Below, piece after piece: positions 1-64,000 of a stretch of DNA of 64,000 nucleotides; the stretch's first letter is position 1, and each line of letters opens with the position of its first letter. Below the pieces are notes generated by a model. The model was not told where the DNA came from. It did no database searches and was given only the letters and a program-made list of their open reading frames with translations. Position numbers and translations under genes: made by a program. The stretch comes from Negaprion brevirostris (Eukaryota): assembly GCA_030324005.1 (NCBI GenBank), contig JARDVH010000106.1, positions 50,935,474 through 50,999,473 on the forward strand. Direction: 5' to 3'.

Positions 1-3000
1 TTTAGTGGCACAGATAATTGGCCATAAAAAGAGATGAAAAGTAGCAAAAAATGTCTAATCAACAGCCAATATGTCAGATTCTTCAGTAAAAGTCAACTCC
101 TACTGAGTGCCTAAAGATTTAGAAGGGTGGCATCCTTTCATTGTTTGCATCTTCCAATATAGAAAAGTAGAAATTGGAATAAACCAGATACAGAATCCAA
201 CACAAGAATTAGAGTTCTGAACTAAGTAGGTTTGGTTGGCTTAGTTCAGTGTCCAGCTGATAGGAGCCCACGGGACAAAAAGGAAATAATTGGGCAAGAT
301 TGGCTTTAAATCAACAATCACATAAAGAATAGTTGACATGGGAACTGGAAACGTCATACTTTTACAGCAGTATATCCTTAGCCTTTCTAAAGTTGGGGTG
401 AAGGTAAGAGCAAAGAGTTTTCATCTGCTTCTGGCCATGGTACATACAGCAGCCAGAATACCTGATGCTGACATTTGACAATAAAAGTCGATATATTTCT
501 CACTCTCACGTTCAACATTTCTCAATTTGATGGAAGTTTTGTGTCTCTTACAAAAATATTCAACCCACCCCTCCATGGGAAAGCTACTTTCAGTGAGAAG
601 ACAAAATGTGTCTTGAAATTATGTTGACTCAAATTCATATGTAAACCCTTAACACTTTCCAGTTGATTTTACCTGTAGTTGTCTGAACAGAGGCATTAAC
701 TAGTTTACTGCAAGTGGCTTAATGTCCAGTTAAAACACAGGAATTTTACATGGAAACCGTACACTATTATTGCACAATATTAATTGTTTTGATTCCTGCC
801 TGAATGTAATAAAAATGGTCAATAGTTACACCAACATGAATATGTTTGATAAGTTATTACCTGAGATTTATCTTGTTATTGTCAAATTTGACGAGAGATA
901 TTTGAGGTTCTTCTGTATCTTTGAATTGCAATGTAAGCAAAATAGACATATATTTACTAGAATTTTACCACCCTGCACCCCGCCGGAATTGGTGTGGGTG
1001 AGGCTCCCAGAACAGAATTTTCCATTGGCCTCAGCCACTATTTTATGAGCCTCACCCGAGTGAGGTTGTAAAATAGCCCCCATTGAGTGAAGAATAAGGT
1101 CACACATTTGCATCACAATTGAATGGCTGCCAACAATGCTGACATGTAACAAGCTGCTTGTGGCTTATGTAACTAGAAACAAAAATACACATTGCTTCCA
1201 AAAAGGATATCATATATTCTCCTTCCCATGCCATCCTGCTAATATAATGTACCTTTACTTCCTACATAGACACTGATGTCCAATTTCAAATGGAACATTT
1301 ATCAGTTCAAAATATTCAAATATGACCCCAAGTGACTAGCAGACCTTCAAGAATAGTTCATGATCCTGATTATGATCTAGAAAAGCACAGGACTGGACTC
1401 AGCAATAATGTCTTGCCATTGCCAAGTAAACCTGCTGATGTGTGAATCAGAGTTACTTGGGCGAGACGACCAGCTCCACCACAATCATACCCTGCATGAT
1501 TTAAGGATTTTAGACAGGGAAAGGAGCAGGGAGAAGAGGCTAATGAAAAGAATGAATTGCACCAAAATGATTGAAAGGTTTTCCTTCTTTCTTTAAAAGA
1601 AAAAGCAGCAAAAGGGGTGATTAGGGTGTGAGGCACACAAACAGGAGTGAACAGAGCTCCAGCCAAATACTCTGCAAACTCATACGGATACAGTTAAGAA
1701 ATAAAGCAAGTCTTGAAACAATAACTTGTCTGAAACAGCTGAGCAAAAATAGCCTGAAGGAGGAGTGCCGAGGTAACACTGTGAGCTCCAGTTTCACAGA
1801 CAGCTCCCTCTGGTGATGAGGTGAGCACATTGTAACAGCATTTTCAAGCTATTTTCATTAGGAAATATATGGCAACATCTTTAAAGCAATTCCTGTTTTT
1901 CTTTTTAGTGCTCTACTTCTTTGATAAAGATCATTAGTTTTATTATCCTATCTAATTGCATTCTTTGCTTTAGGACTTGGCAAGCCACGTTTTTGGACAT
2001 GCCCCAAAGACACAATTTATTCTACTATATAGAAGGTCCGAGAAATGCAATGTCCAGTCACAAATTGCAATTTTACATTCTTCGCGTATAAGGATAAGGT
2101 TAAATACTAATTTGTTGCTGCTGTACCACCATCAAACTATCAATGAAGTGGATTTTCAATTAGTTACATCACCGGACAGATAGAGTATGGTCTTGGGGGA
2201 GAAAAAAAAAATCAGGATTCTATTTGTCATATGCACAATGTAAGAGAGATAAGATGATCTTAAGAGCAAAGATTTTCTGGTAATGGGGATTTGGCTGTAG
2301 AGATGTCTGTCTTTTATGCTCTCTGATCAACAGTAAATAATTGGGAGAATTTTCAGAAATAATGTTGTTGTTCTGGATTGAGTCCATACTCTGTGTACTG
2401 ATAGATTTTACACCATGTCAGGTTTGAGCCCATCTACTTTGCTGCACTATCAAAACCTTTAACTTTGTTTCACTCTGATGACGTATTACGTGCCATTTTC
2501 TAAATTAGGAATGAAAGTACGTACAAAGCAAAGGATTGGAGGGTTTGTACATGTTTCAACTTTTGTGCCAAGTACGCTGCTAGGGACCATATCAAAAAAC
2601 AGGTATCTGCTGAGTGAGCCTATTTAGCAAAGAGATAAACATAGAAACCAACAAGAACACTTGGCACTTTTTATAGTCCCTTAAACATGGTAAAATGTTC
2701 CAAGGTGTTTTATAGGAACATTATCAGTTAAACCCTGAGACAAAACAATGCAAGGACTGGTGATCAAAAGGTTAGCTAAAACGGTAGCATAAAGGAGAAG
2801 AAAAAGGTGGAGAGGTGGAAAGGTTAATGGGGAAATTCCAAGTTTAGAGTCCAGACAGTTGCAGGCACGGTCAATGTGTGGCAAAGGGCATTACAGATGC
2901 GCATAGGGCCACAACTGGAGGATCATGGGCCTTAATTTTCAGAATGGTGAGTGCTCTGCACTGACCTCAACAGGCCTGCTGTCATTTCACACTCAACTGA

Positions 3001-3489
3001 GCATTGATTGGGCAACAGGCAGGACTTCTGGAAGGAATCCCATCCATACAATTTTCCACTCTCAGAACCCACCTGGGGGAGTGTAAAACTCTGGTTATAG
3101 AGTTTGTGAAGGGTTATATAGCTGGAAGAAGTTGCAGAGATAGGATGGGTTGAACCAACAAAAGCATGTGAACACCAGAATGAAAACTGTAAATCTGAGG
3201 GATTGCTGGACCAGATGCTATATCAGTGACCGCATGGATAATGTGTGAATAGGTATTGGTACAGGTTGGTACTTTGGACAGCAGAGTTTTAAATGAATTT
3301 AACATTATCAAAGATTCAAGGTGAGAGGATGGCCAGGATATGATTGGATTGGAATACCAACAATTGGAGCTAACAAAACCATGAATGAGAGTTCAGCAAC
3401 AGATAATCAGAGATATGTGCAGAGACAGATGATATTACTGAAGTGGAAGTACATGGTGACTTTTGAACACTCTGCATCAGTAGGCAGTA

Positions 3490-3680
3490 GAAGTGGAGCC
3501 ATTGAGTATTTTTAAGGTGGATATAGATGGTTTCTTTTTAGGCAAGGGAATCAAAAGTTAGAGGATAGATGGGAATGTGGAATTCAAAACAAAAACACAT
3601 CAGATTTGAACTTATTAAATGGCTGGGCAGGCTTGGGGGAGCTTACCTCGGCTCCTAACTCGTAATTTGTATGTTTGTGT
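3490..3680 (+). mobile_element. CR1/HER1 3' end inserted in L2-like remnants (~2640-4025, minus strand)
   Basis: ggcaagggaatcaaaagtt...ttaaatggctgggcaggcttg tail matches the other HER1 tails in the window. Confidence 0.65.
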
Positions 3681-4329
3681 GAAGCGGTGATTCATAAGAA
3701 CATAAGGAAACAAAGTATGATACTGAATTACAGAAGGAAATCTGATGACCAAAGGCTTGGTCAGAGACAAAGTTTATAAGGAGCGTTTAAAGGAGGAAAA
3801 TGTGGCCGTTCGTAGGAAGGGAATCCCAGAGCTTGGGGCCTCAACATCTAAATTCATGACCATCAATGGGTGAGCAGTTATAATTGGGAAAGTTCAAGAG
3901 GTCAGAATTAGACAAGTGCAGATATCTTGAAGGGTTGTAGATCTGGAGGAGTTTACAGCAATTGGGAGGGACAGCACCACAGGGGGATTTGAAAACTAGG
4001 AGGAGAATTTTAACATAAAGACAATNNNNNNNNNNNNNNNNNNNNNNNNNNNNNNNNNNNNNNNNNNNNNNNNNNNNNNNNNNNNNNNNNNNNNNNNNNN
4101 NNNNNNNNNNNNNNNNNNNNNNNNNACAATGCTTGATAAGAAGCCAATGCAGGTCTGTGAGTGTTCCAAGGAGTAGATGAAATGGCTTCTCCTCTCAAGC
4201 CTTTCTGCACCAAGGATGATAACTACGGCAAGCCTATTGCCAAACTGCACAAAGGCACTTCTCGAAATATTACCCATTTCATAAGAAAAAGCATCCCGCA
4301 TACATTATCATTTGCATTTGCAAGTCAGG

Positions 4330-6760
4330 CACATGTATAGACTACAATAACATTCACGACCCATGTACAGGAAATTAGTTATTCAAGTCCGACACACTTC
4401 TGTCTATCTCTACACATATGTTGCACACATGCATTCAGGTCTTTTCCTGTTACATGTGCATGTTGTTACTGGTCATTTGTCTGGTGCCCACTCATTCCTG
4501 AGATGATGTCTACTCGGGGAATTTTGCTGCCATGGTGAGTGTTGCTGCGGATCCATTATATTTGTTGGAGAATAGTTGACCTCTGGGAGTGATGGTCATT
4601 CAATTCTTTGTACAGTTGGTGAACTCATATTTTCCTCAAATCTTCTGTGAAGGAGCAGTTTCTCCAGTTGCATGTATGTATCTGTGGTTACAATACATCT
4701 CTTTGCTCATTTTCATTGTGTATGGTTGAGGTTACAATTTCTCCACACAGGTCCCAAGTTACCAAGTGAGCTGAGCTTTTTTGAGCATGTTGAATGTTTG
4801 CATTCTGACCAACTTTCCAATTTTCAGCTCTGGCAATAATTTGGTAGCTTCATTAAAATGAAATGTTGCTTTCTGTTGTTTCACTTTGACTTCATCACTC
4901 ATTCCAGTTACTAATTGTGGCTTCAGTAGTGTTTTAGCCATTGAAAGAGTAGTCTTCATAACATTAATCACTGAACTGGACTACTTTCCATGCCCTCTGT
5001 AGATGTGTTTTTCCACTCTAGGATTGCCTTGTAAACATTAAAGCTGGATTAAGTTAATTTTTTAATAATCCCTTTGGCAATTGTCACTGTCACCTCAGAC
5101 TTTCCATTTGACTGGGGATAGTGTGGAGATGATGTGTAAAATTTCCCAATCAGATATGAAGTGTTTGAATTCTTCACTCAAGTATTGAGGGCTATGATCC
5201 ATCACCACAATGTCAGGAATGCCATTTCAACTGAAGTGTGCTTTTTCATGCATTCTACAATCTTATTGATAATCATTGACATCAGCTCGTCTGATTCCTA
5301 GTCGTCTGAATAGTAGTCAATGGTGATGAGATAGTCACTTCCAAAGAGAGTGGAAAAATCTACTCCAAGCTTCATCCATGGTCTGGGATGTCATGAATCA
5401 TTCGCGGTTCTTTAGCTTGCTTAGCTGAATGTTCATTTCAGGCACTGCATTAACTGATGTGGATCTTGACCCCATTGTTCATTGGCCAGTATAGCATTTC
5501 TCTTGCATTTTTCAGACTCGAATCGATTCCTTGATGGTTTGTACAGATGCAATCCAACATAATTTTTCTTATCTCTTGAGAGACAATGGCTCTAGTTTCT
5601 TTGTACAAGATGCCATCTTGAGCAATCACTTAATCCCACTTATACCCAATACTCTCTCACAACAATAGATGTGTCCCTGCTGGTTTCAGACCATTCTTTC
5701 ATTATTATTTTCTGCAGCACATGATGAGATGCATCTTCTCATATAATCTGCTTGATCTGAGCAAGATGATTGTTTGCCAGATTGAATGTCACTGCCGGGC
5801 TGAGGACTTCTAGTGTATGTTGTACTGTTGCTTCTTGCTAAATCTGGTAGAGTTCACACTCTGTACTAGCATCATCAAGTTTCTTCAAAGTGGGTGCAGC
5901 TCTTGACAGGTGTACATCTGCTTCCCCTGCTTGTACTTCACATCCACATGTTATCTCTGCAAATTAAGTAACATCCTGTGCTGACACTTTGGAGCAGAAA
6001 GAAAAGGTTTGAAAAAGATTCTTAAGTCATACTCCCAGAGATTAGTAGACCACCCACAATCATGTCCACTCCAGGAAGCCCACTGACCATCTCTTGCTGT
6101 CAGCATTAATACTCTTCCAGAGCAGCAGAAATGCCAAACAGCATGCACAACCATCTGTACCTTCCAAATAGTGCTCAAAACATAATCAGAAAACTGCTGT
6201 TTCATTCAACTTCACTTGCCAAAATCCATCCTTTGCACCTTGAAGGGTCTTTGCCTTGGCAAGTTGTGACAAAATTTCTTCAATAGTTGGCATGTGGTAG
6301 TGAGAGTTCTTCAAAGCTGTATTCAATTTTTTTGTATCTAAGCATGATGTGAGCTCTCCAGGTTTTTCACTGCTACCATGCTGCTAATTCAATCTATAGA
6401 AGTTGTCACATTCCTGATTACTCCCACCTTTTCAAGCTCCTCTATCTTGTTTTTCAGACTGGATTTGAGAGCAACTGGAACTCCCCTCAGAAAATGCTAA
6501 GTTGGTCTCACACAATCATCTACTTCAAGATGATATTCACATCCAAGACCTNNNNNNNNNNTTAGTATCTATTCAGCAATCAAGGGCTTGATGCCATGAA
6601 AAACATTGGAAACCTCGTCTGGTACATGGAGGGTTCCAGCCTAAGCTTTTCACTTGTTTAAGCTGGGATGAAGGGATTTTGCCTAATGCTTACTTTTGGA
6701 AACTTCAGATCTTCTTTCTTCCAATTGCATTGGGCTCTAAGTTTAGTTTGCCCTCTCTGT
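4330..6760 (-). mobile_element. Decayed Ty3/Gypsy LTR-retrotransposon pol remnant (RT to integrase)
   Basis: Minus-strand peptides SHYHMPTIEEI and KDGFWQVKLNE (RT, ~6200-6310), REMLYWPM (~5490), DYLITIDYYSD (~5320), TSSPHYPQSNGKSEVTVTIAKGIIKK (~5060-5135). Stops and frameshifts throughout; RT precedes IN. Confidence 0.85.
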
Positions 6761-7449
6761 AGTTGCGTGTGTGTGCGCGAGTGATTTGTGAGTGAGTGAG
6801 AGAGCAAGCGAGAAAGCCAGTGACTTTGACATTGCATTATTCTTATTTTGTGGTGAATGAATTTGCTCTTTGACTCAAGAAAACCTTGCCTTATTGACTC
6901 CTTATTGTTCACAGCTTAAATAGTGGAATATGTACTAATTTGGAAAAGGAGTATTCTCATGGAAAAATAAATTTTAGCCTTTGTTGTGACTAAGCATGGG
7001 ATTCAATAGAGGACAGTCAGTTCACCCCTTCTCATTTGGTTATATTAAATGCCTTCTAAATTTTGGAGGTCAAGTTTTTTCTATCTGTGACTGGAGAAGT
7101 ACACATCTGCCATTTTTCCATGGACTCATCACATTCCCCCCTTTTATGTTTTTGAACATACAAAGTTTTATGCAAATAGAAGTTTATAGTGTTACTGCTT
7201 ATATGCTCTCAAGTGCCTTGACTTATTAATAGGATAGACTTCAGAACACAAAGGTATGAAATCATGTCAATTCCCTTGCATATAGACTGCTATAATTAGG
7301 AATTTTGGTTGATAGATTTCCTATTCTGTAAGCCAACATTTGTGATTGTAGCAGCCCTTCGACAAGCTGTACAGAGTTTCAGTGATTTAAGGTGACCTTG
7401 CATTTTTATGTCCTGAAGCTTGCTCCATTAATCACCCATTGTCACCTAA

Positions 7450-8125
7450 CAAAAGCTTCCCCATGTGTTAATAGCTTATTTATAAAAGGTGATCAGACAT
7501 GTTACATTTATATTCACATATTGCTGTCGACAGCAGTTCCAAGATGCTTGCATGTGGGACACAAAGCAAAGTGCCATCCAAAGTGGTAGAAAAGAGGAAA
7601 AGGTGGTTTGGATTTAGCCAGTGGTGGAGACAAAAGGTGGCATATTTTATAGCAAATTGAAGTGTTTCAGACAGACATCATACAGGCCAATGGAGGCACT
7701 GATCACTTCACTGGGCAGGACCAGAATGTCTGACACCAGATTTGCAAAGCAAATGCCCTACTCTGAATTCAGTTGTAGCAAGAGACTTCCTGGAGGACAG
7801 CAGAAATACTTCAGGATGTCCTTTTTTGCTTTCCAGAAGAAGTCAAATACCTTCACCAATGCATGGCAGATCCGAGCTTGTGACCAATCAAATTGGGGAA
7901 GGCTTATTTGGGCAGGCACCAGAAACTTTAGTGGGAATGCATAGAGGCAAAGTCAAGGTGCTGAAGTGAGAACACAAACCTCCAAACCAACTCATCCACC
8001 CAAACCTGCATGTGGTAGAATCTGCAGTGTGTATATTGGACTTATCAGTCATCTCAGAACCCATCAAACCACATTGAAAGCAAGTCATCCTTGATCCCAA
8101 GGGACTATCTAGGAGAAGATACAGG
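7450..8125 (+). mobile_element. RTE LINE 3' fragment
   Basis: TRMSDTRFAKQMPYSEFSCSKRLPGGQQKYF resembles the RTE C-terminal RM.D.R.PK..LY.EL..G.R..G...KR motif; followed by a degenerate C2H2-like region and a gaaga-type tail. Confidence 0.75.
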
Positions 8126-8970
8126 CTGGTACTGCAGCTTTAATTGTCCCTAAGGTTGGAAGTTAACCACTTGGTACCAAAGGTTGGTTCAGCTGATTAG
8201 ACAAATGAGTAGCAACCTATGCAGATCAGGAAGATCCCAGTTTTGATCTATATTCTTGTGCCAAATTAACAGATCTTGTCAGGCATTACCGTGACTTTAG
8301 AGCTCCTGAGATAAAGAAATATATCAGCCAAAAGTCCTATCTTTCATCTGAGTGTTTTGAATCAGACTTTGCTGTGAGTGTGAACATGGGCAAGAACGAG
8401 ATGGGAACAGAATCAAGCTTGACTGTCATACTCCCCAAGTCTGCCATCCTGCCATCATTTACTTTCAAAGTTTACACATGATTAAGGGCAATTTAGGTAA
8501 CATTTGAAACAGTACACCCAGCAAGGACTCAAGCCTTTCAGCTCAGGCAAAGAGTAGATTAATGTAAATATCAATGTTAAGGAAAAAAAATTGTGCCGTG
8601 CATTCGTAAATGGCCAACTTTGTTAGAAAAACCAATACCAACCTCTCCAGCAAACATTATCCTGTAATGCATGATAGCGTCACACTTCATTTTGAACCTC
8701 CTCACGTCAGCACTTATTGATCAACAATTATAAGGATATTTGTTTAAATTTCAGCCTATCAATGCACAAGAACAAGAAATGGATTTGGCAAGCCTTCCTC
8801 AATAATGCATTTACATTGGCATTTGTTTAGCTTGATTTCTAGAACACTGACATCTCGACCAGACAGCTTGTGTTTAGACTGATAAATAATCAGGGAACTG
8901 TAGACCTTGAGAAAACACAGCATTAATGTGAGGAGCTATGATCAGGTATTCCAGCAGTAGATAGACTCAC

Positions 8971-9117
8971 CTGCAAGAGCTTCCACCGTGTATTCAAGTC
9001 CTCTAGTTGGTTTAGATTGTACGGAGAGAGCTGGATGTCTGGTGGTTTGAACTGGCGGGCAAGGTCATTCATGTGAGTCACATTCTCTTTCAAAGGAGTG
9101 ATTTCTGCTCGGAAAGC
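8971..9117 (-). CDS. DMD: Dystrophin exon equivalent to human exon 60
   Basis: Polypyrimidine tract then ccag|GCTTTC...TTGCAG|gtgagt, 147 bp. AFRAEITPLKENVTHMNDLARQFKPPDIQLSPYNLNQLEDLNTRWKLLQ; LKENV and IQLSPYNL are dystrophin-type rather than utrophin-type. Confidence 0.96.
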
Positions 9118-10299
9118 CTGGATCCAAAAGAAAGAAAAAAAAAATTTTATGTTGTGTTCGATTTACAATGTCACTTTACAATGATGCATATTTTCAGATG
9201 CTACAACTACAATGTCATATACAGTGGAATGGATTAACGCGACAATATTCTGGAACTGTGAGGCTTGTTCTGTCAGGTAGGTATAAAGCAGATGTCAAGT
9301 AGATTCAAAACCAAACAGCACAAGGAGGACCCACGTCAGATCATTTCAATTAAAGGCCACACTCATAGGCGTCAGATGGAAGAATCCTATCATGTTATAA
9401 AGCATCCACTTAAATTAGCAGACTTTAAAGCAAACACACCTCAGGTTGCTTCTTTGCCTTCTCAGAACTTCTTTCATTTTCACATGTAATAAGCAGAAGG
9501 AATTTCTGATGGCTTTATATAGTTAATCTAATCATCAACAGACTTAACACTTGCTGACTCTAAGTCTTGTATTTACTATTAACTACTTTTTACAGATGTC
9601 ACAAAACAGTCGGTGTTTACTACTTAAGCAGAGAAAGAAAAAAGTTAATCATATTTCTTTTAGGCAGTCTATGCTCTTAATGACAAGTTTGTGCTACTGT
9701 TTAAGCAGGGAGAGAGCAGTTGGGCAGTTTAGTTGTAATTGCATCAAGTACAAATAACACTTTGAGGCAATTTTACTTCATTTTCCTCACACATTTTAAA
9801 CAAATGAGAAGAAATCTGTTGTGTACTTTCTGCTGCAATAAGGCCCCTTCAATATGGTTACTAAAGGAACGACATGCTTGCATGATTTGTATCGATCTAT
9901 TAGTCTTGTCTCTTTAAGATGGAGTAGAGAGCAGCAACAGCATGGTGTTGAGTTGGAGCAGCACTGAGAATTGAGCAGTCTTATACAGGTAACTATGAGT
10001 GAAATCCAGAAGCCAGGCCTTACTGTGGGAATTAAGTTTTTATATCCATGAAGGTTGAATGAGGAACCAGGAATTAGAAAACAAGGATTCTTACTGGATT
10101 AATCAAAAGGGAAAGGAGAAGGAAAGTTTAGACATTGTAATATTTCACCAGCTGGGGCTATTGAGGTCAAGAACAAAAAATTATTTCAAAACGGAAGGCA
10201 TACATGGATTGGGTTTACAGGATAGAATGTCAACACCAAGGACTGAATGATCATCTCCTGTGCTGTAATTTATATAAATCAATTAAAGCTTTCCTTGAA

Positions 10300-10625
10300 T
10301 TTTGCTGAAAAAGACATGTTGAAATTTTTTGTCTTGTCCTCATCAGAGCACCTCACAAGAATACCGATATGAGGGGATTGTAACAAATTTATACGGTATG
10401 AGGGCAAAGTATTGCTTGGTTGCTCAGCAGATAGGTAAAGGTGTTGCTGTGGATAATGTGCCAGGTGACTGACAGTTAATTGCCAAGCATTGTTTGAAAT
10501 TTAAATCAGACACTTTGACCCTGATTGGTTAAGGCACGCTCTGTGGAATTAGTCAGCTAATGGCTGTCACTTATTTTGCTTAGCTGGAACAGGCACAATG
10601 TGTGAACATATTCTTTCTGTCTGCA
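10300..10625 (-). mobile_element. Second Penelope-like terminal repeat family; related copy at ~55365-55575 (+)
   Basis: Minus strand attcttgtgaggtgctCTGATGAggacaagacaaaaa..caacatgtctttttcagcaa parallels tcttcttgcatttgtcctaatgcaagactaaaagctcttctcagcaa at 55520-55570. Confidence 0.5.
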
Positions 10626-11169
10626 AAGCTTTCCTTTACAGAGGCCAGACTGAGGGAATGGTTTTTGTGATGAACTGAGTTTACGACCATGTACCCTACC
10701 CCAACACTGAGCCACTTCCCTTTGTGGGATTTCTCAGTTTGGTTCAGATTTGTCTCCATCACTCAAATTTGACATGTAAAGTCCAAGAATGGAAGAGCTC
10801 TGACTGATTCTCAGTTTAGAGTTACCACCTCCATATGGAACCAGAGTCTAAGGAGATAAGAAGAGTGATTGACATTAGTCAATAGGGACTTTGACCACAC
10901 CTTGTGCAATGCAGGAATTGAGATTCCAATTTCATGGTGCATGTCAGTGACTTACAGCACTAGTTCTCAAAAAATAATGAATTGTTCAGCATTCGAGTGA
11001 GTAGAGATCTAAGAAAAGAATGATCATAACTTTGTGGGCAGGATTTTATGGCCTCATTTGAGCAAGACTGGAAACTCCTGCCTGAAAACTCTGTTGTCCC
11101 CCCCTCATCTGCTCTGATTCGCGAGGTGGTAGAATTTTGGCGTGTGTTTTATTGCACCAGGTTGAAACT

Positions 11170-11500
11170 TGTACTTTAAGAAAAACAAGCTAAGATGTAG
11201 TTCTGGAGAAGGAATGGAGCAGCTCAGTTGGAGGGAACATAAGAGCATTGAAGATGTTCTCAGGATGGTGGAGGAGGCAAGATTGTTTGTGAATATCATC
11301 AAAATAAGGCTAATGGGTTGGATTATTCCTATTCTAATACACAAGACAGTACCAAAAGAGGTGATTGAAGGTAGATTGGAGGGAGAAAGAGAATGATGTT
11401 AGGACTTCAAATTGAAAATGGGAGGTTCCTATGATTAACTAAAGAGAAAAGCACAAGATCACGTGGCTTGGAGGAATGAGTAGAGAATCTGTCTTTAGGC
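11170..11500 (+). mobile_element. RTE-like LINE C-terminal fragment
   Basis: LSWREHKSIEDVLRMVEEARLFVNIIKIRLMGW...EVIEGRLEGER is typical of RTE/BovB-type C-termini. Confidence 0.65.
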
Positions 11501-13139
11501 AAGTGACTATTACCTATCAGGGAATTACACCTATTACCACCATTTGCATACAATTACTGTGTTACTGACTTACTATTGGTTATGAGGGAAATCTGAGTGT
11601 TACCGCTTTAATATTTGTTATTAGTGCAATTTCAGTAAGTTACCATTAGATACTGTTGGAATCAAAGTTCCTGGCATCTCTGATTTCCTTTCTGCGAGAT
11701 ACACNNNNNNNNNNNNNNNNNNNNNNNNNNNNNNNNNNNNNNNNNNNNNNNNNNNNNNNNNNNNNNNNNNNNNNNNNNNNNNNNNNNNNNNNNNNNNNNN
11801 NNNNTCCTGCTGTTGTCATTGGGTTTTCCACTTGTTCACACCCTCCGCTGCCATCATTTGATCTGTCAGCATACGTTCAGGCATCATGTGGTCAGAATCT
11901 CATGTGAGCTAACCATCAACGACATCTTACTCAAAGCAGGTGGAACAATTGCCTGTTAATGGGATGGGCATAGTTCTTATTTCTTTTTCTTGTCCTGTTG
12001 TGAAAGGGAGATAGGAACAGAGTAAGCAATTGGACCCATTGAGCATGCTTTGTCAATCAACCGGATTGTGGTTTGTCTGTATCTTAACCACCTTTCTCTG
12101 CCTTAGTTCTGTAGCTCTTATGACCCTAGCTTTTATCAATCTCACTTTGGAATTTTTCAGTTGACCTAGATGATGCTTCTGGATTTTTAAAATCATTTTT
12201 AAATGTAAAAGATCTAACCAATGAATTATTTAAAAATGTGGGTTTAAGTTAATTATTGTTTTCATGGATGTAAATTTACAACATGAAGAATGATAGCTAT
12301 GTACTCGCTTTCAAACAACGTAGCTGAAACCAGTATTCTGGAGACAATGAAAGATAATTTGTCATTCCTGTGACTGCTAGCACTCACTTTTTCTGCAACT
12401 ATCTTATTCATTGGAACTCAACAGAGCCGTTGTCAAGTTGTGCTGGTGGGCTCTATTCTTCTGAGAGGGTGGACTCTGTTTTGAAACACTAGAGTCAGAC
12501 ATTTAAAAAGAAACACACCAACAGAAAAAATTAGAAGGCTAACTGTGTGTGAGAAGATTAAAACTGGACAGCCTCCAAAAACTGGCATCTTTGTGCTGTC
12601 TGCTTATTAGAATGATTTCCGCATGTCAAGCATGTCAAGTGTTTGGCTTGGAGTACTTTGAGAGTTGAATCTGGCCAAGGGAAGAGAGAAGAATGGTTGA
12701 ACATGAGAGACACTCTGGTTTTCCTGTTGGAGGGAGTGAAAAAGAGGAGAACCATTCAGTATCTGCAGGGCTGTAGACACATAGTGAAAAGACAGCTATG
12801 GAGATCCACAGCAGGAATCTAGTCCCAAGAACCTAGTTGCAACACCACAAGATATTCAATGACTCCACACAAGTGATAAAGTTCAGTTCATGCATCTTCA
12901 AATACCATCAACTATCAATTGCACCACTAGCATCAGCCACTGCAGAACATTAATGAGATGAAATTTTCCTTTGATGGGAGTGCAAATCATGCATTCCTAA
13001 ATCAACAGCCCACCTAATACTCCCTTTCACTGTTTAGTGGTGAAAAAGTGTGATCAGGATGTAAAACAAGCTGTTGATTTGCTGATGCATATTTTACTTT
13101 CCTGCTCAAAGCCCCTGTTCAGCAAAATACATTCTCACT

Positions 13140-13845
13140 ACACAAGTGCCAGGCAATGACCATCTCCAAAGAGAATCCCTCAACAGCAGCATTCAGTGGG
13201 TTACCATTGACTAGAAACTAAACTGGACTGGCGATATAAATACTTTGGCTACAAGACAGGTCAGAGTGAGGGATCCTGTGATGAGTAACTCACCTCCAGA
13301 CCCCTAAATCTTGTCCACAATCTACAAAATACAAGTCACTTGTGATGGAATATTCTCCACTTACTTGAATGAGTGCAACTTCAATAAAACTCAAAAAATT
13401 TGACACCATGCAGGACAAAGCAGCCCACTTGATTGGCAATCCATCCATATTCACTCCCACTACTACTGATGTAGAGGGGTTGTAGTGATTATTATCTACA
13501 AAATACATTGTAGGAACGCAACAAGACCTCTCGGACAGCACCTTTCAAATGCACAACTGCTATCATCTAGAAGGATGAGGGCAGCAGATACGTGGGGACA
13601 TCATCACCTGGAAGTTCCCCTCCAAGCTATTCACCATCCTGACTTGGAAATATATCGCCGTTCATTCACTGTTGCTGGATCAAAATCCTGGAACTCTTCC
13701 ACTAAAGATGTACTACATCACGTGGACTGCAGCGGTTCAATAAGGCAGTTCGCCATCACCTTCTCAGGGGCAATTAAGGGTGATAATGAATTCTGGCTGA
13801 GCCAGAAACTCCCACATCCCATTAAAGAACATAAAAAAATGAAAA
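13140..13845 (+). mobile_element. 3' part of a second CR1-group LINE family
   Basis: KCQAMTIS, IYKIQV..VMEYSPLT, KKFDTMQDKAAHLI; 3' tail caccttctcaggggcaattaaggg...cccacatccc. Related copies at ~20640-20785 (-), ~46440-46640 (+) and 51175-53395 (-). Confidence 0.75.
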
Positions 13846-13921
13846 GGGAAGAAAATTACACCATGATGATTATACATTGACAAACAGCATCCTCATTTTC
13901 AATCTGGCATCAGGAGTATTA

Positions 13922-14125
13922 TGGGTGAGATTTTCCGGCCTTCCAGCTGTGTGTTTCTCATTGGTGGGAGGTGGCATATTGTTTGCCGAATTCTCTGGTC
14001 CCTCTGCTGTCAATGGGAATTCCCATTGGCATCACCCCATGGTGGCAGGAAACTCACGGGCAGGGGTGCGCTGCCGGCGGGACCAGAGAATCCCTCCGGC
14101 ATGAATGGTCAGAGAATTCCGGCCG
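13922..14125. mobile_element. Foldback / MITE-like palindromic element
   Basis: Perfect 18 bp palindrome caatgggaattcccattg (14011-14028), nested arms attctctggtccc / gggaccagagaat, imperfect GG-starting termini. Confidence 0.7.
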
Positions 14126-16419
14126 ATGACTTGCACTTGTAAAGTTTGTTTAGCCCAGCAGAACATCTTATGGTATTTCACTACAGAGGCTGGATCACTT
14201 GTAAGTAGTTGAACATAGAGTAAATTTGATAATTACGACCACATTGAGGGTAAATACTGTTTTCAGTGCTTTGGTGATGATCAACGAAGTGGATTGCCAT
14301 TCCTGCCTGATTTTCAAATGCTAACTGCATGTAATAAAAATAAACAATTTTTTGAAATTCTGATTTTACATGGAAAAAGTTGTTTTGAGGCTTCCTATTT
14401 ATCTACTCATTTACGGCTGGTCCCAACTAATGTCCTAAGAATCATTTGTTAATGGCCACATGCAATCTGATGCACTGCACTGGACATGATGAAATCAGGT
14501 CTATAGTTCTGTTTTCTTATTTTGTAAAGCTATTAAGTGCAATCTAACAGCTCAAAATTCTAGTAGGCCTACCCTCTAGGTGGATATAAACGACAGTAAA
14601 CTTTGTTGGTCTCTGTAAATTATTATTCTGATTAAATCTGATGCACCAATGGTGCATGTCAACTCAAATTACAACTCATTTTAAACTCAAATTTAAATGT
14701 GGAATTTTGACCTATTCAAGGTCACGCCTTTTCACACTTGAGATACCATTTCTGAGACTGTATTAAAAAATTAACAGCAGCGTGTAGTGCCATGTGATGA
14801 TGCTTCAGTACTTATTAAGTCTGCAGCTGAAATAAAAGGTTTAGGGACTGGAAAAGAACACAAACCACCCCTCGGTGCTGGAAGCTTCTGTTGTTTCCCT
14901 GCAGAGTCACTAAATGTATTAATATTATAGAAGCACAGCTAAATAAGAGGTCATTTCTCCTCTGGCTGCACACTACGGTATAAGCCACCCCACCCCGCCA
15001 ACTCCCCCTCACCTCTCCAGGATGAAACCAAGGATATGAGACGTTGCTTTTGTATTGGTTCTGGTGAGATATCATTGTAGTTGTAGCTGCAAGAGCCTTA
15101 TGTAACCATTATCAACCTCAGAGCAAATCTGTTATATTTTCCAACTGATCACCAGGAAGTTCTGATTTTTAGTGGGCTTATACCTAGGGAATTTGGTACA
15201 ATTAGTAATATACAGTGGCTTAGAGGGTCAAGTATATGAAAGTAAGGGTATGGTTTAAAACCCGCATTTCTATTGATTTTCCAGCAAAGCCTAGTATTTC
15301 TAGCACAAGCTGTAGAATTGAAAGATGGAGTGAATCATTTTTACTATTTGTGACAATCAGAAATATAAGCTATATAAAAGTACAATCTCATTTCATTCAA
15401 ATGTTCCATATTTTTTTCATGTTCTCCCTTCCCCAAAGAACAGTAATGTCAGTTTAGCAGACCTGTTCTATCCCAAATGCTGTCAGCAAGCAACAGAATG
15501 ACTTGCCTTCACTCAATGGCCACTTGTGCACACTTTTTAACAGAGGCAACTGAAGAATCTGGAATGAAAATCCAGGCTATATATCCCTAGACATGTTTCT
15601 CCTCAACTCTGGAACTGAAAATAGTAAGAATAATATGTGCAGGTAATAGAAGAGTGTAAATCAGCATTGGCGTCACCTTGCTACAAATGTACTCAGTTTT
15701 CTCACAGTTCTGTCTCTCTTGTGAAACTCAGTCCAGCGCCTGCCACTGTGTCTTTCTCAGAATTGTTGAATATTATCTTTGGTCCCAGATTCCACATACA
15801 GTACGATTGTAGACTGACAAATGTAATGGCAATGAGAATCTTTCACCTTTTATGCGGCAGTTCACACACATACTGACTTGCCCCTTGCTAAGAACTGAAA
15901 ATGTGTAATTTCAAGTGTCAGCAGCATTCAGAGATAGTCTGCCTCTCTGGACAAACATTAGCTCTCATATTTCTCCTGAGGGCAGAAGTGGAGTTAACTG
16001 AAGACTGGACTGTCTCCCCATTTTCTCAAATCCCTTGATCCCACAGTCAAATAATTCAAGCAAACAGGTTTGCTGCAGGGTAGGTGTCAGGAAGATGCTG
16101 AGAGCTGGCTAGACCCCAAAACCTTCTCACTCAGAAATACTTACGCAAATTTACCTGCATTGTTTGCACAGCCTTAAATTGGAAATTTCTAAACTAATTC
16201 AAAAATTCTATTTTAAGTTCTTCAATTAACCCTGTCCTTACTTTAAGCCATCAGTACTTATTATAGAGGCAGAGGCCACTTGCAGCTGACCTCCCCTTTA
16301 GCAGAACCACTGCTCTGCATGATTCCATCTATGAAGTGCTCAACTGCGAGATGCCACCATAACTAAGATGTAACACCAGTGGGTCTTTTTCCATCATTTC
16401 TCTTCATTAAGAGAATTCT

Positions 16420-16712
16420 CTTACGACTGAGATGAGGTTCTTATGACTGAGTTCAGGAGGAACTTCTTCATCCAAAGGGTTGTGAATCTGTGGACTTCCT
16501 GCTCAGTGAAACAGTTGAGGCTACCTTATTGAATGTTTTTAAGGCAAGAATAGATAGATTTTTGAATAATATGGGAATTAATGGCTATGGTAAGTGGGCG
16601 GGTAAGTGAAGCTGAGTCCACCAAAAGATCAGCCATGATCTTATTGAATGGCAGAACAGGCTCGAGGGGCCAGATGGCCTACTCCTGCTCCTAGCTTTAT
16701 GTCTTTATGTTC
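16420..16712 (+). mobile_element. CR1/HER1 LINE 3' end
   Basis: RRNFFIQRVVNLW-like coding end, then gatcagccatgatcttattgaatggcagaacaggctcgaggggccagatggcctactcctgctcct tail. Confidence 0.85.
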
Positions 16713-19499
16713 TCATATTATATTCTTAAAAGTGCTATCCGAGATGTACAGCACAACAGCAAAATGCTGATAGTTCTAATGGTATGATTGATTCCCCTTT
16801 TTATGGAAAAAGTAACTGACAACATGTCAGTTGCTGTTCAGAGTGACACATTCAAAATCATATGCTCAAACATGTGGGTAATTACAAGTGAACACCCAAG
16901 TTCCATCACTCCATTCTGCTATATTTTGAAGACAGAGCAGTAAGTTGAATATAACACTGTGGCACAACAATTTCAAAGACTTATGAGTGTCATTCCATAC
17001 TCCACTTCCAGCTATTTAAATGTTCAAGTTAAATTAAAGATGATTACACAATGAAAACGGTAAAACAAGTGCATTATATATGCTTTATTTTAGTGCTGCT
17101 TTTTCATTAAATTATTAATATTTCTGAAAAAATACTGGTGTGTTTACATGCCTACTTAAGCATGCTTTCCTGTTATATCAGTTTTTATAAACACTGAGTT
17201 GAAATATCTTGTTTCTTCAGTCAGTGTTCTATGTTCAAAGTCAAGCAACAACCTAACTAATGAGTCAGTCTCATTTCTATTCTGTGAGACTCTCCCGATG
17301 TCCCTGACTAATTATAGTGCGTTTTCTCACGAACTTGATAAATTGATTCAATTTCACTCATTGACTCGCTTATGCTCCAATAAAATTGCTGTAATGGTAC
17401 CTGAATACCTGATAGCAGCACTGCCTAAATGAGTCTTCTAAAAATTTATTAATGCCAAACACCTCAATGGCTTGATTCAGTAAAACAGCACAAAGGAACA
17501 TTAGAAATGTCAACTCTACATCGCCTCTGTGAAACTTCAATCAAGTCGTTGACAACAATGGTTCTGCTGCTAGAGTCATTTGTCTTGTGAACTATCATCT
17601 GCTCATTTAACATAATATTTTTAGTTTGCAAGGAAAAGAAAATCTTAAAAAAACTCTTTCCATTTGCTGTTACCAGATACATTAAAATAAATAATATTTT
17701 GGAACCTAATGAGCCCACTGAAGTAATTGTGGGTAATGGTTCTTTTCCTGCTTGAATGCTGATAAATTCTAAGGGAATATTAATAATAGATTACAAAATA
17801 AGGGACAGAGCTTATTTTTCAATGGCCACTGTTGTGAACAGCATAGCCACCTCCCCAAAAGCCTGTCTTGGGACTATTCCTATTCATATATAATTTCTGG
17901 TTACATCAGTGAAGGTGACATTAGTAAAGCACAACACAAGTATCTGGATAAGTCATTGTTTGGCAAAACAGCATATTCTGGGAAAAAAGGCTATTGTTCA
18001 AAAGAAATGGAAATGTAAACATGTATGTAAGTTCTCGCAAAGGCTTACTGAAACTTATAGAATAGAGTGTGGCCATTCAGCCCACTGTGTCTGTCCTGGT
18101 TCTTTGAGAGAGCTTTGTAATTAGTGACACTCGTCTGCTGTTTCCCACTTGACATTTTTGAGTCTAGATCCAATTACATTTTGCAAGTTACAGCTGATCT
18201 GCTTTCACGATTTTTCAGGTAATGCATTCCAAATCACTGTCCAAAAAGGCGACTAAAAATGAGTAAGACACAAGTTTGATCCTTTATTGACACTGGGTTA
18301 GTGCAATAGTAGTTAAGGGATGCCATTCAGCATCAAATTCCCCAAGAGGTGGATGCCCAACTTCTGTCCAAAAGGACTTCAATATAAAAGCACCTATTCA
18401 GTTCTATTTTATAATTCATATTTTGAGATTCTCCTTTTATTGGTCATTATGTCATGGTTCACACAGGGATATAAGTAAATGCACGCTGCCTGGCACCAGT
18501 GGAACTATCCATCGGTGAGGAAATCAATATTTATTCAGATGGGGTTTCATAGCACAGTCAGGAGAGAAGACTTATTGTTTGGATGAACACCATGGAGTTT
18601 TAGCTCCACAGGTTGCATACCCTTTTTTACAAAGGTTCCCAGCATTGTGGCCAGCTTGATTAGCATGCCAAATTGCCTGTTTGGCTGGAAGTTAGACAGC
18701 ACAAGACCATTGCCCATGAACAGATTAGTCCAGTGTTTATGAGGGGCAGAGGTCACACTGGCAGCTAATGTGTGATTGGGAGGGTTAAGGATTTAGGGGG
18801 AAGGGGGCAGGGTGAGATCAGAGGGGGCATGGAGATTTGGATGGGTGAGAGCTGGAGATCACGGGTGAGACTGAGGGTCNNNNNNNNNNNNNNNNNNNNN
18901 NNNNNNNNNNNNNNNNNNNNNNNNNNNNNNNNNNNNNNNNNNNNNNNNNNNNNNNNNNNNNNNNNNNNNNNNNNNNNNNATGCTGTCAGACCTGCTGAGG
19001 TTTTCCAGCGTTTCCTGTTTTTGTTATATCATTTTCTATTCATGTTTAATTGAAAAATAAGCACCAATTTTGAAGTTGTTTAAAGGTCTTTGAAGGCAGA
19101 GAGACAGAAAATGGCAAAACAGCATCTATGGAGCACCTTCTAACACGTCTGTGTAGAGTTTGTACATTCTCCCCATGTCAGTGTGGGTTTCCTTTGGGTG
19201 TTCTGATTTCCTCCCACACCAAAGGTGTTTATAAATATATTACAAATTAAAGTCACTGTTCCAGAAATTGGATTGTGCTGCATCCAGTTCATAGTTGTAA
19301 AATGGATGGCTTAGGGAAAGTATGATGAGCATTGTGTTCATGCAACATCCATGGGAACGTGCTTGAAATGGACAACAGGCCGTTTGCCAGCTCAAAATTG
19401 GATTGTGCATGCACTTCGCTTGCTGTGGTCTGTTTCTTCAGGTGCCTGTCAGCTGAATCCTGACTGAATCCTGAATCCTGAAATTTTATTTCTGCTTTA

Positions 19500-19822
19500 C
19501 AGGGTGGCACGGTGGCACAATGGTAAGCACTGTTGCCTTACGGCACCAGGGTCCCAGGTTCAATTCTGGCCTCAGGGTGACTGTGTAGAGTTTGCACATT
19601 CTCCCTGGGTCTGCATAGGTTTCCTCCAGCTGCTCCTGTTTCTTCCCACAATCCAAAGATGTGCTGGTTAGGTGGAGTGGCCACGTTAAATTGTCCCTTT
19701 GTCTCAGGAGAATTAGCAGGGTAAAATTATGTGGTTCTGGAGATAGGGATTGGGTGAGACTGTTGCCAGTGTAGGCTTGATGAATCAAATGGCCTCCTCC
19801 TGCACTGTAGAGATTCTATGGT
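19500..19822 (+). mobile_element. HE1-like V-SINE, full length, HER1-type tail
   Basis: gggtggcacggTGGCACAATGGt (A box), caggTTCAATTC (B box), V-domain gtttgcacattctccctgggtctgcataggtttcctcc, tail atggcctcctcctgcactgtagagattctatg. Confidence 0.88.
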
Positions 19823-20284
19823 TATCGTGAAGTCATGAGAAGTAGCTTTACTCTTAAGTATCCAAAGATATATAGGTTAGATGGATTAGCCATGATAAAT
19901 GGAAATGGGTTATGGAACTGGAAGGGCGGACCTAGGTAAGATGCACTTTTGGAGAGTAGGTGCAGATACGATGGGCTGAATGGTCCCTTATGCACGGTTG
20001 GGATTCTTTTGATTCTATGAAAATTCCCAATTTGTTCATTAATTTTTAGTCACTGGAGAGCTTGCAGCCAACATTCAAACAGGATCATGTAGGGGGACAA
20101 GAAGATGGGAGTCAGCTTTACATTGCCAAAGTAAATGTGGCTTCTATTGCCCTGTTTTAATAAATAGTTCTATTTTAAGTAAGTATTAAATTGAAATCAA
20201 GTTTTAATAGTGTCACAATAGTACTAAAAAACCCCACAAACCCAATTAATTTGATTATTTCTGTTGAATCCATATTACATGAAC

Positions 20285-20590
20285 AAACGTGTTAGCTAAT
20301 TTGCACATGGCAGTATCTCATAGATATTAGGTGAGTTTGATGATCAGTTGATCCATTTTTTTGGTGGTGTTGGTCAAAGAAGAAATATTGGGCGGGATAC
20401 TGAGATACCTTCCTTGTCTTGAAATAGGGGAACATGAGGTTTGTTTTATGTTCTCTGAATATGAGCCTAACAATGACACCTCTAATGAGTAACGCTCCTT
20501 CTGCATTACCTGTAAAGTGTTGTTGAAGTCCCTGTAGTGGGACTTGAATCCAAAGCCTTCTCACTCAATGTTTTCACTGAAACATGCTGA
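20285..20590 (-). mobile_element. Deu-domain SINE (SacSINE1-like), diverged
   Basis: Reverse complement has a B box (ggattcaagtcccac), gaaggagcgttactcattagaggtgtc, cccaatatt and tgccatgtgcaaattagct segments resembling the Deu domain as I recall it. Confidence 0.6.
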
Positions 20591-20789
20591 CTCTACTGTA
20601 AATTTCCAGTTGTTACATGTGGAACTAATACTCCCGCACACATTTTTTACTTGCTCATTGGATATGGACATCACTTGCAAGTCCATCATTTATTGCCCGC
20701 TCCTAATTGTCATCAAGAAATTGTTGGTGAATCACTGCAGTGTGCATGGTGTAGGTAAATCCATAATGCTGTTGGGAAGAATTTTCACA

Positions 20790-20960
20790 GTAGAACATGG
20801 AACAGTACAGCATAGGAATAGACCCTTAATTCCCTTGCCTACCAAAAACCTATCTATCCGTGTCTTAAATATATTTAGCGAGGTAGCCTCCACCACTTCA
20901 ACAGGCAGAGAATTCCAAAGATTCACCACCCCTTGAGTGAAGAAGTTCCTTCGTTCTAAA
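20790..20960 (-). mobile_element. CR1/HER1 3' fragment
   Basis: VVNLWNSLPVEVVEATSLNIFKTRIDRFL is the canonical CR1 ORF2 C-terminus. Confidence 0.85.
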
Positions 20961-21199
20961 CTGTCCCCCTCTCTGAAGTGCCTGAATGGTACAAGGTGCA
21001 GTGAGCCTTCTCAGAAAGAGGTGATGTGTCTCTCTCTGGTTCTCTACCCAGCAGTCAAGTCCTTGGTTGTGTCCACAAGATTCCACCCATGCAGTCTTTT
21101 GTGGCACAAGTGGGGTGCATCCATCCCATCAGATCCATGTAGACTCTTAGTGGAGCAATCCAGTCAGATCAACTTGCCCACTCAATCTCAGGACTACTG

Positions 21200-23560
21200 C
21201 ATGTTTATTTCCTTCAAGTGCCTTCCAATTTCCTTTTGATCGTTGAATGTTTCTGGTCGAACAAATTTGTGGGCAAAGAATTCCAGGGCAATACCATTAG
21301 CTGCATAAAAACTTCTTCCTCACCTACCCCTGCATCGCTCAACCATAATCATAAATGTCTTTCCTTGTCCTTGTACCAGCAGCAAAATGAGAAGAGATTT
21401 TCCTGACTATTTTACCTAAGCCAGTCATAACCTCTATCAAATCTCCCCTCAATTGTCTTTATTGCTCGAAGGAGAGCAACCCAGCATTTCCAACTTGTAG
21501 CTAAAATCCCCCATCCCTGAAACCATTCTGAATCCTTCCTTCAAGGTCTCTCTCATCTTTTCCAGATGTGTGGTGATCAGACTCAATGCAAGCCTTTATA
21601 TAGGTTCAACATAACTTTCCTGCTTTTAGACTTAATGCTCTATTTACAAAGCCCAATAGTCCAGATGCCTCATTAACCACTCTCACTATGTCCTGCCACC
21701 TTCAAAAATCAATGCACATGTACACCTAGGTCTCTCTATTTCTGCACACTCTTCAAAATTGTGCTATTAAGTCTATATTATCTCTCCCTTTCCTTCTCCA
21801 GCATCAGCTTATATGTCTCTGTACTAAATTCCATCATCAATTGTCTACCCATTCTATTAGTCTATGTACTGTTGCATATGGCTTGTATTATCATCATCAC
21901 TGTTTGCTACTTCTCCAAGTTACCATTGGTAAATTTTGGAATTTTACTCTGTACTCCAGTTATATGTACTAAAAATAGCACTGGTCCTATCACTGACACC
22001 TGAGGAATACCACCGTCTACCATCTTCAAGACTGAAAAACAACCATTTGCCACAACTCTGTTTTCTGTTCTTAAGCCAACTTTATTTCTACTTGCCCATT
22101 GATCCTCCAGTTTCATTAGTCTCAATTTTGTCAACCAACATTTTATGAGGTACCTTGTCAAAAACATCCATATACACAACGTCCACCATATTCCCTTCAT
22201 CAATCTCTGTTCAAAAGAAAAATCAATTAGATTAGTCAAGCATGATCTACCTTATACAATTCAGTGCTGGCTCTCCTTAATTAGTTCAAGCCTCTCTAAA
22301 TAACAGTTGTGTTTTTCTGATTATGGATTCTTAAACTTTGCCCACCACTGAGGTTAACCTAAGTAGTCATTAGTTGCCAGGGCTGTCTAAAGTTTAGTTT
22401 AAAGTTTATTTATTTATTAGTCACAAGAAGGCTTCCATTAACACTGCAATTATTACCATGAAAATCCCCTAGTTGCCACACTCCGGTGCCTGTTCAGGTA
22501 CACTGAGGGAGAATTTAGCATGGTCATTGCACCTAACCAGCACATCTTTGGACTGTGGGGGGAAACTAGAGCACCCGGAGGAAGCCCACACAGACGCAAT
22601 AAGAACGTGCAAATTCCACATAGATGGTGACCCAAGCCGGGATTCAAACCCAGGTCACTGGTGCTGTGAGGCAGCAGTGCTAACCACTGTGCCAAAGTAC
22701 ATCCCCCTCACATCCTTTCTTGAATAAGAATGTCACATTTGTCACTCTCTAATTATCTGGCATCTCGCATTTCTAGAGATGATTAAAAAAATTAAGCAAA
22801 ATCCTGTTATCTATATTCCCATTTCTTTAGCAATCTGGGATGCACAACATTCAGACTAGATGACTTATCTAACCGAAGCACATCTAGCCCTTTAAGTACC
22901 TCCTCCTTTTCAATTTTGACAGTATCCATTGCCTCCATTATCTTTGCCTCTGCCAATATTTTGTTAGATTCCCCTTCCTTAGTCAACATCAATACAAAGT
23001 ACTTATTAATATTCTAACCTTGCCTCGCATCTCTAAGCCTATATCACCCTCTTCCACTTGCTTACTATTTGCTGGTAGAATATCTTTGGGTTCCTTTTGT
23101 GTTGGTTGCCACCCTATTCTCTCTTTGCCAGTCCTGTTTTCCTCCCTTTCAACCTATTGTATTTGACCTGCTTTTCATTTTACCTGACATGCATCATTAA
23201 CCATCTTATTTTGTTTCATCATAATCTCTATCTTCCTCCTTAGCTAAGCAGCTCTCTTTCTGGTTCCTTTATCCTTCAGCTTTGTTGGAATGTACCTAGC
23301 TTGTACCTGAAACATCTCTTCCTAAAAGATTACCCTCACTGTTTTTCCTGCCAATCCCTGGTTCCATTTCACCCTGGCTAAATCCTTCTCATTGCACTAA
23401 AATTAGTTCCCTTCAAATTTAGATTTGTTGTAATAGATCGTGCCTTGCTTTTCTCTATTACTAATCTAAACATTATGATGCAATGATCACTCTTACCCAA
23501 ATGCTCCTCTTGATCCATTTGACCCAGCTGATTTGCCAGCACCATATCCAGCAATCCTTC
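21200..23560 (-). mobile_element. Decayed CR1/HER1-type LINE ORF2, interrupted by a SINE
   Basis: Minus-strand GIPQVSVIGPVLFLVHI, VDVVYMD..DKVPHK and LDKSSSLNVVHPRLLK motifs. Confidence 0.85.
22389..22695 (-). mobile_element. HE1-like V-SINE with the alternative tail, inserted in a CR1
   Basis: tRNA head and V-domain, then ...cggagtgtggcaactaggggatttt...cttgtgactaataaataaataaacttt. Confidence 0.88.
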
Positions 23561-24541
23561 CTTTCTAGTTGGTTTGAGAATGAGTGGCCGGGTTCTAAAT
23601 GGGTTGTATTCATGTTTCAGATTTTTAACAGTTTAAGCTCCAACCTAATACAGACACACCCATATTTGGGGATTAAAATTACCCCAATGTCTCCATCAGA
23701 AGGGAAGAAGAAAAAGCTAGAGAAACAAACAAATGATTCCACTGTTTTGCATCATCAATTCCCCTAGCTATCAAAAGCTGTCCCCCTCAGAAAGCATTCT
23801 CACTACATAAGCATTTAATTCACTTTTCCATAGTTTGTAGTTCACTTCTGTCAAACAATGGGTAATTTTTTCCTGCAGTTACTTGACATTTGCTGTCATC
23901 TTACACAACTTTCCATTTTTAACTCCAGCCTATCCTGTCATCCCCATCATGGGATGATTAACATGCCACCTTTATTGGATTTCAGGACTAATTTTCTAAA
24001 TTTTGACAGATAGACATGTAAAGGTGAGCTGAAAATTTCCTGTGAACAGTGGGTAAGGCTCACTGCTGAGAGTGCAATTTTTAAAAAAAACAATCCTTTG
24101 AAGTCAAAACTCATGAGTGCAAGCAACTGCATGCCACAGTAGGCCATTCACTCCCCCTCAGTATCAGGAAGTTTTTCTTTGCATCTAGCCCTTGTCATAC
24201 CTGATTTGGAGTATTCAATTCTGGCAGTCAAGGGAAAAATGCTACATTCGCAATCGCTAATATTGTTTGTAGTAACAAGTACATAGAATAGAGGGAAAAT
24301 TCTTTCTCCCACATGTTCAGCAAAAAAATAGATGTTGTTAACAAATAGAGCTTCAATGGAAGTAGCGTAATAGCAAAATCATTTGGAACATCTATGACAT
24401 ATTAACTGTTCATAGTGAATTCTGTCAAATTTCAATAGTTTATGAACTGTGAGAGATTTAAATGCAAAAGGACAATATACTAAACCTGCCTATTTTTTGC
24501 AAACCATCATTCGCACTGCAGGTTAATTTGTTGGCATTTAC

Positions 24542-24810
24542 CTTGACTTTTTCAATATGGTCTTGCAGTGAGTCTATCAGCAGGTCTCCCACAGGTTGCC
24601 AGGTATCTTTGATAGCCTCAGCCTGTCTCAGTTTACGGTTCAATTCATCCATTGCATCTTGTAATTCCAGGAGCCTCTCCAGGGCCTCATCTATGCGCTT
24701 TTGCCAATCAACAGAGCGAGTGCTCAACTTGTCCCACTCGACTTTTACCTCTTCGGCATGCTTCCGAATTACTCTGGCAACAGTTTGGGCATTCTCTTCT
24801 GGTGTTTTCA
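24542..24810 (-). CDS. DMD: Dystrophin exon equivalent to human exon 59
   Basis: ttcag|TGAAAACA...GTCAAG|gtaaat, 269 bp. KTPEENAQTVARVIRKHAEEVKVEWDKLSTRSVDWQKRIDEALERLLELQDAMDELNRKLRQAEAIKDTWQPVGDLLIDSLQDHIEKVK. Confidence 0.97.
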
Positions 24811-27800
24811 CTGAATAAACAGGAAGGAGAATTCTGTTAAAACACTAAAGCTCACAAAAAGAATGGGAATTACTGCAATTAGATGTGAAATTATCCCTTC
24901 TACACTTTAAAACATTTGGCCAAAAATTAGGTCATGCTTCCTAATACCTATTTCTTGGGCTTGGCATCTGTTTTTGCCTTGCACTTCTGTGAAGCAATTT
25001 AGTTAATTTTTCTCCATTCAAGACATTATAAAAACAAAGTTTTTCTTACTTGACTTCACATCGCATTCAGGAAAGAAGACAGGGTTATAAAATTCTTCAT
25101 CACAAAGAAATTATTACATTTTTAGGTGGATTATATATAGTTATATTGTAGGGTTAACAATTGCGACAGCACCATCAGTTCAAGAATTTTGCATTACAGG
25201 GTGGCATTTGGGAAGAAGTCAGCCTGCATAATATTCTATCAATTGCATGGGTTCCATCAGAGGTACCAATCAGAATTCCTAACTTTTCATCCTGTTCCAA
25301 AGAATTCTGTACCATCAAACACTAACTTTCACAATCTGCCCCATTAAATTCTGATGAGGGCTATTTCATGGATTCACAGCAACCAAACAATGCAGCACAG
25401 CTCTTCCTTGCGGCTATACAATAACCTTGCTCTTTTGCCATGCTGTTGAGCTGAACATTAGCCAATCTTTAGGATGCAGTGAGTTCTTATGATCTTCCAA
25501 AAGCATGACAAATCTTGAGGGAAACGGGTCATATTCATGTGCCACCAAATGAGTGGGTCACACAGGAATATGTGGAATGCTGTAGTAGAGCATAATCCAC
25601 TTTTCCTTCCCCAGTTTTGAAGATTACGGCTGTGAATCAAAAAACTTAAAATGTTTTATTGCAGCAGTTTTATTGCATTCAATCTTTAGAATTGAATTTA
25701 ATATTCATGGGCAAGAGAAATAAAAGGTTAATCAAGGCTCTCAGTACTGATCACTATCCAGCAATTGAAATTCGTACATGCATGGATTGGAATGAGAAAA
25801 GGACTGGGCTCAGCTGTGACACCATTTACAGTTGAATAGTTTGCCAATATCATATCCTGGATTTATCCATGAAAGTGCAGTTACTTGGGTAAATTACCAG
25901 AAGGGCTTAGTGTCAGTGGAAAGCTTAGTTGACATGCGTCAGCATTTTCAAATGAGATGGGACGAAGGATGGGCAAAAACAAAATTAAAGCATTCCCATG
26001 AAATCGACATCTCAATCATTTGCAGTGGCAAACACTGAAGCCCAATCTATCCAGTGGCCAATACAGCTGCTCTGAAATAGCTTCACTGTTTGTTGTCCAG
26101 GAATCTGACGCCAAAAATTCTCAGAGCGCAAATTTACTGAAACCTTGAGCAGTGATGATACCATCAGACAAATTGGCATGAACAAATTATTGGGCCTGAC
26201 ACCATGACAGAACTGATGAAATCCTTTTTCTATGGGAGCCAGCTGCACCAGCTGGCAAGCAGAATTGCAAGATCACATTGATGTATAAGTTGCACTTGCA
26301 AGTTTGGAGATCATTAAAATTTAACACAGAGGTAGTAGCACTTTCCTGTATCTTCCATAATGGGTAAAATTTAAAAAAACACATAACTTGCTAAAGTGTT
26401 TGAAATATAGTTTCACACTTCCAGCTTTAATGTTGCCACTTTTCCCCATCTTCTCTGAATTGTTGACTTTTGCTAACTACCTTTCCATAGACATGGGGAC
26501 ATGCCTCATATCTCAGTCACGTGGTGGCTAATCTTCATGTGCATTTTCTAATATGATGGTGAGGATTAGTATTTCATAGTTCCAGCACTTCCCTCCTTAA
26601 TGCCAGTTTAACAAAAAAAAGCAGCAGTTTTTCAGTGCATCATTGACAATCTGCTACCTATTAACACCAAATTAAGGCTCGTTTTGTGCTGTGGATTTGT
26701 ATTCCCTACAAGCTCGTTGTTAGTATTCAAAGTTATTTTACTTAGATTGCAAAGAACTGTCACAAAGGAAAGACTTATTCTATCCATCGGAGCTGCATTC
26801 AAACAAGTCCCAGAAGGAAAAGAGCAGAATGATAATTCACTGTGCCACTGAGTCCTGTTTGATCATTTTATCTTCTGCACTTGAGTTACTCTGCCAAGGG
26901 GGACGAAATAATGGGCTGCTCTCAGGCCTCTGCAATGTTATGTGATGGATGGCTAGGAGGTTCATAAGTGATGCGCCAATTGATGCTCCTTGAGTGATGG
27001 TGCTTTGGCTCCATTTATTGCTATCCAGTGATGTTCTAGCCAAGAAACCTACCATCTGGGGACTTGCAAATGTGAATCCAAAATCTATCATGTTGTGCAG
27101 AGTATTTTTTTTACACCAACTACAGCAGCAAAAATAATTTTACCAAACCATACATACCAATTCAAATAAGGAATGGCTGTTTGCTGGACAAGGTTTCTCC
27201 TTGACAGCTTGTATATGCATGAATATCAACTCTGAGATACATCAGCAAGCACTTGCTACCTCAAATGTGCAGGCACAGGTATTGAGCAAAGGCAGATGAG
27301 TATCAACAGGAAGGATTTGATGAAAAAGAGCTTGCGCTCAATTGGGATTCTTTGTGTAAGAAGTCGGATCTACACCATGGACCTAACATAAGTATTATTT
27401 TATTTGTCATGCAGTTTAATTAATTGTTTACTATTATTAACTTTGAATCTAGCACAAAATGCGTAAGGCACAATCAACAAAATATAATCTTTAGAAAGTA
27501 CAAATATTTTGTAAAGTTTTTGTTAAGCAATTGAATATTCAAATTAAATCCAAGGTGTGATAATGGTGGATTTTGTTTTGCCATTTTCAATTGATTTAAG
27601 CAAGTTTAAGATCATGAGCTGTGATAACTGGAGTATTGGGTTATCGCACAGTTTCTCAATCTCCAACAGCGGGTTTCAAATGCAATCAGAATGAAGCAAT
27701 GGAAATATCTCTTCCTAACTGCAGATGGTAAGGAACCTATGTCAGATGGATTTAGGTACTCTCAACCTAGTGTGCTTACCCCACAACAGAAACCTGTCCA

Positions 27801-28409
27801 CAATTTGCACAATGGCAAAATACTGCAGCCCCCTCTTCCCCCTCTCCCCCAGGGCACAGGAATTATGAGGCCAATTGTTTTTACCTACCATATGCCTATA
27901 TGATTTGTTAATGACCAGTTTTATGGCCAGACTAACAGAAAGCAAAGATTTGCTTGTTCCTTATGGGTTAGTGCCACATCAGGTCTATGAGAAAATAAAA
28001 CTTGACAACAGGATTATCAGGAGTATTTTATTTGGTGCGGTGTTTTAAAAACAGCCACAGCTCCAGGTGTTTTTAATGGTTTTGGAGTCTCTCTCACCAT
28101 TTTTATGAAATCTCACTGTTTTTAATGGTCCTTAGAGGTAAACACAAAAGAATAGAAACCAACTAAGCCTGCTGCTATGCAGAACCCTTCTTTAAAAAAT
28201 GTGGTGTAGCAAGGATAGCAAATTATTTAATCCTCTGTATTTGAGTCTACTGATAACACAAAGCCTCATCTCATCATTCAGAAATCTGCAAGGCAGCATA
28301 ACTGTCCCCATGTGNNNNNNNNNNNNNNNNNNNNNNNNNNNNNNNNNNNNNNNNNNNNNNNNNNNNNNNNNNNNNNNNNNNNNNNNNNNNNNNNNNNNNN
28401 NNNNNNNNN

Positions 28410-28530
28410 NNNNNNNNNNNNNNNNNNNNNNNNNNNNNNNNNNNNNNNNNNNNNNNNNNNNNNNNNNNNNNNNNNNNNNNNNNNNNNNNNNNNNNNNNNN
28501 NNNNNNNNNNNNNNNNNNNCGCTTGAAAGT
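28410..28530 (-). CDS. DMD: Dystrophin exon 58 equivalent, mostly hidden in an assembly gap (only 28520-28530 visible)
   Basis: Acceptor tatactttcag|ACT TTC AAG CG then Ns, i.e. TFKR versus human AFKR(ELK). Correct phase 0 and correct position between exons 57 and 59. The lower coordinate is inferred from the human 121 bp length. Confidence 0.75.
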
Positions 28531-29169
28531 CTGAAAGTATATAGCACATTCGAACTCAATTCCCACAAGGACTAAAATAAGTATTGAAATTAAGTCATCA
28601 GTGAGAGAAACACTATTCAACCCTCAGGAATTATACCATTACAAATGTCATACATTCCTCTCTGTGGCTCAGCACCTTAATGTGGTGCAGAGGCATGTGC
28701 ACTCTGATAATCACTTAACAATGTTATTGGGATCTCTTGCTATTGGTACGATCTTCCATCATAGCCAGACAATGGCCCGGCACGGCAGGTGAAGAACAGT
28801 TATGTTACATCTCCGGCTGTGAAAATGGAAGAAGGCTCAGCGGCAAGGTAGCCTTGGTCTTTATGATGTAATATGTCACTGAAATTTAGCTACTAAATCT
28901 ATCAAGATCATGTGATCAATGGTGATGCCCCAAGTCCTCATGTAAACAAAGTCACATGCAGACTTCTACCAGGTCAATTTGCCAAGTTCCGCAGAGATGT
29001 AGAATTGTCAATTGGGACAGGATTGTGAACCTGGGAGTCCCTACTCAAGCATCTGCACAGAGGTGGCAGATGCATGAAGGTTGCTGGTTATGAGTGTTGG
29101 GACAGAGTTGCCTTTGAGCAGTTGCCTCTGTGACTGAACAGTCTTCCTCAAGATACTCTTTGCTTATGC

Positions 29170-31330
29170 CAAATGGGGAGATATCCTAAAAACAATCTGT
29201 CCCACTTGCTCCTAGTGGTGAATGGCACTCTGCAGGATCACCATTTTTGTGGTCAAAGAAAGAAGACTCTAAGTTTTGCGATTCAGAATGTTAGAACACG
29301 CATGGATCATCTCAAGAGTAACCATCCAGAAAGAACAACTGCAATTGGATCANNNNNNNNNNNNNNNNNNNNNNNNNNNNNNNNNNNNNNNNNNNNNNNN
29401 NNNNNNNNNNNNNNNNNNNNNNNNNNNNNNNGTTCAGGTGCGGGACAGGATACACATTTTACTGTAAAGGAAAGACTAACAGTGACCCTCATTGGAAGCA
29501 TTGCCAGACACCACAATTATATAAATGAAAGGATCATGACACTTCAGCTCAGCCATAATCAAAACGCCACCTCCATCAGCACTTATGTCCTACCCTGACT
29601 CTTGACTCTGATGAAGACTTTAAGGAACATTTCTACTCTGACCTTGAAAAAGTCCTCACTGCCATCCCTAAATAAGAAAACATCATTCTTCAGGGGGACT
29701 TTAATGTCAGGATTGGCCATCAATCTGTTGTCCGGAGCAGAATGGCTGAGAAAAAGCGGGTGGGAAAAGCCATTGCAAATTGTTTCCTCCTGTTAATAAA
29801 GTGGGGTTCAGTATGGCTTCATTATAACAAACACCTTCTTCCACGAGAAGGTAAAATACAGAACCACATGGAGGCATCCTAGTTCAAAACATTGGCAATT
29901 CTTGGATTATGTCATCGTTCAGGTCACAGGTCTAAGTAATGAATGAATCATTTGATCCATCAATAGATGCCTCCTGGACAGATCACAGACTTGTCCAACT
30001 GGTGATGAACATCTCCCGAGCACTAAGACATTACAAGGCCCAAAAGTCAAAGAGAAAGAAGATAAATGTTTCAGCACTAAAGTAACTCAGCCAAAGAAAG
30101 TAATTCCAAGTGCAGTCCTTGACCAACCTAGAACATCTTCACACATCCAACTCAATTTGAGAATGGTAACAGCACATGATGTCAGCTGTACTAGATTCCT
30201 GTGCCCAGACCTTTGGGGTCGAGCATCTCTAACACCATGAGTGGTTCAATGAAAACAAATCTGAAATACATGACTCCAAGAACAAGGACAAGTGATTATA
30301 TTGCCTGACAGAATAAGGCAAAGTCGCAACTCAAGGCGGCAAAAATGCAACACCTCNNNNNNNNNNNNNNNNNNNNNNNNNNNNNNNNNNNNNNNNNNNN
30401 NNNNNNNNNNNNNNNNNNNNNNNNNNNNNNNNNNNNNNNNNNNNNNNNNNNNNNNNNNTTTTGAAACCATTAGCATAATCTATAGACCAAGGTCAAATAT
30501 CCCTTAGCTCACAGGATAGTGTTTCTTTTCTTCACAGTGACAATTGCCACCAATTGCTGGATAGAATATTTTTGTCTTACAGATTTGTGAGGATAAGACT
30601 CTCCCTGCCATGCCCACCCAAACATCTCCCCCGACTGCAGGAATGCAAAAATTATAACTATCTGCAAAGAGGGTGATAAATGGTGTTGTGGAGACTATTG
30701 GGGCATTTCCCTCTGGTCATAGCAGGGAAAATTCTGACATGCATTCTTCTGAATCACCTATTTCCTGTGGCTGAGGAAATCATACCAGAGACACAGTACA
30801 GCTTCAGACTTTCCAGAGAAACCTCTGATGTTGTCTTTGTCATCAGATAAATCCAAGGATTGCAATCTTCAAACTGACCATCGTGAGGTTCTGTGGATTG
30901 TGCTCCAAAGATTTGGATGCCCAAGGAACCTCATTACAATCCTCAAATGATGATATGACTACAACTATCTTGAATGAAAGATCTGAAAGAGATGCCTTCA
31001 AAAATCTGGACCAGGATCAAGCAAGGCAGTGTGATTGCCCCCATCACAATCTACCTGATACTGTCTACTCACTTCATCAAAGATAAACTGCCCTCTGCTG
31101 TCAGCATTGAGCACCAACTAAATGGGAAAGCTCTAACCTCAGTCACCTCCATGCCAAAACCAAACCGACCACCATAGACGTATGTGTGGATGACTGCAGT
31201 GTCATTTGCCCTTTGCAAAAGATTTGCAAGCCACACTTGATCACTTCAATTCTGCATAGAATAAAATCAGCTTGTCCTTGAATATTGCCAAAACCTAAAT
31301 TCATACATCAACATCCAGTCACACCAAAAA
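29170..31330 (+). mobile_element. Decayed RTE-clade LINE (endonuclease + RT)
   Basis: TTWRHPSSKHWQFLDYVIVQ (~29860-29920); YWGISL then AGKILTCILLNHLFPVAEEIIPETQYSFRLSR (~30695-30820); IKQGSVIAP (~31020). Heavily disrupted, two N-gaps. Confidence 0.85.
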
Positions 31331-32932
31331 TCAATGGGCTTTTGGTTGGGCCGCCAAATCTTCCACAATGAGTCCTGCCAAGACAGGGCAGAAAATCCCA
31401 GTCCCTGTCAGCCAAATATTCAACCTTCCACAAACGTTGAAAGAGAGGTTCTGCAATATGCTGAGCTGAGCACTTCGATGACTGAATGGTAACCATAAGG
31501 CTAGCTTTCAATTTCAGATTTTATTAATTGAAGATAAATGTCACCAGCTGTCATAATGGGATATGAACACAGGCTCCCCACAGCATTCGCCTTGATCTCT
31601 GGATTGCTAGTCCAGTCATGTTAATACTGCATCATCTTGTCCCTCGTACTTCAGCAAATAACTATGCCAGTGCATTATTGGTGTAAACTCAAGTTTCTTG
31701 CATGCTTTGGAGTTATGTAAACAAAAGGCAGAGATTTATAACTTGAAGAGATATAAACAATTAAGGATATTTGTGTGAATCAATATTTTCATGCAAGTCC
31801 AGTGTAAATCAGCAACACAAAATCTCTTTGCAATAAACCATGTTGGTCTTGTATCACCCTTACCCTGAAAAGTTCTAGGGCATTCTTGCCAACATCTTTA
31901 GATAGGTCAAGAAGAAAAGGTAGGAGGAGCTTAATATTCAGGAAAACTCCAGCCAAAGTAAGATAAGGTCCAGCTGTCAGAATTCAGAACACTACTTTTC
32001 ATCAAGTTTCAACAAAGACTCCCCATTGAGATTATGAAAGCTACTGACAATTCTAGTCCATAATTCTTTCAGCCAATTCACTGCTCAATTAGGCAGTTAA
32101 CACTCATGTTTCTACCTCATAATCACATAAAACTTCTGTGTATTTAAATTGTGTGTTAAGACCCAAACTGACACCAAAGCATGTTGATTGAGAATATCTT
32201 CTCAAGGCAGAATCGCTTTGTGTCGTTGTTGGGACAAGCCTTCACGATCTGGATTCAGGCTATTTGATAACTGTAGACTTGGTGCAAGACTGCTTTACAC
32301 TCCCTCCATAGTTGTTGTGTGAATATATCCTTGGGCAATGTTTCTTTAAAGGATTCAGCTGCATTGATTGTTATAGTTTCAATTTCATACATAATCCTGC
32401 GGCCAGGAGAAAAAATTATTTTGAGTTATCCCAGCTTTATCCAAATTGTCTACCATTGTGGCTTAATTAAATACATGAAACAAAAAAAAATTGCTTTTCC
32501 ATGATTGTAAGATGATTCTGAAAATTAAACCATGCATGTCAACAAAGATACATTGTTCATTTTGGGCTAAAGTGCTAATGTAATGTGTTGCACACTTCCC
32601 AGCATCACTCCAGAACGTGTGAAGGTTAAATTTCGAATCTTGTAAATGAAACCCAAACGTGTTTTTCATCATCTAGCACAGCATCCCTACAAGTTGCCAT
32701 TTGTTATCCTGCAGTGATTAATTTTACGCTGAATGAAGTTGGCAAGCTAAGCACATTTTGTTATTTGCAGTGATCAATTCATAATCTAACTAAGAAGGCT
32801 ATATATTCCTCAAGGGATGGAAGAGGTGCCATTTGTCTGGCAACACCAATCAGTCCTTGCAAGCAGATATGGAGTTGAAATATTCTTTTACGACAGAAGT
32901 TTAAAGCAGTGAAAATATCAATTTTTCCTTAC

Positions 32933-33089
32933 ACGATGAACATCATTCTGCTGTTGTACAGCAGGAACATCGCCACCAATAGGTCTTTGCCTTGTCAGTT
33001 CATCGTTCTTCAAATTCAACCATGCCAGTAAGTCCTGGAGAGAAATGTGTAGTCGCTTCCACTGCTCGGCACTCGTCTCCAGACAGGCT
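32933..33089 (-). CDS. DMD: Dystrophin exon equivalent to human exon 57
   Basis: ttttag|AGCCTGT...CATCGT|gtaagg, 157 bp. (R)[52 protein letters not shown]; the split codon AG+A joins exon 56 in frame. Confidence 0.96.
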
Positions 33090-34559
33090 CTAAAACGGTA
33101 AAAATAAACCTCAGCATTGTGTTCACTCAATAAGCAACACAAAAACAAAAAAAACCAGGCTATGCAAATGGCTGTACCTACTACCTGCAGCCTAACAGCT
33201 CTATTTGAGTGTTGCTATTCCATAACATGTAGAATGTTTCTACTGTGTTTCCAGAACCATACATTAAAACAAAACAGTACCATAAAAACCTCTTCCAGCA
33301 TATTATTTAAACGCATTTCTTGCTTTGCATGACCAGTTGAAATTCTCTCTGCAAAACATGTGACAAGAAATGGAGCACTCCTAGAGAAATATACCAAATC
33401 ACTGAATATTGTTAATAACCTTCTTGACATAAATGAATATTCCAAACCCAAAGTTCTTTATTTTTTTCAAATAAAACAGACAGCATAAGATTCCACGTTG
33501 GTGTAACACATGCAATGTGCTTCACGAAGTCAGTGTCAGCTACAATTTTACAGAATGCTTTACCTTCTATCCCCTCTCCATGACTGCTGTAAAAATACTG
33601 GCTGGTGCAGTGCTACACTACAGAGATCCAAAAAGTCCAAGCTTTGGTTCTCAGTCATTTAAGCTAAAGCATTCAGCTTCAAGTTCTTTCGACAGAGATG
33701 GGACTAAAGTCAGTGGAATCTTTCTTTCTTGATTGCTATCCAATGACCCTTGCTGGGAAACATGCAAGTCTGAGCCTTAGAAGGAAACATGATTGGCTGC
33801 AAAGTGATTGGGTGCCGTTTAGAAAGGGTGCCCCGATCTCTCCTCTGCCAGTGGAAACCAGTAGTGATTCTCACTGGGTCCACTCCACCACTGGAGGTCA
33901 GAAGATCCCGGGATCTGGGAGAATCCCACATTGAATGGGCTAAGTATATTTGAAAGTTACTTTAAATATGCTAATCGGCCTCATGCCCTTCCTGGGTGGG
34001 ATCCGGTTTGCACCAGTAGCCAGGGACCAGGATGATTACAAACTGTTTGGCACTGGGTGCAAAACCCATTTTTAGGCCCACATACAATATTACAGGATTG
34101 TCATGATCTGCTGTAGGCATGGTGAGGTCAGAAAATCACCCCCACTAACAATGTGCATCAGCAGAGTACAAAAATCTAAAAACAATTGTTTTAAGTCACA
34201 AAATGCATTTTATCCAAGCAGTCTGTTCCTTAGCACTACACTGAACACTAATCTGAGAAACCAATTCTGATGACTTCTATTCAGAGGTAGATAGTCTCAG
34301 ACCTTGTGAAACATTGGACAGAATTTCCCCAAAAACTGGCAAAGTGTCAGGTTCCGCCTAAAAACCGATGCGTTTCTTCCAGAAAAACAGGCAAGTTTTC
34401 TCTCCACATTTTCTAACCTTTGTCAAAATAAAAGCAGGGGGATAGGTTTTGAGCCATCATTCCTGAGGGGTGTGGCCTTAAGACCAGCAAAGCTGGTTCC
34501 ACAGAAATCAATCTCAGGTTGAAAATAAAGTATCCCCCTGCCTCATCACTGCCGGCATC

Positions 34560-35460
34560 AGAGCCCTCTCCCCTCTCCGATCGTAGGCAGGCAACCCCCT
34601 GCCCCCAATGCAGAAACTCCCACTCCACCCAATGCAGACATCCCTCCTCTCCATCCCACAATGCAGGCAACAATCCCTTCCCCCGTTAAGTGTAGCCACC
34701 CCATTCTCCCCCACTATCCCCAAATGCAAGCAACCTCTTCTCCACCAGCCTCTATGCAGGGATTACCACTTCCCACCCCCAATCCAGGCAACCCTCTTCC
34801 CAAACTGCAGGCTCCCCTTCCATAGTTCAGCTCAGCCACCCCCAATGTAGGCATTCCCTCCCTTTGCAATGCCCCCCTGCCCCCAAAATCAGGCATCTCC
34901 TCCCTCCACACACCTGCTTCCCTCCAATGCAGGCATTTCACCCTACCCATCGATGCAGCTGGAGGCCCCCCCTTCACTCCCCATGCAGCCACACCGTCCT
35001 CCCCTCAATCCAGGCCTCCTCTCCCCNNNNNNNNNNNNNNNNNNNNNNNNNNNNNNNNNNNNNNNNNNNNNNNNNNNNNNNNNNNNNNNNNNNNNNNNNN
35101 NNNNNNNNNNNNNNNNNNNNNNNNNNTCCTCCCCTCAATCCAGGCATCCTCTCCCCTTGACCAATGAAGGCGTTCCCACCTTCTCCATGACCACTGTAGA
35201 TATTTCTCCCTCCTCCCTTCCCCACACCCCCAACAGAGGCATTGCCCCTCTCCCATGCAATCATTTCCCCCGCTGTACCCCAATACAGGCATCCCTCCTC
35301 TTCCTCAAAGCAGACACACTACCCAACTCCCAATGCAGGCATCCCCCCTCCCTCAAAAGGAGGTATCCACCCTCCACCACCACTTTGCCCCATCCTACAT
35401 TATGTGAAGCCAAGCCCCCCAAATGGATTCTGTAGAGAGAACCCCTCCCACCCCCGGCAG
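34560..35460 (+). repeat. C-rich degenerate tandem array of caatgcaggcatccc-like units inside a foldback-type element (~34315-35560)
   Basis: More than 15 variants of ccccaatgcaggcatccc at roughly 20-40 bp spacing; central N-gap flanked by near-identical units. Confidence 0.75.
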
Positions 35461-35689
35461 TGTCAATCTGGCGTATATCTGTTTTCTTCTGCTTACTATT
35501 CAAGTATGTACCAAATACTACCGACTGACCACCCAGGAATAGTGACCTTCCAGCACAATGTAGTGTAAGGTGTTTCTAGATAATTAAGATAGGCTAATGG
35601 ACTTCATATTGATTGAATCCTTGAGGGAAAATTAACATTTCCACTGCATTTCCTATTAGACTGGTATGAAACACAACACTTAAATTTAA

Positions 35690-36430
35690 TTATTTTCCTA
35701 AAACCTCTCAGTGACATAAGCACCTCTCAATACCAACCTCCCACCTCCCAAGTCCTTGAAATATCATAGTCCACATCTGCAACTATATACCTCACCAACT
35801 TACTACCTGAATTTCTCCAATCAGATTTCTACCTCTCCCAAAGTAATAAAATGACCCAAACCAAAGTCTCAAATGACTTTTTCTGAGACTGACTGTCATT
35901 GCATTATCTATATGCTTCTTCTGCAACTCCTATAAAGCCTTCAACAGTGTTAATTGCACTTTCACTCACCAACTCTTCGCCTGTGTAGCTCAGTTCCATG
36001 AGATTGCTTTCACTCAGTTCCAATCTTACATGCTTGATTGCAGCCAATTTTATCTCCAGTAATGGCTTTTATTGCTCACATCGCACTATCATCTTAGAAC
36101 TCCCCCAGGGCCTTATCCTTAGTCCCCTCTTCTTTCTGATTTGCAATCTATCCCTTATCCACATATGGGATAACTTTCATATCTGCTCTGATGTCACACA
36201 TAGTCTTCCTTAACTCCTACAGGATTCCCTAACTCCTCCAACACACACAACTGCTTCTCTGCTCTCAGACCAGATGTTTAACATTTAGTCTTGGATGAGT
36301 ATACTTTCCTCCAAACATTGGAAAACCCAAAGCAATTGCCTTCATTCCCTGCCATAAACCTGGCCAACTTTATCCCCTCTACCAGCACTGTCTGAGCCTA
36401 ATCCAGACTGTTTACAAACTCATCAATGTC
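35690..36430 (+). mobile_element. Highly decayed L2-like RT fragment
   Basis: ELPQGLILSPLFFLI (from GVPQGSILGPLLF), NFHICSDVT (from FH.YADDT), AFNSVN (from AFDTVD). Confidence 0.65.
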
Positions 36431-38319
36431 CATTTTTCAAGTGAAGCAACTTGGGAGCCATATGGTGGCCCTGAACAAAACTTGATTTGGTAGACAAGAA
36501 TTATTACAGCACTGGACGAGATGTGAGCTTATTTAAAGTTGCAAAAGATCCCACAAAATTACAAGAGATCTCCTACTGATGACATTGGTTGAGTCAAGAC
36601 CTTAAGAAGCCAAAACTCTGGGAAGATAAAGCGAAGGGAGGGGAAGCCACTATCAGGTCTTCTCTCTCCATCACAGGTCCTAGGAGCATGCCTGCCTTTA
36701 CCTCAGGGATTACAACCAATTTCTGCAGGTAGCATANNNNNNNNNNNNNNNNNNNNNNNNNNNNNNNNNNNNNNNNNNNNNNNNNNNNNNNNNNNNNNNN
36801 NNNNNNNNNNNNNNNNNNNNNNNNNNNNNNNNNNNNNNNNNNNNNNNNNNNNNNNNNNNNNNNNNNNNNNNNNNNNNNNNNNNNNNNNNNNNNNNNNNNN
36901 NNNNTCTTGGATTGTGCTGTTCACTTGATGTAAGCCAGAGTAACAGTTTGCAACAATCATCCAAAAACTGCAGGAAAATGACAAGTCACTCTTACTGCTG
37001 ACTATTAGTCAATGACTCTCAGTCACTAGGGGCACCTGTCGTGAAATCAGGTGGGTCAAGAGCAACAGAACTTGTGTAAGATGGCCCATTTGGTGAAATA
37101 GCAACAGGCAACAGGTGCCAGTAAAGCAGGCACATTGAGAAAAAGAGGACAACATGTTTTGAAAAGACAAAACATCTGCGGAAGAAACCATTTATGTGAC
37201 AATACACTTGTATATGGTGCCCCATGAGTTTTCCCATCAACCAGGTTGGTAGCTCTGCAATGGAGTTATGAGAGCAGGCTGTTCTCCAAACTGAATCAAT
37301 TGAAAAAGAAATCAAAGTGCACATCAATACCCCTATAAATTGGATATCAGTGTTTTCTCTGTGAACCAAAGCTGTTAAGCTATGTAACTTTCTCCTTGAT
37401 TCAGTCATTAAAGCAGATCATTTAATAAGCAAGCTTGTGTGAAAGGCCAAAAAGGAGCTGACATATTTATTAATAGCCCTTGAATAATCCTCTATTCCTG
37501 ACTCCAAATGACAGAAAAAATGTCATTATTGCTATCTGATGTTGCCAGTTTTTGAACAAGATAAATCTTCCTGTCAATACATTTGCTTTCTGAATAGGGT
37601 TTTTATCATCCATAAAGGCTTATTCAGTTTGACATCAGCTGAAAACAGTTGCTTGGTTCACACATGAACTCCTACCGCAAGAGGCATTAGTTATTGCCCG
37701 AGAATGATTGTTGGGTCTCAGTAATTAGCAGCAATGCTGATCTTGCTGAATCAAAATCCAGATTGCATTTTTAAGGTTGTGCATGTACTGTTTATGTTGC
37801 AATTCTGCAAACATTGCTTTGCAGAAAGAATTCTCTTAAATGATTATAAAGCAAAGTAGATTGAAAGCTGGGATGAACTGCTGGCTTTCATTAAACCAGC
37901 AGGTATGACATGGAAATTAAGTGGCTAAATTTAAGGCGCAGCAAGACTCAGCTCAAACAGGCTGTCTCACACAACATCAGCTTTGCATGGGCTGCCGCAA
38001 TAACTGTTCTGTTGGCTTTTCAGCACTAAATTCTAACCAGCACAAAGGACACGGGATGGACACACATGCACACTTGCATGGACAGATTATGCAAGACTAG
38101 GCGCAGCAGTGTGAATTAATACCTCCAGCTAACTGGTAGCTTTAGCATAGAAGTATCATTTGTGAAAGCATATCTGCAGCATTTGTCAGAATAGCAAGAG
38201 CAAGCAGCAGTAACTTGGATGCTTGATGATACCAAACATGTTGTTCATATACTCCATCAGTCCTTAAACTTTTTTCACGTGGTGTCCAGTTGACTCCATT
38301 AGCTGACGCAATCAGCAAA

Positions 38320-38640
38320 CCATGCAATTCAGGAAGGTCTCTGCTATAGAAGTCTGTGCTGAGTCTGCTAACCTCTTATGAGACAAAAGCCAGGCATATG
38401 TGGCCTCAGAAAGCCTGAGCTGGGATAATGAAAATCAGCCAAGAGTCCTGATCTTACTGTTCTTCCACAAATACAGTTGGAAGTGAGGCCACATGGCAAT
38501 CAGGTGAGAATTAGGGTGGTTTAGCTGTAAGGCTCCGTGAGGTTGGATAACTGGCTGATGATCAGTGTCTGGGTTCACACATGAATAATGGTATTAATTG
38601 AGTAAAGGAAGGTGAATGGCATCTGTGTATTGCTGCCAAG
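38320..38640 (+). mobile_element. Old tRNA-SINE (AmnSINE2-like); relatives at ~8170-8560, ~25720-25950, ~42200-42270
   Basis: Shared blocks among copies: aggaag(g)tc, tgtgctgagt(t)agc, aaaatcagccaa, ctgatc, gaatag, cacatgaa.aatgg. Confidence 0.55.
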
Positions 38641-39044
38641 AAACTGATGAAAAAAAGAGAACAAAAATCTGCACCCCTCATACCCAAAATATAGCACTCC
38701 TCTTGCATGAATACTTTTGCTAGAGGATATATACCTCTTGTAACTAAGATTGGTTCTGTTGCATCATATGCCTGTAAAACATATTAGTAAGATGGATAAT
38801 TTAATTCTTAAAAAAAAGCATTGGGTATGGGCAGTTTACCCTGACAAAATGAACTTCGGGGGGTCACACGAGTTATTTTGTGGCTTCTGTACAAGCACAG
38901 AGTCAGATGCGGCTGTGATAACTCTGGGAAAATATGTAAAATGTAAATTGCCTTCCCAAGTGTTGACTATTTCTCTCCGTTTCAATTGATAAGACTGAAA
39001 ATAACAATGAATCTTGAAATGTACAAAACTTGTAAAGAGCTTTT

Positions 39045-39420
39045 GATTTGATTTGATTTATTGTCACATATATTAGTATGCAGTGAAAAGTACTGTTTCT
39101 TGCGTGCTATACAGACAAAGCATACCGTTCATAGAGAAGGAAACGAGAGACTGCAGAATGTAGTGCAACAGTTGTAACTAGGAGGTAGAGAAAGATCAAT
39201 TAATGCAAGGTAGGTCCATTCAAAAGTCTGATGGCAGCAGGGAAGNNNNNNNNNNGCTGTTCTTGAGTCAATTGGTACGTGACTTGAGACTTTTGTATCT
39301 TTTTCCTGACAGAAAAAGGTGGAAGAGAGAATGTCTGAAGTGGGTGGGCTCCTCAATTATGCTGGGTGCTATGCCGAGGCAGTGGGAAATGTAGACAGAT
39401 TCAATGGATGGGAGCCTTCA
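39045..39420 (-). mobile_element. Rex1/Babar-like LINE 3' end
   Basis: Minus strand RTN*LKNS..FPAAIRLLN coding end, then a 3' UTR ending tgtgacaataaatcaaatcaaatcaaa. Confidence 0.7.
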
Positions 39421-39726
39421 TGGTAGATGCAGGAAGTTGGGGGTCTGGAGCTAGGTGGCACAGTCTCAGAATAAGAAATAGGTCATTTAGGACAGAGGTG
39501 CGGAAACACAGTCAAATTATGTTAAATCTTTGAAATTCTTCGTTTGTAGAGACTCAGTTATTGCGTATGTTCAAAGCAAAGGTTAATAGGTTTCTAGATA
39601 CTAATGATATTAAGGGATATGGGAATCATGCAGGGAGATGGCATTAAGGTAGAAGATCACCCATGATCTAGATAAATGTTGGTGTAAACTCGAGGAGCTG
39701 AATGGGCTACTCCTTCTCCTATGTTA
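39420..39726 (+). mobile_element. CR1/HER1 3' end
   Basis: Same 3' coding end and tail (ccatgatcta...ctcgaggagctgaatgggctactccttctcctat). Confidence 0.75.
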
Positions 39727-40021
39727 CATTGTACTGGCCACATGAAGGTGGAATTAGAAATAAAGATATTTTGGTAGCAATCAATGCTGGAATGTTGATG
39801 GGATAGCGAGCATCCTCAATTGTGCAATGAACTGCTTAGCCATCAACTCATTATGAGCACTATGGGAAACATTGATACTGTTGTCACATGACAAAAACAC
39901 GCTTGATGTATCAGAAATCATCTTATTCTAATAACAGTCCAGAAACTCAGTTCAGGGTATGCAAACCAGAGGGAAGCCATTTTTTCCAGCAAGAGAGAAA
40001 GAGCCCTGACTGAAAAGTCCA

Positions 40022-40290
40022 CAGTAAGAAGTCTCACAACACAAGGTTAAAGTCAAACAGATTTAGTTGGAAGCAAAAGCCACTAGCTTTCAGAGCGCTG
40101 CTCCTTCGTCAGGTAAGTTCACAAACAGGACATGTTAAGAGACAGCATTAATGCTCTCTCCACTCACATTGTCTGCACCTTTATGACTTGATTACCTGTA
40201 AAAACTCTCATTCCAACCATTACTTTGTAAACTGAGTTTGTGTCTTCATATGCCCTGTTTACCCCAGTCCAACGCCAGCATCTCCACATC
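40022..40290 (-). mobile_element. Penelope-like element terminus with a hammerhead motif
   Basis: taagaagtctcacaacac..ggttaaagtc..acag and ccccagtccaacgccagcatctccac are shared with 47806-48250; contains CTGACGA...GAAA on the minus strand. Confidence 0.7.
40080..40117 (-). ncRNA. Candidate minimal type I hammerhead ribozyme
   Basis: ttac-CTGACGA-a-ggagc-agc-gctct-GAAA-gcta-gtg: both core boxes intact, stem II hairpin, palindromic AGCT in place of stem III. Confidence 0.55.
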
Positions 40291-43200
40291 ATGAAAAATC
40301 CACCAAAGGGAGTGAAATGGGGCTAATTTGTTTTACCCACAAGATTATATCTATTCATTCAAGGTGCAGCCATGCCTTTGATTGAATTGTCAGAAAACTT
40401 ATAATGCTAGGAATACTGTGTGAATTCATCACCAGAGATCCTTTCTCATCCAATGAACCGAAAGGGAATACCTAGGCCTGCAATGCTTTTGACAGTCATT
40501 TTGGATAGAGCAATAGTAACTTTAAATAAATTTAAGTCTATGCTACGTTTTTAGAACNNNNNNNNNNNNNNNNNNNNNNNNNNNNNNNNNNNNNNNNNNN
40601 NNNNNNNNNNNNNNNNNNNNNNNNNNNNNNNNNNNNNNNNNNNNNNNNNNNNNNNNNATGCTACGTTTTTAGAACTCATTTGTCTTTGGGTGTGTGGTTC
40701 TATGTGTATGAGAAATGGCTCTTTACTGCAATTACATTTTGGATATTTAGAAAATGAATATGTATCCTTTCCTTTGACTCAAACTTAAAATGAACCTTTT
40801 TCATGTCTGCTTTTAAAAGTCATGGCACTCAAGGGGTTAAAACACTCCTTCTCAAAAATATATTCTGTTGCAATCAGTTGAGAGGCTGGGAAGAAAGGGG
40901 AAATCATTCAACGTCTTTCCCTTGCCCATAGCAAAATACACTGAAATACGCTGAAAATGATACGCTGAAATAGCGTTTCATTTGCTGTGAATATTAGTAT
41001 TCATATTTGCAATTCAAAATAGTGACAGCAGCTGAAAACTGTGTGTCGAGTAATTACTTAATCTGATCAATATATGAACAGGCTAATAGGATTTTTACTC
41101 TTTACAGTTAAAATGTGTACAAATTTAAATTGAAAGAAATGTGAGCAATCCCCACCACTGAGACATGGATTAAAGTATTACGGGACTTAATACCTCTAGA
41201 AAATTGACCTATTCACCGAGGCTAAGACAGGATCAGTTTGTGAATGTGTGTTCCCGGCACGGTTCCCCACGTGTACCCCCCATTTCAGCCTACCACCAAC
41301 CCCCTGCATCTGGATTTCTACAAGCATGCACCTAATCCAATTTGACCTCTAAGGGAAAATTAGTATGTCCTTCAAACTGCAAACAGCGGATTTTACGTCA
41401 TGTGTCTCTGTTGCATGCAGAGGTATTTCTAGCAACACTACTGTTACTTCACAAACATGGCCTGCACATCAGAGGACAACCTGCTGACCTTGAGAAATAA
41501 AAATTCCTATTAGATATCAGTGGTAGAAATAAAATCTATAAATGTGGTATGTTCACTTGAAATAAAATATCAGTTTTTGTCCATAAGTCGAAAATACATG
41601 TTTATGCTTTTACAACAGATCTGTGTTATTTATTAGTAGGCAAGCTAGGTTAAAACATATAAAGATAAAATAAATGAAATGTGTGAGTAAGCAGTCTAGC
41701 GATGATTACAGGTTTGACTGACAGGTGCTTGTAAGAAAGCTTAGTCTTCAGAGCAACTCTAAATCCTATTACAATAGAGTAGTCAGTATATTGGATTTAT
41801 TTAAATGAGAGACTGATATCATCTAGCTAAAGAAATGGAATCATCTCTGGATGCTGTAGGATGTCTGATACCGTGTCAAGGCAATCATCACTATGCTAGA
41901 AGACAAGATTTGTTTTTATTAGTTTTAAAGAAAAACAAAATAAGAAATACTGATGTGAAAATCCCTTAACAAAGCAATGTGTAGCAAGTTATCCCACTGA
42001 CATCAGAAATTGCCATTCATGTCACCAATATAGACTTGCTTGATGATTTATTTTATGGACATTGTGCTTTAAAGATAAGTTAATACGGTGAGCAATTGAA
42101 CATTGTTTTACAGTTTGTGCCCTGTTTCAGCATTTAGTAGTCCCTATTTGCTTCCTTGGAGACTCAATGAATACAATCCAATTTTGAATGTCTGGGCGTG
42201 AGCCATGTTGATCAGTAAGATCCCAGTTTTGACTCTTGGCCCTTACTGAGTTAGCCAATCCTAGCCTCACTGAATAATATTCAAAAACCCCCTGACGAAC
42301 CATATACCAAGAGTTTAAGGAGAGGGGGAAAGGACAAAAGGATGGGCACAACAATGGGCCAGAGTTTCTGCATTCGTTCTCCACTGAGTCCTGCTAAAAA
42401 AAATTGTGAGCCTTGGATGCAGACTGGATAAAAATTGGCTGTGAAACCTATGATCAAGTCATTTGCTGGCAGTGTGCCTAAGATCATGTGAAGAATGTGA
42501 AGTTAGGTTAAGTACTGCAGGACTAAGAATGCAAATAGTTTCAGGATAAAATAGGGGAGGGGGAAAAACAATAAACAAGACCAAACAATTTTTGACAGTC
42601 TTCCCACAGCATGATGACAATTTACCTTTTTATTCCAGCCAGAAATTATTTAGATAACAGCACTTCTCTACATTCATAAAGAGAGTGTACTGAGTTGATT
42701 AGTAATGCAAATTTCAGGTCACATCTGGTGCCGCAAATTATTTTTATCTTTGGTTTTAATAAAAAGTAAGGCAAGTTTCAGATGTAGACACTGCCACTGC
42801 TCCAGTGCAATCCTATCCAGAGGAAAACACGCAGACAGATCTGCAGAGTGTCTCAGAGCAAGCTATTCATAGCTGTCTTAGTATTTGAATCTCTGCAAAG
42901 ATAAATGTAACAAATGTGACACTTACTATTTACCTGAATACAGTTATTTTAATCTGTGGGTTTTTGCCCTTCATGTTGTGCAGTGTAATGTATTTGTCAA
43001 TCCATTGCTGGTCTCAATTTCCTACATATGCATGTGCAAATTTCTATGTGTCAAGCAACATGGTTATTGCTGATGATCCTAGTGAAGTTGCAGAGGACAA
43101 GCAAATATCACCGTTGACATAAATCTGGAAATGAAAAATACTCCAAAAATTTTACTGACCTTTGACAGCACCAGAGTCATAATGTACAGTGTCATTTGGA

Positions 43201-43603
43201 AGGTATGTTGATTTATATAAGTAACATTAAAGTGTCATTAATATTGAATGTTAATGAGGCTCATCAACTTCATTGAAGCTTCAGGCAGGAATTCTGCACT
43301 CTGACTTACTAATGAGGTACTTCCAGAGGCAATTAAAGTTTGCTGCTTCAGATATATGCTGTTTACAGCCTTGACATTCAGAATGAAAGGGAAAAAAAAT
43401 GCACCATTGCAAGACTATTCCCTGTTGGAACTGAAGTCAAAGTCAACTTTTGAGATTCAGCTAATAGAAGAATATGCAATGCTTTTGACCATCAATACCG
43501 ACTCGAGGAAAGCCAGTTATGTCTGGAAATTAAGCTTTCAGTTGCAGCACATATTCAAATGTTCAGTTTTTTTAGATATCTCACAAATGGCAGACTTCAA
43601 GTA

Positions 43604-43898
43604 AAAAAAAGTTTATTTATTAATCATGTCGGCTTACATTAGGATTTCAGTAAAGTTACTTTGAAAATCCCCTAGTTGTCACACTCCCGCACTTGTTTGG
43701 GTACATTGAGGGAGAATTTAGCATGGCCAATGCACCTAACCAGCACGCCTTTCAGACTGTGGGAAGAAACCAGAGCATCTGGATGAAATTCACTTGGACG
43801 TGCAGACTCCATACAGACAGTGACTAAACAGGGAATCAAACCCAGGTCTCTGACGCTGTGAGGCAGCAGTGCTAACCACTGTGCCAGCGTGCTACCCA
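43604..43898 (-). mobile_element. HE1-like V-SINE with the alternative tail
   Basis: Collinear with 22389-22695. Confidence 0.85.
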
Positions 43899-44034
43899 TC
43901 AGCTTTCCAAACAAGAGATCAGAAGCAAAAGTTCATTTTGAGTGAACCAGCAACTGACTGCACTGAGTCCCTGCCGCAGTTCTGCATCTTCCACTTGCAG
44001 AGGGCGGTCAAGGTCTGATGTGCCTTCGCACTCA

Positions 44035-44280
44035 GATAGCAATCTTCTGCCTCCAGACCCTGCAGAGATACCTTTATGTTGAGCCCTCTCCACGATGGTG
44101 TGCCCTAGCGATGTATTCCATCCACCAGTAGCATGGCCTGAATTATGACGTGCAGCTCCTGCACATCAAGCTGGGGTGTGTTTTGACCTCCTTGCAGGAG
44201 TTGCCTATCTTTTACCAGGACCTCCTCACTGTCTAGAACACGGCTGCCTTGCGACGTAACTCTCCGCCATCGGGGGGGGG
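44035..44280 (+). mobile_element. Tx1/L1-like ORF2 fragment
   Basis: AIFCLQTLQRYLYVEPSPRWCALAMY...GLNYDVQLL...LQELPIFYQDLLTV resembles the post-RT region of Tx1-clade elements. Confidence 0.6.
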
Positions 44281-45236
44281 GTCAAAGAAACCTGAACACA
44301 GAATCATTGGATGGTAATTGCAAATGATTGCAATGTCATGTGAGTGGATTCCTGAAATACATCCACTAACATATCAGCTGCAATACTGCCAGAATGCTGA
44401 GCTGAGAATTATGAATATAAACAACACAATGCTGTTTGTTACACAGTGTTGCATTGTTTTCCAGACAATAACAACACTGTCGAGTGATTTCCAGTGGGAG
44501 CGAGGGCAGCAGAACGAACCCCAAATCCAGCAGTTCAGTGTGAATGCTTCGTGCATTAACTTTCCGCAAAGACTGGAAAATTTATCATTAGTTTTTCCAA
44601 GAGACACTTCCTGTATCAAGCAAAGAAGAAGCCCACTAAAACAGTTACTTTTCTTGGTACAAACATTACTCCTGTGCAGTGATGGGACTGAGTTTTTCCT
44701 TAATGTTACTGCACCTGCAACACTTGAAACCAGTTTACAGACTCATTGGAGAATATTAAATGCCAAAATATTGTGACATACAGTGAAATGGAAGAACCAT
44801 AATCATAATGGCTTTTCCTCTTTTCTGCACTGTGGTGAGCACTGTAATGAAGAAATTAAGACTCCTTCCCCCATTCTCTTTCCATTTAGTTCTTTTTCCC
44901 CTCCCTCTTGTATCCTGAAGTTTATTCCTGAGTTAGCTGTATTTCTAGGGATGTCAGGCAATAGTTTCTCCAAGGACCTTTGAACGTGAGCCTGAGAGGT
45001 GAGCATCAGGTGGTCTATAATCCTTAGTATCACACCACACCGCACATCACATTTACCGAACTGCCATCAGGGGAAATAGTGCATCCAAGGTTTTATCTTA
45101 TAAATTGTAACACCACCGTGGATTCCTAATAATTTTGAAATAACATTTTGAGGCAGAAATGCTGAACTTTTACCTTTACACAGGAATCAAAAGCAAAGCT
45201 TAGTCTTTCCAGGGGAGCGCAGGTGAAAGGTCTTAC

Positions 45237-45409
45237 CTAATATTTAGCGATTTTTTCCTGAGCTCAGTCCAATGCAAGTTCATGTCATCAAGACGCCTCT
45301 GCAACAAAACCCCATCCTCTGCACCTTCCAGACCTTTGAGTATTTTCTGTCCATTCTCATCCAAGTTATGGTAAGTGTCAGTGTGAGCTTCAATTTCTGT
45401 CTGAAGATC
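45237..45409 (-). CDS. DMD: Dystrophin exon equivalent to human exon 56 (spectrin-repeat rod)
   Basis: Minus strand caacag|GATCTTCAG...AATATTAG|gtaaga, 173 bp. Translates DLQTEIEAHTDTYHNLDENGQKILKGLEGAEDGVLLQRRLDDMNLHWTELRKKSLNIR, matching human exon 56 (DLQGEIEAHTDVYHNLDENSQKIL...KKSLNIR) in sequence, size and phase. Confidence 0.96.
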
Positions 45410-45598
45410 CTGTTGAAGAAGGCAAAAAAGACATTGCTTTTATATTTCTTGATTTGTCATAAATGGGCTTTCACGGTCAGAACAATCATTGAACTGTGCG
45501 TGGCTTCACATTTTATTCAATTTAATAATAAATTGGAAATAAAATTGACAACAAAATAAAACAAAACAGAAAAAAAATGCATTCCTGACACCACTGAC

Positions 45599-45628
45599 CT
45601 TTACGTAATATGTTTTCCTTTGCAGCAT
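45599..45628 (-). CDS. DMD: Coding part of the Dp116-like alternative first exon (MLQRKTYYVK)
   Basis: aaaATGCTGCAAAGGAAAACATATTACGTAAAG|gtcagt: phase-0 donor 189 bp upstream of the phase-0 exon 56 acceptor. 8/10 identical to the human Dp116 N-terminus MLHRKTYHVK (recalled). Confidence 0.9.
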
Positions 45629-45769
45629 TTTTAATCTAAACCTTGGAAGGATGCAAAGACTTTGAGGTGCCTGCATTGCGCCCAGGATAGTTTGTTTGAG
45701 AAAGCGCAGATCCTTGTCCACTTTCTGCTCAGTAAAGTGTGGCTGGATAAGAACCAGCCTTAACATTCA

Positions 45770-46200
45770 ATATTGCATAACCAACCCAGAGGATACAATA
45801 CCATCATTCAGGGCAGTGGCCTTTCAGCAACACAACAGTTGAATAGACCAATTAGCTTTGTTTTTTATAGAAATAAAAAAGCATCACAGTTCTCTTTAAA
45901 TTTTAAAGGGTTCTGGCATGTGAACATTCCTCATACAGATGCCACGCTCCCAATTTGCAAATAGTTATGCACATCCCAGCATACTAACCCACCTACAGGC
46001 TCGATTGGGCCAACTGCACTATACTGAGCGAGCTTTTTGCTTTTCTGTACATCGGGCAATTGTTTTCTTTTCATCCTCACGATCCTTCCTACCTGCATCT
46101 TCTCAAAGAAGGAAATATAAGGTGAGAGTATCTATGTAGGTAAACTCCGATATCCCAAATTGGCTGGACTGTCAACACTGGACAATTCTTAAGTGAGAGA
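45770..46200 (-). promoter_or_regulatory. Putative internal Dp116 promoter / 5' leader
   Basis: Apparently repeat-free stretch directly upstream of the Dp116-like exon. TATAAAA on the minus strand at 45869-45863, CCAAT near 46004-46008, ACAAT/ATTGT Sox-type cores near 45795, 46060 and 46180. The motifs are short; the call rests mainly on position. Confidence 0.5.
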
Positions 46201-47805
46201 CAGTTCACTCATGAGACAAATAGTTGAAACATCTATTACTGAATCATTAACATAACTAAAAACAACAAAACATGCCTGCTACATTGGCTACTGCAGACAA
46301 ATACATGCTATATCTCAAAATAAGATAGAAGATGCTGAAATACAAAGCATATCCATCAGCAAATGCAACTATTGCTCCAAACACAATTCCTCAGATAATG
46401 AAGCAGTCTATGTCAATTTGCTGGAAAACATAGACACTATCAAGGCTTGTACTGATAAATGGCAAGCAAATTAAAAACACACAGGTCCCAGACAAAAATC
46501 ATCACCAAAAGGAAGTGTCAAAGCACTTTCCTTTGTCGTTCAATGGCAATGCCATTGCTAAATCTTCCAACCTCAACATCCTGGTGGTCACCACTACCCA
46601 GAATTTAAATTGGAATAACGATGTAAATACTGTGATTATCACAATTCGGGGGAATGAGTAAAGTGTGAAATCACAACCATCTTAGGACTCAGTTGTCAGG
46701 GAGCCCAGCTGCAAAAGCATAGTGATTCAAGTGCACTGGTCCCTTGTGAAGGAGTGATTTTATGCATACGGCTGAGATGATGGATAAGCAGAAGTCTATC
46801 TATTACCTACAAATGCAGGAAGCTTCTCTCAACCTGTACATGGAGATTTGTGAATGAACAGACATTTTAAATGTTACAAACCCAAAATAGGAGCGGCAAA
46901 GATATTAATATTTAGGAGCCCAAGCTTTCAAAGAGATACTTGAAGACAATAGAGAACTAAGATGAAAGCAGAAAGGTATTTATGAAAATGAATTTTCAGC
47001 TACAGTTCATTGTTGTGGAGGCCAAGCCCTAGTGAAAGCCAACTCCTGTGTTTTGGGGTATATGGAAAATCTGCAATTTTAATTGAAGAAAGCAACTCAG
47101 TCTTGGGTTAGGAGAATATCTGAACTGAGACACAGTTTGTTTTGGATCTCCCTTGGGAAAAAATGCATCAGCGTGGATTAGCTCTGAGAAGTCTTGGATT
47201 GTGCTTTTGTTTAAAGTGAAAGCAATTTCTCAGTTTGGGTAATATTTCCTGGATTTTGTGGTCAACAATCTATAGATGTTGTTGCCAAAAAGACAGTTTT
47301 ATTATGCACCTTTTATAAAGCACTCATTCCTGACCACAAACTCATATTAGTGACATTACTGATGGCATAGAATCACAGAATTCCTACTGTGCAGAAGGAG
47401 GCCATTCGACCCTTTGAGTCTGCACCGATTCTCCAACAGCGCATCCCACCCAGGCCCTATACCCATAACCCCACATATTTTCCCCTCTAATTCTCTCAAC
47501 CCATACATTTTGGGATAATAAGGGGTAATATATTAAGAGCAAGAAAATGACCAGGAAAAGACTCATTTGAGACCAAAGGGGCAATCTGTGCTTGGAGCCA
47601 GAGGGCTTTTTCATCTTTATTCATTAAGGAAAATGCCATTATAGCTGGAGACAGTAATGTTCTAAAGCACATCTTAGATGTATTAGTGGACAATCAGGCG
47701 CATGAACCCCAGGGTCTGATGAGATGTATCCCAGGCTACTATAGGAAGGAACAGAGGAGATTGCAGGAATCCTGACAGCGATTTTTAAACCTTTGCTGGC
47801 CACAG

Positions 47806-48250
47806 GTGGAGATGCTGGCATTGGACTGGGATAATTATAGTAAGAAATCTCGCAACACCAGGTTAAAGTCCAACAGGTTTATTTGGTAGTAAATGCTACT
47901 AGCTTTTGGAGCACTGCTCCTTCGTCAGGCGAGTGGAGAGTTCTGATCACAAACAGGGCATATAAAGGCACACACAGTTTACAGAATACTGATTAGAATG
48001 CGAGTCTNNNNNNNNNNNNNNNNNNNNNNNNNNNNNNNNNNNNNNNNNNNNNNNNNNNNNNNNNNNNNNNNNNNNNNNNNNNNNNNNNNNNNNNNNNNNN
48101 NNNNNNNNNNNNNNNNNNNNNNNNNNNNNNNNNNNNNNNNNNNNNNNNNNNNNNNCTCCCACTCACGTGATGAAGGAGCAGCGCTCCGAAAGCTTGTGGT
48201 GTTTACTACCAAATAAACCTGTTGGCATTTACCTGTTGTGAGACTTCTTA
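47806..48250. mobile_element. Penelope-like element with ~95 bp inverted termini, nested in a CR1
   Basis: 47840-47937 is the reverse complement of 48156-48250; acaggtg is duplicated at 47802-47808 and 48250-48256. Confidence 0.75.
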
Positions 48251-48789
48251 CAGGTGAAGTGCCAGAGGGTAGCTAATGTGGTACCTTTATTCAAGAAAGG
48301 CAGCAGCGATAAATTGGTAATTACAGGTCAGTTAGTCTAATGTTAGAGGTAGGGAAATTATTGGAAAAATGTTGGAGGGATAGGATTAATCAACTCATGG
48401 AAAGTTAGGGATTAATCAGGGATGGTCCAAAAAGGTTAGAGCCCATGGGATCCAAGGCCAGTTGGCAAATTGGATCCAAAATTGGCTGGTTGATAGAAGG
48501 CAAAGGGTGATGGTAGGGTGGGGTGGGGGTGGGGGGTTGTTTTTGTGATTGAAAGCCTGTGGCCACTGGTGTACCACAAGGAATAGTGCTGAGGCCCTTG
48601 CTGTTTGTCGTACACATTAACAAATTGGATGTGACTGTAGAAAGTATAATTAGTAAGTTTGCATAGAATATAGAAGCAGGGAGATTTGTTACAATTTATA
48701 AAACATTGGTTAGGCCACAGTTGAAATATTGTGTGCAGTTCTGGTCACTACACCATCGGAAGGATATGCTTGCATTGGGCAGGGAGTAG

Positions 48790-49053
48790 AGCCAGGTTTG
48801 ATTCCCAGCTTGGGTCATTGTCTGAGTCTGCATGTTCTCTCCATGCTTGCGTGGCTTTCCTCTAGGTGCTCTGGTTTCCTCCCATAGTTCAAAGACATGC
48901 TGGTTAGGTGCATTGGCCATGCTAAGTTCTCCCTCAGTGTACCCAAACAGGCGCCAGAGTGCAGCGACTAGGGAATTTTCACAGTAACTTCACTGCAGCG
49001 TTAATATAAGCCTACCTGTGACAAATAAATAAATAAACTTTAAATAAACTTTA
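48790..49053 (+). mobile_element. 5'-truncated V-SINE (alternative tail) nested in a CR1
   Basis: B box, V-domain and tail ...cctacctgtgacaaataaataaataaacttt; the CR1 resumes at aggagatacaccagg. Confidence 0.85.
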
Positions 49054-49993
49054 CAGGAGATACACCAGGATGTTGCTTGCCTGGGATGGAAAGTTTCAGC
49101 CAAGAGGAGGGACTGGATATGCTGGATTTGTTTGCTGTAGAGCAGAAGAGGCTGAGGAGGGATCTGATAGAGGTATACAAAGTTATGGGCAGCATAGACA
49201 GTGTAGATCAGAAGAATCTTTTTCCTGTGGCACAGAGGTCTAAGACCAGAGGAGGAGGAAGTGGTTTAGAGGGGATCCAAGGAAAATCTTGTCACCCAGA
49301 GGGTGCTGGAAATATGGAATGCACTGCCTGAGAGTGTGGTAGAGCCACATACTCTCACAACATTTAAGAAGCATCTGGATGAGCACTGAAATCGCCAAGG
49401 CATAGTAGGTAATGATCAAGAACTGGCAAGTGGGATTAGTTTAGATTGGTATTTGATGGTTGGCATAGACATGGTGGCTTGAAGGGCCTGCTCCTGTTCT
49501 GTATCACAGTATGACTATCTCCATATTCCTTAATTCACATAGTCTCCAAAAAATTATCAGCTTCTGTATTGACTAAGCTCAATGGATGAGCATTCACAAC
49601 TCTCTGGGGTACAGAATTCAAAAGCGTCATAACCATTTGAATGAAGAAAACTATCCTCATCTCAGTCCTAAACGGTCAACTCCTTACTATGGAGACTATG
49701 ACCCTGTGTGTCAGACTTCCAGCAGGGAGATATCCCACAACATCTAATTTGTCAAACCTCCTGATAAATGTTTATACATCAATTAGATCACCTCTCATTT
49801 TTCTAAATCTAAGGAATATAGGAAATGGTTCAGAAAAAAACACCTTCCCATCTCCCCCAAGTGCCCCCTACCCAGCCCCCCCGACCCCCCACCCCAATGC
49901 TTCCTCATTGTACTCATTCCCATGTTTCACCCTTCAAAGTACTAAAACGGTTGTGGAGGATCTGAGTCAGTAGCCTTTAAAAGCACTCTACTG

Positions 49994-50460
49994 CAGCAAT
50001 CGGCAATCTAGATTTGCGAGTGGGCCACGTAAGGGACCCTCCTTCATCTCACGTGCTGCGAGATTGAAACTGGGTTTGTTGACTAGCCACGACCTGATGA
50101 ATAAGATTGAATATGCACTGAGTATTACAGAGTGAGTTATAAGAAATGTTTAATCATTCATATATTAGTAGAACTCCAAATGTTAAAAACAAAATAAATA
50201 TTTGTGCTTTGGAAGCAGAGAGAGTGCAAAATTCTCATAGTCAATGTTATGTGCAAACAGCACGTACCTCACTTCAGTCACCCTTGCTTTACGTGTGTAC
50301 ACTTCAGTCATACTGGGAGTGAAAAGACACTATGTGGCTGGAAATTAGCAGAATGTGACAACCCTGCACGTGAACGAATGTCAATAAAATATCTCTTGAG
50401 CTGCACTTGGAACCTAGATGGATCACATGCGGTCCCCAGGCTGCATACTGCCCAGCACTG
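49994..50460. mobile_element. hAT (Charlie-like) non-autonomous element
   Basis: CAG-starting imperfect TIRs cagcaatcggcaa / ctgcccagcactg, subterminal gggccac / gcggtcc, 8 bp flanks ctctactg / gtttacag (5/8 identical). Confidence 0.5.
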
Positions 50461-51360
50461 GTTTACAGCCACAAAACTGGTGGCAATTCAGAGACAAACC
50501 CAGGTCTGTGTGCATCTTCCTGGAATACCAACTCATGTATATATATGTTACACGTGTATGCTTCTTACGTCAATGCATATTATTTAAATCAATCCACAAG
50601 GAGGAAGATGGAACAAATTCAACCCAAGGCAGCTTAATTATGAGTCAGAGTAGTAGTTTATATGGTAAGTTACCAGTAGAAATATAAGTCATATATATAC
50701 CTGTACATTTGAAATGCATTATTTCTTATCAGGCTGAAGCAACCCTTTACAACCTGCATACATTTATAGATGATAACTGGAACAAGTTAACTTTTCTTTC
50801 AAAACATTGTATGTACTTTTACTCGGCCATGATGTTATTTATTATAGCTGTTCATCTTTTTCATACATTTCCTATTCTATTCTTATATAGATCATTGAGC
50901 AATGAACATTTGTTTTGCACCAAAGGTATATCACTAATTGATTGTTAAGCTCAAAAGTTGCAGAGCACTCATAAATGGTTGTTATAAATGTATAACACTT
51001 AAAAATGATTGCCAGCAATATTATTATAGCCACAACATAACTTGTATCAAATTCTTCTTTGTTTTAAGAGAGCTAACCTCTTCATTAAAATGCCAGAGTG
51101 GAATTAGATACATTGCGTAAATATGAAATTTTTGAATTCTGATTTGATAAGACAAATTAGGAGTAAGGGTAGGATCCTTTCATGGGGCATGGGAATCACT
51201 GGCAAGGTCAGCATTTGTTGCCCATTCCTCACTGTCCTTAAGAAAACCATGGTCAGCCATCCTCTACAACTGCTGCAATCCATCTGGTGAAGACACACAA
51301 TGCTGTTAGGAAGACAGTTCCAGGATTTTGAACCAACAACAGTGGAAGGATGGCAATGTA

Positions 51361-52375
51361 GGGAATGACTCTCCCGTTGCGACCCACGTACTTTTTGGTG
51401 GGTCTGGTCTCGAGAATCGTGTGTTGGCCATTTCGTGGGATGTGCACGTGATCCCGACGCATACGCGTCTCCCAGAGCCAGGGAACATCACAGTCGGAAC
51501 CGCGCTGGAAACAGGTGAGAAGAGACATAAGAAATAGGAAATAGGAGCAGGAGTAGGCCATCTAGCCCTTCGAGCCTGCCCCGCCATTCAACAAGATCAT
51601 GGCTGATCTGTTGTGGCTCNNNNNNNNNNNNNNNNNNNNNNNNNNNNNNNNNNNNNNNNNNNNNNNNNNNNNNNNNNNNNNNNNNNNNNNNNNNNNNNNN
51701 NNNNNNNNNNNNNNNNNNNNNNNNNNNNNNNNNNNNNNNNNNNNNNNNNNNNNNNNNNNNNNNNNNNNNNNNNNNNNNNNNNNNNNNNNNNNNNNNNNNN
51801 NNNNNNNNNNNNNNNNNNNNNNNNNNNNNNNNNNNNNNNNNNNNNNNNNNNNNNNNNNNNNNNNNNNNNNNNNNNNNNNNNNNNNNNNNNNNNNNNNNNN
51901 NNNNNNNNNNNNNNNNNNNNNNNNNNNNNNNNNNNNNNNNNNNNNNNNNNNNNNNNNNNNNNNNNNNNNNNNNNNNNNNNNNNNNNNNNNNNNNNNNGTG
52001 GGGATGTGCCTCCCCAGGGGATCTGACCTGGGGAGGGAGGAATCTGCCAAGGTGAGCGGGGTGTGGGGATTGCCATTGCTGGGTAAGGTGGGGCTGGACA
52101 TCGGGGCTGGCCTGGGAATTGTGATCGGCCTATGGGGGGTGCTGGAACAGCAGCACTGTGGTGATCCTGGACTGGTCAGTGATTGAGGAACATGACAGAT
52201 CAGGGCCACTGCGCATGCGCAGAGTTCCAGAGCTGTCAGACTCTAATGCGAATAGGCCCTGGGGTTTTTAATGATATTCATTGTGACCTCTGCATTGCAC
52301 AGAGTGGAGAGAAAAAACAGTGGTGATCTAGGACAGTTTTCCCACCAGTTCAGCACTTTTGGGAGAATCGCCCCA
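51361..52375. mobile_element. MITE-like element with imperfect TIRs containing a HER1 tail and a gap
   Basis: Ends gggaatgactctccc / gggagaatcgcccc; GC- and CpG-rich interior; interrupts a collinear LINE. Confidence 0.6.
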
Positions 52376-52441
52376 TTGTTTCAAAGCAGGACGGTCTGTG
52401 GCTTTTAGGGGAACTTGCAGGTGACAATGTTCCAAGTGTCT

Positions 52442-52892
52442 TTTTTTGCATTCATTTGTGGGACATGGGTGTCGCTAGCTGGCCAGCATTTATTGCCCAT
52501 CCCTAGTTGCCCTTGAGAAGCAGGTGGTGAGCTGCCTTCTTGGAACACTGATACAACTGAGTGGCTTGCCAGACTATTTCAGAGGGCAGTTGAAAGTCAA
52601 CCTTATTGCTATAGTTCTGGAGTCACATGTAGGCCAGACCAGGTAAGGAAGGCAGATTTACTTATCTAAAGGACATTAGTGAACCAGATGGGTTTTCCAC
52701 AATTGGCTTTTGCCAATTATGGTCATTATTATGGTCACTTTATGGTCATCAGTAGATTCTTAATGTCAGATGTGTTTTATTAAATTCAAATTCTACCATT
52801 GCTGTAGTGGGATTCAAATCTGGGTCCCAGAATATTATCTGAGCTTCTGGATTAATAGGCTAACAATAATACCACTAGGCCATCACCTCCCT
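52442..52892 (-). mobile_element. tRNA-derived SINE sharing its 3' tail with the CR1-group LINE
   Basis: Minus-strand head gggaggtgaTGGCCTAGTGGt (A box)...agatTTGAATCCc (B box); tail gggcaactagggatgggcaataaatgctggcc. Shorter relatives at ~62700-62930 and ~31480-31645. Confidence 0.8.
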
Positions 52893-54180
52893 TAAAGCCC
52901 CAGTTGTTCTTGGTGGTAGAGATTTAGGTTACTGCAGCTGAATGCGTGTTGGTGTGTCTGTGGTGGAGGGGTTAAATTTTTAAAGGTGTTAGACAGGGTG
53001 CCAATCAAGTGGGTTGCTTTGTTCTGGATGTTTTTGAGCTTCTTGACTGTAGTTGGAACTGCACCCATACAAGCAAGTGGGGAGTATTATACCACACTCC
53101 TGATTGTTGCCTTGTAGATGTTGGATTTATTTTGGGAAGTCAGAAGGAGAATTTCTCATTTCAGAATTCACAGCTTCTAACTTGCGCTTGAAGCTATTTA
53201 TATAGCTGTTCCAGTTTAGTTTCTGGTCAATGTTAATTCCAGAATGTTGATGGTGAGAAATTCAGGGATAGTAATCCAATTGATTGTCAAAGGGAGATTA
53301 TTAGATTCTCTCTTGTTGGAGATGGTCAAAGCCTGATACTTGTGTGTTTGATTATTATTTGCTGCTTATCAGTCTGAGTCTGAATATTGTCCATATGGTC
53401 ATCAATAGCATCACTCACAATAATTTCCACGCTGAGTAATATCCTCTTAACGAAGAAACAAGCTTTTATTTTGAAGGGAACATCCCAGTTATACAACTGA
53501 TTTCTTAAAACTAGGATCCCTCATTTGCTTGTGAATACACAGGGTAGAAAAAAAGAACAAGTCCCAGTTTCACACAGTTAAATATTCATAGGCACATTTC
53601 CATATACATTGGCCAGTATCCTGCAAGTATAATAATTCTGACAATATTCTCCTCTGGTTCTTGTATTAAACGCATTTGAATTGAATAAAGGCTACCACGG
53701 CAAGAAAACTGATTTCTCTGATCCTGTCTTATCATGTGAAACAATAATGAAATGGACTGTTTTTGAAATTGACTGTTGGAACTACAACTACCATGGATAT
53801 TGATAAAATAAAATTTTTTGTAATCTTCGATTAGACCCAGAATCATTTCACAGCATAATTTATTCAAGAAGGCTTAATTTTCACTTTGGGCATGATGCCT
53901 TGAAGCTTGTGCAGTGATATGCAATACAAAGCAATAACACTGTATGGGCTTCTCAAGACAATCCAAGGAAGAATTTGCAGCTTTGCTTTTGCTTTGCTCC
54001 ATCAGTTAATGCTCTATTTGCTCAGGGCAGGCTTTGTAACTTAACACATTGCATACATTCTAAAATGCAGTGTAACCATGCATTGAAACATCAAGTTATC
54101 ACCTGGATGTTGGGTTCCAAGTGCAGATCTAAACCCTTTTTTTTAAAACAGCTATTACTATGCTGCAAACCTCACAGAAT

Positions 54181-54495
54181 AGGGGCGGAACAGTGGCACA
54201 GTGCTTGGCACTGCTGCCTCACAGCACCAGGGACCTGGGTTCAATTCTAGCCTCGGGTCACTGTCTATGTGGGATTTGCACATTCTCCCTATGTCTGTAT
54301 GGGTTTCCTCCAGGTGCTCCAGTTTCCTCCTACAATCCAAAGGCTGATTGGCCATGCTAAATTGTCCCTTACTGTCAGGGGGATTAGCAGGATAATATAT
54401 GGTGTTAAGGGGATAGAGCCTGGGTGCGATTGTTGTCGTTGTAGGCTCGATGGGTTGAATGCTCGTTCTGCATTGTAGGGATCCTATGGTTCTAG
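54181..54495 (+). mobile_element. HE1-like V-SINE, HER1-type tail
   Basis: Same head, V-domain and tail organisation as 19500-19822. Confidence 0.88.
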
Positions 54496-54559
54496 GATAC
54501 ATTTCTATTTTTAGCAAGCCTTATGTTTTCCATCAATATATATGTTGCTGAAAATAAAG

Positions 54560-55364
54560 TGTTACGTTAGTGTACCTTTAAGAGATTTTTTTCTAAATCA
54601 TGTTTTCTGTAGTTGTGAGCAGGCCTTTTTGGCTTCAATTGTTTTCTCATTATTGGCACCAGTGTCTCTGGAGGAGTCTTTTTATTGTTGCTTAAATGGA
54701 GGTTTGTTTATTTTTACTGGGATGTTTATGACTTTGCATTGTTAGAAGAAAAACTGGTTGGCAGGTCAGGTGACAGGAACTTTTTCATTTTTCTGTTTGG
54801 CTGCAGTTTGGGTTTGGTTTTCAGATGGGACATTAAGCTGGAAAGAAGTATCTCTCTCTCCCTGGTTTTAGAAATTCTGTTGGTCATCTGAAAGCAAGGT
54901 CTTACCTTTCTGGAGGATGGAATCTGCTGTTGTTGGTTTGCCGAGAGTTCCTGGCGTTTTGGGAAGCTGTTCTGATTCTATCCAGAGAACTGTAGGCTTC
55001 ATCCAAAGGAGTCAACTACAGTATCATGTGAGCATTAGTCTATGCTGTATTAAAGCTGTTTGAAGGGTCTTATGGGATTGGTTTGATTGGGTCAGCTCCT
55101 ATATTCGTTAAGGGTTATACATTATCATGGTTGTTTCGGCGTTTTCTGTAAGTGATAGAAGTTATTGCTAATATTCCTACTATGCACGTCGGCTATATTC
55201 TTAAATAAACTTTGTTTGATAAAAGCTCTCGTGGGTCATTTGAATCATACCTGAAGTGAAACCTGTCTTGCTTATCCTAGCCAAATTCAAGATGCAAAAC
55301 TTATGATCCAGGCGAGCTCTATAAAACACTTTTTATGGAGTTTTTGACCTGAACCATATAAGAG
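54560..55364 (+). mobile_element. Possible solo LTR
   Basis: About 800 bp block starting TGTTAC, T-rich, with AATAAA at ~55204 and ending ...ccatataaga; no internal coding sequence. Confidence 0.35.
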
Positions 55365-58300
55365 ATACTTTGTTGAAGCTTTTCATATTCAGTGACTGGC
55401 TGCCATTGTTCTATGTTCTCCATTGTTGGCCTCATGGCAACAGTTCACCCAGAGTCAGCTTGCCAATCAATCAGCATATCTTTCTCCTGTAATATAAATT
55501 GTTGCGATCGTTTAAATTTGGTCTTCTTGCATTTGTCCTAATGCAAGACTAAAAGCTCTTCTCAGCAACATTCAAGTAAATTGCAAGTCTTAAGCATATA
55601 TTCTAAGCTGACTCTGCAGTGCAATGACGGAACACTGCTGAGTTAGAGGTGCTGGAATCCATTTTTTCAAGTGAGTTTTTCAGACAAGACTCAAGCTCTG
55701 CAGGCAAACAATGAGATTTCTCTTTTTGTTCTCCACTGACATTCACCACAATCTGACTACTGAGCAATTTCACATAATTGCCAGATGAACTTTGCAGCAA
55801 ATATTCTAACAGTTCCAACAGAATATTTGAACATTTGAACTTAGAAGCAATGATATTTGGTGCAGCTCCTTCATCTATAACAATATATGTTTCCACAATT
55901 GACAATCTTAAAAACATCTGTCCAGCTCATCTTCAAAATAACTAACTGACATACCAGTAACTACGTTAGATGGATCAAACCTTCAAACAGTTGACTTTCA
56001 TACAACAAACAATTACTTTGAAATAGGAGAAATGACAAAAATCTCATCCTGGCACAAGCCTGCTCATCTTCCAGCTCAAATAGGAAATATACCCCAAAAA
56101 GTCATCTATCCTTTCTATTTTCAGATGCTGATGGACTGCTTTGTCTTTATGCCATTGTCCAGCTGTATTTAAAAAAGTAGAAATTTCTTGACATGGCTAC
56201 ATGAACAGACTAAGTCTTCCATTAAAATAGCACAGAGAGGAGTTTAGTGCCAGAGCGCTGAGGATCCAGAAAACAAAACAAGATCAATGGCAATTTTTCT
56301 TCTTATAAATCTTTAATACACATAAGCCATCATTGCACTATCACAATGCAAAGTGGATATTATCCAAAAACACTGTAAATTAATCTATGACTAATTAGGA
56401 TCACAAAGACCAAGTATGGATTTTAATACCAAACACCTCTGCAAGGAAGTTCTCAAGTCAATTCACAAACCTGATTATTAAGCAGATCTGATCCTTAAGA
56501 AAGAAACAATTATTAACTGTTTGATCAGTAGCATGCCCTGTTGTATCTGCCTGACAATAGCTCAAGATTAGTCACCAGTTACTAATTCACAGCTGTACTT
56601 AAATTGACAGTAATGTGTACGTCAGTACCCAGTGACCATGGTACAATTAGGCGATAGAACAAAGTACAAAGAACAACCCAGCACGGGAAACAGGCCCTTC
56701 GGCCCAACGAGCCCGCGCCGCCGCATCCTCCTACACCTACCCTGCCCTGTGTGTTTGGAGTTTGTAAGCTCCAAAGTAAGAGAGAGTTGGTAATTCATGA
56801 AAGTACAAAATCTGCTTCAACAAGGTGACTTCAACCTTGTTGCTGTAGATAATGTCTGACAGTCTGATGGTAGTATATGGCACTCGTATTTTAAATCAGC
56901 GCTGCCTGCAGAAACACATTTGGTAACATTAATCTGCTCTGAACAACAAAAATGCCACAAAGTAAAATTAAGAAGCAGAAGACTCAGCTTTCGGAAACAA
57001 CAAGCCTAACACAGGGGATCATGCAAACACTGAGGACAATAGAGTTTGCCTCCTTACCATGACTGTTAATCACTACAAAGATACTGCACCATTAATATCC
57101 AAACACAGAATTGATGAATCTTTGCTAATTCAAATTTGCCATGCTTCATAGAAAGACAAACATAACTTGATTGCAAGCTCTTGAATCTAACATGGAGCAG
57201 AATAAAATCATGGACCATTTATTTCATAATTGGTATGTGCCAATCTGGAGTCATGTATCCTAATAAATGACATGTTCCATCTGTTAAACAAGCACTGGGA
57301 AAGATTCAAGCTCCACACATGTTGCTAATGTAGCCTCTCAGATAACAGTTACCAAAAATTAAAAAATCAGACCTAATGAATAGGACCAAATTTGGAACAT
57401 ACAACACAACAACAATTAAGCACAGCTATTGTAAATTCTTATTTATAATACTCCCATTTTATTTATCTATTTTATTGATGCATCTATTTTACAGATTCTT
57501 CCAAGATATTTAGTGGACTATTGAAATTTTAACTCATAAGCATCCAGTGGACCACCTGTGTTTTTATCACACAGAGACAATAAATGCTCTGGCACAAACT
57601 GTGATTACCAATATGCTGTGCCACTGAGTGATAATATGAGGGTTTCTGCCTGAAATTCTTGACAAATCAAGTTCCTAATTTTAGTCATACTACTACATGG
57701 AGAATCCTTGAACATAGAGAAATTGGCAGGAGGTTCCCAACTAGATGAAGCCGATACAGCTCCTAGCAGCCAATTCAGAAGGATCAAAGTCTACATCGGT
57801 GAGTAACCTTTCACTATCTACAATAAGTTCCATCTTGTAAATATAGGTGGCAATGGAAGAGTCAAATAGGCTATTATTGTATTTAACAGGAATTACCAGA
57901 AAGGAGAAATTAAAACAAACTGTAGCCAAAAATTAATGCAAAATATTTCACTTGAGCAATGAATTGCAACTCATAGCGCTACAACAATAAAATAAGTTAG
58001 AAAATCAGTTTGGTAACTTTTCTAATAACACACAAAATTTTTAGAGAAATATGGGGATATGGGAGCAGAATGGAAAACAATACAGGATGAAGCACATTGG
58101 AATATAAAATCTGTCATAGATCAGAGAGGCCAAATGGCCTTCTTCTGTTTTATGGATTCTACATATCTTAGATCAGTTTCTGAAATACTGAGTTATACCT
58201 GTCCTTTCCTTTATCGCTCCAGGGCATTATTGTATTAACCTCTAATTCAAGGGAGTTGAGATAATTGGTTCTTTGATTTGGCTGGGGGAGGGGGGTGGTC

Positions 58301-60289
58301 TGGGAAAGGGCAGGTGGGGAGAATGAGAGGGAATGTGATTGTTGGTATATGTAGTGAAAAGAGAGGCCCCATCACCAATGTTTGAACTGACTATTATCCA
58401 ACTGCTACTTGAAGGAAGAACTATCACAGCACTTTGCTTTATTATCTTTCAGACATCTCTATCTATGCTAAATTCCTTTGCAAGAAATGACCTCTAATTT
58501 TCTCAAGCACTTTCATACATGGCATTTTATCAAATGCTTTTCTAAGCCCAGATAAACAATATTTATCACATTCCTCCAAGGGATTCTGGTCCTGAAATTA
58601 TGTGAAGGTCCTAATTGGATTCCACCATAACTTTGGCAGGATATTTCTCATTCTGTAATCACTCCTCAACCCCAACTCCTTTCTCCTGCCTGCCAAGCCT
58701 CCACCACATGCTGTGATCTATTCTGAATTCATCCCTGGTGGCACCTAGCTGGCACACCAATCTGGCCATCTCACATGAATTTTGAAAAGTCATGGTTGGA
58801 TATACCACTGTTTTGTCACTGAGCCCCTTCCGGATCATTAGGTGTTGTATGTTTGTATAAATCCTTTTGCATACTGCAGCTTGCCATATTCATGTGACCT
58901 CTGATGTCATTATATGTAAATAAAGATTTTGTACAGTAGCCACTTTACACACCAAATGGAACAAGGTGTCAGAAAGTGTACAGCTAGGATTGAGTAGATT
59001 TGGATAGTTGTAAGAGAGCCAGTAAAAAAAAAAAAGCCAGAATAATTAAAACTTTGGTCTGCAAACCGTGACAGGATATCACAGCTGCCCACGTCATTGT
59101 GGTTTTGAAATGTCCAGTATCTGCTCTGATTGAGATGAAGGGAGACTTCAGGAGGAATTGCCAGTCACAATGGCAAAATTATAAGATTGTTACAGAGTTG
59201 AACAAAAAATCTGAACAAATAAGCGCAGCAATCCTGTAACCAGTGATGGGGGAAGGAGTGCCACAAGCTATGTTACATTCTCGACCTTAGTGAAGAGCAG
59301 AAAAAGCCAAAATTGTGAATGCTGGAGACCTTGAGGACTCATTTTGGAACCACCGCTAATGTATTTTGTGAACTCTATGTGCTTAACACTTGGAGCTCTT
59401 GAAAAGAGGAAGAATAGTGATCAGTGTGCAACTGCACTGAGACTTCTTGTTGAGCCTTGAGAGTTTAGGCAGCTAAAGGATGATATGATTATTTGAGGAA
59501 CAAGAGATCCTGCTGTAAGAGCATGTCTGCTCAGGAGAGAAACCTAGGTATAGATTTACGCCATAGAGGCGAGAAGCTCAGGTTAGGAAATTTCCTGACT
59601 TGGCAGATGTGTCTCCTTTAAAGGGGAACCCACCCACCATATTTTCATTCTGGGCAGATGGGGCCAGGATGGAATTAGGCTTGACATCTCTAGAAGCAGT
59701 TACAGATGTGACATACTCAGAAAGACTGCCTTGGTTCCCTGGCACTACAGAGTTATATTAAAGGCTGTTGAGCATTCTAACCTTTACTCCTCACATTGCC
59801 TCATACTGTTGCCCACCTACTCTCCCTGCCAACTCCATATTCCAAGCCATCAACATGCCTGTTTGCCACCTTTATGCTTCCAGATGGAGGGCACTAAGCG
59901 CCATCATTTCAGCTGAAACAAGTCAAAATCTTGGACTCATTATGCTTTAAGCAGCAGAAGAGATTTGCTGTGTTTTGCATAAGACCAAGCCATTGACAGC
60001 TGAGCAAGTTCTGATAGACAAGTATCCTGTTAAGATCAAGCAAACTATATGAGATGCAACTCTTGAATTGCAAAAGGAAGCTGTGGTGAAATGATGGCTT
60101 AAAACCATCAAGTCCACAGCTGTTGCTGTGAGAGAGAATCAGGCATACAAACGGCATCCCAAGATGGCATCTTGTACAGTTGGCTTTGATAGATAGAGAA
60201 ACATTACTTAAAGGGGGAAGGTGGATAGAAAATGGAAAACATTGAAAGAGTGCAAGGGTGAACTGCAACAACTGTTTATTTCTGTTTGG

Positions 60290-62405
60290 TGCAAAAGGTG
60301 GCCAAACCATGGCTTACAGGGAAATTAGGGATTGAATTAAATCCAAGGAGAGGTATACAAATTGGCCAGTAAAAAACAATAGACCTGTGGATTGGGAGCA
60401 GTTTAGAATTAGGCAAAGGAGGACCAACGTTATTGACCAAGGGGAAAAATGAGTGTGAGAGTAAGATTATGGGAACCGTGAAAACTGACTTTAAAAGTTT
60501 CTATAGGTATGTGAAGAAAAAACAATTGGTGAAGACAAATGTAGGTCCCTTAGTCAGTAACAAGGGAATTTGAAATGGGGAACAAAGATGGTAATAAGCT
60601 AAGTTCTGTCTTCACAAAGGAGGACACAAATAACATATCAGAAATGTTGGGGAACACAAGGTTTAATGAGATGAGATGACAAAACAGTATTAATAGAGAA
60701 ATGGTGATGGGAAAATTGATCTGAAAAAAATTGATCTAAAAAAGATTCATCCCATTTGGTTAGGACTTGACGTTTCTGGTGTGAACTGCCAGATCCAGAC
60801 CTAATACAGAGATATTTTCCAACAGGCCCAAAGGAGTTCTTTACAAGAAGTTCAAATGCATTTGTAACCATGTGCTTTCAAGTGGTCTCAATGGGCTGGG
60901 ATAGATTGAAGACTAATGTATCTCTAGGACCTGATAATCTACATCCCAGACTACTTAAGGAAATAGCCCTAGAAATAGTGGATGCATTGGTGGTCATCTT
61001 CCAAGATTCTATAAGTTCTTGAGGATTGGAGGGTAGCTGATGTAACCCTGTCATTTAAAAAGGGAGGTTGAGAGGAACCAAGGAATTATAGACCAGTCAG
61101 CCTGATGTCAGCTGTGGGGAAAATGCTAGCACCATTATAAAAGGAGTAATAGCAGAGCATTTGAAAAACAGTGGGAGGATTAATCAGCATGGATTTATGC
61201 TTGACAGCGAATCATGCTTTGACAAATCTACTGGAATTCTACGAGGATGCAACTAGTAGTTATGAGGAGGAGCCAATGGATGTGGATTATTTGGACTTTC
61301 AGAAGGTATTCAAAAGGTCCCACAGAGATCAGCACATAAAATTAAAGTGCATGAGATTGTGGGTAGTGTATTCTTGTAAATTGTTTTGAAAAGTGGGAAT
61401 AAACGGGTCTTTTTCCCAGTGGCAGTGACTAGTGAGGTACCAAAGGGATCAGTGCTAGGATCCCAGCTATTCACATAAGAACATAAGAAATAGGAGCAGG
61501 AGTAGGCCATCTAGCCCCTCGAGCCTGCCCTGCCATTCAATAAGATCNNNNNNNNNNNNNNNNNNNNNNNNNNNNNNNNNNNNNNNNNNNNNNNNNNNNN
61601 NNNNNNNNNNNNNNNNNNNNNNNNNNNNNNNNNNNNNNNNNNNNNNNNNNNNNNNNNNNNNNNNNNNNNNNNNNNNNNNNNNNNNNNNNNNNNNNNNNNN
61701 NNNNNNNNNNNNNNNNNNNNNNNNNNNNNNNNNNNNNNNNNNNNNNNNNNNNNNNNNNNNNNNNNNNNNNNNNNNNNNNNNNNNNNNNNNNNNNNNNNNN
61801 NNNNNNNNNNNNNNNNNNNNNNNNNNNNNNNNNNNNNNNNNNNNNNNNNNNNNNNNNNNNNNNNNNNNNNNNNNNNNNNNNNNNNNNNNNNNNNNNNNNN
61901 NNNNNNNNNNNNNNNNNNNNNNNNNNNNNNNNNNNNNNNNNNNNNNNNNNNNNNNNNNNNNNNNNNNNNNNNNNNNNNNNNNNNNNNNNNNNNNNNNNNN
62001 NNNNNNNNNNNNNNNNNNNNNNNNNNNNNNNNNNNNNNNNATGAGGTGGGTTTTAATGGAAGCCCATAACATTCTCACAGGATTACACAGAGTGGATGAA
62101 GGGAGGATGGTCCTGATGGCAATGAAGTCCAGAACCAGGGGTCATAGTCTGTGGATACGGGTTTAGGACTGGGCTGAGAAATTTCTTCACCCAGAGACTG
62201 GTGGAATTCTTTACCATAGAAAGCAGTTGAAACCAAAATATGGTATTTTTTCATGGTGTTAGATATAGCTCTTGGGGCTAAAGGGATCAAAGGATATGGG
62301 GGGGAAGGGGAGGAAGTGGGAATAGGTAACTGTGTTGGATGATCAGCCATAATCATAATGAATTGTGAAACAGGCTCAAAGGCCCTCTCCTGCTTCTATT
62401 CTCTG
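60290..62405 (+). mobile_element. CR1/HER1 LINE remnant with internal insertions and a gap
   Basis: KSFYRYVKKK, GPDNLHPRLLKEIA, GNYRPVSL-like, LTNLLEFYED, DVDYLDFQK, VPKGSVLGSQLF; 3' tail near 62340-62405. Confidence 0.85.
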
Positions 62406-64000
62406 TGTTGGTCTGGCACTCATGCAATATACTCAATGACTCCTTAACTTCACCATTGATCACTAGTTTTAAATTTTGTCAAAATCTTTCTGAAATATAT
62501 AGTGAAAATTACTCTCTCTTTGTCATTATTCCAGTAATGCAGTCCAAATCACCAGCAGATTAGTTGAGCGTGACATGCCCATTTTTCTTTCCTCTGTGCA
62601 GTACACTTGTCTGTATTAAATTTCATCTGTCATTATTCTGCCCACTTACATATTTTATCCAGCTCATATTGTAATTTTTCAGCTGCCTCGTTTGAGTTAT
62701 TTTTATTCTTTTATGGGCTGTGAACACCGCTGGCGGGGCCAGCATTTATTATCCATCCCTAATTGCCCTTGAATTGAGTGTTAGGCCATTTCAGAGGGTA
62801 CCTAANNNNNNNNNNATTAGACTTGCAATTTTTACTGAAATTCAAATTTCACCATATGCCATGGTGGGATTTGATTTGAATCCAGGTCCCAAGGTCTCCA
62901 GATTACTAGTCCATTGTGTCACCACCTCTCCTGAGTCCACAAGCTTGTCCAATTTGACCAGTCTGCTTTGGGTTTCTGAGTCTGTCACTGAATAAGTAAG
63001 AAGTCCAAAAATCATCCCTAGGGCATTCCATTCAGTGCTACTCCTCACCTTGTCATAATTAGTAAAATGAATACATATTTTCCTCTCCCCTTCAAATAAT
63101 TTCCAAGATTTACCCTGAACACGGTGGGCATACGTGGAAAAGATTAGTTCATGTTGCTTTGGCACAAAGGTGAAGTGAAACACTAAACCATTCAGAAATT
63201 TGTTCAGTGCCAAGGTTGATTGACAACTTCCAGTTCATTAGTACTGTGAACCATTTTTTAAGCCTCTCAATCTAGAATTCACGGCTCCCATATTGACAAG
63301 TAGCGTGCAAGGGAATGCATGGGGAAAACTATGACGGTGACCTTGAGACAATTCATATCCCAGTGCACGAGGAACAATCTTGTCTCTCCTTGCCAACAAG
63401 GAAACCTGAGAAATAAACCAAGCATTCTACACTGCGGCCCCTATGTGCCCATCCCAGGATTCTGCTCCCTGCAGGATTTAGCTAACACAGGGTCTCTCTC
63501 CTTCCCACCTTCTCACTCGGGCCTTAGTTTAAAATTGCAGATTGATTGTTGATGGTAACAAGGAATCATATTCTTTGTCCTGCTCATCTGCTCACAAGAA
63601 AAGTATAGGAACACAGCAGCAGGAAGCAGGATCAGAATGTAGAAGTGAGTCCTGTTATTTAAATGCACCTTACCCCTTAGCCTGGTTTCTGCCTGGTGGG
63701 GGCAATTGAAATCAGGCCAGTGGGTTACAAATTGAGTTGAATCTTAGAAAGGCAGTTAGTCCTTCCAGCAAGACACTGCCTATTTAGATGTCTGGAGGAC
63801 AGAATTAACATGGTAAAATCAACATTCTAACTGGGTACACCATTAGTATTGATTCCACTGTGATTTGATTTACAATCAGGCCATAAGTCTGAGGCACAAT
63901 TTATTCTTCAAATAGACTTTCCTATTACAATGCTCAGATAGTGTTAAGAGAGGTCTCAAAGGAGAAAATAAATGAAAACACCTGCTCTTCAGCACTGGCT

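Follow-up and report, generated by a model that had tools for sequence, protein, structure and literature searches.

Dp116 is a short product of the dystrophin (DMD) gene that starts from its own first exon, S1, under the control of a promoter located in intron 55. It has been described as conserved across all gnathostomes, its first-exon peptide having been followed from mammals to zebrafish, where the transcript was confirmed by RT-PCR, and the intron-55 promoter has been traced to a time before the dystrophin/utrophin duplication (Jin et al. 2007, PMC1790709). The text of that study gives cartilaginous-fish evidence for Dp71 and DRP2 and apparently none for Dp116, although the alignment in its Additional File 1 may include a genomic prediction. 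Human S1 contains an in-frame ATG 14 codons above the Dp116 start, and a longer product, Dp118, has been proposed to begin there, although it is unconfirmed at the protein level (Matsuo et al. 2017, PMC5664101). A paralogous short isoform, G-utrophin (or Up113), also starts in intron 55 and joins exon 56, but its host is utrophin and its leader has 48 residues (PMC5664101). A literature search that had most subscription papers outside its scope returned no direct report of Dp116 in sharks or rays, of Dp118 beyond the PMC5664101 proposal, of SOX10 control of the promoter or of another intron-55 promoter.

The window analyzed here, that is, the whole stretch of 64,000 nucleotides from Negaprion brevirostris, contains four dystrophin exons:

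45237 to 45409, minus strand: dystrophin exon 56 (173 nt), which transcript contigs join to exons 55 and 57 and, in a single run, to another upstream exon.
32933 to 33089, minus strand: dystrophin exon 57 (157 nt), whose start matches the downstream loose ends of contigs in 4/4 runs.
24542 to 24810, minus strand: dystrophin exon 59 (269 nt), with an open frame and AG/GT ends.
8971 to 9117, minus strand: dystrophin exon 60 (147 nt), with an open frame and AG/GT ends.

These exons follow one another in order on the minus strand, all with open frames and AG/GT ends, and the host gene is identified as dystrophin from best matches and protein names, with no utrophin or DRP2 outgroup in the comparison. 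None of the 120 exon-56 homologues listed bears the name of utrophin or DRP2, and the top one is whale-shark dystrophin (93%). Over the 248 amino acids of exons 56, 57, 59 and 60, identity is 95.2% to the cloudy catshark, 93.5% to the whale shark and 83.5% to the elephant shark, and it falls to 72-74% for sturgeon, coelacanth, newt and beaver. By these values the window belongs with the elasmobranchs. Exons 61-79 are beyond the window. In the interval from exon 57 to exon 59 (24811-32932) no exon 58 was detected, although it is required by the phases, because exon 57 ends in phase 0 and exon 59 starts in phase 1; it probably falls in an assembly gap, since the interval contains three runs of N (28315-28519, 29353-29431 and 30357-30458). 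Neither exon 54 nor exon 55 was found in the 18 kb upstream of S1, up to position 64000, and intron 55 must therefore exceed 18.5 kb, in agreement with the large promoter-bearing introns of dystrophin. Exon 55 is outside the window, yet it is joined to exon 56 in the contigs of 4/4 runs, which puts S1 in intron 55.

The S1 counterpart and the elements around it are the following:

45599 to 45628, minus strand: last 10 codons, from the Dp116-type start at ATG 45628; 10/10 residues are identical in whale shark and 8/10 in beaver, coelacanth, tuatara and duck.
45599 to 45676, minus strand: coding part of the S1 counterpart, 26 codons from ATG 45676 (Dp118-type) to the donor, supported by tblastn and by a chance test.
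45593 to 45598, minus strand: phase-0 splice donor GTCAGT, agreeing with the consensus at 8/9 positions and with a pyrimidine at +3.
45410 to 45598, minus strand: predicted intron between S1 and exon 56 (189 nt), with an acceptor made of a pyrimidine tract and CAG at 45410.
45677 to 45766, minus strand: a further 30 open codons up to an in-frame ATG in weak context at 45766, likely leader or promoter DNA.
45848 to 45869, minus strand: candidate promoter motifs from a regex scan, namely TATAAAA at 45869, a SOX-type AACAAAG at 45862 and ATTGG at 45852.

Translation of the minus strand from 45628 to 45599 gives exactly MLQRKTYYVK, as the preliminary description had read it, and the donor (AAG|GTCAGT), the distance of 189 nt to exon 56 and the agreement in phase were also as described there. 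The phase is 0, and the frame is open from S1 into exon 56. The extent given in that description (45599-45628) is real sequence, but it covers only the last 10 codons, and the frame runs up to ATG 45676, which is 16 codons upstream of ATG 45628 and gives an N-terminus of 26 residues. Both ATGs have a purine at -3. A donor score of 8/9 is also reached by 17 minus-strand sites in the window. The pyrimidine at +3 of the S1 donor (45593-45598) is of a kind found in fewer than 4% of vertebrate donors and linked to alternatively spliced exons (Jin et al. 2007, PMC1790709).

The closest known counterpart is isoform X2 of the RefSeq dystrophin of the whale shark, Rhincodon typus (XP_048458782.1, P0002), a protein of 990 amino acids that was the top match and whose domains are spectrin, WW, two EF-hands and ZZ. 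In this predicted model, which does not bear a Dp116 label, a leader of 26 residues is joined to exon 56; 24/26 residues are identical in the window, including the last 10, and two are substituted. Accordingly, tblastn with this isoform hits 45599-45676 with 24/26 identities (E 5.6e-10), and with the beaver isoform the hit on S1 reaches 68% over 22 amino acids (E 1.6e-4). An S1-type peptide directly precedes exon 56 in 31/120 of the exon-56 homologues listed, the carriers including whale shark, sturgeons, coelacanth, frogs, reptiles, birds and mammals, and in 12/31 of them (counted by hand) it has the longer leader starting with MQ. The presence of the peptide in the whale shark and in bony vertebrates bears out the initial identification of the sequence as a Dp116-type exon and the claim that the peptide is older than the split between cartilaginous and bony fishes; as an evolutionary conclusion the latter is not new, having been in print since Jin et al. 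2007 (PMC1790709). In the sturgeon models P0100 and P0114 the S1 peptide is two residues longer, as if sturgeons had another donor, located 6 nt downstream.

Among cartilaginous fishes, S1 was found in 1/7 of the proteins with exon 56, the whale shark one, and not in the five elephant-shark models or the cloudy-catshark model, so that its apparent conservation across chondrichthyans draws on two species. The warning that automated annotation could miss this exon does not apply to the whale shark, where S1 opens the RefSeq isoform X2, but it may hold for the elephant shark (0/5 exon-56 models). Three of the elephant-shark (Callorhinchus milii) models (P0008, P0135 and P0136) start just before exon 56 with unrelated short leaders. 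Either these models are wrong, or in holocephalans S1 has been lost or has diverged. Queried with residues 1-42 of the whale-shark isoform, a homologue search matched only that isoform, and no relative of exon 56 was found in metagenome contigs. When 1.84 billion representatives were searched by HMMER with the S1 frame of 30 residues, there was a single match, an unnamed repetitive protein that was judged spurious.

Compared with human Dp116 (exon S1, NM_004014), the shark exon is alike in its position before exon 56, its phase 0, 8/10 residues of the decapeptide and the second in-frame ATG upstream. It differs in the length of the intron before exon 56 (189 nt versus 755 bp in human, PMC5664101), in the length of the leader (26 residues versus 24), in having one cysteine instead of two, and in a third, weak in-frame ATG at 45766 that is not a feature of human Dp116/Dp118. 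The shark leader keeps M-Q, Q-x-x-C and PRFxLK of the bony-vertebrate leader and has a two-residue insertion; it has no second cysteine, and at the kinase site it reads LPRF, without the serine of the SPRF of bony vertebrates (SARF in human). ATG 45676 thereby corresponds to the start that has been proposed for human Dp118. The first exon of G-utrophin (Up113) was discarded as an identity, because the host exons and the peptide of the window match dystrophin instead.

The transcript evidence comes from contigs of four runs (X1, X2, X6 and X11), guessed to be RNA from unlabelled tissue, that were mapped on 44900-46200. They were taken from 16 runs guessed to be RNA among 22, the other six being of DNA type. 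Exon 56 is covered exactly end to end in 4/4 runs, and the upstream loose ends of these contigs correspond, by hand translation and comparison with the catshark protein, to the end of exon 55. The ends of this coverage, together with the loose ends in exons 55 and 57, confirm the acceptor at 45409 and indicate that the contigs are spliced. Neither S1 nor the 45599 to 45409 joint is in any contig of the four runs, which, as contigs show presence and not absence, is no evidence either way; the junction between S1 and exon 56 is present in the predicted whale-shark model.

We favor, with a probability of roughly 0.88, the reading that 45676-45599 is an orthologous S1 first exon, which is transcribed from an intron-55 promoter internal to the gene and gives, through a phase-0 junction with exon 56, a Dp116/Dp118-type scaffold of about 990 residues. 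In such a scheme, the promoter would fire upstream of 45676 and the short S1 exon would be spliced in phase 0 to exon 56. Provided that the 5' end lies upstream of it, scanning ribosomes would probably start at ATG 45676, giving the 26-residue leader, or would leak to ATG 45628. The predicted product, of about 990 residues, would have no actin-binding domain and little of the rod. Its spectrin part (the last repeats) and its WW, EF-hand and ZZ domains would be retained, as they are in the whale-shark model, and so would the C-terminal region. By analogy with mammals, its role in non-muscle cells would be to scaffold the dystroglycan/syntrophin/dystrobrevin complex at the membrane. As for the putative promoter, TATA-like words occur at 0.53 per kb on the minus strand and one per 800 bp is about what chance would give, so the TATA-, SOX- and CCAAT-like words at 45848-45869, being near chance frequency, prove nothing.

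One objection to this reading is that intronic DNA happens to resemble a known peptide. It was addressed with a profile built from 6 S1 peptides, all different and none from a shark, which was scanned across the window in its six frames and across 40 dinucleotide shuffles. With the 10-residue core, which is short, the exon scores 42, the next-best site 27 and the shuffle maximum is 38, so that the decapeptide by itself is only modestly above the shuffle maximum; it is the longer match that makes the case firm, since with 16 residues the exon scores 65.5 (next-best site 29, shuffle maximum 38.5) and with 24 residues 72.5 (next-best site 27, shuffle maximum about 36), and 0/40 shuffles reach the exon at any of the three lengths. 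As the peptide is, in addition, correctly placed as to strand, position and phase, followed by a donor and matched by an independent whale-shark model, chance likeness can be considered refuted. It is also improbable that S1 is a silent relic in this lineage and that the short isoform comes from another intron-55 exon, as might be thought from the X2 contig that joins another upstream exon to the exon-56 acceptor and from the lack of S1 in the elephant-shark models. A relic would hardly be expected to keep an intact frame and donor, with 24/26 residues shared with whale shark. Moreover, the last 16 residues are identical at 13/16 positions in beaver, 13/16 in tuatara, 12/16 in coelacanth and 11/16 in duck, and set against beaver (13/16 in S1, 178/248 in the flanking coding exons) the S1 peptide appears to be conserved at least as well as the adjoining constitutive exons. 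From this peptide conservation alone we infer that S1 is under selection, as had been claimed.

A similarly small probability is given to the use of the S1 orthologue as an internal cassette exon of 144 nt, with an acceptor CAG at 45743 and phase 0-0, after exon 55 or another upstream exon. Some bird and hamster predictions (P0009, P0012 and P0091) do model S1 as an internal exon, and in the window the CAG at 45743 is followed by 48 codons open in frame to the S1 donor, but its tract is weak (11/18 pyrimidines), and the S1 exon cloned from human is a first exon (PMC5664101). The whale-shark model begins at the methionine of ATG 45676, and peptide conservation ends at that same codon: a conserved coding leader above it was rejected because the likeness to the frames of birds and hamster is no better than chance, with scores as high in 2960-3626 of 5000 random frames, and conserved coding sequence thus most likely begins at ATG 45676.

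Compact myelin is a gnathostome trait, a point on which the literature search returned nothing. S1 might have arisen with it, or have been kept for it, in the first jawed vertebrates, a link at which the preliminary description hinted. Mammalian Dp116 is indeed mainly a Schwann-cell isoform, within the dystroglycan complex (PMC5664101). [quoted passage not shown] Hence a myelin origin is unlikely, and the link that had been drawn is unsupported, because the position of the intron-55 promoter appears older than jawed vertebrates and Dp116 is also present in non-Schwann cells.

Along with the S1-type first exon that we favor, a second upstream exon may be joined to exon 56. In run X2, a contig of 97 nt (depth 3.9, low enough that it may be an error) joins 67 letters that are not S1 to exactly position 45409, and its exon 56 is identical to that of the window. 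Of these letters, 30 read in phase 0 as a stop-free peptide of 10 residues, which, aligned from the junction with BLOSUM62, has a score of 26 with the N-terminus of the newt (Pleurodeles waltl) RefSeq dystrophin isoform X8 (XP_069060860.1, P0099), the next best of 46 distinct upstream 10-mers scoring 4. The likeness was noticed post hoc, and when 30,000 random stop-free 10-mers of the window were compared with all 46, a score of 26 was attained by 14. The newt isoform has before exon 56 a 17-residue leader that resembles the X2 exon and is unrelated to S1, so that this type of exon is represented by one predicted model and one contig. A search with the first 40 newt residues returned 6 proteins, the newt one and five matching through exon 56 only, with no third species. 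The X2 exon was not found in the window at up to 3 mismatches and would therefore lie beyond 64000 or within an N gap. A DNA look-alike at 46855-46884 (22/30) was discarded, as it has an in-frame stop and no donor, and 22 is reached in the window by 5/300 shuffled patterns. Back-splicing or exon skipping found no support as an origin of the X2 letters: none of their three frames matches the end of a dystrophin exon, in a protein set without full-length dystrophin. Since two independent lineages show a similar peptide at the same junction, a real second first exon is plausible. It is conceivable, although we rate it somewhat below even odds, that the jawed-vertebrate ancestor had two intron-55 starts for short dystrophins: S1, with a Dp118-type ancestral product, and an undescribed short exon farther upstream, which gives the same scaffold an aromatic-rich N-terminus and is kept in at least an elasmobranch and a newt.

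The S1 exon described here is not new, as it was expected from the literature and is already in the whale-shark gene model. It provides direct cartilaginous-fish sequence for the conservation inferred in 2007, a contribution of modest value, to which it adds a Dp118-type start that is conserved and a clue to another first exon in intron 55. Sharks and mammals share the upstream ATG and roughly half of the additional residues. This favors the proposal, itself untested, that Dp118 and not Dp116 is what the exon really makes, and it bears on transgenic studies that used the shorter protein. Should the second exon of intron 55 prove real and conserved, it would represent an additional ancient dystrophin isoform, worth seeking in intron 55 of human and mouse, a region that lies at the edge of the exon 45-55 deletion hotspot.
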